Positions 1-64,000 of a stretch of DNA of 64,000 nt are shown here, one piece after another. This DNA comes from Candidatus Altimarinota bacterium (lineage in GTDB: Bacteria > Patescibacteriota > Gracilibacteria > UBA1369 > GCA-2718715). The stretch spans positions 672,001 through 736,000 of the forward strand of contig JBESAV010000001.1 of assembly GCA_041242255.1 (NCBI GenBank), read 5' to 3'. The notes under the pieces were generated by a model. It had not been told where the DNA came from. It saw only the letters and a list, made by a program, of their open reading frames with translations, and did no database searches. Position 1 is the stretch's first letter; every line of letters starts with the position of its first letter. Both the position numbers and the translations under genes were made by a program.

Positions 1-2
1 TA

Positions 3-1607
3 ACTATTAGTTTCATCAACTTTTTGGTTTCCTCTAAACCTCTCATTTTCAAAAGTGAATTCAGGATCTAGAGCTAAGAATCTTAAAACTACATCCCTAT
101 AAGAAAGCTCACTTCCAGCACTTTGATCAATCTTAACTTTTTGCCATAGTAGTTTCATTTCATTTTTAACTTCTTCTGGGATGTTTTTCATTTTATAAAT
201 AGACTCTTTACCTTTCCTTTCAGGATTATATCTATTCATAAACATATCAATACCAAGGTATGTATTAGCCACATCTAAATCTTTACCATCTATGTAGTTT
301 ACCCATTCTTTTGAGTCACTTTTGTTATTTGAAACTTTATTTATAACTTCAGAAAACTCTAAATTATATATTCTAGGGTTATACATTGTTTCTATAAAGC
401 TCCCGGCACCATAAATTTCCTCTTCAGATGGTTCAGAGTTCTTCAAAAACTCAGCATAGTCTTTAGCTTTAACCATATTATTCATTTTCTCATAATCTTT
501 ACTGTACTCTTTTTCATAAATATCAGAGACCAAGTTTACTCCAACATAAGCAGCTAAAGCAGTACCAACTCCTCTCAAAAGTTTACTAATAGGAGCAAGT
601 TCTTCAGTATCTTTGTCTCGAGCATTCAAAAGCCCATAACCTAACTTAGCAAACCAAGCAGCCCCAATCAGAGCCACCGCTTTTACAGGCATTGGTGCAT
701 CTTTAAACTTTTCAAGAATCTCACCACTAACCTCCTTAGTTTTCCCCCATGCTTCCTGATTAAGTTCTGCTACCCCACCTAAGCTAACATCAAAATTCTC
801 TTTAAAGTCCATACCCCGCTTGCTAGTAGTTCGAGCTAAGACCCCATCCATAAAAGAGTCTAACTTCAAGTCAGTAGTTTTGTAGTTCTTCATAAGAGAC
901 AATACTCTCAAGATAAAAGTATCAACCCCTTTTGGGTTACGATCATTTCTTAATAAACTCTTATAATTCTCTACCTTTGTCTTCACACCACTTGTTAAGT
1001 TTTGGTCTCCAAGACTTTCTAAAATTTGCAACTTAACTTTACTCGGTAAACTCTTAACTTTTTCCATTCCAAAATTAAGTATATCTTTATCAATACTTTC
1101 CAAGTCCAAGATAACCTGATCTTTGTTTTGGATTACCATTGCTTGCAAGTCAATTTCCTCAGACTTATTACTTACCTGATTATACTTAATTTCATAACTA
1201 GAGGGGTCTACAAGTATTAGATTGGAAGATCCATTAGCAATCTCTTCTTCTGATATATCAGTTGTTAGATATTCAGCTAACTTCTTATCCAATTTAGCCA
1301 AAAGCTTTTCCATCTTCTCCTTATAAACTTTTTCATCATCAATCGTTCCAATCAAAACCATCCTATCTATCTCAGAAGATAAAAAGCCAAATGGGAAAAT
1401 GTACTTTTGATAAATTTTCAATTTGCTCTCCATATAGTCAGATGCATTAGAATCCAATCCATTTATCTCACTTTCAACCCTTTGTTTCATTTCTTTCTTC
1501 ACTTCAGGATCTTTAGCAGTCTCAAGTACTTTAGGGAGATTTTCAGAGTGAACTCCAATTTCTTTCTCTATACCAGCTACTTGATCTTTTACTTTAATTT
1601 TTTCCAT
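3..1607 (-). CDS. Large hypothetical protein with two central hydrophobic segments; partial, runs off the window start
   Basis: Missing from the ORF track because it has no stop in the window. Manual translation from ATG 1607 gives MEKIKVKDQVAGIEKE..., and spot checks stay in frame (AWFAKLGYGLLNARDKDTEE near 600-660). An extended -10 lies just upstream. Confidence 0.75.
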   Translation of the reverse strand, partial: MEKIKVKDQVAGIEKEIGVHSENLPKVLETAKDPEVKKEMKQRVESEINGLDSNASDYMESKLKIYQKYIFPFGFLSSEIDRMVLIGTIDDEKVYKEKMEKLLAKLDKKLAEYLTTDISEEEIANGSSNLILVDPSSYEIKYNQVSNKSEEIDLQAMVIQNKDQVILDLESIDKDILNFGMEKVKSLPSKVKLQILESLGDQNLTSGVKTKVENYKSLLRNDRNPKGVDTFILRVLSLMKNYKTTDLKLDSFMDGVLARTTSKRGMDFKENFDVSLGGVAELNQEAWGKTKEVSGEILEKFKDAPMPVKAVALIGAAWFAKLGYGLLNARDKDTEELAPISKLLRGVGTALAAYVGVNLVSDIYEKEYSKDYEKMNNMVKAKDYAEFLKNSEPSEEEIYGAGSFIETMYNPRIYNLEFSEVINKVSNNKSDSKEWVNYIDGKDLDVANTYLGIDMFMNRYNPERKGKESIYKMKNIPEEVKNEMKLLWQKVKIDQSAGSELSYRDVVLRFLALDPEFTFENERFRGNQKVDETNS

Positions 1608-1626
1608 GAAAAACTTTAATCATACA

Positions 1627-1635
1627 ATTATAGCA
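1627..1635 (-). promoter_or_regulatory. Extended -10 promoter TGCTATAAT for the 1607 ORF
   Basis: Exact TGnTATAAT on the minus strand, about 20 nt before the ATG. Confidence 0.55.
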
Positions 1636-1660
1636 CATTTAAGGCTTATCTAAAAGCACA

Positions 1661-1689
1661 TTGATCAAAATATACAAATAGATTATATT
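1661..1689 (+). promoter_or_regulatory. Sigma70-type promoter of tig
   Basis: TTGATC-N17-TATATT; supports ATG 1712 as the true start. Confidence 0.45.
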
Positions 1690-1711
1690 GCACAAAAATA
1701 ACTACATATTC

Positions 1712-3010
1712 ATGAGTAAATCTACTATAAACGTTAAAACTTCAAAGACAAAAAACTCTGAAGTAATTTTAAAAATTGAAGTAACTGAAGAAGCTAGAAA
1801 AAGCTTTTACGAAAAAGCAGCAAAAGAAATAAGTCAAAATCTAAACGTAAATGGTTTTAGAAAAGGTCATATCCCTACAAATTTAGTAGAAGAGAAAGTA
1901 GGTAAAGCAACTATACAGGCACATGCATTAGATTTAGCACTGCCAGAAACTTACTCTGCTGCAGTAAAAAAAGAAAAAATTGAGCCAATCGCAATGCCAA
2001 AAGTTGAAATAGACTCTCTTGAAGAAATGAAATACACAGCAACATGCGCTGTTATGCCGGAAATAGAATTAAAGAATTTAGACAAAATCAAAGTAGAATC
2101 AAAACCTGCTAAAGTAGCTAAAAAGGATGTAGACCAAGAAGTAGAAAACATTCTGAAAAGACACACTGAGTGGAAGGTTGTAAAAAGAGCAGCTAAAAAT
2201 GAAGACAGAGCAGAAATAGATTTTTCAGGATTCGATAAAGACGGAAACCCAATTCCAAATACAGAAAGTAAAAACTACCCATTAGTACTTGGATCTGGAG
2301 TGTTTATACCTGGATTTGAAGATAATGTTGAAGGGATGAAAGCTGGTGAAGAAAAGTCTTTCCAAGTTACTTTCCCTAAAGACTATCACGCTGACAACTT
2401 GAAAAATGCTGAGGTTACTTTCAAAGTAAAGGTAAATCAGGTCGAAGAACCATCTACCCCTAAACTTACTGATAAGTTTATCAAAGAAACTCTCAAAAAA
2501 GATCAAAATAAAGAAGATTATCTAAAAGAAATCAAATCTAACCTTCTTAAGCAAAAAGAACACCAAGCAGTGCACGAAGCAGAAAACAAAGTTTTCGAAA
2601 AACTAATCAAAGAAGCAAAAATTGATCTATCAGATATTCTAGTTGAAGAAGAATTAAGAATCATCAAACAAGAAATTCAAGCTGACTTACAGAAAAGAGG
2701 TCAGACATTTGAAAACTTTGAGGCAGACCTTAAAGAAAGAGAAGGAAAGTCATTTGAAGAGCTTTATAAAGAAAAAGCCGAAGAAAGAGTTAAATTAAGA
2801 TTTATAGTTGATCATATTATTAAAACTAAAAAACTTGAGGTATCAGAAAAAGAAATTGAAGCGGATATCAAACAAAAGATAGAAACAGCTGACGAATCCA
2901 TCAAAAAGCATGTTGAGGATTATTACAAACAAAACCCACAAGCTAAACAAAGTATCAAGCAACATATCCTAATGGATAAACTTATCAAACTATTCCTAGA
3001 TAAAAAATAG
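1712..3010 (+). CDS. tig: Trigger factor
   Basis: GFRKGHIP ribosome-binding motif, FKBP domain (LGSGVFIPGFED, VTFPKDYHA), C-terminal chaperone domain. Confidence 0.97.
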   Translation: MSKSTINVKTSKTKNSEVILKIEVTEEARKSFYEKAAKEISQNLNVNGFRKGHIPTNLVEEKVGKATIQAHALDLALPETYSAAVKKEKIEPIAMPKVEIDSLEEMKYTATCAVMPEIELKNLDKIKVESKPAKVAKKDVDQEVENILKRHTEWKVVKRAAKNEDRAEIDFSGFDKDGNPIPNTESKNYPLVLGSGVFIPGFEDNVEGMKAGEEKSFQVTFPKDYHADNLKNAEVTFKVKVNQVEEPSTPKLTDKFIKETLKKDQNKEDYLKEIKSNLLKQKEHQAVHEAENKVFEKLIKEAKIDLSDILVEEELRIIKQEIQADLQKRGQTFENFEADLKEREGKSFEELYKEKAEERVKLRFIVDHIIKTKKLEVSEKEIEADIKQKIETADESIKKHVEDYYKQNPQAKQSIKQHILMDKLIKLFLDKK

Positions 3011-3072
3011 TTTTAGTTGCATTTGTACTAAATAAATTTTATTGTAGAGGTGTATAAATATTTTACTCTTAA

Positions 3073-3624
3073 ATGCTTAAGAAATTATTCACCTCTTCAG
3101 TTCGTATTAAGATCTTAGATCTTTTTTTTCATAATCCTGGAGAAGAGTATTATATTCGTGAAATGACGAGATTGTTAGACGAACAAATCAATTCAGTCAG
3201 AAGAGAACTAACCAACTTAAAAAAAGCAGGAGTTCTTAAGAGTAAAACAAAAACCAGAAAGAAATATTACTACCTAGATCCAGATTTCATGCTTCATGAC
3301 GAACTGAAGTCAATTTTTCTAAAGGCTAGCGCAAAAAACACTAAGCTGTCACAAGCTATTAGTAAGATAGGAAACATTAAGTTATTAGTTTTATCAGGTA
3401 ACTTTGTTGAAACTGAAGCTGACGCTGACTTATTGATTGTAGGTGATATAGACAAGTTAGAGTTATCTCATTACCTAGAAGCACAAATTGATTATCCTGT
3501 CAGGTTCTCAGTAATGTCAGAAGAAGACTTCAAATATAGACTAGAATGCAATGACCAGTTCGTATTGAGTATGTTAAAAAACCCAAAGAGCATACAGCCT
3601 ATCAATAAATTAGGAATTCTATAG
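3073..3624 (+). CDS. Winged-HTH protein fused to a minimal nucleotidyltransferase-like domain
   Basis: N-terminal YIREMTRLLDEQINSVRRELTNLKKAGVL (wHTH); C-terminal LSGNF...DADLLIVG (G..DxD). Confidence 0.75.
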   Translation: MLKKLFTSSVRIKILDLFFHNPGEEYYIREMTRLLDEQINSVRRELTNLKKAGVLKSKTKTRKKYYYLDPDFMLHDELKSIFLKASAKNTKLSQAISKIGNIKLLVLSGNFVETEADADLLIVGDIDKLELSHYLEAQIDYPVRFSVMSEEDFKYRLECNDQFVLSMLKNPKSIQPINKLGIL

Positions 3625-3632
3625 CATTGACC

Positions 3633-3660
3633 TTGCAATAAGTTATATTTTCCATATAAT
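3633..3660 (+). promoter_or_regulatory. Promoter of rplS
   Basis: TTGCAA-N16-TATAAT. Confidence 0.45.
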
Positions 3661-3687
3661 CAGCATGCTTAAAATAACTGTATTAAA

Positions 3688-4164
3688 ATGAATGATGTAT
3701 TATTAAAATACGTTGCACAAGATAACCTAAAGGCTAGACCAGTAGTTAAGCCAGGAATGCGCGTAAAAGTAACTCAAAAAATCAAAGAAGGTGACAAAGA
3801 AAGAAGTCAGTCTTTTGAAGGATTAGTTATAAAAACTAATAAAAAGAAAGGGATCAACCACACTTTCACTGTTAGAACTGTAATCGGTGGTATTGGAGTT
3901 GAAAAAGTTTTCCCACTTCACGCTGAGAATATTGAAGAGATTAAAATCTTAAAACTTAACAAAGTTAGAAGAGCTAAACTTTACTACATGAGAGACAGAT
4001 CAGGTAAGTCTGCTCGTCTAAGAGAGATTAAAACTGATATGGATAAGCTTAACGAGCTTGTAGAACCACAAAAAGTTGAATTAAAGAAAGAAGCCAAACC
4101 AGCTAAAGCTGAAAAAGCTACTGAAGAAAAAACTGAAAACAAAGAGGAAGCAAAATCTAAATAA
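3688..4164 (+). CDS. rplS: 50S ribosomal protein L19 with a charged C-terminal tail
   Basis: EGDKERSQSFEG, GVEKVFP, KVRRAKLYYMR. Confidence 0.98.
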   Translation: MNDVLLKYVAQDNLKARPVVKPGMRVKVTQKIKEGDKERSQSFEGLVIKTNKKKGINHTFTVRTVIGGIGVEKVFPLHAENIEEIKILKLNKVRRAKLYYMRDRSGKSARLREIKTDMDKLNELVEPQKVELKKEAKPAKAEKATEEKTENKEEAKSK

Positions 4165-4165
4165 T

Positions 4166-5179
4166 CTATTCTTCGCTTAATACATCTTCTAAAACCTCAT
4201 CCAACTCGGCATGAGGTTTTTTATATTCCTTAGCTAATGCTAAACGAACCACATCTGCATAATCCAAATTAGCATCATCCTTCCTTAAATTAATAACAGA
4301 TTTAAGTTCAACATCACTCATCATTGAAAAAACTTTACTAGAATACGATAAACTCACCAATGGCTTGTTAAGCTTTAAAGCAGTTATACCTGCATGCAGT
4401 CTCTCTGCAATAACAAACTTACAATGACTAACATGCTCTAGAGCTTCTTCTAAATCATTTTGAGTATAACCAACTGTGTACTTTCTTTTAACCCCTTCAC
4501 TAAGTATTTCTGATGCAAACTCAGCATCTTCTTTTCCAAAAGACAAAACACATATCTCATTAAACTCAAGAACATCCTCAAGCTCAACCAAAAGGTTATT
4601 TACAACTTTTTTAAGCTGATTATTATCTACTAACCTATACGGTCGAAGATTTATTCCAATCATGTTACTAGTCACCTGCCTTGTTTCTTGTTTCAAATGC
4701 CACACCAAATCATTTACTCTTACAGACTTCTCCGGAAAATGCTCATCTATAAGCTTTTTAGAATAACTATCTCTTACTGAAACCTTATCAACCATACTCA
4801 AAAGAAATTTTACAACCCGATCAATTGAACTAAATGATTGACCAATCATTACAGTAGTTTTTTTAAAAATACTCGCAGCTACAATTATCTGTCCCCATAT
4901 CAATAAAGACATCTTTTCTTCAGGATTTAAAAGCCCACCCCCTCCAAAAACAACTACATCACATCGCTTCAATTCTTTGAAAAATTCAATCCACTTAAAC
5001 TTAAAAAAACTTCTAAAGCCAGCTGGTGGTATCCCAACTGAATCTTCAAATTTTCCAGGACAAGCAAGGACGTAATCAGCCCCGAGTTCATGTATTTGTT
5101 GAATACTTGATAACATCAAAAGATCATCTCCAACATTCCCAGCTCCATAATTTCCTACCAACAAAACTTTTTTCATCAC
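4166..5179 (-). CDS. Polysaccharide pyruvyl transferase, CsaB-like
   Basis: GNYGAGNVGDD, FGGGGLL, GQS, SVRD, RLHAGI, SYSSKV motifs. Confidence 0.88.
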   Translation of the reverse strand: MMKKVLLVGNYGAGNVGDDLLMLSSIQQIHELGADYVLACPGKFEDSVGIPPAGFRSFFKFKWIEFFKELKRCDVVVFGGGGLLNPEEKMSLLIWGQIIVAASIFKKTTVMIGQSFSSIDRVVKFLLSMVDKVSVRDSYSKKLIDEHFPEKSVRVNDLVWHLKQETRQVTSNMIGINLRPYRLVDNNQLKKVVNNLLVELEDVLEFNEICVLSFGKEDAEFASEILSEGVKRKYTVGYTQNDLEEALEHVSHCKFVIAERLHAGITALKLNKPLVSLSYSSKVFSMMSDVELKSVINLRKDDANLDYADVVRLALAKEYKKPHAELDEVLEDVLSEE

Positions 5180-5781
5180 AAACTAATATTATAACTCTTT
5201 CTGTGTATCCTTTCTAAGCCATGCTGCCTAATCTCTTCCTTATGCAACTTAGTTAGATATGCTTTATGTCTATTATAACTAAAAGGGGAGTCATGACTAT
5301 AAAGTTTCATCATTTCGTCTCTAAACTCTTTTGCGATAATACTTGCAGCAGCAATACATAAACATTTGGAGTCTCCCTTAATAATCGACTTATTATCTGT
5401 AAATAAATACTTATCTGGAACCTTTAAGTTTCCATCCATCAATATAAAATCCACACCAAAACCTGTAGCCTCAAAGTTTCTAAGAAGTCTAGACATAGCC
5501 AGTTTAGAGCAGTCACTTAAGCCATGCTTATCAATTTCCTCGGGCCAAACTATTCCGATCTGATAATCAACTTTGATTTCATTCAGCTCATGAAGAATCT
5601 GCCGCCTTTTCTTGTCAGTTAACTTCTTAGAGTCAGTTAAGCCATCAATAGCTTCTAACTCTTTAATGTACCTAACACCACAAAACACCATTGGTCCTGC
5701 TGCTGGGCCTCTACCTACCTCATCTATCCCTATAATGCAATGATAACCCTTATCTATTAAACTATTTTCCAATTTTAACAT
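5176..5781 (-). CDS. rnhB: Ribonuclease HII
   Basis: GIDEVGRG, DSKKL, KGD, IAAASIIAK, HRKSY; ATG 5781 preferred over GTG 5802. Confidence 0.95.
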   Translation of the reverse strand: MLKLENSLIDKGYHCIIGIDEVGRGPAAGPMVFCGVRYIKELEAIDGLTDSKKLTDKKRRQILHELNEIKVDYQIGIVWPEEIDKHGLSDCSKLAMSRLLRNFEATGFGVDFILMDGNLKVPDKYLFTDNKSIIKGDSKCLCIAAASIIAKEFRDEMMKLYSHDSPFSYNRHKAYLTKLHKEEIRQHGLERIHRKSYNISL

Positions 5782-6535
5782 CTTTACTAACTTTATTTTC
5801 ACGCTTTAAACCAGCTGACTTTCTATCATTAATAATTCTAGATCTAACTAGTTCATTTGCCCTGTACAAACTTTCAAAAGTTCCAGCATCAATCCACTCA
5901 TCCTCTAAGAAATTAGCTTTCACTTTAGATTCTTCAAGATAAATATTACTAAGGTCAGTTACCTCATACTCACCTCTACCTGATGGTTTGAGCCTTTCAA
6001 TATAATCAAACATTTTCTCATCATAAATATAGAGACCAGTCACAGCATAATCAGAAGCAGGATTCTCTGGTTTCTCCGTAATATTTGTAATTGTCCTTCC
6101 CTCCAGAGTCGGCACTCCAAATCTTTCAGGATCGTGAACTTTCTTCAAAAAAAGCTCACACCCACCCTCAAATTCAGCAATCTTAACTGAAACATCTTCA
6201 AAATAAATATTATCTCCTAAAATCACAGCCACTTTACTACCTTCACAAAAAGGCTTAGCCTTGTAGATCGCGTTAGCAATACCAAGTGCTTCATCTTGTA
6301 CTGCATAGTTAATTTTACAATCAAAGTCACTACCATCACCTAACAACTCTTTAAACTGGTCTAACTGAAAGCTTCCGGTCACAACTGTCACTTCCTTAAT
6401 ACCCATACTCAATAATGTCTGCAGAGGATAATAAACCATAGGCTTGTCGTAAATAGGTAATAAGTGTTTATTTACCACTTTAGTTAGTGGGTTCAGTCGG
6501 CTACCTCTACCTCCAGCACAAATTATCCCTTTCAT
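5762..6535 (-). CDS. rfbA: Glucose-1-phosphate thymidylyltransferase (RmlA/SpsI-like)
   Basis: AGGRGSRLNPLT, KHLLPIYDKPM, LGDN, EKP, RGEYEVTD, WIDAGT. Confidence 0.92.
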   Translation of the reverse strand: MKGIICAGGRGSRLNPLTKVVNKHLLPIYDKPMVYYPLQTLLSMGIKEVTVVTGSFQLDQFKELLGDGSDFDCKINYAVQDEALGIANAIYKAKPFCEGSKVAVILGDNIYFEDVSVKIAEFEGGCELFLKKVHDPERFGVPTLEGRTITNITEKPENPASDYAVTGLYIYDEKMFDYIERLKPSGRGEYEVTDLSNIYLEESKVKANFLEDEWIDAGTFESLYRANELVRSRIINDRKSAGLKRENKVSKDVKIGK

Positions 6536-6536
6536 A

Positions 6537-7799
6537 CTAATTATTAATTATCTCAGTAACTTTCCCTAAAACCTCTGAAGTTTTAAGGTTTTCAGTATCT
6601 TCTGACTCTCTTAGCTTGAATTCAACTTCATCTTTTTCGTTAAGTCTTCCACTCACTACAAGCCTTACAGGTATACCCATAAGATCAGCATCATTAAACT
6701 TATTACCAGCCGAAGTATCTCTATCATCCCACAGGACTTCTACACCAGCATTAGACAAGTCTTTATACAATTTTGAAGCTTGCTCAACCACTTCCTCCTT
6801 ATCTCCAATACTCACCATATAAACATGGAAAGGAGCAATTTGCTTTGGCCATACTAAACCTTTCTCATCAGACATGAGCTCAGCAATAACTCCCATAGTT
6901 CTCCCAGGCCCAATTCCGTAGCAACCCATAATACATGACTGAACCTCACCATTTTCATCAGTAAAATTACAGTCTAAAGCCTTACTATATTTTGTACCCA
7001 GACTAAAAGTATTTCCAACTTCTGAAGCCGACACTTCTTCAAGATCCGTTTTGTTCAAACCTAACTTTTCAATAACTTCATCATTATAAACTTCTTGATT
7101 TAGAGCTATACCCTTAGATTTATCAATGTATATAGTGTCTTCTCCAGCCTCACAAACCACTTGAAACTCATCACTAAAATCAGTGAAAGGAGCTCCATCA
7201 GCAAATGTCCTGTAGGTGTATTCACCAATCCCAAGACGATCAAACACTCTTAAATAAGCAGTAACAGCCTCTTCGTAAAATGCCTCATGCTCTTCCTCTG
7301 ATTTACTAAATGAATACAGATCCTTCATCAAAAATTCACGCATTCTCAAAATTCCATTTTTAGCCCTCAACTCATTTCTAAACTTAGTTTGAAACTGATA
7401 CACAGCCACTGGCAAATCCTTATAAGAGTTTATAAACTTAGACATCATAGCCGTCACAGGTTCTTCATGAGTACAACCCAATGGAAGCTCAGCACCATTT
7501 TTCAATTCTGTTTTAAACCACACATCGATTTTTTCATCACTAATCCTACCAGTTTTCTCCCAATTCTCAGGATTTTGTAGGGCTGTCAGAGCCAATTCTT
7601 GACCACCTAATCCATTCATCTCTTCACGTATAATCGCAACAATCTTATCCAAAACCCTTTTTCCAAGAGGTAAAAAAGAATAAACCCCCGCCATTTCTTT
7701 ATAGATGAAACCAGCCTTCAGAAGATTTATAGCCGATATAGCCGTTTCATCCTTTGGATCATCCTTAGTCGTTTTTATAAATAATTGTGAGTATTTCAT
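6537..7799 (-). CDS. proS: Prolyl-tRNA synthetase, short form without the INS editing domain
   Basis: THEE, QTKFRNELR, REFLMKDLYSF, MGCYGIG, anticodon-binding domain; 420 aa. Confidence 0.95.
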   Translation of the reverse strand: MKYSQLFIKTTKDDPKDETAISAINLLKAGFIYKEMAGVYSFLPLGKRVLDKIVAIIREEMNGLGGQELALTALQNPENWEKTGRISDEKIDVWFKTELKNGAELPLGCTHEEPVTAMMSKFINSYKDLPVAVYQFQTKFRNELRAKNGILRMREFLMKDLYSFSKSEEEHEAFYEEAVTAYLRVFDRLGIGEYTYRTFADGAPFTDFSDEFQVVCEAGEDTIYIDKSKGIALNQEVYNDEVIEKLGLNKTDLEEVSASEVGNTFSLGTKYSKALDCNFTDENGEVQSCIMGCYGIGPGRTMGVIAELMSDEKGLVWPKQIAPFHVYMVSIGDKEEVVEQASKLYKDLSNAGVEVLWDDRDTSAGNKFNDADLMGIPVRLVVSGRLNEKDEVEFKLRESEDTENLKTSEVLGKVTEIINN

Positions 7800-7802
7800 A
7801 TT

Positions 7803-8642
7803 TTAATTCTTAATTTTTTCTGCATATTCTTTCATCAATTTTTCCATCGATTCATGTACATCGGGGACTTCAATTCCTTTTTCTATCAAATTAGAAGAAT
7901 CTAGAAAATTATTAGAACGCTTTTTAGTTGCTAAACCTAGACTAACAAGTTCCTCCTCAGTTATCCATTCTTTCTCAAGAGTTGGATCCACATACTTCTT
8001 GAACAGGTCAATAATCTCTTTATGCTTAATAGTTCCAGAATTAACCACATGAAAATTACCAGCAATTTTACGCTCCAACAACTCTCTAAAAACCTTAACC
8101 ATATCATCAATAACAGTAACACTATTCTCTACATCAATGATCTTTTCATATGAGACTAGCTTATCTATAATATTCCGAGGTCCAGGCTCACTATCAATTG
8201 GCATTCGAATTCTAGCAATTCCAACATTTTCGTAATTTTCTAAAATCAAATCACCCGCATATTTCGCCCTCGAGTAAACTGCTTGGGGATTCGCAAAGTC
8301 ATCAGGCCTCCACTTTCCATCAGCATGACTAGACTCACCATAAAATACACAACCAGACCCAATATGTAACAAATACACTGCTTTCTTTTTACAAGCCTCA
8401 GCTATATAAAAGGGGAGCAAAGTATTTCCCTCCACGGTTTCTCTCACATGTGTTTCACACCAATCAACATTAGGTTTACCAGTAACACCTGCAGCATTTA
8501 AAACCACATCAGGATTATGCTCAGCGATAACACTCAAAGCATCTTCGATAGATTGGATTTTTTTACTTATAATCACAGAGTCCTCCCATGCCTCATTACA
8601 TTTTTGCCCTATCCAACCAGCACCAATGATCAAAATCTTCAT
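7803..8642 (-). CDS. NDP-4-keto-6-deoxyglucose 3,5-epimerase/4-reductase (NRS/ER-type, RmlD superfamily)
   Basis: GAGWIG, NAAGVTGKPNVDWCETH, SGC, YSRAK, RIRMPI, RSN; adjacent to rfbB. Confidence 0.82.
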   Translation of the reverse strand: MKILIIGAGWIGQKCNEAWEDSVIISKKIQSIEDALSVIAEHNPDVVLNAAGVTGKPNVDWCETHVRETVEGNTLLPFYIAEACKKKAVYLLHIGSGCVFYGESSHADGKWRPDDFANPQAVYSRAKYAGDLILENYENVGIARIRMPIDSEPGPRNIIDKLVSYEKIIDVENSVTVIDDMVKVFRELLERKIAGNFHVVNSGTIKHKEIIDLFKKYVDPTLEKEWITEEELVSLGLATKKRSNNFLDSSNLIEKGIEVPDVHESMEKLMKEYAEKIKN

Positions 8643-8647
8643 ACTTT

Positions 8648-9652
8648 CTACTTTAGGTTTTTATAATACTCCTCTTGAAATCTTTTGTGTTCGTCGCTTA
8701 CTACTTTATCACACCAGGTAGTATTTTCTTTGTACCAGGCAATAGTATTTCTCAGTCCCTCTTTAAACTCTATTTGTGGCTCCCAGTCTAATTCCTCACG
8801 TATTTTAGTTGTATCAAGTAAATACCTCTTATCATGACTCTTACGGTCCTCAATATAGTTTTTCAAGGATTTATCACCACCTAATTCATTTAAAATAAAG
8901 TCTGTAATCTCTTCTACGCTCTTTTCAACCCCCGTACCGATATTATAAGCAGTTCCAAGCCTTCCTTTCTTCAATATCATATCAACAGCTCTATTATGAT
9001 CATCAACATGTATCCACTCTCGTTTATTTTCACTACTTTTAAAAATAGGTAACTTCTCACCGTTCAAAACTTTTGTTGTAAAAAGTGGAATCAATTTCTC
9101 AGGAAACTGATATGGGCCATAATTATTTGCACAATGACTTATAGTGACAGGCAGATCAAAGGTATGGAAATAAGCCATAACTTCATGGTTTGCTGCCGCT
9201 TTAGAAGCATTATATGGAGTCCTAGGCATATATGCATCTGTCTCTTTAAAAGATCTATCTTCATCTAATTCCAGATCACCAAAAACCTCACATGTAGATA
9301 TATGATGAAAGCGAATTCCTCCTCTATCTACACATGCTTGCATCAACACCTGTACTCCGAGTGTATTAGTCTCTAGGAAAATATAAGGATTCTCCACTGC
9401 ACGATCATTGTGGGATTCTGCAGCAAAGTTGACCACACAATCTACTCCTTCTAGAGCATCATAAACTTTATCATAATCTTTTATATCTCCCTGAATAAAA
9501 TCCATATCCAGGTCTTTAATCGTCGATTCATTCCCAGCATAGGTCAACAAGTCATACCCAATAACTTTATCACTTGGATACTTGTTATTCCAATATCTAA
9601 CAAAATTTGACCCAATAAACCCAGCTGCACCTGTAACCAAAATTTTCATCAA
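8648..9652 (-). CDS. rfbB: dTDP-glucose 4,6-dehydratase
   Basis: VTGAAGFIGSNF, DLLTYAGN, FAAESH, YNASKA, NNYGPYQFPEKLIP, REWIHVDDH. Confidence 0.95.
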   Translation of the reverse strand: MMKILVTGAAGFIGSNFVRYWNNKYPSDKVIGYDLLTYAGNESTIKDLDMDFIQGDIKDYDKVYDALEGVDCVVNFAAESHNDRAVENPYIFLETNTLGVQVLMQACVDRGGIRFHHISTCEVFGDLELDEDRSFKETDAYMPRTPYNASKAAANHEVMAYFHTFDLPVTISHCANNYGPYQFPEKLIPLFTTKVLNGEKLPIFKSSENKREWIHVDDHNRAVDMILKKGRLGTAYNIGTGVEKSVEEITDFILNELGGDKSLKNYIEDRKSHDKRYLLDTTKIREELDWEPQIEFKEGLRNTIAWYKENTTWCDKVVSDEHKRFQEEYYKNLK

Positions 9653-9658
9653 AAATTC

Positions 9659-11713
9659 TTATAGACTTCTTTCTCTCATCTCAATTTCATAACACTCTAA
9701 TTTATCACCAGGTTCAAGCATTATCTGACCAGTATATTGAATACCACAATCATTCCCAGCATTAATTTCATCCATATCTTTATCAACTCTTTTCAAACTT
9801 TGTATAGTACCCTCACCAACCATCTCATCATTTCTAAACACTCTGAGGGTTGCACCTTTTACAAATTTACCAGTTTTAATTTTTACACCAGCAATCTGCA
9901 TTTTCTTCTTACTAAAGAAAATCTCCATAACATCACCCGTACCATGTTCGATAACAACCTCCTCAGGTTCAAGTAAACCACTCAGAATTCTGGTTATATC
10001 CTCCATCATTTTATAAATAATTTTGTATAGTTTGATATCTACACCTCTTTGTTCAGCAGATCTTTCAATACCTGCCATAATACCTACATGGAAACCAAGT
10101 AAAAGTGCGTTCGATGCAGAAGCCATCATAACGTCAGATTCAGTTATATCACCCACTCCGGAGTGAATAACTTTAACCATAACTTCTTCGTGCTGAATGC
10201 CCTCTAAAGATTTTTTAATCGCTTCGAACGACCCCTTAGTATCAGTTTTAAGTACAACCTTAAGCACTTTCAGTTCACCAGCTTGAATCTGCCTAACTAT
10301 ATCTCCAACAATATTCTTTGCATTTAAGTCATCATTTCTTCTCACAGTCTCAACCTGCACAGCTTGCTCACGAGCATACTTTTCAGACTCCATTACCTGA
10401 GCAATATCCCCAGCTTGTGGAGTCTTAGATAAACCTGCAATAACTACAGGTGTAGCAGGTCCAGCTTCTTCTTGTCTATCACCTTTATCATTCCACATAG
10501 CCTTAACTTTACCATATGCATCCCCAGCTATTATAGGATCACCAATTTTCAACGTACCAGTATTCACAACAACAGTCGCAACCGCTCCAAGTCCTGGCTC
10601 CATATGTGTTTCTACTACAGTCGCAACCGCTTTTCTATTTGGGTTGGCCTTTAGCTCCTGCACTTCAGATACCAACAAAATCATGTCTAAAAGCTTATCA
10701 ATCCCATCACCTTTCAAAGCAGAGATTGGCACCATTATAGTCTCACCACCCCAGTCTTCTGACTGAAGTCCATACTCAACTAGTTCTGATTTAACTTTCT
10801 CTGGGTTAGTCTCAGGTAAGTCCATCTTATTAATAGCCACAATAATCGGCACATCTGCTTCTTTAGCATGATTGATTGCTTCGATTGTTGTTGGTTTAAC
10901 ACCCTCAGTAGCAGAAACTACTAATATAGCTATATCAGTAACTTTAGCTCCTCTCGATCTCATTTCAGTAAATGCTTCATGTCCTGGTGTATCCAAAAAG
11001 GTAATCTTCTTACCTTTCCTAGTAACTTGGTATGCAGCAATATGTTGAGTTATTCCTCCGGATTCACCAGATACGACATCAGTATTTCTAATTGTATCTA
11101 ACAGCTTTGTCTTACCATGATCTACATGCCCCATGATTGTAATAATAGCTGGTCTTTCTTCTAAATCATCAGAGTCATCCTCACCAATAATTGCATCTAT
11201 ATCCTTGCTTAGGAAGTCATCTGCAGAACCTTCAGCATTCTTCTTCTTAACTTGGACTCCAAAATCACCCATCATCAAAGAAACAGTATCATAATCTAAA
11301 ACTTGGTTTATATTCGCCAGAATACCATTTTTCATTAATTCACCAATAATTTTTGCAGCACTAACTCCAGTTTTCTCAGCCAATTCCTTTACAGAGATAG
11401 TATCTCCAATTTCTAAAACATCAGTTTTTAGGTTGCTATTGGAGCTAGAAGATTTTTTACCTGAATCACGACCTGCAGTTTTCTTTCTTTGTTTTTTAAT
11501 AATATCTCTCTCCAAATTCTCATTCATTTGCTCAGCAAGCTTTTCAACAGAAGTCTTTGTCGTTCCAAGCTCATCTTCTAAAAGTTCAGCAATATCACTT
11601 TCAACTGTCAAGTTCTCCGAATCGTACTCAAAATCCCACTCACGGAGCTTCTTTTGTAATTCTTCTACACTACTATTCAGTTTGGTTGCTAAATCCTTTA
11701 AGTTAACAGTCAT
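9659..11713 (-). CDS. infB: Translation initiation factor IF-2
   Basis: [28 protein letters not shown]. Confidence 0.98.
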
Positions 11714-11767
11714 ATTCTATATTAAATCACCGAAATATTACGAGAATAAGCCCAATAAGTAAAGGAG

Positions 11768-12742
11768 TTATTCCACTTCAACGAACTCTCCAACTCTATC
11801 TTCTATCTTAGCTAATGAACCATCAATTGAATGTAATTTTTTACTAGATGAAGAAATATGAGACCCAAGAGTTGACATATCTGACCTTAGATTCTTCATA
11901 TCTTTATGCAGTGTAGATACAAATTTTAAAATCTCTTTAGCACTTTGCTCGACTTCCAAACCTTTCAGTCCCATCAATATAGTCTGTAAATAAGCAAAAA
12001 GATTAGTAGGGGAGCAGATAACTACTCTGTTAGACAGTGCATACTTAAGCAATTCAGCATCCATATGCTTTGTTATTTCAAAATAAATTGATTCAGCTGG
12101 AACATACATAATCGCAAAATCCATAGTCCCATCATCTGGAGAAATATACTTTTGAGATATATCAGAAATATGTTTTTTTACATCTCTTACAAATGCTCTT
12201 GTATGGCTTTTAGCAGTATCTTCATCAATACCCACCTCCATAATTTTCTTATAATTCTCTAAAGGAAACTTAGAATCAATAGGTACAAATAAATCTTTTT
12301 TCACATTAATAGCTGCATCAACTATTTGTCCATTTCTTAACCTTTTTTGTGACTCTATTAGGTTTTCTGGAAAATGTTCTTTCAGAATCTCTATCAACAA
12401 ATGCTCTCCCAAATTCCCACGAATCTTTGGGGAAGCCAGCAAACTGTGAAGCCCTGCAATGTCTCTTCCTATAACCTGCATATTTTTTGTGGCTTCTCCA
12501 AGTGCAGAGACTTTCTCGGTTAGTTCCGAGAAAGATTTATTAGTTCTATGGAGATTTTCATCTAAACGGTTATTTTTCATTTCATCCAAGTTCTGTTGAT
12601 GTTTGAAATTACTATCTATTGATTGATTAAGTTTGTATAAATCATTTTTTAAATCACTAAAATCACCTTCCTTCAGCTTAGTGTAAAGCATAAATATAAC
12701 CCCAATCTGAAGCAAGACAACTACACCTAGTAACCAATCCAT
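11768..12742 (-). CDS. rmuC: DNA recombination protein RmuC
   Basis: N-terminal TM plus coiled coil, RGNLGE, IDSKFP, KYI, DFAIMYVPAE, SPT. Confidence 0.92.
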   Translation of the reverse strand: MDWLLGVVVLLQIGVIFMLYTKLKEGDFSDLKNDLYKLNQSIDSNFKHQQNLDEMKNNRLDENLHRTNKSFSELTEKVSALGEATKNMQVIGRDIAGLHSLLASPKIRGNLGEHLLIEILKEHFPENLIESQKRLRNGQIVDAAINVKKDLFVPIDSKFPLENYKKIMEVGIDEDTAKSHTRAFVRDVKKHISDISQKYISPDDGTMDFAIMYVPAESIYFEITKHMDAELLKYALSNRVVICSPTNLFAYLQTILMGLKGLEVEQSAKEILKFVSTLHKDMKNLRSDMSTLGSHISSSSKKLHSIDGSLAKIEDRVGEFVEVE

Positions 12743-12751
12743 ATGAATATT

Positions 12752-12787
12752 TAAAAAGAGTGTAACTATTTTACGTTACACTCTTTT
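12752..12787 (-). terminator. Intrinsic terminator after rpsA
   Basis: Perfect 13-bp inverted repeat AAAAGAGTGTAAC-N8-GTTACACTCTTTT ending in a U tract. Confidence 0.8.
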
Positions 12788-12810
12788 ATACTCAAATGTT
12801 TTTGATATTT

Positions 12811-14100
12811 TTAGCTATCTTGTTTTTCTTTGTAGGCCATAATTTTCTTAACATTTGTTGGTGCAAGACCTTTAATACCTTTAAGAGTATTTTCATCAAG
12901 AGCTAAAATCTCAGGAAGAGAAGTTAGTCCAGCTTCAGATAATGCATCCAATGCTTTATTACTTAAGTCCAATACAGCAAGACCATCAGTAGAATTTTTA
13001 TCTAAATCTTCTGGCTTAACACCTAGAATAGAAAGACCAATTCTATGATTAGCTGCATCGATATTAACAATAGTAGCTTCTACAACCTCATCTTTTTCAA
13101 TCTTGATTTCAGGTTTTTCATCAGCAAGTCTTTCAATTTCATTTACATGAATCAATCCATTAATATCTTTGCTAATCTCAACAAAAGCACCGTAGTCAGT
13201 TAATCTAGTAATCTTACCTTTGATTTTTTGACCTTCTTTGTAGTCTTTTGTTATTTCTTCCCACGGATCTTCACTCATTTGTTTCAAAGATAGAGAAATC
13301 TTCTCACCTTCAATCCCTATAATTTTAACTTCAATTTCATCACCGAGTTTTCCGTAATTTCCTGGATTATCAACGTGTCCCCAAGCAATTTCAGAAATAT
13401 GAACTAGACCTTCTAAACCATTGAATGTTACGAAGATACCAAAGTTCACTACACCACTGATTGTACCTTTTACAACATCTCCGATGTTTAGTTTCTTCAG
13501 TGATTGTTTTCTGTTGTCTGCAAATGCAGCTTTCTCAGAAAGAATAAGTTTCTTAGTAGCATGATCAATATTGATAACTCTAACACTAATAGTCTTACCA
13601 ATTAATTTCTTAAGTCTAGCTAAGATTTTAGCACTGTCAGCTCCATTTACACGAGGGTAATTAAGAGGTGCAAGTTGCGATACTGGGATAAACCCTTTAA
13701 TACCATCAACCTCAACAAGTAGACCACCTTTATTCGCATCATTAACTTTAACGTCAATAACTTCTTTATTATCGTGGATCTCCACAAATCTATTCCATGT
13801 TCTTTTTTGAGAAGCTTTTCTCAGAGAAAGAACCACAAGACCTTCTTCATTTTCAGGTTCAAGTACAAAAGCGCTAACTTCGTCACCTTCAGCAAGGTCG
13901 TTAATTGTACCAGCACTATCAACAGCTTCTTTACCAGCTATAATACCTACTGATATTCCACCTAGATCTACAAGTACATCTTTTTTATTAATAGTAATCA
14001 CTGAACCTTCAACAATAGTTCCAGGTTCTGGAAGTACTATTTCTGGAGCTTTATCACTTTTCAGTAACTCCTCCATTGTAACTAATTTTTTATCTGCCAT
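12811..14100 (-). CDS. rpsA: 30S ribosomal protein S1 (4 S1 domains) with an extra C-terminal HhH/alphaCTD-like domain
   Basis: GFIPVSQL, GLVHISEIAW, GLIHVNEI S1 repeats. Confidence 0.95.
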   Translation of the reverse strand: MADKKLVTMEELLKSDKAPEIVLPEPGTIVEGSVITINKKDVLVDLGGISVGIIAGKEAVDSAGTINDLAEGDEVSAFVLEPENEEGLVVLSLRKASQKRTWNRFVEIHDNKEVIDVKVNDANKGGLLVEVDGIKGFIPVSQLAPLNYPRVNGADSAKILARLKKLIGKTISVRVINIDHATKKLILSEKAAFADNRKQSLKKLNIGDVVKGTISGVVNFGIFVTFNGLEGLVHISEIAWGHVDNPGNYGKLGDEIEVKIIGIEGEKISLSLKQMSEDPWEEITKDYKEGQKIKGKITRLTDYGAFVEISKDINGLIHVNEIERLADEKPEIKIEKDEVVEATIVNIDAANHRIGLSILGVKPEDLDKNSTDGLAVLDLSNKALDALSEAGLTSLPEILALDENTLKGIKGLAPTNVKKIMAYKEKQDS

Positions 14101-14130
14101 ATCTATATTTCTTTAAACCACTAAATTAAT

Positions 14131-14175
14131 ACCGCTCGTGATCCTCGGGTTTAAATTAAAGAATCCACAAGCGGC
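14131..14175 (-). promoter_or_regulatory. GC-rich hairpin in the rpsA 5' leader
   Basis: GCCGCUUGUG(G)AUUCUU pairs with GAGGAUCACGAGCGGU (16 bp including G-U pairs, one bulge). Confidence 0.55.
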
Positions 14176-14178
14176 TAA

Positions 14179-14206
14179 ATTCTACAAGAAATACCAATAT
14201 TAGCAA
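14179..14206 (-). promoter_or_regulatory. Promoter of rpsA
   Basis: TTGCTA-N16-TAGAAT on the minus strand. Confidence 0.45.
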
Positions 14207-14208
14207 GT

Positions 14209-16788
14209 TTATTTCTCCACCTTAAAGCTTAATCCATTACCCTGCTTGCCAACTTTTACAGTTTCACCTTTTTTAAGTTCGCCATCTATTATCATATTGG
14301 CTACTTGGTCTTCAACTAGCTCCTGTATTTTTCTTCTAGCAGGTCTTGCACCATACTCTCGCTCATATCCAACTGTCGCTAGGTAATCAACTGCTGCATC
14401 TGTCACATGAATATTTATTTCCTGCTTCTGAAGTCTTTTCTCTACACTTTTCAGAAGTAGTGACACAATCTCCTTAACATTAGCGTGTGTTAGAGCATCA
14501 AAAACAATAATCTTATCAATCCTATTCAAAAACTCAGGCTTAAAATGCTTCTTAACATCTCCCATTATCTCTTTCTTGGTAGTTTCAAACTCAGCTTTTA
14601 ACTTTTCTTCCTTACTTTGAGCTAGGTTAAATCCAATGGCCGCAGACTTATTAGTAAGACGCTTAGCTCCTATGTTTGAGGTCATTACAATAATAGTATT
14701 CTTGAAATCAATCTTTCGACCTTTACCATCTGTCAAAACCCCATCTTCTAGGATTTGTAGTAATAAATTAAAGAAGTCCGGATGAGCCTTCTCTACCTCA
14801 TCAAACAAAATCACAGAATAAGGTTTCCTTTTTACCGCTTCAGTAAGTTGACCTCCATCTTCATAACCGACGTACCCAGCTGTCGTTCCAGTTAGTCTAG
14901 ATGAAGAATGTTTCTCCATGAACTCACTCATATCTATCTTAATCAAAGCTTTCTCGTCATCAAATACTTCCTTAGCAATCGTTTTAACTAGCTCAGTTTT
15001 ACCAACCCCAGTTGGACCTAAGAATAAAAACGAACCATTTGGCCTATTTTGATCTGCAATACCAGCTCTTGCTCTTCGTATAGCCTTAGCAACTTCAGAT
15101 ACTGCTTCCTCCTGACCAATAATTGATTTGTGTAAAATTGATTCAAGGTTCTTTAGCTTCTTCATATCTGATGCAATCAACTTCTGTACAGGTATACCTG
15201 TCATTTTATTTACTATTGCTGCGATATTTTCTGTTGAAATCCTAGGTCTTTTATTTCTTGGGATTTTTGACGCTTTCAGTTCTTGAATTTCTTGAACAAC
15301 TTCCAATTCGCTATCTCGAAGTTCAGCTGCTTTTTCATAGTCTTGCTTAGACACAGCTTGTTCTTTTCTCTTAATAATTTTAGCTAATTTTTCTTGTAAT
15401 TTTGTTAACTCATTCTTATCTTCAACGGATGTAACTCTTTTTAATGCACAAGCCTCATCTATAAGGTCAATAGCCTTATCCGGTAGAAATTTATTAGTAA
15501 TATATCTTGAAGAAAGCTCAACAGCTTGTTCCACCGCATCATCTGTAATCATTAGATTATGATGGTCTTCAAGTCCATCTCTTAGCCCCATAATTATTTG
15601 AACTGAGTCCTCCAACGATGGCTCAGCCACTTTTATCTGCTGGAACCTTCTATCTAAAGCAGCATCATTCTCAATAGATTTTCGGTATTCATCAGTTGTA
15701 GTAGCACCTATGACCTGAAGTTTAGCCCTACTTAAAGCTGGCTTAAGTATGTTTGCTGCATCTAAACTACCTTCTGCTGAACCAGCACCAATCAAAGTAT
15801 GTATTTCATCAATGAACAAAATAATATTAGGAACTGACATTGCCTCTTCTACGATCAATTTTATTCTTTCTTCAAATTCACCTCTATATTTTGTTCCAGC
15901 TACAACTGAACCCATTGAAAGCGACAATATTTTCTTATCTCTAATACTATCAGGAGCTTCACCACCCGCAATCATCCTAGCTAAACCTTCTACAATTGCA
16001 GTTTTACCAACTCCAGGTTCTCCGATCAAGACTGGGTTATTTTTATTTTTTCTATTCAAAATAGAAATCATTCTTTGTATCTCTTCACCACGACCTATAA
16101 CAGGATCTAGTTTTCCATCCTTAGCCTCTTCGGTTATATCAGTTGTGAAATAATCTAAAGTAGGAGTTTTTGATTTTCCTTTTTTAGCATTTTTCTTGTA
16201 GGCGGGTTGATTCATTTGATTTTGATTCATAGGAACCATTCCTTGCAAACCAGAGAAAATCAATTCAATTGGATTCTGAGGTATTTGTTGGTTCCCAGCA
16301 GATGATTCATTTCCAGATTGAACCTGTTTAGTTTTAGCAAAAATATCTTCAATTTGCTCCTTAATGTGAGCAGGGTTGATTTTCATATTCTCAAGTATAA
16401 CTGTTGCAGCTGTATTATCTTGTGAGACTAGCGAGTACAGTAAGTGCTCTGTACCAACGAAACTGTGGTTAAATTTATGAGCAATGGCAATTGCACCCTC
16501 TATGACTTGTTTAGCAAATCCGGACAAGCCACCTGGCTTAGTTTTTGTTTTGCTTGATTTTGGTGCAGCGGTTCTACCAACAGTTTTTAAAACCAATTCT
16601 ACAGTGTCAGATGCAACTCCAAAGTTATTTAGTATAGTAGCACCAAGGGATTGTTCTTGTTTTAATATACCTATCAGAATATGTTCTGTTCCTACGTATG
16701 ACAGGCTAGCTTCTTGTGCTTTCTCTTGAGCAATAACCAGTGCATTCTTTGCTTCTTTTGTAAATTTTTCGAAAAAATTATCTTCCAT
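14209..16788 (-). CDS. clpC: ATP-dependent Clp protease ATP-binding subunit ClpC
   Basis: Two Clp-N repeats (GTEH), GEPGVGKT, UVR coiled coil (QDYEKAAELRD), GPTGVGKT, ClpP-docking IGF loop. Confidence 0.96.
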   Translation of the reverse strand: MEDNFFEKFTKEAKNALVIAQEKAQEASLSYVGTEHILIGILKQEQSLGATILNNFGVASDTVELVLKTVGRTAAPKSSKTKTKPGGLSGFAKQVIEGAIAIAHKFNHSFVGTEHLLYSLVSQDNTAATVILENMKINPAHIKEQIEDIFAKTKQVQSGNESSAGNQQIPQNPIELIFSGLQGMVPMNQNQMNQPAYKKNAKKGKSKTPTLDYFTTDITEEAKDGKLDPVIGRGEEIQRMISILNRKNKNNPVLIGEPGVGKTAIVEGLARMIAGGEAPDSIRDKKILSLSMGSVVAGTKYRGEFEERIKLIVEEAMSVPNIILFIDEIHTLIGAGSAEGSLDAANILKPALSRAKLQVIGATTTDEYRKSIENDAALDRRFQQIKVAEPSLEDSVQIIMGLRDGLEDHHNLMITDDAVEQAVELSSRYITNKFLPDKAIDLIDEACALKRVTSVEDKNELTKLQEKLAKIIKRKEQAVSKQDYEKAAELRDSELEVVQEIQELKASKIPRNKRPRISTENIAAIVNKMTGIPVQKLIASDMKKLKNLESILHKSIIGQEEAVSEVAKAIRRARAGIADQNRPNGSFLFLGPTGVGKTELVKTIAKEVFDDEKALIKIDMSEFMEKHSSSRLTGTTAGYVGYEDGGQLTEAVKRKPYSVILFDEVEKAHPDFFNLLLQILEDGVLTDGKGRKIDFKNTIIVMTSNIGAKRLTNKSAAIGFNLAQSKEEKLKAEFETTKKEIMGDVKKHFKPEFLNRIDKIIVFDALTHANVKEIVSLLLKSVEKRLQKQEINIHVTDAAVDYLATVGYEREYGARPARRKIQELVEDQVANMIIDGELKKGETVKVGKQGNGLSFKVEK

Positions 16789-16877
16789 GTTTTTGAATTT
16801 ATATGATTCAATTTTATCACTTAATTTGAGTATTTACCCTAAAACAGATTTTACAAGCTTAGTAAATATATAACAAA

Positions 16878-16904
16878 TTAGCACTCTTTATTTTAGAGTG
16901 CTAA
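16878..16904. promoter_or_regulatory. CIRCE element (HrcA operator)
   Basis: Perfect TTAGCACTC-N9-GAGTGCTAA, 90 nt upstream of clpC. Confidence 0.95.
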
Positions 16905-16918
16905 TTAAGTGTTGTCAA
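16890..16918 (-). promoter_or_regulatory. clpC promoter overlapping CIRCE
   Basis: TTGACA-N17-TAAAAT; the -10 hexamer lies inside the CIRCE spacer. Confidence 0.8.
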
Positions 16919-16925
16919 AATGTTT

Positions 16926-18425
16926 TTATAGATCTATCTCAACCATCGTTTGAGCCATAATATTAAGCTCTTCAGAATAGTCATTTCCACCAGAGATCTT
17001 AACTAAGTCACCATCATTAACCTCGACATAATAAATAATTTCATCACCAGAGGTGCTTCTTTTTATATTACTCGAAACACTTGTTCCACTCACACTATCA
17101 AAATCATCATCGACTGCCTCAATTGTGACTAAAGTCTCTCCTTCAGGAAGAGGATCTTTAGCAAATCTGTAGATATTACTTCCACCTGCATAATACCATT
17201 GTCTTGGATAATGAAATCCTAGAGACATAGGTCGGCTTTCAAAATATCTATAACCTTCTTTTACATCAACTTGTCTATATCCATCTGATTCAACAAATAC
17301 CATCTTCATTGGCCTGTCATAAGCTAAGTTATCACCAGATACCAACTCCCAATCAGTACTAGTTCCTTCTTCAAAATAAGCTACTTCCTCCAAGCTACTT
17401 CCATTGATTTTGAAAAGCTTTCGGAATTCTGCCTCATCGCTATCAGTGTAGGACACATACACATAGTTATTATCTGTAATAGAATAATTAAAAATCTCTA
17501 CGTCACTCCCTAGTAGAGCTGACTTATTAGAGTTAACAGCATTAACAATATTCGTCACTTCTCCAGATAGACCACTCAAGTCTACAGGTTCAGATACCGT
17601 TATCTCATCATCGGTAGTTCCATCTTCATTAGAATCATTTGTAGTATCCTCGGCTGGTTCTGATTCATCTATATCAGATAACTCATTAGTAACTTCCTCA
17701 GTTATATCTTCCGGATTGAAGTAAATATTATCAATAATATTATTGATCTCTAAGTTCATCTCAGCGTTATTACTTCCGTCTGAGTTGAAGATAATTTCAT
17801 AAATAACACCTGGAGTATTGTGTATATAAACTGACCTACCTGCAGCAAGATTAAGACGTGAATATCTATCACCATTAGCAGACTGTACGTCTTGAGGGAT
17901 TTGATCTCCATAATTTTCGTCTAAATATATTTCAAGATCTAGCTCTAGTCCTTTCTGTATGCTTCTAACAGAAAAACTATGAGTTTCAGCCACAAAATTC
18001 ACTAAAGAACTTGATTCAGATATTTCATATTTATCCTCAGGTATTTCAATTTCAAAACCTTTATCTTCAAACTCAAATAAAAATGGTTCGGAACTCAAGC
18101 TTCCTTCCTCAAGCACATCTCTACTTTCAACAAGCAAGATAGTTTCACCACCATCGGTAACTTCTGCTACACCGGTTACTCTTAGTTTACCACCTTCATA
18201 TTCACTCAAGTCAAACAAGTCACTCCTTAAGTAAACAGTTTCTCCAGTGTCTGCCTCTAGAATATGTGTAGCATTTAAAGAGGATTCATTAACACCAACA
18301 GTACCTACAAATGACTGCATGTTGTATGAACTGTCTATCTCGGTTTCAACTTCATCACCACCAAAACATCCCGTTAACAATAGGGAAGTACAACTAATAG
18401 CTAATATTGCTATAAATTTTTTCAT
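16926..18425 (-). CDS. Acidic putative lipoprotein, function unknown
   Basis: MKKFIAILAISCTSLLLTGC lipobox; D/E-rich linker. Confidence 0.75.
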   Translation of the reverse strand: MKKFIAILAISCTSLLLTGCFGGDEVETEIDSSYNMQSFVGTVGVNESSLNATHILEADTGETVYLRSDLFDLSEYEGGKLRVTGVAEVTDGGETILLVESRDVLEEGSLSSEPFLFEFEDKGFEIEIPEDKYEISESSSLVNFVAETHSFSVRSIQKGLELDLEIYLDENYGDQIPQDVQSANGDRYSRLNLAAGRSVYIHNTPGVIYEIIFNSDGSNNAEMNLEINNIIDNIYFNPEDITEEVTNELSDIDESEPAEDTTNDSNEDGTTDDEITVSEPVDLSGLSGEVTNIVNAVNSNKSALLGSDVEIFNYSITDNNYVYVSYTDSDEAEFRKLFKINGSSLEEVAYFEEGTSTDWELVSGDNLAYDRPMKMVFVESDGYRQVDVKEGYRYFESRPMSLGFHYPRQWYYAGGSNIYRFAKDPLPEGETLVTIEAVDDDFDSVSGTSVSSNIKRSTSGDEIIYYVEVNDGDLVKISGGNDYSEELNIMAQTMVEIDL

Positions 18426-18439
18426 ATATTTTGTTTAAA

Positions 18440-19456
18440 TTACTCTAAACTGCCCGCAAATTTTAAACCTTTTGGCGTCAAAAGTCTACCTCTATGAGTT
18501 CTTTGGATTAATCCTAGTCTTATAAGGTAAGGTTCGTGTAAGTTCTCTACAGTCTCGACAGATTCATGAACAGCAGCTGCAATACTTTTCAAACCTATTG
18601 CACCTCTTTCTGCATTTTCACTTAATAAATTTAGAATTCTTAAATCAGTCTGATCCATACCAATAGGGGATATAGACAATTTCTCTAGTACCTCAAGAAC
18701 AAGCTTAGCATCCACATTATCTACTCCTTTTACAAGAGCATAATCTCTAACTCTTTTTAAAATATTATTCGATATCCTCGGAGTACCTCTTGATGCATCA
18801 GCTATAGCCTTTACTCCACTTTTATTAACTTTAAGCCCTAGCTTCTCTGAATTATTAGCGATAATTTCGCATAAGTTTTCATTCTTATATAAATTTAGTT
18901 TCAAAACTGCCCCAAACCTGTCCCTCAATGGAGATGAAAGTTTATCAAGCAGTGTAGTAGCCCCAACTAAAGTAAATTTTGGTATATCTAAGCGCATACT
19001 TTTAGCACTAGGACCTTTACCCATAACTAAATCAATCACAAAATCTTCCATCGCGGTATAAAGTATTTCTTCTACATTTGGTCTTAATCTATGTATCTCA
19101 TCAATAAATAAAACGTCCTTCTCAGTCATATTCGATAATATAGCAGCTACGTCACCTGGTTTTGTTAAGGCTTGCCCAGAAGTAGTATGTAGGTTAACCC
19201 CGAGTTCTGTGGAAATTATTCTAGAAATAGAAGTCTTTCCAAGGCCTGGAAAACCATAAAACAACAAGTGATCACAATGAGCATCACGATGTTTAGCAGA
19301 ATCTACCATTATTTTAACTTGCTCTAAAACCTTGTTTTGCCCAATAAAGTCATCAAAACCAATGGGCCGTAAATCACTACTATCTTTATCAGATTCATTT
19401 AAGTCTACAAAAGGCTTATTCTTGGTTTCCTGTGTCTGTATTGATTCTTCTATCAT
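18440..19456 (-). CDS. ruvB: Holliday junction branch migration helicase RuvB
   Basis: LRP..FDDFIGQ, GFPGLGKT, FIDEIHRL, VGATT, RGTPR, RTHRGR; start trimmed to ATG 19456. Confidence 0.96.
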   Translation of the reverse strand: MIEESIQTQETKNKPFVDLNESDKDSSDLRPIGFDDFIGQNKVLEQVKIMVDSAKHRDAHCDHLLFYGFPGLGKTSISRIISTELGVNLHTTSGQALTKPGDVAAILSNMTEKDVLFIDEIHRLRPNVEEILYTAMEDFVIDLVMGKGPSAKSMRLDIPKFTLVGATTLLDKLSSPLRDRFGAVLKLNLYKNENLCEIIANNSEKLGLKVNKSGVKAIADASRGTPRISNNILKRVRDYALVKGVDNVDAKLVLEVLEKLSISPIGMDQTDLRILNLLSENAERGAIGLKSIAAAVHESVETVENLHEPYLIRLGLIQRTHRGRLLTPKGLKFAGSLE

Positions 19457-19943
19457 TGTTACTGTGCTTAATGGCAAGAGTCTGAATGAATTTCTTAATC
19501 TCATTCGGATTAGGTGCTTCAATAAACTCAATTGCAGTTTTATTTGAGGCACTCTTTATCTCCACTGTACCAAAATCTAACAATGGTAGTAAGGACAAAA
19601 AACCATTTTCTCTAGAAACTATGTCTTGAATATCTTTTAATTCTGTTTCTACTTCCACCTTCACAGTGAGGTATTTCCAGTCAATAAAAATGACTCTTTT
19701 GTTGGTAATGACAAGTCTATCTAACCAGTAAACTAAACTTGCGTAGATCAGTAAAAGCGCAAATATAAAAAGTATCAATGAGTAAGCTACAACTGCAGTA
19801 TTGAAAGATATTGAGTCTTTTAGGAGATACAAAATAAAGAAAAAGGGCAAAGTTATAATCAATAGCTCAGACACTGTCACTAAAAAAGGGAACAAGCTGT
19901 GGTAGTAAATCTTTAAGATTATTTCGTCCTTATCTAAGTGCAT
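19416..19943 (-). CDS. Membrane protein with a bacterial PH (bPH_2-like) domain
   Basis: Two TM helices followed by ITNKRVI...IQDI...FGTVEI. Confidence 0.75.
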   Translation of the reverse strand: MHLDKDEIILKIYYHSLFPFLVTVSELLIITLPFFFILYLLKDSISFNTAVVAYSLILFIFALLLIYASLVYWLDRLVITNKRVIFIDWKYLTVKVEVETELKDIQDIVSRENGFLSLLPLLDFGTVEIKSASNKTAIEFIEAPNPNEIKKFIQTLAIKHSNNDRRINTDTGNQE

Positions 19944-20036
19944 CCCAAATGTTAAATGTGCTAAATGTTAAAACAAAAATAAAGTTCTGTCAATAAACCT
20001 GTCAATGTGATATAATAATCTAATGTAAAAAACTAT

Positions 20037-21623
20037 ATGAAAAAAATTTTATCCTTCCTCTGGGTAATAACAATACTTGGAGCATCAACATTCGTTGCGA
20101 CTGCTTACAGCAATAACCAAAAACATGAAGTCATCCAGATCTCCCTACAAGACTCAACAAGTCAAGCTCTTCAAGAATATGAAGAAGAGGTATATCAAAA
20201 GAAGTTCAGATTAATTCATAACGGAAAAGAATACTCAACTACTATTAAAGAGTTAGGTTTAGACATACAAGCTGATCAACAAAAATCATATTTAAATGAT
20301 ATTTCAAATCTAATCTCACCTTTCACCAAACAAAGAAACCTAGGCATTAACCTAAGTATAGTCGATAGTAGTTACTTAAACCAAAATATACTAAAAGTTT
20401 TAGGTTTAAATTCAGAGCCAATCGAACCAAGCATCTTGTACAAAGATAACAGTATTCAAACTATACAAGGTGAAAATGGATATGTAGTTCTAAATTTAGA
20501 TGAAATAGAAGAGGCCTTACTCACCCAAGAGCCTACAATTACTATTCAAACTCAAACAATAAGCCCAAGCACCTCCGAGCAAGAAATACTAGAACAAAAA
20601 GAACTCCTAGAGCAATTCTCAGAGCAAACCATTACTTTAAAAGATCCTAACAGCCTTTTCACCAAAGACCTAATAGTCAGCAAGGAAGATGTTCAAGTTG
20701 ATTCATCAGCTCTTTACTATCTAAATGAAGAGACTTTTAACAATCTACATCAAGAGCTTAAAGAAAATATAGAACAAAAAAGAGAAGACCTAATTATTAA
20801 TAGCATTGATACTGATACAAACCAGGCAGAGCTGGAAGGTGACTTAAAAGACGGATATTCATTAAGCAAAGAGTCTCTCAAGCAAACCCTAATTACAACT
20901 CTTAACACTGAATTAAAAACTGCAGAGCTTAAAGTAGATGTAGACAAAGCTGAGGTGATTAACAACTTCAATGACCAGACATATACTTTATTAGGTAGAG
21001 GTATATCTAACTATACTGGTTCGGGAGCAGGTAGAGCCCACAATATTCAATTTGCCTCAGATACTAAGTATAAATCATTATTTATTCCACAAGGTTCAAA
21101 GTTTCAATTCAATTCTCACTTAGGTGGGCCAGTTACAATTTCTAGAGGTTGGCAAAATGCCTATGTTATCTCAGGAGGGAAAATAGTCCCTGCACCAGGA
21201 GGTGGAATCTGCCAAATGTCTACAACTGTATACAGAGCCGCACTTAACGCAGGATTACAAATAGATTGGGCCTCAAATCACAGCTTATACGTACACTATT
21301 ACACTGCTTACGGTGATGGTCTAGATGCCGCTATATTCCCAGGCAGCAAAGATCTACATTTCACAAATGATACACCTTCAGATGTAATTCTTCACAGTTA
21401 TTATAATGACAAACAAGATCTTATAGTTAACATCTTAGGAGCTGACGACGGTAGGGAAGTAGCACTGCATGGACCATTCACATCAGGAGACAATGGATCT
21501 AACCCATTTGACGTAACTACAAGAACCAATCAAATCAACTGGGTAAGACAAATCACCACAAAAGAAGGAGAAACTAAAAACGAAACTCTCACATCAACCT
21601 ACACAAACTTCTACAGGAAGTAG
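20037..21623 (+). CDS. VanW-family secreted protein
   Basis: Signal peptide; RAHNI, FNSHLG, GGGICQMSTTVYRAAL, NHS, GLDA, DLHFTN. Confidence 0.9.
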   Translation: MKKILSFLWVITILGASTFVATAYSNNQKHEVIQISLQDSTSQALQEYEEEVYQKKFRLIHNGKEYSTTIKELGLDIQADQQKSYLNDISNLISPFTKQRNLGINLSIVDSSYLNQNILKVLGLNSEPIEPSILYKDNSIQTIQGENGYVVLNLDEIEEALLTQEPTITIQTQTISPSTSEQEILEQKELLEQFSEQTITLKDPNSLFTKDLIVSKEDVQVDSSALYYLNEETFNNLHQELKENIEQKREDLIINSIDTDTNQAELEGDLKDGYSLSKESLKQTLITTLNTELKTAELKVDVDKAEVINNFNDQTYTLLGRGISNYTGSGAGRAHNIQFASDTKYKSLFIPQGSKFQFNSHLGGPVTISRGWQNAYVISGGKIVPAPGGGICQMSTTVYRAALNAGLQIDWASNHSLYVHYYTAYGDGLDAAIFPGSKDLHFTNDTPSDVILHSYYNDKQDLIVNILGADDGREVALHGPFTSGDNGSNPFDVTTRTNQINWVRQITTKEGETKNETLTSTYTNFYRK

Positions 21624-22321
21624 TTATATCCGACCCAAAATAAATATATTAAAGGTAAGTGCAATAAGTAAAACGCAAGTGCCTTTTTTCCAATTACATC
21701 AAGTCCCATAATTTTCCATCCTTTCACATTATCCGGTAATTTCATAAACAAACCACCCAAGCTAAACCCTAGCAACACATATCCAAACCAGGGCACTAGA
21801 CCAAAGTAGTCGAAAGACTGAAACCCTTCTGGAGCAACCCCCAAAACAAACTCAATAGGCATGTTAGATATGTTTCTTGCTATAAATTCATGTATTGGAA
21901 GGACTATAAAAGCTGCTCCAAGCAAGAAATTAAAAGACTTAGGCAAGCTACTCATACCTATCATCAAAACATTTGCTAATGCTATAAAATGCAATATTCC
22001 AAGCACTACCCAATACTGAGGTATAACAATATAGCTAACAACTGACACCACAAATGCAGCAACACCAACTAGCATAGCTCTTCTAACCTGTTTCTCAGCA
22101 AAAGACTTAAAGCTTGAACGTCTACTCCATATCAGATAAGTACTCAGCCCAACTAAAGCTATGAAACTTATTCTTACAAACTGCCCAAGAGCAAATCCAG
22201 ACATCCCAAAAAGCCAAGATGTACTTGGCCTAAGAACAAAAATTCTAATTGCTTCAAAGTGATACAAGAACATCCCAGCACATGCTAAACCGCGCCAGGT
22301 ATCTAAAGCCTTATATCTCAT
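21611..22321 (-). CDS. DUF1624/HGSNAT-like membrane acyltransferase
   Basis: LDTWRGLA, GILHFI, DYFGLVPWFG, FYLLH. Confidence 0.85.
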   Translation of the reverse strand: MRYKALDTWRGLACAGMFLYHFEAIRIFVLRPSTSWLFGMSGFALGQFVRISFIALVGLSTYLIWSRRSSFKSFAEKQVRRAMLVGVAAFVVSVVSYIVIPQYWVVLGILHFIALANVLMIGMSSLPKSFNFLLGAAFIVLPIHEFIARNISNMPIEFVLGVAPEGFQSFDYFGLVPWFGYVLLGFSLGGLFMKLPDNVKGWKIMGLDVIGKKALAFYLLHLPLIYLFWVGYNYFL

Positions 22322-22336
22322 ATGTATAAATATAAA

Positions 22337-22413
22337 TGGTACCCAAGAAAGGATTCGAACCTTTGACCTTCGCCTTAGAAGGGCGCTGCTCTATCCAGCT
22401 GAGCTACTTGGGC
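22337..22413 (-). tRNA. tRNA-Arg(TCT)
   Basis: GCCCAAGTAGCTCAGCTGGATAGAGCA..CTTCTAA..GGTTCGAATCC..TTGGGTACCA cloverleaf with encoded CCA. Confidence 0.96.
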
Positions 22414-22473
22414 AAGATTAACGTGTAAAATTTAGCAAAACTTTCACGTTTGTAAAACCTTTTTTCAGATAAA

Positions 22474-24372
22474 TTAGTATACGTACCTTCCTGTCTCAAT
22501 GATCGATAGGAATTTATAAGCAATTACAGCCACATCTCTTCTAGTCAAAGACTGCTCTAAATTATCTAAATCCTCTGTTGTAATAATGTTCCTCATAAGA
22601 GCTTCTTGAAGGTAAGGTGCATACCAAGCATCTACATCAAAGTAATCTGCATATGATGCATTAACTTCATCATCTATGTCTGCTCCCATTGCTTCAAAGT
22701 ACATTTTTAGCAACTCAACAAGATTCACACCTCTTTCAGGATTAAAACTAGCTCTACTAGAGTCAATCGAACCTAGTTCAACCGCTTTCTTTATACTATC
22801 TTCAAACCAATCATCTTTTGAAACATCATTGAAACTTAAGTTATTAGAAAGAGTTACATCTTCAAATATACCAGGTTTAGCTGTTTCAATTGTTCTTATA
22901 AGGAAAGTAAGTGAAGCTGCTCTATTAACCTCATCGTATAAGCGAGCATCTCCTTCGTCTCCTTGAACGATTCCAGCTTTCTTCAATGCAGTAAGTTTAA
23001 GAATGTCTACGTCGTCACTTTCTACATCATAAAATAGACGAACATCAATCGGATCTGAAGAATATTTTCGCCCGTCAATTTTTGCTTCAATAACATGCTT
23101 TCCAAGAACTCTTGGTCTAAAATCAATCTCATTATCTCCATTCGATAGGTAAGAACTATATTTCAAATCAGCTCTTTCTGATGAAGTAATTTTATTATCA
23201 ATATTAGTGGCTGCTGCAAGTAGATTTGAATTATTCACAGTTGCAGTCAACTCAACCTCATCTCCCAAAAGCACAACACTTGGAGTTTTAAATTCTAAGT
23301 CATTTAATGACAGTTTTTCTTTAACCTCAGGAACATCTATACTTATAGTTTCCTCATTAGGCTTTAAATCAGAGCTACTTCCACCAAAAGGGTTTTTATT
23401 TACAACTTCTTCCGGCTCAATAAAATCAATAGAGTTATCATTTTCAGGCTCATCTACTGCTTCATTAGATGATTCTTCAGGTAAATCTACATTTCCAACG
23501 CTGGATTCATAGCTTAAATTAGCCTCTACAAAATCCATTGGATTAACTGTGTATCTTCTACCTTTCTCACTACCAAGACCGGCATTTACAGCTTCGTAAA
23601 AGCTTAACCCGGCATCTTGTGCCTCCTGCCAAGTAAATGGCCAGTACGGATGGAAAGGTGCATCAGCAGTATCGATCTGAAAGTGCACATGTGGAGTACT
23701 TGATGTACCTGTAGAACCATTATATCCAATCAAATCACCTTTGTTTACTTTCTCTCCCACGTTGACAACTGATTCATCCAAATGGGAATAACTGGCATAG
23801 TAAGTGGTGAAGTTACCAGGATTCTCAACATCTGGTACATTATCATGCCTCACTACTACATATTTCCCGAACCCTGTGGTTCTATCTTGAACATCTGTAA
23901 CAATACCATTAGCAATACTTACAATAGGCGTTCTCATCAAAAGTTTGATGTCTACAGCTGGATGTCCTCCAGCTCCAGCTATCCCATCAAGTTTGTAATT
24001 ACCCATGTATGGTACCGAGTAAGTTATCCTTTCATTTCTTATTCTATTACTTCCAGCTGAACTGAAATCAAGATCATCAAAACTTATAGCTAAATTTCTT
24101 TCATTATACTCGTATGGAGCAGAAAGTTTACTAGCTGAAATACTATTAAAGTCCATCTCTCTTTCGGAGTCCGTCAGAGCAGTCCAATCAACAGTTTTCT
24201 CATATGGATAAACTGTTCCATCAAAGGGATCATGAGACTCAATGCTCAAAACATTCGCACCTAAGAAGTGTGATAGATCACCAACAGTTAAAGTCATACC
24301 AAAAATACCTAGTATAGCCGCATAGGCTAATGGCTTTTTAAATTTCTTCGAAACACTTGCAAGAAACAACAT
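22474..24372 (-). CDS. M23 peptidoglycan endopeptidase with three C-terminal SLH domains
   Basis: HPAVD, YSHL and PHVHF M23 motifs; FYDV..GIVQG..VNRA, FNDV..DWF..FNP and AWYAPY..LTRRD SLH repeats. Confidence 0.88.
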   Translation of the reverse strand: MLFLASVSKKFKKPLAYAAILGIFGMTLTVGDLSHFLGANVLSIESHDPFDGTVYPYEKTVDWTALTDSEREMDFNSISASKLSAPYEYNERNLAISFDDLDFSSAGSNRIRNERITYSVPYMGNYKLDGIAGAGGHPAVDIKLLMRTPIVSIANGIVTDVQDRTTGFGKYVVVRHDNVPDVENPGNFTTYYASYSHLDESVVNVGEKVNKGDLIGYNGSTGTSSTPHVHFQIDTADAPFHPYWPFTWQEAQDAGLSFYEAVNAGLGSEKGRRYTVNPMDFVEANLSYESSVGNVDLPEESSNEAVDEPENDNSIDFIEPEEVVNKNPFGGSSSDLKPNEETISIDVPEVKEKLSLNDLEFKTPSVVLLGDEVELTATVNNSNLLAAATNIDNKITSSERADLKYSSYLSNGDNEIDFRPRVLGKHVIEAKIDGRKYSSDPIDVRLFYDVESDDVDILKLTALKKAGIVQGDEGDARLYDEVNRAASLTFLIRTIETAKPGIFEDVTLSNNLSFNDVSKDDWFEDSIKKAVELGSIDSSRASFNPERGVNLVELLKMYFEAMGADIDDEVNASYADYFDVDAWYAPYLQEALMRNIITTEDLDNLEQSLTRRDVAVIAYKFLSIIETGRYVY

Positions 24373-24426
24373 ATAATCTATTAAATCTTACAATTATAAC
24401 AGATTTACATGTATCTAGCAAACTAT

Positions 24427-26043
24427 CTAATCAAACTGAGCGTTAATATAATCAATCGTATCAGCATCTAAATTTCCTGCACTAAACACATCAATATCAT
24501 TGATCAGATTGTTATCAAACTTAAACTGTGACATTGCACTAAAAGTCTGGTCACCGTAGTATTTAGTTAGCAATACAGATTTTAGATACCCTTGATCTTG
24601 CAAAAACTTTTGAAGAACAAAAACATCGTTTCCAGTATCACCAAGTCTTAGCTCTTTTTCAAAGAGTCTATTTTCGAACTCGTCTAAGCTTTTCAAGCCA
24701 ACATTAATACGAGCCAAATACTTATCATAAAATTGATTTAAGAAAACTCTAGTTTTCGGACCAACTTCTCCTGCGCCAGCGTCGGAAACTTGATTAATAA
24801 TGCCGTATTTCAACTGAAGTTTTATCACAGCATGTTGAGTTACAGGTCCAAAGTAACCTGTAGGTTCTAGTCTAAACAAATTAAGGCGCCCCAACATTTC
24901 CTGGAGTGCTCTAACTTCTTCACTAGTTTGACCTAGTCTAAGGTTATTTTTAAACTTTTGGGCTTCAGTTAAAAACTCATATCTAATCTCAGTACTACCA
25001 TTCTGTTCATTTGTTATCTCATTTGGTAAAAGCAGGGCCACTGCATCTTTCATAGCTTCCTGAGTACTCTCTCCAAAATAACCTGCTGAAAGGTTCTCTG
25101 ATGAGTTAATAACACCTTCGTCCATTTGGAATTTAATTAGTGCTCTTTCAGTTTGAGCATCAAACTCTTCTGTTAAATCAATTACATACCCAAGCATCCT
25201 AAGTGTTCTTTGTAGGTTCAAAACATCATTCCCAGAAGAACCCAAGCCTAAATTATTTGAAGGTATTGATTCTTCTAACTCTCTTCTCTTATTTACGATT
25301 ATCTGCTCAATTTGTTCAATAGAAGTACTACCCAAAATACCTTGAGGATTTATATTAATACTTACTATTTCTCCATAGTCTTTATCCATATCTAGAAGAG
25401 CTTCTTTTGTGCTAACTCCAAAATATCCGTCCACTTCTCCATCAAAATATCCTAGATCAGCTAAAAGCTGTTGTAAGACTGACACTGCAGCACCAGTATC
25501 ACCAACTTTTAAGTTATCAAGAGTATCCAGGGGTTTAGTATCTACTTCTTTTAGAAATGTTGATTCTGTAGGGAGATTCCAGCCAGCTTTTTCAGCAAGC
25601 TCAACATCTGCCTCCACACCCAGGGTTTTCAAATTAACAGTTCTTTTTCCCCAGTTTAGAGCTGCAGTTAGACCTTCTTCACCATATCCTGTCCATAAAT
25701 CCAATCTATTACCTTGAATAGCACCACCACGATCCAAAATCACATAATTCCCCATACCTTCAAGTTCAACAATAGTTCCAAACTCAAAACAAGAAGGAGA
25801 AGCCAAAAATGCACCAGGCGCATCTGCAACTTTAACTCCAGAAGCTGTAGTTACACCACCACCATTCAACCTTATATCACCAACATACGTACCAGTAGCA
25901 TAGTAACTTTGTCCTGGTAGGGGAGAGTAGTAAGCTGATACAACATATTCACCATCACCGCAGGCTCTTGCTTCCACAACGCCAACTCCCAAAGAAAGCC
26001 CTAGCGATAAAACTATAACTGAAAGAAATTTTCTTTTATTCAT
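24427..26043 (-). CDS. 3D-domain (MltA/RlpA-like) protein with about four PG_binding_1 repeats
   Basis: SAYY, TASG, DRGGAIQGNRLDLW; repeats such as LKVGDTGAAVSVLQQLL and DGYFG. Confidence 0.85.
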   Translation of the reverse strand: MNKRKFLSVIVLSLGLSLGVGVVEARACGDGEYVVSAYYSPLPGQSYYATGTYVGDIRLNGGGVTTASGVKVADAPGAFLASPSCFEFGTIVELEGMGNYVILDRGGAIQGNRLDLWTGYGEEGLTAALNWGKRTVNLKTLGVEADVELAEKAGWNLPTESTFLKEVDTKPLDTLDNLKVGDTGAAVSVLQQLLADLGYFDGEVDGYFGVSTKEALLDMDKDYGEIVSININPQGILGSTSIEQIEQIIVNKRRELEESIPSNNLGLGSSGNDVLNLQRTLRMLGYVIDLTEEFDAQTERALIKFQMDEGVINSSENLSAGYFGESTQEAMKDAVALLLPNEITNEQNGSTEIRYEFLTEAQKFKNNLRLGQTSEEVRALQEMLGRLNLFRLEPTGYFGPVTQHAVIKLQLKYGIINQVSDAGAGEVGPKTRVFLNQFYDKYLARINVGLKSLDEFENRLFEKELRLGDTGNDVFVLQKFLQDQGYLKSVLLTKYYGDQTFSAMSQFKFDNNLINDIDVFSAGNLDADTIDYINAQFD

Positions 26044-26124
26044 ATTTTATTTAAAACAGTAGAAAGTATATACCACATACTACCAAAGTAAACAAAACAA
26101 TTTTAGCATTTGTAAATAGAATAC

Positions 26125-28587
26125 CTATGCTCCAATTCGTCTTAAAATTTCTCTGTTAACAAACTCAACATCACGCCCGTGCTTCAATCTAGACAATTCT
26201 TTAATTGCCCTTCCAAGCTCAGGGTTACCTTGTTCAAGGTATGGATTTAAAGGTATTACTGAGAATGGTGTAGAAGGTTGATTATCAATAGAAAGCTTCA
26301 TCACAGCCTTGAACTTATCAATGTTAACCAAATCCTGATCTGAAAAAACCGGAGCCATTTCTTTGGCTATATACTCTGCATCTTGCGCCCCTATTTTATA
26401 ACACATCTTTGTACCAACATTCCCAAATACCGCATTTTTAATCTTCTCATCCTGCTTCTCTACTAACTGACCAATATATTGATGAGCAATATTTAAACTC
26501 AATCTATACTTACGAGCCTCAGACAAAATAGATTCAATTGCATCAGTTACATAATTTTGAAACTCATCTATATATAAATAGAAATCAGTCCTATCTTCTT
26601 GTGCCATAGTTTGTCTTCGCATAGCAGCCATTTGAAGTTTAGAAACTATTATCATCCCTAGCAACTTACTATTTATATCACCAGTCAAACCTTTTGAAAG
26701 ATTCATTAACAAAATCTTCCCATCCTGCATAACTTCTCCAAAATCAAAAGCAGATTTAGTCTGTCCAATTATATTCCTCATCATCGTATTAGTAATAAAC
26801 GCCCCAAATTTAGCTGCAAAGTACGGAATCATTTCTTGTTTCTCTCTGGCTCCAGTATTCGCCATTTGGTTTTCCCAAAAGGACTTCACAATAGGATTCT
26901 GTACTTTTTCGACTTTGACCCTTTGAAAAGCATCATCAGTAAACAATCTAACTATATCAGTTAGTGCACCTCCATCAGGATCTTCCATTAATGTTAAGCA
27001 ACCATTCCTAAAATAATCTTGAATTCTCGGACCAAAAACATCCTCATTGAAAAGTTTAATCATAATATTCATCGCATCTAAGGCAACCAAATCCTTCTCT
27101 GAATCACTTTTTGCTTCTAGCAAGTTCAACCCAAGTGGCCTCTCTAAATCAGCAGGATTAAAGTAAATCACATCATCAGCTCTTTCTTTAGGAATAAAAT
27201 TCAAGGTATCTTCCACCAAATCACCATGTGGGTCTACAATACATACACCATGTCCATTTCTTATATCTTGTCTAATCATTGATTTGAAGATAGAGGACTT
27301 ACCTGTACCAGTCTGACCAATCACATAAAAATGTCTAAACCTATCTTCAGTCTTCATTCTAATCTCAGTCTTTTGCCCACGATAAATATTGTGCCCAAGC
27401 AAAACACCTTCTTTAGGAACATTTATTGGAGCAGGTGAGATCTTATAGTTCTGCCAATTAATAACTGGTGACCTATTAAAACGAATATTTGGTATATGGA
27501 AAATTGAAGCTAATTCATCAGCAGTTAAAATAGAATGTTTTTTCGAAAGGCCAGCGTATTTATCAAACGCTCTGGTTTTATAAGAAACTTTTAACTTCTC
27601 AGGCTTACCTATATCAACTGTTTCAAATTTATTACCGTCTGTATAAGAAAACAAAGAGAAAGAGCTCATGAGATTCATCATATTCTGCTCCGCTGAGCCC
27701 TTGTCATCTCCTGAAACCATAACTCTTATAATTGTATCAAATCCTACCTTTGTATTTTTTTCGTCTATTGCCTTGATCTCTTCTTCAGCAATCTGGGTTT
27801 TACGTTTAGGACCTGACAATTTATCCCCACCACTATCTTCAGAAAAAGCTTCTTCTCCTTTAAGCATAAGCTTGGCTAAGACAAAAGGCCACTTCCATGG
27901 CTTAACCCAATCAGACTTAGATTTCTCACCTTCATCATTAAGCATATCCTGAGCTTTTTTACGTCCAGCTTCTTGCCAGTTTGATTCCATTGGCCTAACT
28001 ATCATTTGAATCGCTGCTGCTTCTCCCTGTTCGAGCTTAGATAGGGAACCAACTATATCATTTAGCGGGTCCGAACTAATGTAATTATAATTTCGTATTG
28101 GATAAATCGAATCTTTGCTTAATTGCAATTGCTCAATCAAAACTACCTTAGAATCGTCAAACCTAGTGTAATCATGAATTTCTTCCATATAGGTATCTTG
28201 AAAGAATCCAGCAATTTTTTTCTCAACTAACCTAGATAATCTTTTTGGACATGACACATAAAGGTTAACCTGACCATCATCAAGAGCATACTCAAAAGAA
28301 ATATGATCTTCGCCTCTTACTTTATTTTGAAAGTCACCATTATATATACTATATAAAGAATCATAGAATTGTGACATCACAGCCACATAATCCTTATAAC
28401 CTCCTTGGCTACTAATCGCTTGGTTGTCCTTTTCTCTTTCTTCCTTTGAATCTTTTTTAGGGATAACAATTCTAAATAAAACATATTCATCCAAAAGCTC
28501 TTCAATAAGCTTTTTCTTCCAACTAAAAAATATTGCCCCACTTGCAATTCCACCGACAACTACGCTAAGCAATATTAGTTCAAACAA
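26125..28587 (-). CDS. Membrane-anchored VirD4/TraD-like (HerA/FtsK superfamily) ATPase
   Basis: N-terminal TM, RHFYVIGQTGTGKS, DPHGD, YIDEFQ, SEARKYRL, AHQ, GNVGT. Confidence 0.88.
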   Translation of the reverse strand: MFELILLSVVVGGIASGAIFFSWKKKLIEELLDEYVLFRIVIPKKDSKEEREKDNQAISSQGGYKDYVAVMSQFYDSLYSIYNGDFQNKVRGEDHISFEYALDDGQVNLYVSCPKRLSRLVEKKIAGFFQDTYMEEIHDYTRFDDSKVVLIEQLQLSKDSIYPIRNYNYISSDPLNDIVGSLSKLEQGEAAAIQMIVRPMESNWQEAGRKKAQDMLNDEGEKSKSDWVKPWKWPFVLAKLMLKGEEAFSEDSGGDKLSGPKRKTQIAEEEIKAIDEKNTKVGFDTIIRVMVSGDDKGSAEQNMMNLMSSFSLFSYTDGNKFETVDIGKPEKLKVSYKTRAFDKYAGLSKKHSILTADELASIFHIPNIRFNRSPVINWQNYKISPAPINVPKEGVLLGHNIYRGQKTEIRMKTEDRFRHFYVIGQTGTGKSSIFKSMIRQDIRNGHGVCIVDPHGDLVEDTLNFIPKERADDVIYFNPADLERPLGLNLLEAKSDSEKDLVALDAMNIMIKLFNEDVFGPRIQDYFRNGCLTLMEDPDGGALTDIVRLFTDDAFQRVKVEKVQNPIVKSFWENQMANTGAREKQEMIPYFAAKFGAFITNTMMRNIIGQTKSAFDFGEVMQDGKILLMNLSKGLTGDINSKLLGMIIVSKLQMAAMRRQTMAQEDRTDFYLYIDEFQNYVTDAIESILSEARKYRLSLNIAHQYIGQLVEKQDEKIKNAVFGNVGTKMCYKIGAQDAEYIAKEMAPVFSDQDLVNIDKFKAVMKLSIDNQPSTPFSVIPLNPYLEQGNPELGRAIKELSRLKHGRDVEFVNREILRRIGA

Positions 28588-28629
28588 TTTAAAAAAGTTA
28601 CTTTTATTATTATACCAGATTTACGATCT

Positions 28630-30402
28630 TTATTCTACAACCTTAATCCCTGATTCATCAATAGTAGTTTGATCAACTTTTGAAGGAGCACCAAGCATTA
28701 GATCTTTCGCCTTAGAGTCTTTAGGGAAGGCAATAACCTCTCTAATATTTGGCTCTTCAGCAAACAACATAACTATTCTATCTAATCCCCAAGCAATCCC
28801 ACCATGTGGAGGCACCCCATAACTAAAGGCTTCCAGCATGTGACCAAACCTAAGCTCAGCATCTTCTTTCGAAATACCAAGTAATTCAAAAACCTTAGCT
28901 TGGAGTTCTTGATCATGAATTCTTATAGACCCTCCACCAATTTCGTTACCATTCATAACAAGGTCATAAGCTCTAGAATTAACCATTAATGGCGCTTCAT
29001 CAAGTAGATTTAGTTCATCTAAATTAGGCGAAGTAAATGGATGATGCATTGCAGCTAAAGATCCATCATTACCTTTCTCAAACATTGGGAAATTTGTAAC
29101 CCAACACAAAGCAAATTCATTTGAATCAAGTAATTCAAATCTTCTTGCAACTTCTAACCTAACTTGCCCAAGAGACTCACAAGCTACTTCAAACTCATCA
29201 GCAGTGAAGAAAACTAGGTCACCTTCAGAAATATCTAGCCTTTCTTTTAATAAATTTATCTCACCATTAGACATAAACTTAAGGATAGGCGACTTCATAT
29301 CTCCATCTTGCATCTTCACAAAGGCTAAACCTTTCGCTTTGTAAATTTTTGCAACTTCAGTTAGTTCATCAATATCTTTCCTAGAAAATTCAGATGCTTT
29401 TCCAGCAAGCTTTAATGCTTTCACAACACCTCTTTCAGAACGAGCATGTGAAGCAAAAGCTTCAAATTCACTATTTTCAAATATATCCGTAACATCCTCT
29501 ATCTCATATCCAAATCTCAAATCAGGCTTATCTGAACCATATTTGTTCATTGCTTCATGATAAGTCATTACTTTTGGCTCATCAAATAGCAACTTAGCTT
29601 CTGGTTTAAACTCTTCAATTAGTTTCATCAATAACTCTTGATTCACATTCATTACATCTGCTTCATCAACGAAACTCATCTCCATATCAAGCTGAGTAAA
29701 TTCCGGCTGACGATCACCACGTTGGTCTTCATCTCTAAAACATCTAGCAATTTGGAAATATTTATCCATACCTGCAACCATCAAAAGCTGCTTTAGTTGC
29801 TGTGGTGATTGTGGAAGCACATAAAAATTACCATTATAGAGCCTTGAAGGAACAATATATTCACGACTCCCTTCCGGAGTACCTTTAATCAAAATAGGAG
29901 TCTCAACTTCAGTGAAGCCTTTCTCACACATATAATCACGAATAAACTTGATCATATCATGTCTTAGCTGGATATTATTTTTCATTTTTTCTCTTCGTAT
30001 ATCGAGATATCTATACTTCAACCTTAACTCTTCAGAAACATTATCATCAGAATCAATCTCAAACGGTGTAGTTTGAGCTTTACTTAAAACTTCAATCTCA
30101 CTTACTAAAACTTCAATTTCACCAGTTTCCATCTTTACGTTAACCATACCATCTGGACGGTTTCTAACTTTACCCTTAACTCCTATAACCCATTCAGATC
30201 TAACATCTTCTGCAATTGCGTGAGCCTTCTCTTCTACTTCTGGATCAAAAACAATTTGAGTAATCCCATACTTATCACGAAGATCAATGAATATTAAACC
30301 ACCATGATCACGTCTTCTATTTACAAATCCGTTTAAAATAACTTCATCACCAGAGTTCGACTTTCTTAATTCGTTTAATAAATGAGTTCTTTTCAGTTTC
30401 AT
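28630..30402 (-). CDS. aspS: Aspartyl-tRNA synthetase, probably non-discriminating Asp/Asn
   Basis: RRDHGGLIFIDLRD, LPQSPQ, FRDED, PPHGGIAWGLDR. Confidence 0.97.
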   Translation of the reverse strand: MKLKRTHLLNELRKSNSGDEVILNGFVNRRRDHGGLIFIDLRDKYGITQIVFDPEVEEKAHAIAEDVRSEWVIGVKGKVRNRPDGMVNVKMETGEIEVLVSEIEVLSKAQTTPFEIDSDDNVSEELRLKYRYLDIRREKMKNNIQLRHDMIKFIRDYMCEKGFTEVETPILIKGTPEGSREYIVPSRLYNGNFYVLPQSPQQLKQLLMVAGMDKYFQIARCFRDEDQRGDRQPEFTQLDMEMSFVDEADVMNVNQELLMKLIEEFKPEAKLLFDEPKVMTYHEAMNKYGSDKPDLRFGYEIEDVTDIFENSEFEAFASHARSERGVVKALKLAGKASEFSRKDIDELTEVAKIYKAKGLAFVKMQDGDMKSPILKFMSNGEINLLKERLDISEGDLVFFTADEFEVACESLGQVRLEVARRFELLDSNEFALCWVTNFPMFEKGNDGSLAAMHHPFTSPNLDELNLLDEAPLMVNSRAYDLVMNGNEIGGGSIRIHDQELQAKVFELLGISKEDAELRFGHMLEAFSYGVPPHGGIAWGLDRIVMLFAEEPNIREVIAFPKDSKAKDLMLGAPSKVDQTTIDESGIKVVE

Positions 30403-30452
30403 ATTTTTACTTTAATTTTTGATCAGAGTAAAAATACCACATGTCCAATCTA

Positions 30453-33400
30453 TCACAAGCTTTCTCCCTTCAATCTTATCAGCTCAATTAGATCATCTTT
30501 AATATTTTCAATATTTATTTTTAAATCAAGCTCTACCTCTTGTTGGCCTGAAGGTTGATTTATAACTAGTTTCACTGATTGATCTCCTGGGTTTTCGTTG
30601 AAAAGCTGTTTTATTTTGTTTAGACCTTCTTTATTGAAACCTTCGGGAATACTAATTGTTATTTTGTCTAAGGCCTCTGTTACAGGATTAGCTAAAGACT
30701 CAATGTCCTGAATAACCTTACTAATATTTTCATTTTCATTATAAACCCCCATATCCTTAGCAGCTTTAATCATATCCGAAAGCTTAAACTTCTTCATTTT
30801 ATCTAAAATAATCTGATCTCCACGCTTGTTATCAAATTTTCCTTCCACAAACAGAAGCATATCCTCCTTAACTTCAAAAGATAAATTCTTATACATTCTT
30901 GGGAAAACCACTATATCAATTGATCCAACAATATCCTCTAGACTAAACACCATCATATAATCACCTTTTTTAGTCTTGAAGCGTCTCAAACCACTTACAA
31001 AACCACAAACTTTAACCTTCTTCCCAGCATGCAAGTCACATAACTCCCTTGATAAGAGAACTTTTCTTCTCAAAAAAGAAGTCAATCCATATAAAGGATG
31101 CTTTGAAACATACATCCCAAGGTAACTTTTCTCTTCCTTCAAAAGCTCAAGCACAGTTAACGGTTTGAATGTATCAATTCTCAAAGCGTTAATATCACCA
31201 CTGGTTTCTAAACCACCAAATAGTGAATCTTGGCCTTTAGCCTGAGAATTTTGATAGTTTTTTGCATACTTATTAATAGTTTCATAGGACATAGCAATGT
31301 CATGCCTATTACCAAATTCATCTAATGCACCAGAGTAAGCTAATGCTTGAATTGTTTTCTTATTTAAAGATTTCCATGGAACTCTTTGAGCAAGATCCTC
31401 TAATGACTTAAACTTACCATTTTTTCTCTCCTGAATAATCTCTTCAATTGAAGAATTTCCGAGCCCCTTAATAGCACCTAATCCAAACCTAATTGTTTTA
31501 TCATCTATTACCGTAAAATCAAGGTAACTGTCATTCACCGAAGGGGATAACACTTCTATTCCTAAGTTCTGGCAGTCATGTATCTCTAACACAACTCTAT
31601 CCAAATTACCCAAGTCAGCAGTCAATAATGCTGCCATATATTCAACAGGGTAGTTAGCCTTAAGATATGCAGTCTGATAAGCAATCACCGCATAACATGC
31701 CGAATGAGATTTATTGAAACCATATCCAGCAAAAGGCTCGATTACATCTTCAAAAACTTTAGCTGCAAAATCCTTATCGTGTCCTTGCTCAGCAGCCCCA
31801 TCTATAAATTTCTGTTTCTGTTCTGCTACAAGTTCAGGGATCTTCTTACCTACAGCTCTTCTCAATACATCTGCTTGCCCCAAGCTGAATCCACCAAAAA
31901 CCTTAGCAATTTCCATAATTTGCTCCTGGTATACACCAACTCCATAAGTTTCTTTCAAAATATCTTCAAACAAAGGATGCATATACTTCACAGAACTTGG
32001 ATCATGCTTACCTTCAATATATTGTGGGATATATTGCATCGGACCTGGCCTATACAACGCGTTCATAGCAATAATATCCTCAAGACGAGAAGGCTTTAAG
32101 TCTTTTAAGTACTTTTGCATTCCTGCCGACTCCAACTGGAAAACACCAACTGTTAAACCTTGAGATAAAAGCTCATAAGCCTTTTCATCCGTATAAGGAA
32201 CTTCATCTATATCAACAATTTCATCTCTATGGTGTTTAATATTCTCCAAACACCGTTCAATAATCGTAAGATTCCTTAGACCCAAGAAATCCATTTTTAA
32301 TAGACCAATCCCTTCAAGCGGTTTCATATCATATTGAGTCACAATAGTCTCATCACTACGTGAACCATACTGAAGGGGAGTGTAGTTAGTCAGTTCATTT
32401 TCAGATATTATCACAGCACAGGCATGAGTACCTATACTTCTAATAGTTCCTTCTAATTTAATAGCTAAGTCCAAAAGCTTTTTAGACCTAGGGTTAGACT
32501 CGTATTCATCTGTCAGCTCAGTGCCTTCCTCAATATATGTCCCAATAGGCTTGTACTTACCAAAAATTGGATCTGGAACCTTCTTTGCAACTAAATCAAC
32601 TTCCTCATATGGATAACCAAGAACCCTACCTACATCACGAATAGCAGCTTTAGCAGCCATAGATCCAAATGTACAAACTTGAGCCACATTTTGCCTACCA
32701 TATTTCTCTACAACGTATTCCATTACTTCTTCACGCCTTGCATCAGAAAAATCAATATCAATATCTGGCATCGACACTCTTTCAGGATTCAAAAACCTCT
32801 CAAAATACAAACCGTAGTCCAACGGATCAACCGTCGTTATATCCAGGCAGTAGGCTATAATAGCTCCAGCCGCAGATCCACGACCTGGTCCCACCACAAT
32901 CCCACGGTCTTTTGCGTATCTAATGAAATCCCATACAATCAGGAAATAGTCATTAAATCCCATTTGATCAATAATTCCAAGCTCATATTCAAGACGGTCT
33001 CTCGCAACATTCATGTCTTTATTTTTGTATTTTTCGTTCATACCTTTCTCACAAAGCTCCCTAAGGTAAGCCTTAGAAGTTTTACCATCAGGAGCAGTGA
33101 AGTTTGGCAAAAGCTCCTGATTAAATTCAATTGTGAGGTTGCATTTATCAGCAATTTCAATCGTATTTTCAATCACCTCAGGATGATCCTTAAAGTACTC
33201 AGCAATCTCTTCTTCAGTCTTCATATAAAAATCATCACCATAAGAGAAACGTTCAGGATCATTTAAGGTTCTACCATTTCCAATACAAACCAATGCATCC
33301 TGAGCCTCAGCATCTGACTTTTCTATATAATGAGTATTATTCGTAGCTACAACCTTAAGATCATGCTTTTTTGCAAACTCAAATAGTTTCTGATTTACAA

Positions 33401-33947
33401 CTACTTGCTTCTCATCATCTGGATGGGCTTGAACTTCTAAGTAAAAGTCATCCTTATCGAAAATTTCTAAATATCTTTTCAATGCTTCCTCAGCAGATTT
33501 TTCATCATTATTTAATAGTGCAAGTGGTATCTCACCATATATATCACCAGACAGGGCTATAAGCCCCTCACTATATCCAGTTAAAACCTTATGATCTATT
33601 CTTGGCTTATAATAAAACCCCTCCAAAGAGGCTTTAGTAGTAAGCTCTAAAAGGTTTTTGTATCCCACCTCATTCTTGCACAGTAAAACTAGAGAGTTAG
33701 AAAACTTCACAGACACATCTTTTTTGAATCTATCTTTAGTTATGTACATATCACAACCTATGATGGGTTTTATCTCAGCATCCTTACAAGCTTTGTAAAA
33801 CTCAACTACACCATGCATCACAGCATGATCTGTAAGTGCAACTGCTGGCATACCTAATTCCTTAGCTTTGTTAACTAATTCTTTAGGCTTAGATAAAGCA
33901 TCTAGCACACTATAGTGACTGTGGTTATGTAGGTGAACGAAACTCAT
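30453..33947 (-). CDS. dnaE: DNA polymerase III alpha subunit
   Basis: PHP HLHNHS, GRGSAAG, MPDIDIDF, KMDFLGL, GFNKSH, OB fold; start taken at MSFVHLH. Confidence 0.97.
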   Translation of the reverse strand: MSFVHLHNHSHYSVLDALSKPKELVNKAKELGMPAVALTDHAVMHGVVEFYKACKDAEIKPIIGCDMYITKDRFKKDVSVKFSNSLVLLCKNEVGYKNLLELTTKASLEGFYYKPRIDHKVLTGYSEGLIALSGDIYGEIPLALLNNDEKSAEEALKRYLEIFDKDDFYLEVQAHPDDEKQVVVNQKLFEFAKKHDLKVVATNNTHYIEKSDAEAQDALVCIGNGRTLNDPERFSYGDDFYMKTEEEIAEYFKDHPEVIENTIEIADKCNLTIEFNQELLPNFTAPDGKTSKAYLRELCEKGMNEKYKNKDMNVARDRLEYELGIIDQMGFNDYFLIVWDFIRYAKDRGIVVGPGRGSAAGAIIAYCLDITTVDPLDYGLYFERFLNPERVSMPDIDIDFSDARREEVMEYVVEKYGRQNVAQVCTFGSMAAKAAIRDVGRVLGYPYEEVDLVAKKVPDPIFGKYKPIGTYIEEGTELTDEYESNPRSKKLLDLAIKLEGTIRSIGTHACAVIISENELTNYTPLQYGSRSDETIVTQYDMKPLEGIGLLKMDFLGLRNLTIIERCLENIKHHRDEIVDIDEVPYTDEKAYELLSQGLTVGVFQLESAGMQKYLKDLKPSRLEDIIAMNALYRPGPMQYIPQYIEGKHDPSSVKYMHPLFEDILKETYGVGVYQEQIMEIAKVFGGFSLGQADVLRRAVGKKIPELVAEQKQKFIDGAAEQGHDKDFAAKVFEDVIEPFAGYGFNKSHSACYAVIAYQTAYLKANYPVEYMAALLTADLGNLDRVVLEIHDCQNLGIEVLSPSVNDSYLDFTVIDDKTIRFGLGAIKGLGNSSIEEIIQERKNGKFKSLEDLAQRVPWKSLNKKTIQALAYSGALDEFGNRHDIAMSYETINKYAKNYQNSQAKGQDSLFGGLETSGDINALRIDTFKPLTVLELLKEEKSYLGMYVSKHPLYGLTSFLRRKVLLSRELCDLHAGKKVKVCGFVSGLRRFKTKKGDYMMVFSLEDIVGSIDIVVFPRMYKNLSFEVKEDMLLFVEGKFDNKRGDQIILDKMKKFKLSDMIKAAKDMGVYNENENISKVIQDIESLANPVTEALDKITISIPEGFNKEGLNKIKQLFNENPGDQSVKLVINQPSGQQEVELDLKINIENIKDDLIELIRLKGESL

Positions 33948-34063
33948 ATAATTTTTTAAGTACACATAAATTAATACATATTCATATAAGTGTAAAAAGT
34001 TTCATAAAAATATTGAAATTTGATACAATGTGTGTAGAATGCCTTCGCAAATTGAAATAACGT

Positions 34064-34148
34064 GCTCGGGTGGCGGAATTGGTAGACGCGCTGGTTTTAG
34101 GCACCAGTACCTTCGGGTGTGAGAGTTCGAATCTCTCCTCGAGTACCA
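34064..34148 (+). tRNA. tRNA-Leu(TAG)
   Basis: GCTCGGGTGGCGGAATTGGTAGACGCG CTGGT-TTTAGGC-ACCAG, long variable arm, GTTCGAATC, ACCA end. Confidence 0.96.
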
Positions 34149-34221
34149 CTTATATTTGGTTGCAAAACTAGAACAGAATATTTACTCTTCATAAGAATAT
34201 ATGCTTTTTTAATAAACTCAC

Positions 34222-35148
34222 ATGATTTACGTAATTGGACACAAGAACCCTGATACAGACGCTATAGTTAGCGCAATTGTATGCGCCAACATCAGAAAGC
34301 ACCTCGGAGATGATGCCAAAGCTATAAAACTAGGCGAACTAAACAAAGAAACAGAATTCGTACTAGATTACTGGGGTGTTGAAGTACCTGAAACTAAAAC
34401 CTCTCTACAAGACGGCACAGAGGTTGTATTAGTTGATCACAACGAACAAGCACAAGCAATTGATGATATACAAAAACTAAACATTATTTCAATTATTGAT
34501 CATCATAAATTCAATCTTATAACAGACAGTCCACTACACATAATAGCTCAACCTGTAGGATCAACAGCCACAATCTTAGGTGACCTTATGTTAAGTGCTG
34601 ATATAGTACCCACCAAAGAGGAAGCTGGGTTACTTATTTCAGCAATATTATCTGATACTTTACATTTCCGGTCAGCAACCACAACAGATATGGACAAAAA
34701 AGTTTTAAGTGAGTTAAACCAAATTGCAGAAATTGAAGAAATAGAGGAGTACAGTCTTCAAATGTTCAATGCTAAAAGCGATCTGGGAGACATGGATGTC
34801 GAGTCTTTAATTAGGTTAGATTACAAAGAGTACGACATAGAAGGCAAAAAACTAGCTGTCGGAGTATTAGAAACAACTTCAGTCGATTACGCATTTAATA
34901 GAAAAGAGGAGATAATCTCAAAAATGAAAGAGATTAAAGAATCCGATAGAATAAACCACATGATGTTTGCAGTTGTAGACATCATAAAAGAACAAAGTTA
35001 TGGTTTAGTATGCGACCAAAGTGATGAAGATCTCATGAAGGAAGCCTTTGAAACATCTGCAAAAGAAAACATAGTTGATCTTAAAAATCTTCTATCAAGA
35101 AAAAAACAAATGATTCCAACTATAGAAAAACACCTAAAAAACGCATAA
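34222..35148 (+). CDS. ppaC: Mn-dependent inorganic pyrophosphatase (family II, no CBS domains)
   Basis: GHKNPDTD, LVDHNE, IDHH, SDT, SRKKQ. Confidence 0.95.
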   Translation: MIYVIGHKNPDTDAIVSAIVCANIRKHLGDDAKAIKLGELNKETEFVLDYWGVEVPETKTSLQDGTEVVLVDHNEQAQAIDDIQKLNIISIIDHHKFNLITDSPLHIIAQPVGSTATILGDLMLSADIVPTKEEAGLLISAILSDTLHFRSATTTDMDKKVLSELNQIAEIEEIEEYSLQMFNAKSDLGDMDVESLIRLDYKEYDIEGKKLAVGVLETTSVDYAFNRKEEIISKMKEIKESDRINHMMFAVVDIIKEQSYGLVCDQSDEDLMKEAFETSAKENIVDLKNLLSRKKQMIPTIEKHLKNA

Positions 35149-35152
35149 AAAC

Positions 35153-35180
35153 TTGACTTAAGCTAGCATAGTATTATAAT
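35153..35180 (+). promoter_or_regulatory. Promoter upstream of the sigma-region-4 protein / 7TM / ATP-grasp genes
   Basis: TTGACT-N16-TATAAT. Confidence 0.6.
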
Positions 35181-35205
35181 CGCTTCCTAATAATTATAGA
35201 AGCAA

Positions 35206-36264
35206 ATGAGTAGCCAAAAACACGAGAAGACAAATCTAGCTGATGCAATACAACAATTATTTCAAGTACTAAATCCCAAAGAACAGAAAGTTATTAAAGG
35301 AAGGTACGGTTTTGATATTAAAAAATCTAAGAGAACACTTGAGTCAATTGGTGATGACCTAGGGATTACAAGAGAAAGAGTTAGGCAAATTCAAAAAGCA
35401 GCATTAAAAAAACTTCAAAGAGTTATTCACAGTAATAAGCTCCAAGCTACTATGGAGTACGTTGAACATTTCATAAAAGAGAATGATTACTTCATAACAG
35501 AATCAGATCTAATAAAAGGTCTTTCAGAAAAGATAAAACCATCAATCAAAAATATTGATTCACTTATTATTTTACTTGCAGACATAAATCCAGAAATTAC
35601 AAAGATTAAAAAAACCAAGAAGATTAGCAAGTCCTGGACAATCAAATCTAAGATCAATAGTAAAAATACAAAGCAAATCCTTAAAACAGGAACAAAAATC
35701 TTAAAAGCAGAAAAGAAAGCAATTACGCCTATACAATTCCTTACAGACGTACAGGAAGAACTTAAAAAACAAAAGGCTGGAGTTTACTCTAGAAGCACAT
35801 TAGCTAAAGTTTATTCTGCAAGTAGCATCATTAAAAAAGTACAAGAAGGTTATGGACTAACTAGCTGGAGATCAATCAAACCAAAAAGCATCAAAGATAA
35901 ATCAATCATTGTGTTTAAAAGACAAAATAAACCGTTACACTTCAGCCAAGTATGCGACCTGATTCATGATTATAAGTTTGATGCTAAAGAAGTTACTTTA
36001 CAAGCTGTACATAATGAATTGATCAGATATAACGACTTCGTACTTATTGGAAGAGGTATCTACGCATTAAAAGAATGGGGATTCAAAACAGGTACAGTTA
36101 AAGACATTATTCATGATGTTTTGAGCGAGAATGGTCCATTGAGCAAGGCTAAGATAATTGAAGAAGTACTTAAAGAGAGAAAAGTTAAAGTTGGAACGAT
36201 ATCTCTAAATCTACAAAAACACCCAGAATTTAAAAGAGTAGGAAGAGCAGTTTACTCTCTCTAA
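35206..36264 (+). CDS. Sigma70 region-4 HTH protein with C-terminal winged-helix (HARE-HTH/RpoE-delta-like) domains; not a full sigma factor
   Basis: TLESIGDDLGITRERVRQI; PLHF...VHNELI...FVLIGRGIYALKEWG; no region 2. Confidence 0.8.
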   Translation: MSSQKHEKTNLADAIQQLFQVLNPKEQKVIKGRYGFDIKKSKRTLESIGDDLGITRERVRQIQKAALKKLQRVIHSNKLQATMEYVEHFIKENDYFITESDLIKGLSEKIKPSIKNIDSLIILLADINPEITKIKKTKKISKSWTIKSKINSKNTKQILKTGTKILKAEKKAITPIQFLTDVQEELKKQKAGVYSRSTLAKVYSASSIIKKVQEGYGLTSWRSIKPKSIKDKSIIVFKRQNKPLHFSQVCDLIHDYKFDAKEVTLQAVHNELIRYNDFVLIGRGIYALKEWGFKTGTVKDIIHDVLSENGPLSKAKIIEEVLKERKVKVGTISLNLQKHPEFKRVGRAVYSL

Positions 36265-36306
36265 ATATAAGCTTATAATTGCAATAAGATTTTTTAGAGA
36301 AACCAA

Positions 36307-37887
36307 ATGAAAAAATTCATACTTAGCTCATTCTTGTTATTTGGAATGCTTATTTCAAGCTACCCTGTTTCAAATGCGCAAACAATTGACCAAATTTTCC
36401 AAGAATTCAGCTTAGATACAGCTCAAGAAGGAGTTTTATTTACCGAGATAATATCCCCTGAGTTCAATGATGTAGAGAGCCCAACAGTCTTCAAAGCAAA
36501 CCCACAGTTTAACGAAGAGAGATACGAAGATATTATTTATCAGTGGGAGTTTGGTGACGGTAACAGTGAAGTAGGTAAAGAGGTAGTTCACAGGTATGAT
36601 CAAGCTGGACTTTACGAAGTTACCTTAACTGTTGTAACAGACGACAACGAAACATCAATTACTCAAGATATATTCATTGCTGAGCAAACAGCTCTTTTGA
36701 TAACAGATAATACTCAAGACACTGATAAGATAACTAAGTTCGTGCGAAATGGTAATTCATCAAACTACTTTATAAAAATAGTTGAAAGTTTCGCCAGCCA
36801 ATCAGAGTTCTTATCTGAAGAGGTTCTTAGTAGAAAATTAATAAAGCTAGGAGAAGAGGTTAAAAACTACGATACAATTATCATTTGGTCAGACAACACA
36901 TCTCCTATAAACGCAATTGCTCGTTTTAATCAAAACTTTCAAGAGCAAAACTCAGACTCACAAGCAAATTTCAACAATAAACTTTTCCTAATCTTACAAA
37001 ACGAAGTAGGAAATATACAAAGAACACGTAGAATATTCCGACAAATTCAACCAGAAGAAGTAATCTTAATGCCAACAGCAGTTAGGCAGATCTTTTTAGA
37101 CACAAACACAACAAGTGAACTTAAGTCAGAGCTTCAAAACACTGGTATTGATCATCAGATCTTAGATGAGTATGAAACTAAGATAAGCCCCTTAAACTTT
37201 TTCTCTGTCTTTATCGACTACCTAGTTAACCAAGGAATACCAGATAACACAATCATCCTGATACTCTTACTTCCAGTTATTGCAACTATTATCGCTGTTT
37301 TCAAACAGATTATTGGCTTCAGTACAATGGGAATTTACATGCCATCAATCATTACAATGGCCTTCCTCATATTGGGATTAAAGTTTGGACTTATTACGTT
37401 CCTTCTAATTGTTGCTACTGGTCTAATAGCACATAAAGTATTTGATCCAATGAAACTGCTTTATGTACCAAAAATGGCATTAATTATTACAACAGTTTCC
37501 ATTGCTCTATTCGCACTTATAACTATAACAGTTTACTTCAAATTCTTTGCTATTGATTTTATTTCTCTTACGATTTTCCCAGTATTAGTAATGGGAACTT
37601 TAACTGAAAGATTTGCAAGATTAACGAGCACTAAAGGCTTCAAGGGGTCATTATTTATACTTATAGAAACATTACTAGTATGTATAATCACATATTTCCT
37701 AACAGGTGGAACTATTGATCTAATCTTTGCAAACTTCCAATTCACTGGAATTAGAAATCTTATTCTAAATCACCCCGAAATAATTTTCTTAATAATTATT
37801 TTAAACATATACCTAGGTAAATGGACTGGCCTACAAGCTACAGAAATACTTAAGTTCAGAAATATAATTAATGACCTAGAAGAATAA
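36307..37887 (+). CDS. PKD domain plus 7TM_transglut-type multi-pass membrane protein
   Basis: Signal peptide; YQWEFGDG..VVHRY..AGLYEVTLTV (PKD); LLLPVIATIIAVFKQIIG..GIYMP, LLYVPK, FPVLVM..TERF, GKWTGL. Confidence 0.85.
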   Translation: MKKFILSSFLLFGMLISSYPVSNAQTIDQIFQEFSLDTAQEGVLFTEIISPEFNDVESPTVFKANPQFNEERYEDIIYQWEFGDGNSEVGKEVVHRYDQAGLYEVTLTVVTDDNETSITQDIFIAEQTALLITDNTQDTDKITKFVRNGNSSNYFIKIVESFASQSEFLSEEVLSRKLIKLGEEVKNYDTIIIWSDNTSPINAIARFNQNFQEQNSDSQANFNNKLFLILQNEVGNIQRTRRIFRQIQPEEVILMPTAVRQIFLDTNTTSELKSELQNTGIDHQILDEYETKISPLNFFSVFIDYLVNQGIPDNTIILILLLPVIATIIAVFKQIIGFSTMGIYMPSIITMAFLILGLKFGLITFLLIVATGLIAHKVFDPMKLLYVPKMALIITTVSIALFALITITVYFKFFAIDFISLTIFPVLVMGTLTERFARLTSTKGFKGSLFILIETLLVCIITYFLTGGTIDLIFANFQFTGIRNLILNHPEIIFLIIILNIYLGKWTGLQATEILKFRNIINDLEE

Positions 37888-40235
37888 TGCTCAAATTTAA
37901 CAAAGGTATACTAGGTTTAAACGCAAGAAACCTTTTATACGTTAACAAATACAATCAAAAATCTGCCATTAAGTTTGCCAACAACAAACTTAAAACAAAG
38001 CACTTCTTATCTGCTCGTGGAATACCTGTGCCTAAATTATTCAAGGTTATTAAATCACATGAAGATTTAAACAATTTAGACTTTGGTAGTCTTCCTGGAA
38101 GCTTAGTCCTTAAACCAAACATGGGATCACAGGGTAAAGGAATACTTGTTTTCAAAGGACGAAGCGGTTCAGATTTCCACCATGTAAACGGAGAAACCTA
38201 CACCAAAGATGACTTAAAAAAACATATAACGGATATAATTGATGGTCGTTTTTCAATGGGAAATGTTCGTGATACTGCTTTCTTTGAACAGCTAATAATC
38301 AATCATAAATCCTTACAAAACTACACCTGGTCTGGATTACCAGACATCAGAGTTATTATGCATAATCTTGTTCCTGTAATGGCCATGTTACGCTTACCGA
38401 CAAAAGAGTCAGGAGGAAGAGCCAATCTATCTCAAGGTGCTTTAGGAATTGGATTAGATATCGCTACTGGAAAACCTACTCACATTAGTTACAAAAATCA
38501 CATCATTCAAGAAATACCAGAGTTCGGAAAATTCGATCCAAACTTCAAGGTACCATATTGGGATGAAATTCTAAACATATCTGCCAAGTCACAATACATA
38601 ACAAACCTTGGATTCCTAGGTTGCGATATAGCAATTGATAACAACAACGGTCCAATCCTCATTGAAATAAATGCTAGGCCAGGTACAAAGATTCAAATCG
38701 CAAATAAAGCTCCTCTACATAAGAGATTAAAACAAGTAAGTAACATAACTATAAAATCACCTGAAAAAGGTGTTCGTGTTGGAAAAGATCTGTTTGGTCG
38801 AAAAGAAGTAATAAATACAGGAAAATCATCTCAAAAAATTATCCACACAGAAGAGCATGTAGAAATGATCATCAACTCTAAAAAAATTAATCTAAAAGCA
38901 AAAGTTGATCTTAACCAAGAAAGAACAATCATCGATGAGAAATACAAGCCCGAAACAACAAGCAAAAAACATACAGTTAAACTAACCATAAACAACAAAC
39001 ATAAAGTTGTAATCGCACCACTTTACCAAAAAATCGAAGGTAACTATTCATGCATAATAGGATACAAAGACCTTCAAGGTTTCTTAATCAAACCTAGGAT
39101 AAAAGATCAATCTAAACCTCTTTCAACAGATAAACCAAAGAAAGAGACCCAAAAAGGATTTTACTACAAACCACAAATCGATTTTGGTCAGGTTGACCAT
39201 CAAATTTTCCAGATTATGAAACAGCTAAAGTTTCTATCGCTCCTAACACCGCTTAATCTAAAAGAAGAAATTTCTAAATTTAAAAAAGATCACTCATACA
39301 ATCCTCAGTTTGAATATAAAAATATCACTGAAACAACCATCCCTTTGTTAGACACTCTTGCAAACATAAAGATAGATGATAGTGAGTTAGGTAAAATATT
39401 TGATAAAAAGATCCAAGAGCTGAACACAACAATCCACGCTATTAATCACATTGGTACGTCTGAGTTCACTCATATCTCTGAAAAATTATATCCTCACCCA
39501 ACTCAAGAAGAGGTAAAAATTGCTGAGGTCCTACAAACTAACAAGAAAAAATACAAAACATCCTCAAAAGTCTATTCAGATAGAAAAGTGGCTAAGATAT
39601 TTTCAGATTTTCTTAAAAAATCTGGACTAAATAATTGGAAAGTTCAAATAAAAGAAAACATGATTGGAAGCTGCAGCGTCAACAAGTCCAATACAATTTT
39701 CATTAAGAAAGGAAGTAAATTTAATGAAAACAGAGTAAAAAAACTTATAGCTCATGAAATCGAAACCCATATATTCACAGCTGAAAATGGAAAAAAACAA
39801 CCCTACAAAATATTCCAATTCGGAACTGCAAACTTCCTAGAAACTCAAGAAGGTTTAGCTATATACAATCAAGAAAAAACTCTAGGATACGAAAGCAACC
39901 ACTACTTTGCCGCCATAAACTTAATAACCTGTGATATAGCCCTTAATAATAGTTTCACTGAAGCTTTTGCTAAGCTGAAAAGTCTAGGTATATCAGATCA
40001 GAAATGTATCAACTTTATTCTTAAAACCAAGAGGGGAGTAGGCGACACTACTCAAAAAGGTGGATATGCTAAGCAAGCTATCTACACCAGGGGTGCACTT
40101 ATGATAGATGATTTTGTAAAAAATGGAGGAAGCCTTTCTGAACTATACATAGGAAAAATATCCTTAGATATTCTAGAGGACTGCAAAAAAATCAAATCCC
40201 TAAATCCACCAATCTACGTACCAAGCTGGTATTAG
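37887..40235 (+). CDS. Fusion of an alpha-L-glutamate-ligase-like ATP-grasp domain, an inactive retropepsin-like domain and a DUF1704 (QEGLA/MATCAP-like) metallopeptidase
   Basis: GILGLNARN, KPNMGSQGKGI, PDIRVI, AMLRLPT..S.GRANL, GCDI, EINARPG; KAKVDLN...IIGYKDL; HEIETH, TQEGLA, KRG. Confidence 0.85.
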   Translation: MLKFNKGILGLNARNLLYVNKYNQKSAIKFANNKLKTKHFLSARGIPVPKLFKVIKSHEDLNNLDFGSLPGSLVLKPNMGSQGKGILVFKGRSGSDFHHVNGETYTKDDLKKHITDIIDGRFSMGNVRDTAFFEQLIINHKSLQNYTWSGLPDIRVIMHNLVPVMAMLRLPTKESGGRANLSQGALGIGLDIATGKPTHISYKNHIIQEIPEFGKFDPNFKVPYWDEILNISAKSQYITNLGFLGCDIAIDNNNGPILIEINARPGTKIQIANKAPLHKRLKQVSNITIKSPEKGVRVGKDLFGRKEVINTGKSSQKIIHTEEHVEMIINSKKINLKAKVDLNQERTIIDEKYKPETTSKKHTVKLTINNKHKVVIAPLYQKIEGNYSCIIGYKDLQGFLIKPRIKDQSKPLSTDKPKKETQKGFYYKPQIDFGQVDHQIFQIMKQLKFLSLLTPLNLKEEISKFKKDHSYNPQFEYKNITETTIPLLDTLANIKIDDSELGKIFDKKIQELNTTIHAINHIGTSEFTHISEKLYPHPTQEEVKIAEVLQTNKKKYKTSSKVYSDRKVAKIFSDFLKKSGLNNWKVQIKENMIGSCSVNKSNTIFIKKGSKFNENRVKKLIAHEIETHIFTAENGKKQPYKIFQFGTANFLETQEGLAIYNQEKTLGYESNHYFAAINLITCDIALNNSFTEAFAKLKSLGISDQKCINFILKTKRGVGDTTQKGGYAKQAIYTRGALMIDDFVKNGGSLSELYIGKISLDILEDCKKIKSLNPPIYVPSWY

Positions 40236-41401
40236 GATTGCCAAGTAGTGCTTACAAGGTTTTCTTTACGATCAGGCTTATAACCGTTTTCTACATACCT
40301 CATTACTAGTAATGTCATATCATCTTTCTGAACTGTATTATCTACAAAAGAAATTACATCCCTTGATACACCTTCAAATACTTTCAGCGAAGAACCTAAA
40401 CTAGCATTTCTATTTAACGACTCCTTAAGCCTTTCTAATCCATAAAGCTCTCCTGAATCATTAACAGCTTCAGTAATACCATCAGAATATAGAAGAACAA
40501 TATCCTGGTCGTTAAGGATAATTTGTTTTTCCTTAGCTATCTTAGAGATGTCTGGTGACATAGCTAAGGCAATACCTCCAGTCACAATAGCTTCTGTCAC
40601 ACCTTCTTTTGCTCTATAAATCAATATATGTTCATGACCAGCACCAGTGTAGAACATTTCTCTAGTCTTAGGATTCCACCTAAAGAAAACAGAAGTCATA
40701 AACAAAGCAGCATTTACTCTTGGTTTCAATTCTTTATTAATAGATACCGCTAGGTCTAATGTGTTATCTACATTTGGCAAAAACAAATCAAACAAAGTAT
40801 TCATCACCATCATTACTAGACCAGCACCAGCTCCATGCCCAGTTACATCACCAACATATATATAATATTCATCACCTTTTTGAACTATATCAAAACTATC
40901 TCCACCCAGCTCATCAGCTGATCTAGTTTTAGCAACAGTATCTAGATACTCAATCACTGGTATTTCTTTAGGTAAAACACTTCTTTGTATATCAGCTGCA
41001 ATATTTAAATCGCTAGACATTCGTGAACCTTCCTTCAAAAAGTAAGAGATATTTTCAATATTCTTAGTGACATCATTAAAAAAATAAGCAAACAAACCAA
41101 ATTCATCCTTACTATCAATACTAATTTTTTGATATGGCTTTGATGATATAACTGATGCTACTTGCTTAACAATTTCATCCATCTTTCTTACAAACTTCAC
41201 CCTCACAAAAAACACTCCTACAATAAAGGAAAATAAAACTGACCCAACAAGCAAAACATTTTTATTTAATTCCAGTCCAAGCATGTAATACTGGAAACTC
41301 TCTTCAACTAGATTCATCACTAATCCAAAAGGCAGGAAAGAGACTAAACTTACAAAGAAAAATTTCCAAAACAATCTATATCTAACAGGTTGAATATTCA
41401 T
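40232..41401 (-). CDS. RsbU/SpoIIE-family PP2C phosphatase with 2 TM helices and a HAMP domain
   Basis: DEFGLFA HAMP, AADIQRSVLP, GGDSFD, GDVTGHG, AGH, YSDGITEA, DDMT. Confidence 0.92.
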   Translation of the reverse strand: MNIQPVRYRLFWKFFFVSLVSFLPFGLVMNLVEESFQYYMLGLELNKNVLLVGSVLFSFIVGVFFVRVKFVRKMDEIVKQVASVISSKPYQKISIDSKDEFGLFAYFFNDVTKNIENISYFLKEGSRMSSDLNIAADIQRSVLPKEIPVIEYLDTVAKTRSADELGGDSFDIVQKGDEYYIYVGDVTGHGAGAGLVMMVMNTLFDLFLPNVDNTLDLAVSINKELKPRVNAALFMTSVFFRWNPKTREMFYTGAGHEHILIYRAKEGVTEAIVTGGIALAMSPDISKIAKEKQIILNDQDIVLLYSDGITEAVNDSGELYGLERLKESLNRNASLGSSLKVFEGVSRDVISFVDNTVQKDDMTLLVMRYVENGYKPDRKENLVSTTWQS

Positions 41402-41760
41402 TAGCTTACATGTTTAAGTACTTCTTCCATTGAATCATAAACCTCAACTATTTGACTTAGACCAACGACATCAAAAACATCTTTAACTTGAGGCTGTGCA
41501 TTTACAATGTGCAACCGTTTTCCCATAGCTTCCATTTTATAAAACATAGATACAAAAAAACCAACACCTTCTGAATTCACAAAGTCAAAATACTTTAAAT
41601 CAAATATCAAATAATCATCCTCAAACGCTTCAATAAAGTTATTAATAACCTCTCTAACATCTTTAATGTTCGATTTATCTAAAGCTCCTTTAAACTCAAT
41701 AACGATGTACTTGTCAGAGTCCAAAACTTTGTCTAAAACATTTAAATCTAATCTTGTCAT
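41401..41760 (-). CDS. STAS-domain anti-sigma-factor antagonist (RsbV/SpoIIAA-like)
   Basis: GALD, FDL..FDFVNSEGVG with the phospho-acceptor Ser, VKDVFDVVGL. Confidence 0.88.
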   Translation of the reverse strand: MTRLDLNVLDKVLDSDKYIVIEFKGALDKSNIKDVREVINNFIEAFEDDYLIFDLKYFDFVNSEGVGFFVSMFYKMEAMGKRLHIVNAQPQVKDVFDVVGLSQIVEVYDSMEEVLKHVS

Positions 41761-41856
41761 TTTCTTATTTAAAACAACAATATTCTACATATTTTAGTCA
41801 GATACCCCAAACATACCATTATGATAAATAAACAAATCAGCAGTAAAGCAACACCT

Positions 41857-44214
41857 TTAAGCCAACAAGTCCTTCAATAAGAAGTACTCCCGGTTCAAAC
41901 CAAGAAACTTATAACAGTTCTTCAGCTGATATAACATTTCAATTTTCACTTCAGGGTCAGTTTCCAATGATAGTTCATCATAGATACCATAGATTTCCAT
42001 TTCATATTTTTTCTTCAACTCATTTAAGATATTTTCACTAACACCCCATTCCTCCAACTCAAGTAAAGCCTGACTTAAAAGATTCAAATCAACATTCTTC
42101 AATTCATTATACAAATCAACTTCATCTTTAGTCATTTTAAGAACTCCGTAAAACAACTTCAATTCAGGATACTCTTTAATCTTTTCGACCAATAAAGCAT
42201 CATAAAACTCCACTAACTCAAAGTTGTTAGAAACAATCAGGTACAATAAACCATATTTAACCGAATCTATATCAGAAGATACTAGGCATGATCTAACAAT
42301 ATATTTAACTTCATTCTTTGGCATATAATCATCCAACAATGACAGAAAGGCCATTCTAACCTTAGAGCTATCAACTTTCATATACCTTTCAAACAAATGC
42401 AATAAACCTAAGTCATCCTTCTCCTTCATTACGTTCACGAAATACAAGCAATTATCTTCATCAAGCAACTCCTCACACATTTTCATTAAAGCATGAATAT
42501 TATTAGTTCTAAGATAAAACCTAGTTAAGAATATGATCAACTCACTATAATTCTCCCTATCAACCTTTCCTGAAACCAACTTTTCATAAAAACTAAATAA
42601 ATATTCCATAGAAAAGGGTTTATCTTCAAACAAGTCTATCTTACGCTCAAACAAATCATTTACAGACTCCAATAGATCAAACTTATTTTCAGATCCTTCA
42701 TATTGTCCCATTAAGAAATAGACATCCTCTACACAACCATACTCACCAATGAACCTATACAGTCTACCCTTAACCATCTTATCAAGATCGACTCTATGCT
42801 CTAGCAAATCTTTTACAAACTCCAAAGCAAACCTTTTATCTGATAGTGATTCTAAGATTTCAATAGCATTCATTTGCTCACTCAAACTATCACTATTTTG
42901 CAAAGCTTTAATAGGTTTCATATCGAACTGACTTCCAAACTTTTTAGTTAAAATAATTACCCCAATCAAAACAAAGATACTTATCAATGAGGAGTACAAA
43001 TTAAAATTACTAGAGAAAAAGAAATTAATTAGAAATAAAACTACCATTGCTAGAATATTTCCAAGAGGTCTAACCACACCCTCTAGTAACTCAATTACAG
43101 CAGTTCGAAATCTATGTGATAAAGCGTAATAGGTTGTATGGTAAGCATTATAGTGAAGTACGTGGGTAACTTCTTGGTTAAGCCTGGAGATCACAACACT
43201 AGGGAAACCATAACCAACCAGCATTCCCAAAGCACTAACTATCATAACAATAGGGGATATAAACATTGTTCCAACTGACCCTAAACCTTTAAGGATTCTT
43301 GAAGTAAAAAACAATTGGAAAATTATTACCACTGCCGCAAAACCTGCATGTAATGCCCCTAAATCAGCTGCAAGATTAGCGTCATGACCACCTGAATGAT
43401 GGTAAGACTTACTAAACTCCTCAACTACAAAAGTAAAGTGGTACTCCAAAATACCAAAAAACACGAACTGCAACAGAACTAGACCAAAAAGATACAAAAC
43501 AAACTTATTATTCTTAAGCTGATCCTTTATCAAATTCCAATCCATAGCATCATCTTTTTCAATAACGATCCCTTTTTCAGGTATATTAAATAAACTTTTA
43601 TATGGAACTAAAACAGTTTTATTCATAAAGTACAAAATTGTTGGCACACATAAAAGCATGTAAACAACCATCACCAGAAACAATTTGTTTAATGACAAGA
43701 AAGCAGAGAGCAAGGCAATAAGTATACCACCTAGTAAAACACCAAGGGTCTCAGCAGATTCTATTACAGGAAAAACTCTAGCCGCCTGATTAGGTGAGAA
43801 AATACTTTCAGCTAAAAGTGATCGCACAATTTTAAATTGAGACAGAAATAAAGAAACACTGATCAAGCAAGTAAGTAAGAACACTTCAGGTGAAACAGTA
43901 TATACAAAAGCTGTAATAACAAATAAAAAAGAAATTATTAAAGCCAAATATAGTATTAGGTTTGCTTTCTCAAAATAATTAATGATCCTCCCAAAAAATA
44001 AACTACCTAGCATGCAGCTAAACGAATGTAAGGCAAAAAGTATTGGCAGATACATAACTCCGTACTGCCCTACAAAAAAGGCAACCATTACAGTCCAACC
44101 AAAAACCATACATATCCTGTAAATGAAGCTAAGAAACCACATCACAAACACTTCAGAAAACTCCTCTTCATATACATTTATCAATCTGTAAGCCCAAGTC
44201 TTTATTAAGTTCAT
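41857..44214 (-). CDS. NTT (Npt1/Npt2, TLC-like) MFS transporter with a C-terminal helical (HEAT-like) domain
   Basis: About 12 TM helices; IFSPNQAARVFPVI...LGVLLGG and YYALSHRFR..ELLEGVVRPLG match NTT loop motifs; about 350-aa helical tail. Confidence 0.7.
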   Translation of the reverse strand: MNLIKTWAYRLINVYEEEFSEVFVMWFLSFIYRICMVFGWTVMVAFFVGQYGVMYLPILFALHSFSCMLGSLFFGRIINYFEKANLILYLALIISFLFVITAFVYTVSPEVFLLTCLISVSLFLSQFKIVRSLLAESIFSPNQAARVFPVIESAETLGVLLGGILIALLSAFLSLNKLFLVMVVYMLLCVPTILYFMNKTVLVPYKSLFNIPEKGIVIEKDDAMDWNLIKDQLKNNKFVLYLFGLVLLQFVFFGILEYHFTFVVEEFSKSYHHSGGHDANLAADLGALHAGFAAVVIIFQLFFTSRILKGLGSVGTMFISPIVMIVSALGMLVGYGFPSVVISRLNQEVTHVLHYNAYHTTYYALSHRFRTAVIELLEGVVRPLGNILAMVVLFLINFFFSSNFNLYSSLISIFVLIGVIILTKKFGSQFDMKPIKALQNSDSLSEQMNAIEILESLSDKRFALEFVKDLLEHRVDLDKMVKGRLYRFIGEYGCVEDVYFLMGQYEGSENKFDLLESVNDLFERKIDLFEDKPFSMEYLFSFYEKLVSGKVDRENYSELIIFLTRFYLRTNNIHALMKMCEELLDEDNCLYFVNVMKEKDDLGLLHLFERYMKVDSSKVRMAFLSLLDDYMPKNEVKYIVRSCLVSSDIDSVKYGLLYLIVSNNFELVEFYDALLVEKIKEYPELKLFYGVLKMTKDEVDLYNELKNVDLNLLSQALLELEEWGVSENILNELKKKYEMEIYGIYDELSLETDPEVKIEMLYQLKNCYKFLGLNREYFLLKDLLA

Positions 44215-44256
44215 AATAAAATTACATCTAAATATTATAACATAATTTAGATATTT

Positions 44257-44286
44257 AAAAAGCCCTCGACTACAAAATCAAGGGCT
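44257..44286 (-). terminator. Intrinsic terminator after tsf
   Basis: AGCCCUUGAU/GUCGAGGGCU stem followed by a U run. Confidence 0.75.
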
Positions 44287-44308
44287 ATCAAACAGTGTTT
44301 TTATAAAA

Positions 44309-45073
44309 CTATGTCATGAAAACGAAAGAAGTAATTTCTCCACCATTCTCTTTAACGTAATCAGCAACCTTTTTAGAAGGCTCCATTACAAAGTCTTGAG
44401 TCAAAAGAGCGTTAGCTTCTCTGAACTTCTTCTCTTTACCAGAAAGGATGTTATCCCAGATCTTTTCTGGCTTTCCTGATTTCTTAAGCTCATCATTCCA
44501 GATCTCATGTTCTTTAGCTACTTTTTCATCAGAAACTTCGTCAGGTGAAAGGTTTGTAGGCTTCATTGCAGAAGCATGCATTGCAACATTTCTTGCAACT
44601 TCTTCACTTCCACCAGTCATTGCTACAACAGCTGCAACTTTATTGTTCGAATGAACATAAGCACCTACAGTTTCTCCTTCGATCAACTTAGGCTCCATCA
44701 ATTGTAGCTTTTCTCCCATTTTCAAAGAAAGGTCAGTTACGTCACCACTTAAATCAGTATCAAGACCCTCTTTAAGTAGTCTTTCAGCTAATTCATTCGC
44801 GGCTTTCACGAAATCATCATTTTTTGCTACAAAGTCAGTTTCAGAAGCCAGCTTCATTACAACCGCTTTTTTACCATCAGTTGCAACTGCTACCACACCT
44901 TCTGTAGTATCCCTATCTGCACGGTCAGCAGCCTTAGCCTCACCTTTCTTTCTAAGCAACTCTATTGCTTTGTCCATATCACCATCGGCTTCAACCAATG
45001 CTTTCTTACAAGCAGTGATAGATACTCCGGTAATATCTCTTAATTCTTTAATTTGTTCTAAAGTAATTGCCAT
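44309..45073 (-). CDS. tsf: Elongation factor Ts
   Basis: IKELRDITG, CKKAL, ETDFVAKN, YVH, VAMH. Confidence 0.97.
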   Translation of the reverse strand: MAITLEQIKELRDITGVSITACKKALVEADGDMDKAIELLRKKGEAKAADRADRDTTEGVVAVATDGKKAVVMKLASETDFVAKNDDFVKAANELAERLLKEGLDTDLSGDVTDLSLKMGEKLQLMEPKLIEGETVGAYVHSNNKVAAVVAMTGGSEEVARNVAMHASAMKPTNLSPDEVSDEKVAKEHEIWNDELKKSGKPEKIWDNILSGKEKKFREANALLTQDFVMEPSKKVADYVKENGGEITSFVFMT

Positions 45074-45095
45074 ATTCAATATTTAATTAAGTTCC

Positions 45096-45779
45096 TTATG
45101 ATAATGCTTCACCAATGAAGTTCAGTATGTATTTAACTGACTTAATAGCATCATCGTTTGCTGGTATTTTGTAGTCAATCAAATCAGGATCAGCATTTGT
45201 ATCCAAGAATCCTACTACTGGAATTCCAAGTTTTTTAGCTTCTTCAACGGCTATTCTATCTCTAACAGTATCAACAACGAAAAGACAGCTAGGCTTCTTA
45301 GTCATATCTTTAACTCCGCCTAATCTTTCTTCAAGTTTTCTCATCTCTTTCATCATCTTAGAAGCTTCTTTTTTAGTGTATTTTTCAATACTACCATCAG
45401 CTACCATAGACTGAATGTTTTTCATCTCTCTCACTCTTGAGTTAACTGTTTTAAAGTTTGTCAAAAGCCCTGGTATCCATTTGTAAGTCACACTTGGCAT
45501 ATCAAGTTTTTTAGCCAAAGCCTTAACAGTTGGTACAGTTTGTTGCTTAGTAGAAACAATCAAAATTGTTCTACCAGCATCCTTCTCTTTCTTTAAAAAA
45601 TCCAATGCATTATCAAGATGCTCCAACGTTTTGTGAAGATCGATAATGTGAACATTTTTTCTTTCACCCCAGATAAATTCTTTCATCTTAGGATTCCACT
45701 TGTTTGTATAGTGCCCAAAGTGAACGGCATTTTCCAGCATATCTTGTAGAGTCTGGTTTTTGTCTTTTATGTATTTCAT
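45096..45779 (-). CDS. rpsB: 30S ribosomal protein S2
   Basis: VHFGH, WNPKM, IIDL, GLLTNF, DTNADP, PANDD. Confidence 0.98.
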   Translation of the reverse strand: MKYIKDKNQTLQDMLENAVHFGHYTNKWNPKMKEFIWGERKNVHIIDLHKTLEHLDNALDFLKKEKDAGRTILIVSTKQQTVPTVKALAKKLDMPSVTYKWIPGLLTNFKTVNSRVREMKNIQSMVADGSIEKYTKKEASKMMKEMRKLEERLGGVKDMTKKPSCLFVVDTVRDRIAVEEAKKLGIPVVGFLDTNADPDLIDYKIPANDDAIKSVKYILNFIGEALS

Positions 45780-45887
45780 AAATTCCTTGTGGTTAAACGC
45801 TATCTATTCTTCTATTAGCCCGTGAGATCTCAATTACGAGACAGGAATAGGCGTAGAAGGGATAACTAAAATAAATTTACATTGCGC

Positions 45888-45916
45888 AATATAGTCAAAA
45901 ACCCTATTCTTTGCAA
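45888..45916 (-). promoter_or_regulatory. Promoter of rpsB-tsf
   Basis: TTGCAA-N17-TATATT on the minus strand. Confidence 0.4.
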
Positions 45917-45943
45917 GTAAATAAGCACTAAACCTAATTAACG

Positions 45944-48538
45944 ATGATACCTAAAAGTTTTGATTACAATACTCTAGAAGATAAAATCTATCAAAATTGG
46001 CTCAAGTCTAAATGTTTTCAACCAAAACCAGGAAAGCAGAACGATACCTTTACAATCATGATGCCACCCCCTAACGCAACCGGTACCCTTCACCTAGGAC
46101 ACGCCAGTATGTTAGCAATCCAAGACATCATTATCAGGTTTAAAAGAATGTCAGGATATGAAACCTTATGGCTACCAGGAACAGATCATGCCGCCATCGC
46201 TACACAAGACAAAGTTGAAAATCTACAGTTCCAAAAAACAGGAAAAAACAGACACGATTTTGGACGTGAAAAATTCCTACAACTTGTTGATGAATTCGTA
46301 AAGCAATCTCAAGAAACTATTGTAAAGCAAACTAAAAAGATGGGAGCAAGTTGTGATTGGGATCAAACAAAATTCACTCTAGATCCAGAGCTTCAAGATG
46401 CAGTTACAGAGATGTTTATACGTATGTATAATGATGGCCTTATATATAGAGGTGATAGAGTTATCAACTGGGATCCTAAAATGCAGACCACAGTTGCTGA
46501 TGACGAAGTTGAATACAAAGAAGAGTACACAAACTTCTATTACTTCCAGTTTGGACCAGTAGTAATAGGTACCTCCAGACCAGAAACAAAATTCTTAGAT
46601 GATACAATCGTAGTTCACCCTGAAGACCAAAGATACAAACATCTTATCGGAAAAGAATTCACACATGAATGGATAAACGGAGAAATCACATCCAAAGTTA
46701 TCGCTGATGAGTCAATTGATATGGAATTAGGGACTGGTGCTATGACAATAAGTCCAGCACATAGTTTTATAGATTACGAAATCGCTCAAAAAAATGACCT
46801 AAAATACGAAAGAATCATAGATCTAGAAGGTAAAATACTTTCATCAGCTTCTAAAGAATGTGCTGGCATGACCATCAAAGAAGCAAGAAAAAAAGTTGTT
46901 GAAATTCTTAAAGAAAAAGATCTAGTAACTGACATACAAAACAACTATTACCACAAAGTTGCAGTTAACTATCGTGGCGGAGGAATAATAGAACCTCAAC
47001 TCATGGAACAATGGTTTATAGATGTAAACAAAACGGTGGTTGATTGGAAAGACCAAAAAATGAGCCTCAAGCAAGTAATGCAAGACGTAGTTAGATCAAA
47101 TGATATTGAAATACTTCCAAACTCTCAGGAGAACGTTTACTTTAACTGGATTGATAAGCTACAGGATTGGTGTATATCGAGACAAATCTGGTATGGACAC
47201 AGGATTCCTGCTTGGTTTAAAGATGGTGAGGTTAAAGTTCAAATTGATTCCCCAGGTGAAGGTTGGAAGCAAGATCCTGACACATTAGACACATGGTTCT
47301 CTTCTGGTATGTGGACTTTCTCAACCTTAGGTTGGCCAAACCAAACTGAAATGCTCAAAAAATTCCACCCAACTGACGTTCTTGAAACAGGATACGACAT
47401 ACTATTTTTCTGGGTGGCTAGAATGATTCTCATGACAACTTACGCTACTGGACAAATTCCATTCAAAACTGTTTATCTACACGGACTTGTTAGAGATAAA
47501 AACGGAGATAAAATGAGTAAATCTAAAGGAAATGGTATAGACCCCTTAGAAGTTATTCAGAAATATGGAACAGATGCAGTGAGACTAAGTCTAGTGATGG
47601 GTACAAGGCCTGGACAAGACGTACGACTTTTCGAAGAAAAAATAGCTTCATACAGAAACTTCGTAACAAAAATATGGAATTCAACAAGATTTGCATTAAT
47701 GAATCTAGATTTTGATAAAATTGACAAGGAAGAAATAGATCCTACAAAACTAAGCGAAGCAGACAAATGGATACTCCATGAAACACAAGAAATGATCCAA
47801 ACACAAACTGAACTTCTCAACCAATATAGATTATCAGAGGCAGGAACAAAGATATATGACTTTCTCTGGAATGATTTCTGCTCATGGTACTTAGAGATAT
47901 CAAAGAAAAACCTAAACAACAAAGTTTTATATCTAGCACTCTCAGATATACTCAAAATGCTCCATCCATTTGTCCCTTTTGTTACAGAAGAACTCTGGAA
48001 ACTTTTAGGTCATAAAGAAATGCTAATGCTTGAAGAATGGCCTGAAATGAATAAGAATTTGCTATTCCCGAAAGAGAAAGAACAAATCGATAACTTAAAG
48101 AAAACTATTACTGCAATAAGATCAGTAATGGCAGACTTTGATGTAAGCAAAGACTCTCACATAACAATACAGCATAAAAGTCAAACAGTTATAGAAACAA
48201 ATCAAGATGTCATTAAGCATATGGCAAAAGTCAAAACACTTGAGCTAACCAATGACTTCAAACATATACCTAAAACAATCACACAAGTAGTGACACCTGA
48301 GATAACAATTTTACTTCACCTAGATCAAAACATAGATCTAGAAGCTGAGAAAGAAAAGCTAAGTCTCGAAGCCTCAAACTTAAACAATTTTATAATTAGT
48401 CTTGAGAAGAAACTTTCAAATAAAAACTATACCGAAAAAGCTCCAGAACATATTGTAGAGGAAACAAGACAAAATCTAGAGACATCTCAGAAAAAACTTA
48501 CTAAGATAAACCAAAGACTAAAAGCTCTCTCTGAATGA
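45944..48538 (+). CDS. valS: Valyl-tRNA synthetase
   Basis: PPPNATGTLHLGH, GTDHA, DWCISRQ, KMSKS, C-terminal coiled coil. Confidence 0.97.
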   Translation: MIPKSFDYNTLEDKIYQNWLKSKCFQPKPGKQNDTFTIMMPPPNATGTLHLGHASMLAIQDIIIRFKRMSGYETLWLPGTDHAAIATQDKVENLQFQKTGKNRHDFGREKFLQLVDEFVKQSQETIVKQTKKMGASCDWDQTKFTLDPELQDAVTEMFIRMYNDGLIYRGDRVINWDPKMQTTVADDEVEYKEEYTNFYYFQFGPVVIGTSRPETKFLDDTIVVHPEDQRYKHLIGKEFTHEWINGEITSKVIADESIDMELGTGAMTISPAHSFIDYEIAQKNDLKYERIIDLEGKILSSASKECAGMTIKEARKKVVEILKEKDLVTDIQNNYYHKVAVNYRGGGIIEPQLMEQWFIDVNKTVVDWKDQKMSLKQVMQDVVRSNDIEILPNSQENVYFNWIDKLQDWCISRQIWYGHRIPAWFKDGEVKVQIDSPGEGWKQDPDTLDTWFSSGMWTFSTLGWPNQTEMLKKFHPTDVLETGYDILFFWVARMILMTTYATGQIPFKTVYLHGLVRDKNGDKMSKSKGNGIDPLEVIQKYGTDAVRLSLVMGTRPGQDVRLFEEKIASYRNFVTKIWNSTRFALMNLDFDKIDKEEIDPTKLSEADKWILHETQEMIQTQTELLNQYRLSEAGTKIYDFLWNDFCSWYLEISKKNLNNKVLYLALSDILKMLHPFVPFVTEELWKLLGHKEMLMLEEWPEMNKNLLFPKEKEQIDNLKKTITAIRSVMADFDVSKDSHITIQHKSQTVIETNQDVIKHMAKVKTLELTNDFKHIPKTITQVVTPEITILLHLDQNIDLEAEKEKLSLEASNLNNFIISLEKKLSNKNYTEKAPEHIVEETRQNLETSQKKLTKINQRLKALSE

Positions 48539-49386
48539 ATTACATTGAAATTCAAAAATTAATCAAAAAAGGGGATATCAAAAAAGCACAACAAGAGCTA
48601 AAAGATAAGCCCTTTTCTCAAACTCAAACATCAATTTATAGAAAAACTGAAAAGCTCTTAAGCAAAAAAATACAAAACTTAAGAAAAAAGTTCGTTCAAC
48701 AAAGTATTAAAAAGTGCAAAGACTATTTAAAAGAAGGGGAGTTAGATAAAGCTTATCATCTCATACTAGATCTTGAAAATATTGATTCAAGCAATAGTAA
48801 AATTCAGAGACTCAAAACAAAAATAATTACATCAATCAACAGATCTCTTCGGGACTCAGCCAAAACACTCTTCAAAAAGAGCCAAATCGAGATAGAAAAC
48901 TTAATAAAATCAAACCAACCACAAAAAGCATTAGAAGTAACCTACCAGTTAACTCAGTTACCTGAAACATTAAGAAAACAACTAGAAATAGAAACAAAAC
49001 GTAAGATCATAGACAACAAATTAAAATCAAACAAAAAAAGCCTTTCAAAGACACCAGCACCTCAGAAATACGATTTCATAAAAAATCTCTTTGATCTGGA
49101 ACCAACATACCCAAAAATACAAAAAATTCTTATTTCATGTAAAGAGGAGCTAAGAGAATACTCTAAACACCAAAAGAAAAATCTCTTAGAAGAATTAACA
49201 AGAGAAACAAAAATCTTATTTAATAAAAAAGAATACTCAAAAGCCAAAGAGAACGCCAAGAGAATTCTCTCGATAGATCCAACAAATTCAAAAGGTATAA
49301 AGTATTACAAAAAATCTGAACACTGCTATTATAACGATAGCTACAGCAAAGCTTACCAAATTCTACAATCTAAAACTAAAATATGA
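48535..49386 (+). CDS. Basic helical (TPR-like) hypothetical protein
   Basis: Lys-rich; AKRILSIDPTNSKG resembles a TPR end; 4-nt overlaps with valS and dcd. Confidence 0.6.
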   Translation: MNYIEIQKLIKKGDIKKAQQELKDKPFSQTQTSIYRKTEKLLSKKIQNLRKKFVQQSIKKCKDYLKEGELDKAYHLILDLENIDSSNSKIQRLKTKIITSINRSLRDSAKTLFKKSQIEIENLIKSNQPQKALEVTYQLTQLPETLRKQLEIETKRKIIDNKLKSNKKSLSKTPAPQKYDFIKNLFDLEPTYPKIQKILISCKEELREYSKHQKKNLLEELTRETKILFNKKEYSKAKENAKRILSIDPTNSKGIKYYKKSEHCYYNDSYSKAYQILQSKTKI

Positions 49387-49958
49387 TTTTCTCAGACCAA
49401 GATATTCAGAAAGCAATTCAACAAGGTAAAATTACAGTTGAACCTTTTTTAGATAGAAACTTACAACCAGCCTCTGTTGATCTTCACTTAGATAAACACT
49501 TTTTAGTATTCGACGACACTCAACATTATGTTATAGACCCTAAAGAACCTATGGATGACATGATGAGAGAGGTTACGATTGATGAAGATGGATATTTTGT
49601 ACTACACCCTGGAGAATTCGCTCTAGGAATGATTTACGAAACTACCGGAGTAAGTGACGATATAGTTGGTAGACTAGAAGGTAAAAGCTCTGTCGGACGT
49701 TTAGGAGTACTAATTCACGTAACTGCAGGTTTTTTAGATCCAGGTAACAAACTTAAAATGACATTGGAACTTCACAATACATCCAACTTACCAGTTAAGC
49801 TTTATTACAAAATGCCTATAGCTCAAATGGCATTCGAAAAGATATCTTCACCATCTCTTCAACCATATTCACCTAAACTAGGAAGCAAATACTATGGTGA
49901 TATGAAACCAAGAGCTTCACAAATGTACAAAAACTTTATAGATGGAGAATGGAAGTAA
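49383..49958 (+). CDS. dcd: dCTP deaminase
   Basis: QPASVDL, LHPGEF, EGKSSVGRLG, TAGFLDPG, TLE, IAQ. Confidence 0.95.
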   Translation: MIFSDQDIQKAIQQGKITVEPFLDRNLQPASVDLHLDKHFLVFDDTQHYVIDPKEPMDDMMREVTIDEDGYFVLHPGEFALGMIYETTGVSDDIVGRLEGKSSVGRLGVLIHVTAGFLDPGNKLKMTLELHNTSNLPVKLYYKMPIAQMAFEKISSPSLQPYSPKLGSKYYGDMKPRASQMYKNFIDGEWK

Positions 49959-49960
49959 AA

Positions 49961-50281
49961 CTACTTCTTAATACTTAGGTATTTTTTTGAAGCATGCCAT
50001 ACAAATATAACCAGAATTATAAGGTTAAGTACGTGTAGAAATTCCATAGAAAGAAACGCAACATTATACCTTCTAGCACCTAGGTAAACTAAACCAAGCA
50101 AACCTATCCAAAATGAAGCTTCAGCCAAAGTACCAAGAGACTTTCTCATTACTCTTCTTTTATCTTTAGCTAAATACCTAACTGCTATTTTAAAAACTAA
50201 AGATAGAACAACAAGTAAAATATAAAAAGCTAAAAAGGGTGCAAAGTATTTAAATGTAGTTGGATTCGCAAAAGCAAACAT
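49961..50281 (-). CDS. Small 3-TM hypothetical membrane protein
   Basis: Three hydrophobic segments; tightly coupled downstream of the lgt-like gene. Confidence 0.65.
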   Translation of the reverse strand: MFAFANPTTFKYFAPFLAFYILLVVLSLVFKIAVRYLAKDKRRVMRKSLGTLAEASFWIGLLGLVYLGARRYNVAFLSMEFLHVLNLIILVIFVWHASKKYLSIKK

Positions 50282-50286
50282 AGAAT

Positions 50287-51126
50287 TTAAGTGTTAATAA
50301 ATTTTCTTAATAATTTTTCAATAGGCAGCAAAATCTTAGTATGATGCCTCATTTGATAATCATAAACTTTCTTACCAAAATAAATAAAAGCTGCAAAGAA
50401 AAGAATCATCTCTATTCTCAAAGCTCCAAAGATAAGGAAGGCAGGATCATCACCTCGGAAGAAACCTTCAACAAATCGACAAAAACTATACATAAAACCA
50501 CCAAGATAAAAAACTAAGCCTTCATATTGATGTCTGTATTTTTTATGCAACACCCAAAGTATCATAAAAATTAAAATACAATAAAATGTAGCATATAGCT
50601 GCGTAGGATGTATTGCTGTTAGGTACTTAACATTAATATTATTCAGAAACTGAACACCAACAAATGAATCTGTGGGACGCCCAAAGTTTGAACCATCTAA
50701 AAAAGCACCAAAATTAACAAAACTTAGAAAAAGCATAAAAGATACCATAAAAGTATCACCCCATTTCATAGGATTCTCCTGACGTTTATTTGCATTATTT
50801 ATGAAACTCAAAACCACTCCAAAAACTAGCCCCCAGAAGGATAGTGATTTATCTGCCCAAAAAGCAATTGCTTTAAATACTGATGAAAAGTTAATAGCAT
50901 CAAAGAAATAAAACTGATAATTCAAAGCTACGTAGACTATTCTTCCCCATATCAACCCTGATAACAACATCTTATAAAAGATATCTACGATAAATTGTAG
51001 CCTTAATCGATTCTTCAAAGCATTCTTTACAAAGAAATAAGTTGCAATTATTAAACCAACCAAACCAAAAAAGAAGTAAGATTTAACAAAAAAACTCTGG
51101 GTAATCTGCAATAGAATTGGATACAT
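50287..51126 (-). CDS. lgt: Prolipoprotein diacylglyceryl transferase family protein, divergent
   Basis: MYPIL, GRIVYV, FGRPT, HPTQLY, YSFCRF..FFR. Confidence 0.8.
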   Translation of the reverse strand: MYPILLQITQSFFVKSYFFFGLVGLIIATYFFVKNALKNRLRLQFIVDIFYKMLLSGLIWGRIVYVALNYQFYFFDAINFSSVFKAIAFWADKSLSFWGLVFGVVLSFINNANKRQENPMKWGDTFMVSFMLFLSFVNFGAFLDGSNFGRPTDSFVGVQFLNNINVKYLTAIHPTQLYATFYCILIFMILWVLHKKYRHQYEGLVFYLGGFMYSFCRFVEGFFRGDDPAFLIFGALRIEMILFFAAFIYFGKKVYDYQMRHHTKILLPIEKLLRKFINT

Positions 51127-51128
51127 AT

Positions 51129-52277
51129 TTATAAATTAATACAAATCATCAAAAACAGTACTAAAAACATACTACTAACAACAGTTTTCAGCAAACGATT
51201 CTTGTTTATTCTCTCAACAACTTCAAAACCAAGGTGTAACAAAAACACACCCACAACTATGTAAACTAATACATTTGTCGAATAAATATTCAAAATATCA
51301 GGAACTGAAAATCTCAAATTCTTCACAGTCAAATAATGACCAATAAAGAAAAGTAAACTATACAAACCAAGTAACCATAAGCTAACTTCCTTAATCCCAG
51401 AGAAAAAACGCGTCCAAACATCTGATTTACTACTAAAGATACTCTTAACTCTTTTAAAAAGATCAACAATAGCAACCTTACGTTGCTCAGATGACTTACT
51501 GGAAAAAACAACTGCTAAAAGATTCCAAACACTATCTATCCTGGCATCAACTATTAAACCTTTCATCTTAGAAGGCGGCAAATCATAATTTTTAAACTTC
51601 CTTTCTAAATTCTTAGCCATTAAGTTTACTCTTAATTTCTCATCAACTTTCACTTTATTTTCAAAGAAAATCTCAGAATCACTTAAAACAGTACATATCT
51701 TCAAACACACCGACTGTATATTTCCTAAATTATCACTATACTTAATTTTATCTAAATGAAGGTAATATTTATCTAAAAATTCTTGAGTAGCCTGACCTAT
51801 TTGATCATTCAAATCTTCACTAACATGCTTCATCAAACTTTTAAGGTCATCAATTAACGGAAGAAGTATATTTCTAAGGGCCTTCACTCTTGAAGCATCA
51901 ACGACAGTTTTAGGGCTATCACTCTCAGTCTCTAACTTAGTTGAACTGTTCTCAAATGACTTATTTGGAGCATTTAAATGAGCAATCTTACTTACATTCA
52001 ATTTATATTCTGACTGTAACCTTACTAAAGCTTTTTCTTGATCTAAGGCAGATATTGTTCCCTTCACAACTTTCCCTTCTTGATTCACAGCTTCAAACTT
52101 AAACTTATTCAAGTTCGACTTATACAATTTTGTACTTAAATCAACTTCCTTCAAATCAACAACCTGTAAATCTAAATTATTAAGTTCTTTTTTTGCTAAA
52201 CGAATATCATCAGCCTCTACAACTCCATGCAATGTTGATCCAGCCGCATTCACGGCAGTGTATTGAAACTTAGGCAT
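51129..52277 (-). CDS. Membrane protein with two tandem PilC/GspF-type N-terminal modules
   Basis: MPKFQYTAVNAAGSTLHGVVEAD and FKFEAVNQEGKVVKGTISA; three C-terminal TM helices. Confidence 0.65.
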   Translation of the reverse strand: MPKFQYTAVNAAGSTLHGVVEADDIRLAKKELNNLDLQVVDLKEVDLSTKLYKSNLNKFKFEAVNQEGKVVKGTISALDQEKALVRLQSEYKLNVSKIAHLNAPNKSFENSSTKLETESDSPKTVVDASRVKALRNILLPLIDDLKSLMKHVSEDLNDQIGQATQEFLDKYYLHLDKIKYSDNLGNIQSVCLKICTVLSDSEIFFENKVKVDEKLRVNLMAKNLERKFKNYDLPPSKMKGLIVDARIDSVWNLLAVVFSSKSSEQRKVAIVDLFKRVKSIFSSKSDVWTRFFSGIKEVSLWLLGLYSLLFFIGHYLTVKNLRFSVPDILNIYSTNVLVYIVVGVFLLHLGFEVVERINKNRLLKTVVSSMFLVLFLMICINL

Positions 52278-52278
52278 A

Positions 52279-54913
<2,635 letters not shown>

Positions 54914-54957
54914 TTAATTACTAAAATCATTTTATACAAAATACTCAACAATAAAAG

Positions 54958-56898
54958 TTAAATCATGTTCATAGGATCTCTATCAACACTCCAACCCTTA
55001 CCTAAATCCAGATAGTCAATAATCTTCTTAGGGTTCAAGTCAAATAAAATCACCTGATGGTAAAACTTCCCATGTTTTCTTTCAATCAATGGGGCACTAG
55101 ATTTGTATCTTGGATATTTTACAGCATCTAAAACTGATACAACTTTCTCTACCTCCCTCATCACTTTTAGTTTATCTTTATTTGAATAAATCAATCTAGT
55201 CATTTTAGAAAACGGGGGATACATAAACATTCTCCTTACCTCCATCTCGCTCGACACATAGCCTTCAAAATCTTCATCAACAATACTTCTTATCACTACT
55301 GAATCATCTTGAAATGTTTGGAGTACAACCTTACCCTTCACCTTCCCTCTACCTGCACGTCCAGAAAACTGCGTCAATAACTGGTAGGCTCTTTCGCTAG
55401 CTCTAAAATCAGGAAAATTTAAATGCTGATCAACATTAATAACCCCAACAAGACTTACATTCTCCACATCCAAACCAGTTGCAATTGTCTGTGTACCAAC
55501 CACAATATCAGCTTCACCATCTTTCAAAGACTTATAGTTTTCAATATGGGCATTTTTTCTTGAATTAGTATCAGAATCAATTCTCACAATTTTAGCTTTC
55601 GGAAAGTAATCTTTTAACTCTAACTCTAAACCTTTCACACCAATACCTACATTTTTTATTTCTACACTCCCGCAAAAAGAGCAAGCAAATGGCACAGGTT
55701 TTTTATGATTACAATAATGACAAAGCAACTCTTGACCATGTGGAGTTAAACTAATTGAACAATTCACACATTCTTCAACCTGTCCGCAATCAACACACTG
55801 CAAGTAATTAGACGACCCTCTTCTATTATGCAAAAGCATTACCTGTTCATTTCTGGATAATGCAGCAGTAATACTCTCCACCAATTTATCTGACATGTAA
55901 TGCCAGTTACCTCTTTTGCGTTCATCCTTCATATCAACCACCTCATACTCTAAACCCTCACTAGCCTTCACTCGATCGCTTAACTGAAAATAGTCTATTT
56001 TACCATCCATTGCAGCTTTATATACTTCCACAGATGGTGTAGCAGAACCAAACAACACAGATACATCTAACTTTGCAGACAAATACTGTACCAACTGACG
56101 TACATGATATTTCGGATCCATATCTTGTTTATATGAAGAATCATGCTCCTCATCTACAATAACTGCCTTAAGATTCTTAAAAGGCATAAACAAACTAGAC
56201 CTTGATCCAATTACAATCCTAGACTGACCATAAAATATTCTCTTCCACTCTTCTTGTTGCTCTGTTTTATTAAGCTTCGAGTTATACAAAGTAATAAACT
56301 CCTTTGGAAAAACCTTCCCTACATATTCAACAATTTGAGGCGTCAAAGATATCTCTGGAACCAAAACCAAGACTTGAGCAGTAGGATCTTGCTCTAAAAT
56401 TTTAACTATCCAGTGCAAATAAACCTCAGTCTTACCACTACCGGTAATACCATGTAGTAAACCAATAAGCCCCGACCTATTAAGCAATTCATTTAAAACA
56501 TCATGTTGACTATCAGATAGATTATGTAGATTTTGATGATTAATCTCCAATTCACCAATCTCTTTAACAGTTTCTAAATCGAAGTTTTTATCCTTTATTT
56601 TTTTTGGTAAAAAAAGATCTAAGCAAGTACCAATATTAGCAAAATAATACTCTGACATATATCCAACTAAACCCATAGACCATGGCTCTAAAGCAGACTT
56701 CAGAAGCAATTTCTTAATATTTTTAGTTTTAAAATTAGGCTTACTGACCTTTCTCCAAACAACAGCTTTATAACTTTTTCTTCTAAGCTCTACCTCAACC
56801 AAATCACCAACCTCAAACTCAGAATTACTTGAATAAGTAAAAAAATTCATAACAGGACTCTTCAAACCGTGAATTAGACACTCATAAAAATATTGCAT
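54958..56898 (-). CDS. priA: Primosomal protein N'
   Basis: GITGSGKTEVY, DEEH, SATPS, eight-Cys zinc region, GRAGR. Confidence 0.96.
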   Translation of the reverse strand: MQYFYECLIHGLKSPVMNFFTYSSNSEFEVGDLVEVELRRKSYKAVVWRKVSKPNFKTKNIKKLLLKSALEPWSMGLVGYMSEYYFANIGTCLDLFLPKKIKDKNFDLETVKEIGELEINHQNLHNLSDSQHDVLNELLNRSGLIGLLHGITGSGKTEVYLHWIVKILEQDPTAQVLVLVPEISLTPQIVEYVGKVFPKEFITLYNSKLNKTEQQEEWKRIFYGQSRIVIGSRSSLFMPFKNLKAVIVDEEHDSSYKQDMDPKYHVRQLVQYLSAKLDVSVLFGSATPSVEVYKAAMDGKIDYFQLSDRVKASEGLEYEVVDMKDERKRGNWHYMSDKLVESITAALSRNEQVMLLHNRRGSSNYLQCVDCGQVEECVNCSISLTPHGQELLCHYCNHKKPVPFACSFCGSVEIKNVGIGVKGLELELKDYFPKAKIVRIDSDTNSRKNAHIENYKSLKDGEADIVVGTQTIATGLDVENVSLVGVINVDQHLNFPDFRASERAYQLLTQFSGRAGRGKVKGKVVLQTFQDDSVVIRSIVDEDFEGYVSSEMEVRRMFMYPPFSKMTRLIYSNKDKLKVMREVEKVVSVLDAVKYPRYKSSAPLIERKHGKFYHQVILFDLNPKKIIDYLDLGKGWSVDRDPMNMI

Positions 56899-56945
56899 AC
56901 TTAGACAAAAATGATAACTTTACAGATAGTATATAAAAAATCAGC

Positions 56946-57224
56946 ATGAATGTTGATCAAAAACTAACTACAGAACTGGGATTTGATCTAGACTATAGTC
57001 TAATGCATCACGATTCTGATTCAAAACAAATGATAAGACACGATATGATTATACGCGATGTAGTCGCAACGTATCCAGAAGTAATGGAGGTAATGTTCGA
57101 ATATGGAGTACATTGCGTAGGTTGCGGTTATGCCTCATTTGAAACCTTAGAACAGGGGGCGAAACTGCACCGAATTGACTTACAAGAGTTTCTGGAAGAC
57201 TTGAATGAAATTGCCTTCAACTAA
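56946..57224 (+). CDS. DUF1858 (hybrid-cluster-associated redox) small protein
   Basis: DMIIRDVV..YPE...YGVHCVGC...ETLEQGAKLH.ID. Confidence 0.85.
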   Translation: MNVDQKLTTELGFDLDYSLMHHDSDSKQMIRHDMIIRDVVATYPEVMEVMFEYGVHCVGCGYASFETLEQGAKLHRIDLQEFLEDLNEIAFN

Positions 57225-57258
57225 AAAAGCCCAAGCATAACGCTCAGGCTTTTTTTTT
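57223..57258. terminator. Bidirectional terminator between the DUF1858 gene and secDF
   Basis: A-run, AGCC..AGC/GCT..GGCT hairpin, then a T-run. Confidence 0.75.
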
Positions 57259-57272
57259 GATTTTTAAGCTTT

Positions 57273-60200
57273 TTAAAGCTTTCTTTCTTGCATTTTATTC
57301 AGAGCAGGGGATGCAATAAAGATAGAAGAGTATGTACCGATACCTATACCAATTACAAGCGCTAGTACGAATTCAAATATTGACGATGAACCAAGAACTA
57401 GCAATGAAAGCAAAGTCAACAAAGTAGAAATAGATGTATTCAATGACCTAGCTAAAGTTTGACTTAAAGATAAATTACAAACTTTTGCAAATTCACCTCT
57501 CTTAACTTTAGCCCCTTTCAAGTTTTCTCTAATTCTATCAAATACTACAATTGTATCATGAACAGAGAAACCAATCACAGTAAGCAGAGCAGTTATGAAT
57601 AACGCATCAACTTGAAGCCCAAACAGTGAAAACACACCAAGTGTAATAATCACATCATGAGTTAAAGCAACCATAGCACTCAACCCAAACCTCCATGGGC
57701 TATAACCTCTCGGAATATTTCTGAAAGTTATAGCTATGTAACAAATTATAGCAACTAGAGCTACAATTAAAGCTATCACTGCTTTACTTTTCAAAGATTC
57801 ACTAATAGTTGGTCCAACTGTAGTAAATCGGTTTTCAACAACCTCAGACTCTGAAGAGTTATTCAAATATTGCAAGATAACATCATGAGTTTCTTCTTGT
57901 ATGTACTTAGTTTTAATTTGATAAACTCCTTCACCAGCAGTAACTACACTTACATCTTCAGAACCTACAGCTTCCACAACTTTTTCCATTACAAGATTCT
58001 TATCAACATTTTCATCAGAAATTTGAACCTCCATAAATGTTCCACCAGTAAAATCAATCCCGGCATTCAATCCCTTAGTTGCAATTGCCCCAACAGAAAT
58101 AACAACTAATACGCAACTAATCGCAAACCAAACTTTAGACTTAGATAAGAAATCGATAGTTTTAACTTTTGAATCGTTCTTATCAGCTTTAAACCAAAGC
58201 TTAAGATTCTTATTATCAACTTTATCTAGAAGCACCAACATTCCTTTAGTAACAGTTATTGCAGTGAACATTGATATCAAAATACCCGCTGCAAGATTCA
58301 ATGCAAAACCACGGATAATTGAAGACCCAAAGAAATACAAAATCCCACAAGTAATTAATGAAGAGAAATTGGAATCTCTAATTGATGACCATGCTTTATC
58401 AAAACCATTATTCACAGCTTTGATATAAGATCTTCCATCTCTAATTTCCTCTTTAATTCTCTCAAAGATCAAAACATTAGCATCAACAGCCATCCCTACA
58501 GAAAGAATAATACCTGCTACACCTGCTAGAGTTAAAACAACAGGGGACGACAGTAAGAATGAAACAAAGAATAATGCAAAAGTAGCAACCACAAAACTCA
58601 AAGTCTGCTCAACCAGCTTCTCTTTACTACTATATATTTTAGCTAAAGCTACACAATAAATTACAAAAGCAAAAATCAAGGCTAACCACATTGGCATACT
58701 AGATTTAATCAAGAAGATCAAAAGAACTGAGTAAACAACCAAAGCTATGTTAGCAAGCACACCAGCTAATCTATAGTAACCAATCATATAAATAGCCAAA
58801 AGCAATAAACCAACCGCTCCAGCCTTAAGAGATGCATCAAGTGCAGCTTGACCAAGATTCGGACCAATTGTGTACTGTCCTGAAAGCTCAATAGGAGCTG
58901 GAATAGCACCAGTATTTAAATCCCTAGCCAGTTCTTGAGCACTATCGATAGTGAAATTACCACTAATTGTTGCCTCTCCTCCAGCAATAACCTGAGACAC
59001 ATTTGGCGCAGAAATTTGCCTACCACCTACATAAATGGCAATTTGACTGTTTAAATTTCTCTCAGTCAACTCCTCAAACAACTCGGCTCCTTCACTATTA
59101 AACTTCACAAGTACAACTGGAATCACATTATTTTGGAAAGCAATATCAGCTCTTTCAAAATAAGAACCATCCAACTCCGTCGCAACCCACCTTTCAGGCA
59201 GTGTAGAGTATATCAACATTTCAAATCTGTAAGCAGTCTCAACTACAGTCTCCATACTTGGTTCAGTAATTGCATTAGCTCTAGTCAAAACATAACCATA
59301 AGGAGTCTCTACAGCCAAATCATATATATCACCTTCAGCCTCTAAATCTGCTTTTATCTCTTCTAACTCAAGTGAACCTTCAAGTAATTCAGAATTCACA
59401 ATATATTCAGAACCAATTTGATCGAAAGTTCTTTCACCATTTACTATCTCACCAATTAGATTTGAAGCTAAAACAGCTGCATCATCTTTACTTAATTCAG
59501 ACGCAGATTCATCAGCCCCCTCATACTGGATCAAAATCGTATCAAGCTCTACTTCTCTAGGAGTTTCTTTCTCATTCTCCATTTCTTGCTTTTCATTCAA
59601 CTTAACTACAGCAAAGCCTTGCTTATCAACTATTTCACCAATAAAGGTTAAACCAAAATTACCTTCAATTAAACCGTCATAAACTTCTCCTTCTTCTAAA
59701 TCATTCAAAACGTTCACCAGCTCCTCGTTAGGAATCATTTCAGCAAAGGTAAAGTCATTATAAGGGTCATAATAAACCTTTTCACCCTCAACCCTCACTT
59801 GCTCCTCAGCTAATGCTGTAAAATCTTCTGAAGACTTAGCTTCTTCTAAAAATGACTCAGCGTTTTCTCTAACTACAGCTATTTCTTCTGCAGTAAGCTC
59901 AGTAACATCGTTTCTCTCCTTAAATTCTAATTGGATAGTTTTACCAACTTGAGCTTTAGCTTCTTCCAAATCATCAATACCAGCTAGCTCTACTATTACA
60001 TGTGTTTCATCAGCTACATTTGATAGATATATATTTGGTTCACTTACTCCAAGTCGATTAACTCTTTCGTTTATTACTTCCAAAATACCTTCTACTATCT
60101 GCTCTTGATCAGCCTCCTCTACATTACTTAGATCAATTTTATAGTCTAATTGTGAGCCACCTTGAAGATCTAAACCTAAGTTTATCTTCATATCCTGAAT

Positions 60201-60320
60201 CGATTCTGGTACAAAACCAGGTTGATACTCAGCCGGCAAATTAAAAATACCTAAACCTAAAGCCACAACCAAGATCATAGGAACTTTCCAATTACCTATG
60301 AAACGCTTAAAAGATCTCAT
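57273..60320 (-). CDS. secDF: Fused protein translocase SecDF with a large P1 insertion
   Basis: LGLDLQGG, GMAVDANVLIFERI, GIDFTGG, GFSVHDTIVVFDRIRE, GTYSSIFIA. Confidence 0.96.
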   Translation of the reverse strand: MRSFKRFIGNWKVPMILVVALGLGIFNLPAEYQPGFVPESIQDMKINLGLDLQGGSQLDYKIDLSNVEEADQEQIVEGILEVINERVNRLGVSEPNIYLSNVADETHVIVELAGIDDLEEAKAQVGKTIQLEFKERNDVTELTAEEIAVVRENAESFLEEAKSSEDFTALAEEQVRVEGEKVYYDPYNDFTFAEMIPNEELVNVLNDLEEGEVYDGLIEGNFGLTFIGEIVDKQGFAVVKLNEKQEMENEKETPREVELDTILIQYEGADESASELSKDDAAVLASNLIGEIVNGERTFDQIGSEYIVNSELLEGSLELEEIKADLEAEGDIYDLAVETPYGYVLTRANAITEPSMETVVETAYRFEMLIYSTLPERWVATELDGSYFERADIAFQNNVIPVVLVKFNSEGAELFEELTERNLNSQIAIYVGGRQISAPNVSQVIAGGEATISGNFTIDSAQELARDLNTGAIPAPIELSGQYTIGPNLGQAALDASLKAGAVGLLLLAIYMIGYYRLAGVLANIALVVYSVLLIFLIKSSMPMWLALIFAFVIYCVALAKIYSSKEKLVEQTLSFVVATFALFFVSFLLSSPVVLTLAGVAGIILSVGMAVDANVLIFERIKEEIRDGRSYIKAVNNGFDKAWSSIRDSNFSSLITCGILYFFGSSIIRGFALNLAAGILISMFTAITVTKGMLVLLDKVDNKNLKLWFKADKNDSKVKTIDFLSKSKVWFAISCVLVVISVGAIATKGLNAGIDFTGGTFMEVQISDENVDKNLVMEKVVEAVGSEDVSVVTAGEGVYQIKTKYIQEETHDVILQYLNNSSESEVVENRFTTVGPTISESLKSKAVIALIVALVAIICYIAITFRNIPRGYSPWRFGLSAMVALTHDVIITLGVFSLFGLQVDALFITALLTVIGFSVHDTIVVFDRIRENLKGAKVKRGEFAKVCNLSLSQTLARSLNTSISTLLTLLSLLVLGSSSIFEFVLALVIGIGIGTYSSIFIASPALNKMQERKL

Positions 60321-60362
60321 ATATATGATTAAATTATTTTGTGAATATTATTGCCTTAAGGC

Positions 60363-60821
60363 TTAACTTTCAATTTTATTTAGATTTTGACTTGAGTTCA
60401 CCTTGTCATCCAAAACATTTTGTTTTCTTATTGCCTTATGCAAACGCTCATCATTTTCAAAATTATTACCTTTCCCACTCCTCCCATAGTCGTCATCAAG
60501 TTTAACAACATCATCTAACTCAGGCGTAGAAACCTCAAATATCTCACTATCTTCCAGCGCCTCAACTCGATGAATCATAGGTGGTACAACATCTATCTTA
60601 TCTCCGGGCATCATAATAAGCTCCTCCAACTCATTCTCATTCTCACCAAATATAAACCTAATTTTACCTTTAAAAAGATACTGAGTCTCCATCTTTCTCT
60701 CATGATACTGTAGAGAATAACGGTGCCCTTTGTTAATCTTCAATATTTTACCAGCATACTTTTCCGTCTGAGCAAACCAAATCTCCTCACCCCATGGTTT
60801 TTTTACAATTTTAACTTCCAT
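60363..60821 (-). CDS. Cupin, type II mannose-6-phosphate isomerase-like
   Basis: KPWG, SLQYH...E, HR, EVST, DVVKLDDDYGR; follows manC. Confidence 0.85.
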   Translation of the reverse strand: MEVKIVKKPWGEEIWFAQTEKYAGKILKINKGHRYSLQYHERKMETQYLFKGKIRFIFGENENELEELIMMPGDKIDVVPPMIHRVEALEDSEIFEVSTPELDDVVKLDDDYGRSGKGNNFENDERLHKAIRKQNVLDDKVNSSQNLNKIES

Positions 60822-61851
60822 TATTTAATTGATTAACTAATTTTTTTAAAGTAGATGAATCATACAAATCACCAACTAAACAACCATATTCAGAGTAGAC
60901 ACAAACTGTATTCTCTAATTTATACAAAACAACAGGTAAATCAGTTTTATTAATAAGCAAACAATTTTTTACATTATCTAACTCAAAAGATCCTTGTACT
61001 ACATTTCCCTTATCATCCTTACTTAACTCACCAAATAAAGTCTCCCAAGTTCCAATATCACTCCAACCTAAGTCAGCAGGAATAACTACTACATCTTTTT
61101 GATCAAGCTTCTCCATTAACGCAAAATCAATTGATATCTTTTCAAAATCACCATAAACCTCCTCACAATTATCAAAATCTTTTATTCTCATCAGATTCTC
61201 ATATAGCTCAGAAGACTTAAGCTTCAACTCAGACATAAACGAACTAATCTTCCATGTAAAGATAGCTGTATTCCACAAGTACTTAAAAGAGTTATGAAAA
61301 TCTTTTGCTTTTTCAGGATCTGGCTTCTCTACAAATTCTTCAAGACCATAAACTTCCACCTCACCTTGCTTCTCAACTAGATCATTTATCTTGATATAAC
61401 CTAAATTAGGATTAGCTGATTTAGTTTTAACAGATACCAGTACGAAGCGGTCTTTAGCAGCAAACTTTTGAGCAACCGAAACTACTTCTTTAAACTCTAC
61501 ATTATCAACTATCAATTGATCAGCATTAATAATGGTAACAACCTCATCATCAGAAACCTTATCTGCTATATATTTCATAGCAAATGCAATACACGGCGCA
61601 GTGTCTCTTTTTAAAGGCTCGGATATTAAATTCTCATGATTTAGCTCTGGAAGCTGCCCCTTGATTATTTCCTTATATTTGAGATTAGATGAAACATAAA
61701 TATCTTTAGAGTCTGCAAAGCTCAACCTATCAAAGGCCATTTGCAATAGAGTTCTATCACCTAGAAAACTATGAAACTGCTTTGGCAAAGAATCATTACT
61801 GAGTGGCCACAACCTTGTTCCAGCTCCTCCAGCTAAAATTAAATACTTCAT
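60811..61851 (-). CDS. manC: Mannose-1-phosphate guanylyltransferase
   Basis: LAGGAGTRLWPLS..PKQF, EP..RDTAP, FVEKPD, SIDFALMEK, WSDIG. Confidence 0.94.
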   Translation of the reverse strand: MKYLILAGGAGTRLWPLSNDSLPKQFHSFLGDRTLLQMAFDRLSFADSKDIYVSSNLKYKEIIKGQLPELNHENLISEPLKRDTAPCIAFAMKYIADKVSDDEVVTIINADQLIVDNVEFKEVVSVAQKFAAKDRFVLVSVKTKSANPNLGYIKINDLVEKQGEVEVYGLEEFVEKPDPEKAKDFHNSFKYLWNTAIFTWKISSFMSELKLKSSELYENLMRIKDFDNCEEVYGDFEKISIDFALMEKLDQKDVVVIPADLGWSDIGTWETLFGELSKDDKGNVVQGSFELDNVKNCLLINKTDLPVVLYKLENTVCVYSEYGCLVGDLYDSSTLKKLVNQLNNGS

Positions 61852-61855
61852 ATAC

Positions 61856-62638
61856 TTAGATTATAAAACTATTAACATACCATTCTACAATCATACTACC
61901 GAAGAACATTGAAAATATAAGACTAACCACAAGAAATGGACCAAATGGAACCTGTGACTTCATACCATATTCAGCTTTATCAAGTAACATAACGGGTACT
62001 AAAACAACAGTTCCTAAAACATAAGATTGTAGTATTGTATACAATCCAACCCATGGCCCAAACATAAATCCTATAGCTAATCCCAAGTCAGCATCACCTA
62101 AACCAACCCATTTTCCTTTAGATACAAAGTGCTGCAAAAAGAAAAACAAATAACCAAGCAGCCCCCCTAGTAAAATATCCCAAATTCCTAAGTCAGAGAC
62201 AAAGTAACCAAACATCGCTCCTACAACAACAAGACTGTAAGACAAAACTGATGGAATTCTCAATGTCTTTAAATCAATAGTTAAAATATTAATACCTAAA
62301 AAAACCACTAACAAACTTAAAAACAATTCCAATATATCTAACCCAAAGAAACTAAAACAAAACATAAACAAACCACCCATAATTAGCTCCAACAGAAGAT
62401 ATTTATAACTCAATTTCGTCCCACAACTAGTGCATTTACCCCTTTGTAGTAAAAAACTAAGCACAGGTAATAGATTATACCAACTTAAATCCTTCTTACA
62501 TTCAGGACATCTCGACCTACCAAATAAAACTCTTTTCAAATCAAAATCTCCTCCTTCAACGGCACTTGAAAACTCTTCCATCAATACACTTGAAAAACTT
62601 CCCATAATCAAACCCAAAAAACCTAAAACATATATCAT
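61856..62638 (-). CDS. pilD: Type IV prepilin peptidase
   Basis: RSRCPEC, GKCTSC, ID, GLGD, PFGPFL. Confidence 0.93.
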   Translation of the reverse strand: MIYVLGFLGLIMGSFSSVLMEEFSSAVEGGDFDLKRVLFGRSRCPECKKDLSWYNLLPVLSFLLQRGKCTSCGTKLSYKYLLLELIMGGLFMFCFSFFGLDILELFLSLLVVFLGINILTIDLKTLRIPSVLSYSLVVVGAMFGYFVSDLGIWDILLGGLLGYLFFFLQHFVSKGKWVGLGDADLGLAIGFMFGPWVGLYTILQSYVLGTVVLVPVMLLDKAEYGMKSQVPFGPFLVVSLIFSMFFGSMIVEWYVNSFII

Positions 62639-63999
62639 ACTTCTTCATTAATATTATCTAACCTCTCCAGTTCAAACTGGGCTCTTTCATATATTGAATT
62701 ATTCGAGGTCAACCTAGCTAACCTCTCAGCTTGCTCATAATTCTGCCTAGCTAAATCCAAACGATCCTGCTCTAAATAAACAGCTCCTAAATTGAGATAA
62801 ACTGCAGCAATTTCATCATCACGACTTAACGCATTTTCAAATTCAACTAACGCTTCATCTAGTCTATCTGAAGCAAGATAAGCCCAACCTAAAAGATTGT
62901 AAGACATACCTTGATCAGGGTATAAAGCAATAGCTCTATTACCATTTTCAATAGCTTTACTAAAATCTTTTCTATACTCAATCATCAACCAACTAAATCT
63001 CACTAAAGTATCCATTCCAACATTACTTTGCTGAACAACTTGCTCGTAAGCATTAATGGATTGATCAAACTTTGCCAACTTATAATAATTATGACCTAGA
63101 TATTCTTGCAATTGATATTCAGGCTGATATCCAAATCCAGCTGCTTGCTCAAGACTTCTTATCGAATTCTCAAATTCATCCATACCTAACTGGGCCAAAC
63201 CTAAATAAAAATAAGTTGTAGAATTATATGGATCCAACTCCTTAGCTTTTTGTAAGGTCTGCTCTGCCTCCACCAAACTATCGGACAACAGGTAAGAATA
63301 ACCAAGATACAACCAAGCATCACGATAATCACCTTTGTCTCTAATTGCCTCAAAAAAAAACCTTCTAGATAAACTGTACTCTTCCAAATCAATTAGCGAC
63401 TGCCCAACCAAGCTAAGTAAGTAAGCCGTTGGAGTATCCACAAAAGTTTCATAAATTTCAATATCATCTAATAATACATTTGAAGATTCAAGATATTGTC
63501 GATCTTGTTCTGATACATATTCAGCATTACTAACTTGGGCAACAATCAAATTTAACTTATCTTTAGCATTATCCAAATTAGGCTGTAATAAGTTTATTAA
63601 AGCACCAAGATACAAACTCTCAGTATTCCTAGAATCTAAACTAGTATATATCTCTGCAGCCTTATCAACTTGTCTATTAAGTATATAGAACTTCATTAAA
63701 AGGTTATTGTCATCCACATCGAAATCTCCCAACTTAGCAGCACTATTAATGTTATTTTTTGCTGGCTCTAAATCATCTAATTCCAGAAAACTTTCAGCAA
63801 CACCTAGAAAAGGCTCTTTATTTGCAGGTTGCTGTTGATTTGCAAAGCGGAAGTATGCTAGAGCATTTCTATAATCATGGTTATCCAAAAAAGCATATGC
63901 TCTACTTATATTCTCCTCGTAAGCTAAATCGTTAACTAGCAAGTCCTCATCTTTATTCTCTGTTTCATTAACCCCATCATTCGTCATCAAAATACGATC
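62635..63999 (-). CDS. TPR-repeat protein; probably 5'-partial
   Basis: Multiple TPRs (AWLYLGYSY, AKELDP, YNLLGWAY, YLNLGAVY); the frame stays open to the window edge. Confidence 0.85.
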   Translation of the reverse strand, partial: DRILMTNDGVNETENKDEDLLVNDLAYEENISRAYAFLDNHDYRNALAYFRFANQQQPANKEPFLGVAESFLELDDLEPAKNNINSAAKLGDFDVDDNNLLMKFYILNRQVDKAAEIYTSLDSRNTESLYLGALINLLQPNLDNAKDKLNLIVAQVSNAEYVSEQDRQYLESSNVLLDDIEIYETFVDTPTAYLLSLVGQSLIDLEEYSLSRRFFFEAIRDKGDYRDAWLYLGYSYLLSDSLVEAEQTLQKAKELDPYNSTTYFYLGLAQLGMDEFENSIRSLEQAAGFGYQPEYQLQEYLGHNYYKLAKFDQSINAYEQVVQQSNVGMDTLVRFSWLMIEYRKDFSKAIENGNRAIALYPDQGMSYNLLGWAYLASDRLDEALVEFENALSRDDEIAAVYLNLGAVYLEQDRLDLARQNYEQAERLARLTSNNSIYERAQFELERLDNINEEV

Positions 64000-64000
64000 T

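Follow-up and report, generated by a model that had tools for sequence, protein, structure and literature searches.

A two-gene 7TM/ATP-grasp unit with a MATCAP-type peptidase and a conserved Glu-Glu tail in a Candidatus Altimarinota genome: a possible CPR form of the Rlo system

The window analyzed here, a 64,000-nucleotide stretch of a Candidatus Altimarinota contig, carries a two-gene unit in which a 7TM protein ending in Glu-Glu (EE) is encoded directly ahead of an enzyme that combines an ATP-grasp ligase, a degenerate retropepsin-like domain, and a MATCAP-type metallocarboxypeptidase (Table 1). The cytoplasmic tail of the membrane protein is probably the substrate of this enzyme. We tentatively suggest, at somewhat less than an even chance, that the unit is the CPR form of an Rlo-type system in which the tail docks the enzyme, the EE end serves as acceptor, the ligase adds residues, and MATCAP trims them.

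Both open reading frames were called under translation table 11. At their junction (...GAATAATGCTC), the TAA of the first gene lies at 37885-37887 and the ATG of the second at 37887-37889. The open reading frames, Pfam, and the structural model confirmed the initial annotation in its reading of this TAATG overlap and of a signal peptide, a PKD domain, an extra domain, and a 7TM domain in the upstream protein. A TTTACT-17-TATAAT site is present at 36251-36279, immediately before the membrane-partner gene; the promoter/terminator scan that located it returned 25 promoter sites against a shuffle mean of 30.1, i.e., no excess over shuffles. The gene upstream of the pair encodes a sigma-70 region 4/HARE-HTH protein, which was matched at the flank of only one other locus (L106), the flanks being short. 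DNA of the locus is present in marine metagenome runs from two studies, with small shares in fish-gut runs, and no RNA run carrying the locus was found among the sequencing runs searched.

Table 1 Features of the two-gene unit (positions in the window; residues numbered within each protein)
Feature	Position	Strand	Description or basis
Membrane-partner gene	36307..37887	+	526 aa; signal peptide, PKD, alpha/beta, 7TM_transglut, predicted cytoplasmic tail ending EE
Signal peptide, aa 1-24 (...VSNA, followed by Q)	36307..36378	+	Sequence read by eye; helix 2-17 in model
PKD Ig-like domain, aa 46-125	36442..36681	+	Pfam PKD_4, Foldseek
Alpha/beta domain, predicted extracytoplasmic, aa 127-290	36685..37176	+	AF2 beta-alpha-beta pattern, pLDDT ~90
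7TM_transglut domain, aa 295-505	37189..37821	+	PF14402, RloB model, model helices, hydropathy
C-terminal helix, predicted cytoplasmic, WTGLQATEILKFRNIINDLEE	37822..37884	+	Family motif G-x3-G-[LY]-[RK]...R-F, terminal EE
TAATG stop/start overlap of the two genes	37885..37889	+	1-nt overlap
Three-domain enzyme gene (ATP-grasp, degenerate retropepsin-like, MATCAP)	37887..40235	+	782 aa, predicted cytoplasmic
ATP-grasp ligase domain, RloC/alpha-L-glutamate-ligase-like, aa 14-285	37926..38741	+	PF14397, TIGR02291
Degenerate retropepsin-like domain, aa 305-441	38799..39209	+	Homologue profile, fold search
MATCAP/DUF1704-type metallocarboxypeptidase domain, aa 465-781	39279..40229	+	PF08014, TIGR02421

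The ligase domain was matched well above cut-off by ATPgrasp_ST (PF14397; E 5.7e-67, aa 14-285). TIGR02291 also matched it (E 4.1e-79), but at 265.8 bits, below the curated cut-off of 314.2. Residues K76, D247, E260, N262, and R264, which we take to be catalytic, are invariant among 84 homologues. The match to the TTL profile PF03133 was only local (aa 243-281; E 1.7e-5, scoring 24.7 bits with a cut-off of 20.1) and lies in the shared ATP-grasp core. At the other end of the enzyme, PF08014 matched aa 465-781 at E 3e-45, scoring 155.2 bits where the cut-off is 27, and TIGR02421 matched at E 6.3e-47 with 160.6 bits, under its equivalog cut-off of 338.65. The metal motifs HEIETH (39753-39770) and QEGLA (39846-39860) are present, and H623, E624, H628, Q654, E655, and G656 are invariant among the 84 homologues. 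By its motifs, the MATCAP-type zinc carboxypeptidase is intact.

In the linker between these two domains, Pfam at E <=10 gave noise and phmmer against PDB sequences found nothing; a retropepsin-like domain was resolved there only through a profile built from homologues and a fold search, its nearest solved fold being RloA (9g58; E 1.1e-4). The corresponding domains of relatives match PF05618 in 7 of 10 tested, and PF05618 has no match anywhere in this genome. The sequence AKVDLN at 38898-38915 stands in place of AK(I/V)DTG, so that the retropepsin motif DTG reads DLN; judged by this motif, the domain is catalytically dead. The initial annotation had supposed that a new peptidase was added here, which holds for the fused MATCAP domain. 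The pepsin-like peptidase has not gone missing, however: it persists behind the ligase, in this lineage in degenerate form.

The N terminus of the membrane partner (MKKFILSSFLLFGMLISSYPVSNA, followed by Q) looks like a Sec signal peptide, a call made from the sequence and not by a predictor. The AF2 model of the protein (pLDDT 88.6, pTM 0.80) comprises a beta-sandwich (46-125), an alpha/beta domain (127-290), the membrane helices (295-505), and a C-terminal helix (511-525). Pfam PKD_4 matched aa 75-117 (E 1.5e-12), the PKD profiles PF18911 and PF00801 both matched the protein (E 1.5e-12 and 1.7e-9), and the domain folds like the ColG PKD domain 2y72 (Foldseek E 2.4e-6, TMt 0.80). For the alpha/beta domain, Pfam at E <=10 gave noise with no family match, Foldseek found no specific PDB match, and the ESM Atlas gave no usable match. 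It is found in 80 of 128 relatives within the phylum, and PKD and alpha/beta occur together in 75 of 80 long forms. The initial annotation had the ectodomain swapped in this protein; it is instead the standard long form of the phylum.

The membrane domain matched PF14402 at aa 314-520 with E 1.4e-24, its 87.4 bits exceeding the cut-off of 25; the PF14402 and PKD assignments proposed earlier for this protein both hold. The NCBIfam RloB model scored 53.9 bits (cut-off 900), matching only over model positions 311-508 (the last 200). In Foldseek, the full model matched by its PKD domain only and gave no solved homologue for the 7TM domain, and neither a transporter family (Pfam) nor a solved transporter fold (Foldseek) matched. 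Glycine and proline residues inside the membrane helices (G337, G342, P346, and G361) are conserved from Proteobacteria to CPR, and this conservation suggests that the 7TM domain may do more than anchor.

The most conserved part of the family is the C-terminal motif on the predicted cytoplasmic side, where F517 is present in all 129 rows, two proteobacterial RloB proteins among them. An EE terminus is found in 114 of 115 homologues of the membrane partner (32-81% identity), in which the number of terminal glutamates ranges from 2 to 5 and the preceding residue is variable. Among the 858 open reading frames of at least 100 aa in this genome, four end in EE; the other three are DnaK (named by eye), a 402-aa protein, and a pyruvyl transferase. 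The initial annotation made no mention of this conserved tail. Across the phylum, 19 of 127 rows carry an EE tail, and these fall at four places on the 7TM tree. The other 108 rows have basic or other tails and keep the ligase, as do the two proteobacterial RloB proteins examined, which end in ...AKARS and ...GKDK; an EE acceptor therefore cannot be required for what the ligase did ancestrally.

Across the 401 genomes sampled from the phylum, PF14402 had 130 matches in 129 genomes (about a third), and an ATP-grasp gene lies directly downstream on the same strand of 123 of these matches, in 122 of the 129 genomes. The pairing of 7TM protein and ligase is thus not due to chance, and the linkage on which the initial annotation depended is conserved. 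At 121 loci the ends of both genes could be placed; the two overlap at 49 of these, and another 40 have a gap of 0-20 bp. MATCAP accompanies every one of the 19 EE-tailed rows: it is fused within the adjacent ligase gene in 14, a separate downstream gene in 2, nearby in 1, and fused to a ligase on another contig in the remaining 2. Seven genomes (family f47, G024, and G379) combine a fused MATCAP with a non-EE tail. The retropepsin DTG is lost in 14 of 16 scorable EE rows versus 3 of 100 non-EE rows; an independent-contrast test found 3 pairs on supported branches, a number at which a sign test cannot reach significance, and the link between EE tail and dead retropepsin rests on few independent events.

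Complex prediction with the full enzyme and residues 310-526 of the membrane partner gave ipSAE values of 0.49, 0.49, and 0.45 in three runs, against 0.01 for the best of 3 controls, with partner pLDDT of at least 71 and at least 83% agreement of contacts between runs; the output consisted of scores only, with no interface or position of the tail. Of 80 solved complexes, 58 reach the mark used, as do 2 of 110 mismatches, and scores of 0.60 or less include just 7 of the 80 solved complexes and both mismatches that passed. The contact of 7TM domain and ligase that had been anticipated thus passed the mark weakly, and the prediction lends weak support to binding of the enzyme by the membrane partner.

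The likeness that the initial annotation drew to a proteobacterial 7TM/ATP-grasp/pepsin-like system was right, and that system is now named rloABC, described in Pseudomonas aeruginosa and Pseudomonas fluorescens (mBio 2025; PMC12239564). In Pseudomonas, the peptidase RloA is periplasmic, a triple mutant without the periplasmic RloA proteases has defects that deletion of rloB or rloC suppresses, and the system contributes to hypo-osmotic stress tolerance, biofilm, and cell shape (PMC12239564). Common to both systems are a 7TM_transglut protein directly upstream of an ATP-grasp ligase (TIGR02291-type in the Rlo system, the match here falling below the curated cut-off), the C-terminal motif of RloB, and a retropepsin-like fold closest to RloA; the gene order found here, with overlapping genes, also occurs in the rlo loci of Aeromonas and of Legionella, where the overlap is ATGA. 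They differ in that the ectodomain of RloB is an inactive transglutaminase, whereas here it is PKD plus alpha/beta; that RloA is secreted and active, whereas the retropepsin here is fused to a cytoplasmic ligase and has DLN for DTG; that the MATCAP carboxypeptidase is extra in the CPR form; and that the CPR membrane protein ends in EE, unlike the two proteobacterial tails. Iyer et al. (2009) reportedly gave the first description of these amidoligase neighborhoods. Our literature search found no paper joining Patescibacteria with MATCAP; in the main texts that it covered, PF14402, 7TM_transglut, TIGR02291, and TIGR02421 were not mentioned, and RloB was found only in the Rlo paper and in a Menshen antiphage paper.

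Two further systems resemble the unit. In the RimK/RimB/RpsF system, a cytoplasmic ATP-grasp glutamate ligase and a retropepsin-type peptidase act on an acidic C-terminal tail, RimB-type retropepsins cleaving the polyglutamate tails that RimK builds (PMC11957791). RimBK hybrids fuse ligase and retropepsin as here, but with RimB N-terminal, whereas here the ligase precedes the retropepsin. RimB is an aspartic endopeptidase, whereas the predicted active peptidase here is a zinc carboxypeptidase and the partner is a membrane protein. The usual substrate of RimK is not available in this genome: the S6 open reading frame (183 aa) extends into an S18-like region (by eye) and terminates in ...LPFVR, with no free acidic (Glu-Glu) C terminus. 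The eukaryotic tubulin tyrosination cycle likewise pairs an ATP-grasp enzyme, TTL, with a MATCAP/TMCP carboxypeptidase at a C terminus ...EE, the role here being a proposed one; the enzymes of the MATCAP family, which are HExxxH carboxypeptidases, process the acidic tails of tubulin (PMC10499314). Here, by contrast, a single polypeptide carries both predicted activities, a 7TM membrane protein takes the place of tubulin as candidate substrate, and the ligase resembles RimK/RloC, its match to TTL being only local.

We infer that the membrane partner is oriented N-out and C-in, which would place PKD and alpha/beta outside and the amphipathic EE helix in the cytoplasm. The C-terminal helix would dock the ligase-peptidase enzyme, and the terminal Glu-Glu would be the acceptor to which the ATP-grasp domain adds amino acids, glutamate being the most likely. 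The MATCAP domain would trim the added residues off, giving a write/erase cycle on the tail of a membrane protein, with a logic like that of RimK/RimB on ribosomal protein S6 and of TTL/MATCAP on tubulin. More doubtful is an extension of this proposal to a "tail code," in which a PKD/alpha-beta sensor-7TM protein would have its EE tail reversibly lengthened and trimmed by a single writer-eraser enzyme, setting the state of the membrane protein. Such a code would have arisen when MATCAP displaced the polyglutamate-cutting retropepsin of a Rlo/Rim-type system, and would be the prokaryotic equivalent of the TTL/MATCAP tubulin cycle, to which it might also be related. The seven genomes with fused MATCAP and a non-EE tail count against tail modification.

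The periplasmic location of RloA in Pseudomonas likewise speaks more for an exported product than for a tail in the cytoplasm. The ligase might make a free acidic peptide or polymer, or tag another molecule, that the 7TM protein passes or presents at the membrane and the peptidases edit, with EE serving for docking or priming only. We regard this as unlikely, despite several points in its favor. The suppression by rloB and rloC deletions suggests that RloB and RloC make something needing processing outside the cytoplasm (PMC12239564), and RimK also produces free poly-alpha-L-glutamate (PMC11957791). The intramembrane Gly/Pro residues are conserved from Proteobacteria to CPR, and most lineages retain the ligase without an EE tail. 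However, both CPR peptidase domains are fused to a cytoplasmic ligase lacking a signal, and trimming would therefore occur inside; the 7TM domain resembles no transporter family or solved transporter fold; and so strict a terminal EE exceeds what docking needs.

A sensor reading along the lines of the initial annotation, in which the ectodomain senses a surface or host cue and the 7TM domain relays it, switching the ligase/peptidase balance on a third-party cytoplasmic protein, seems to us less probable again. The ectodomain is predicted to be extracytoplasmic and is conserved, PKD domains, judged by the Foldseek matches, often occur in surface and adhesive proteins, and the gene overlap ties the enzyme to the membrane protein. 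However, 48 of the 123 ligase-adjacent 7TM open reading frames in the phylum sample (<=330 aa) lack the ectodomain and keep the ligase, which rules out ectodomain sensing as the core function. Nor is a third-party substrate evident: S6 offers no free acidic end, and the only other EE-ending proteins of at least 100 aa in the genome are the three named above. Least probable, in our view, is that the EE tail fills the active site of MATCAP or of the ligase as an inhibitor or product mimic, holding the enzyme inactive at the membrane with the tail unmodified. The tubulin product of MATCAP ends ...EE, and the invariable company of MATCAP and EE tails in the sample is in keeping with such a role; the variable number of encoded terminal glutamates (2 to 5 or more) is, however, more like an acceptor of drifting length than a fixed inhibitor.

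To our knowledge, genetics within the 7TM/ATP-grasp/retropepsin family exist for the Pseudomonas member only. What these systems act on could be tested concretely and cheaply in the CPR form, since it is a two-gene unit with a candidate substrate in the C terminus of the partner and a peptidase of known specificity class. Should the tail prove unmodified, the locus would still be a clean example of peptidase replacement in a conserved operon. If it is modified, this would be the first known case in bacteria of a membrane protein tailed reversibly at its C terminus. The module, which about a third of the sampled Patescibacteria genomes carry (129/401), would thereby gain a function, and the finding would place in bacteria the pairing of MATCAP with a TTL-like ligase that is known from tubulin.

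The stop codon of the membrane-protein gene (TAA, 37885-37887) and the start codon of the ligase-peptidase gene (ATG, 37887-37889) share one base in the junction GAATAATGCTC, which confirms the stop/start overlap described in the initial annotation; the interpretation attached to that overlap is partly supported. Both domains that had been assigned to the membrane protein are recovered by Pfam search, namely, 7TM_transglut (PF14402, E 1.4e-24, aa 314-520) and PKD (PF18911, E 1.5e-12; PF00801, E 1.7e-9), and the match to the NCBIfam model of RloB, the 7TM_transglut protein of Pseudomonas, is confined to the last 200 positions of that model. An AlphaFold2 model built with an alignment of 115 homologues was confident (pLDDT 88.6, pTM 0.80). 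Foldseek identified ColG PKD as a solved relative of the PKD part (E 2.4e-6) and found no solved relatives for the other parts. The sequence, together with the family name and the AlphaFold2 model, indicates a cleavable signal peptide followed by seven helices, so that the C-terminal helix is probably cytoplasmic. A motif on this side (G504-x3-G508-[LY]-[RK]...R516-F517) is conserved throughout the family, including Proteobacteria, and F517 is present in 129/129 rows of the family alignment.

Features of the locus, of the membrane-protein model, and of other genes elsewhere in the genome (contig C1)
Feature	Location	Strand	Remarks
Sigma-70 region 4 (N-terminus)/HARE-HTH (near C-terminus) protein	35206-36264	+	352 aa
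Membrane-protein ORF	36307-37887	+	526 aa, table 11
Ligase-peptidase ORF	37887-40235	+	782 aa, table 11
SpoIIE/PP2C phosphatase	40232-41401	-	convergent
STAS-domain protein	41401-41760	-	
Signal-peptide helix	membrane-protein N-terminus		AlphaFold2 model
Beta-sandwich	aa 46-125 of membrane protein		AlphaFold2 model
Alpha/beta domain	aa 127-290 of membrane protein		AlphaFold2 model
Membrane helices	aa 295-505 of membrane protein		AlphaFold2 model
Final helix	aa 511-525 of membrane protein		AlphaFold2 model
S6 ORF	L133:1498-2049 (C1 about 319.8-320.3 kb)	+	outside window
Stand-alone MATCAP-like protein	L003:1453-2640	-	395 aa; PF08014 E 7.7e-18
RimK-like ATP-grasp	L005:1261-2166	-	301 aa

Phylum-wide counts, gene spacing, and a common gene order in proteobacterial rlo loci demonstrate that the linkage of the 7TM protein and the ligase is ancient and nearly universal. 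The organism's own genome, a single 1.0-Mb contig, has one copy of the 7TM domain. Among 401 genomes sampled from the phylum, PF14402 was found in 129 (single copy in 128), and a strong ATPgrasp_ST match was situated directly downstream on the same strand for 123 of 130 PF14402 matches, or in 122 of 129 genomes, with a median domain-to-domain gap of 70 bp, so that the neighborhood proposed from this one locus is conserved. The two genes overlap at 49 of the 121 loci with both ends placed and are 0 to 20 bp apart at 40. Among the seven exceptions are one match below threshold and several that either lie close to a contig end or belong to genomes in which the ligase is found on a different contig; in G273 and G314, the 7TM match is not close to a contig end and the ligase is on a different contig. 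A strong ligase of this type without a 7TM gene was present only in G242 of the phylum sample. Two proteobacterial rlo loci have the same gene order: one is in an Aeromonas caviae record, and the other, on a Legionella adelaidensis plasmid, has an ATGA overlap. The Legionella plasmid (54 kb) harbors a complete rloA-rloB-rloC set (L134:2616-5544) adjoining two C1-family peptidase genes.

The enzyme matches ATPgrasp_ST (E 5.7e-67), TIGR02291 (alpha-L-glutamate-ligase-like, E 4.1e-79), and MATCAP/DUF1704 (PF08014, E 3e-45; TIGR02421, E 6.3e-47). Its HEIETH (HExxxH) and QEGLA motifs are invariant among 84 homologues, as are the ATP-grasp residues K76, D247, E260, N262, and R264. A profile built on residues 305-445 of the enzyme homologues showed that almost every sampled locus has this stretch after the ATP-grasp domain; it reads AK(I/V)DTGA ... 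IIGRRDLKxFL(I/V)DP in most lineages, DTG being the retropepsin catalytic motif. PF05618, the RimB/RloA retropepsin family, was above cut-off in 7 of 10 tested pieces, and the three that failed came from loci L085, L011, and L066, where the membrane protein ends in Glu-Glu (EE). In the alignment, the enzyme of the window has AKVDLN where its relatives have AK(I/V)DTG. This stretch was modelled as a beta-barrel (pLDDT 82.3), and its best solved fold is RloA of P. fluorescens (9g58, E 1.1e-4), followed by Lpg0085 and RloA2 and then Ddi1 and retroviral proteases. The pepsin-like peptidase that had seemed to be missing is therefore found, as a retropepsin domain behind the ATP-grasp domain. Based on the PF05618 matches and the RloA-like fold in this position, the typical ligase gene of the candidate phyla radiation (CPR) is a fusion of RloC (ATP-grasp) and RloA; the catalytic motif of the retropepsin is lost in this lineage, where the MATCAP domain comes next.

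EE is the C-terminal end in 114 of 115 membrane-protein homologues (32-81% identical), some tails being EEE to EEEEE with a variable residue before them. In the organism's own genome, 4 of 858 ORFs of at least 100 aa end in EE. One encodes the 7TM protein and another DnaK (named by eye); the remaining two encode a 402-aa protein and a polysaccharide pyruvyl transferase (PF04230; 4166-5179, minus strand). The tail is clade-specific and not general across the phylum, as 19 of 127 7TM proteins in the phylum sample have it and the remainder have basic or mixed tails behind a common RF(R) motif; two proteobacterial RloB proteins end in ...AKARS and ...GKDK. A 7TM-domain tree, from which the last 8 residues were excluded, grouped 16 EE rows with a single long-branch row in one supported 17-row clade and left three EE rows separate, corresponding to 5 changes, at least 3 of them forced.

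MATCAP is present in all 19 EE genomes, fused within the adjacent ligase gene in 14, as a separate downstream gene in 2, nearby on the other strand in 1, and as a fusion with a ligase located on a different contig in 2; among the non-EE rows with an adjacent ligase, it lies within 12 kb in 32 of 104. Among 116 scorable rows, DTG is lost in 14 of 16 EE rows versus 3 of 100 non-EE rows. The EE tail tracks MATCAP and retropepsin decay over few independent events; the independent-contrast test of EE versus DTG loss, with 3 pairs on supported branches, carries no statistical power. Counter-examples are seven genomes (family f47, G024, and G379) with fused MATCAP and non-EE tails, and family f47 has kept DTG. 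The CPR family f26 (e.g., L125, L108, and L112) has a short 7TM protein of about 225 aa. Its ligase has a retropepsin with an intact DTG and a long insertion, and nearly every genome has a separate MATCAP gene about 5.2 kb off on the opposite strand.

Known relatives point, by analogy, to acidic-tail chemistry. RimK adds glutamates to the C terminus of S6, and the retropepsin RimB takes them off and cuts polyglutamate (PMC11957791); members of the MATCAP family are carboxypeptidases of the HExxxH type, which process the tails of tubulin and also deglutamylate (PMC10499314); and in Pseudomonas, the defects of a triple rloA protease mutant are relieved when rloB or rloC is lost, which places RloA, RloB, and RloC in one pathway (PMC12239564). 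S6 is not a candidate for the substrate here, because the 183-aa S6 ORF of this genome runs into an S18-like region (by eye) and ends in ...ARHMALLPFVR; by appearance, it is an S6-S18 fusion.

The reading that we favor, and regard as a little short of probable, is that the conserved C-terminal helix of the membrane protein docks the enzyme, that the terminal EE in this clade would be the acceptor for extension by the ligase, and that the MATCAP domain would trim this extension as successor in role to the dead retropepsin. For the proposed interface of the 7TM protein and the ATP-grasp enzyme, a complex prediction with the full enzyme and membrane-protein residues 310-526 passed the threshold of the method weakly (ipSAE 0.49, 0.49, and 0.45; best control, 0.01); according to the calibration of the method, passes at 0.60 or below are false more often than true unless the pairing had been likely from the outset. 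The score came without contacts, so the prediction does not cover the position of the tail. That the EE tail acts as a pseudo-substrate is very improbable.

It is rather unlikely that the ligase makes a free product, with the system acting in export or as a scaffold; a small number of Gly and Pro positions within the transmembrane helices are conserved across the whole 7TM family, Proteobacteria included. The sensor model of the initial annotation, with a third-party substrate, we consider unlikely. The local ectodomain swap that it assumed is contradicted, as 75 of 80 long forms in the phylum sample carry both PKD and the alpha/beta domain, which is therefore the standard architecture of the phylum. 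The ectodomain is absent from 48 of 123 ligase-adjacent 7TM ORFs (330 aa or less). The core is the 7TM domain and the ligase, and any sensing by the ectodomain is an accessory function. These alternatives and the tail-extension reading are not fully exclusive; for example, transport activity could be gated by tail modification.

None of the flanking genes is informative; they encode DnaE, a DHH/DHHA2 phosphoesterase, the sigma-70 region 4/HARE-HTH protein, a convergent SpoIIE-type phosphatase with its STAS partner, an MFS protein, Tsf, and RpsB. The sigma-70 region 4/HARE-HTH gene, which precedes the membrane-protein gene by 42 bp, had a flank match at only one other sampled locus, over the short flanks compared. 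The phosphatase and STAS-domain protein are a partner-switching pair, and the ends of the phosphatase and ligase-peptidase genes overlap by 4 nt. A second, loosely linked MATCAP-like/RimK-like pair is located at about 76.6-80.7 kb of C1, outside the window; between its two genes lies typA/bipA in the opposite orientation, and a 7TM gene is absent. Among sequencing runs, no RNA run contains the locus, and the DNA runs that do are marine metagenomes. Homologues at 36-41% identity carry the source names Peregrinibacteria, Gracilibacteria, and Patescibacteria group.

Systems of this type were reportedly predicted from gene neighborhoods by Iyer et al. in 2009. Their first genetics came with the 2025 Rlo study (PMC12239564). 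Homologues are publicly annotated as "PKD domain-containing" and "tyrosine/phenylalanine carboxypeptidase domain-containing," and a literature search of main texts found no paper on the CPR form, the dead retropepsin, or the EE tail. What our results add are the phylum-wide counts, a clade-specific EE tail that tracks MATCAP and retropepsin decay, and a C-terminal motif that extends across the family.
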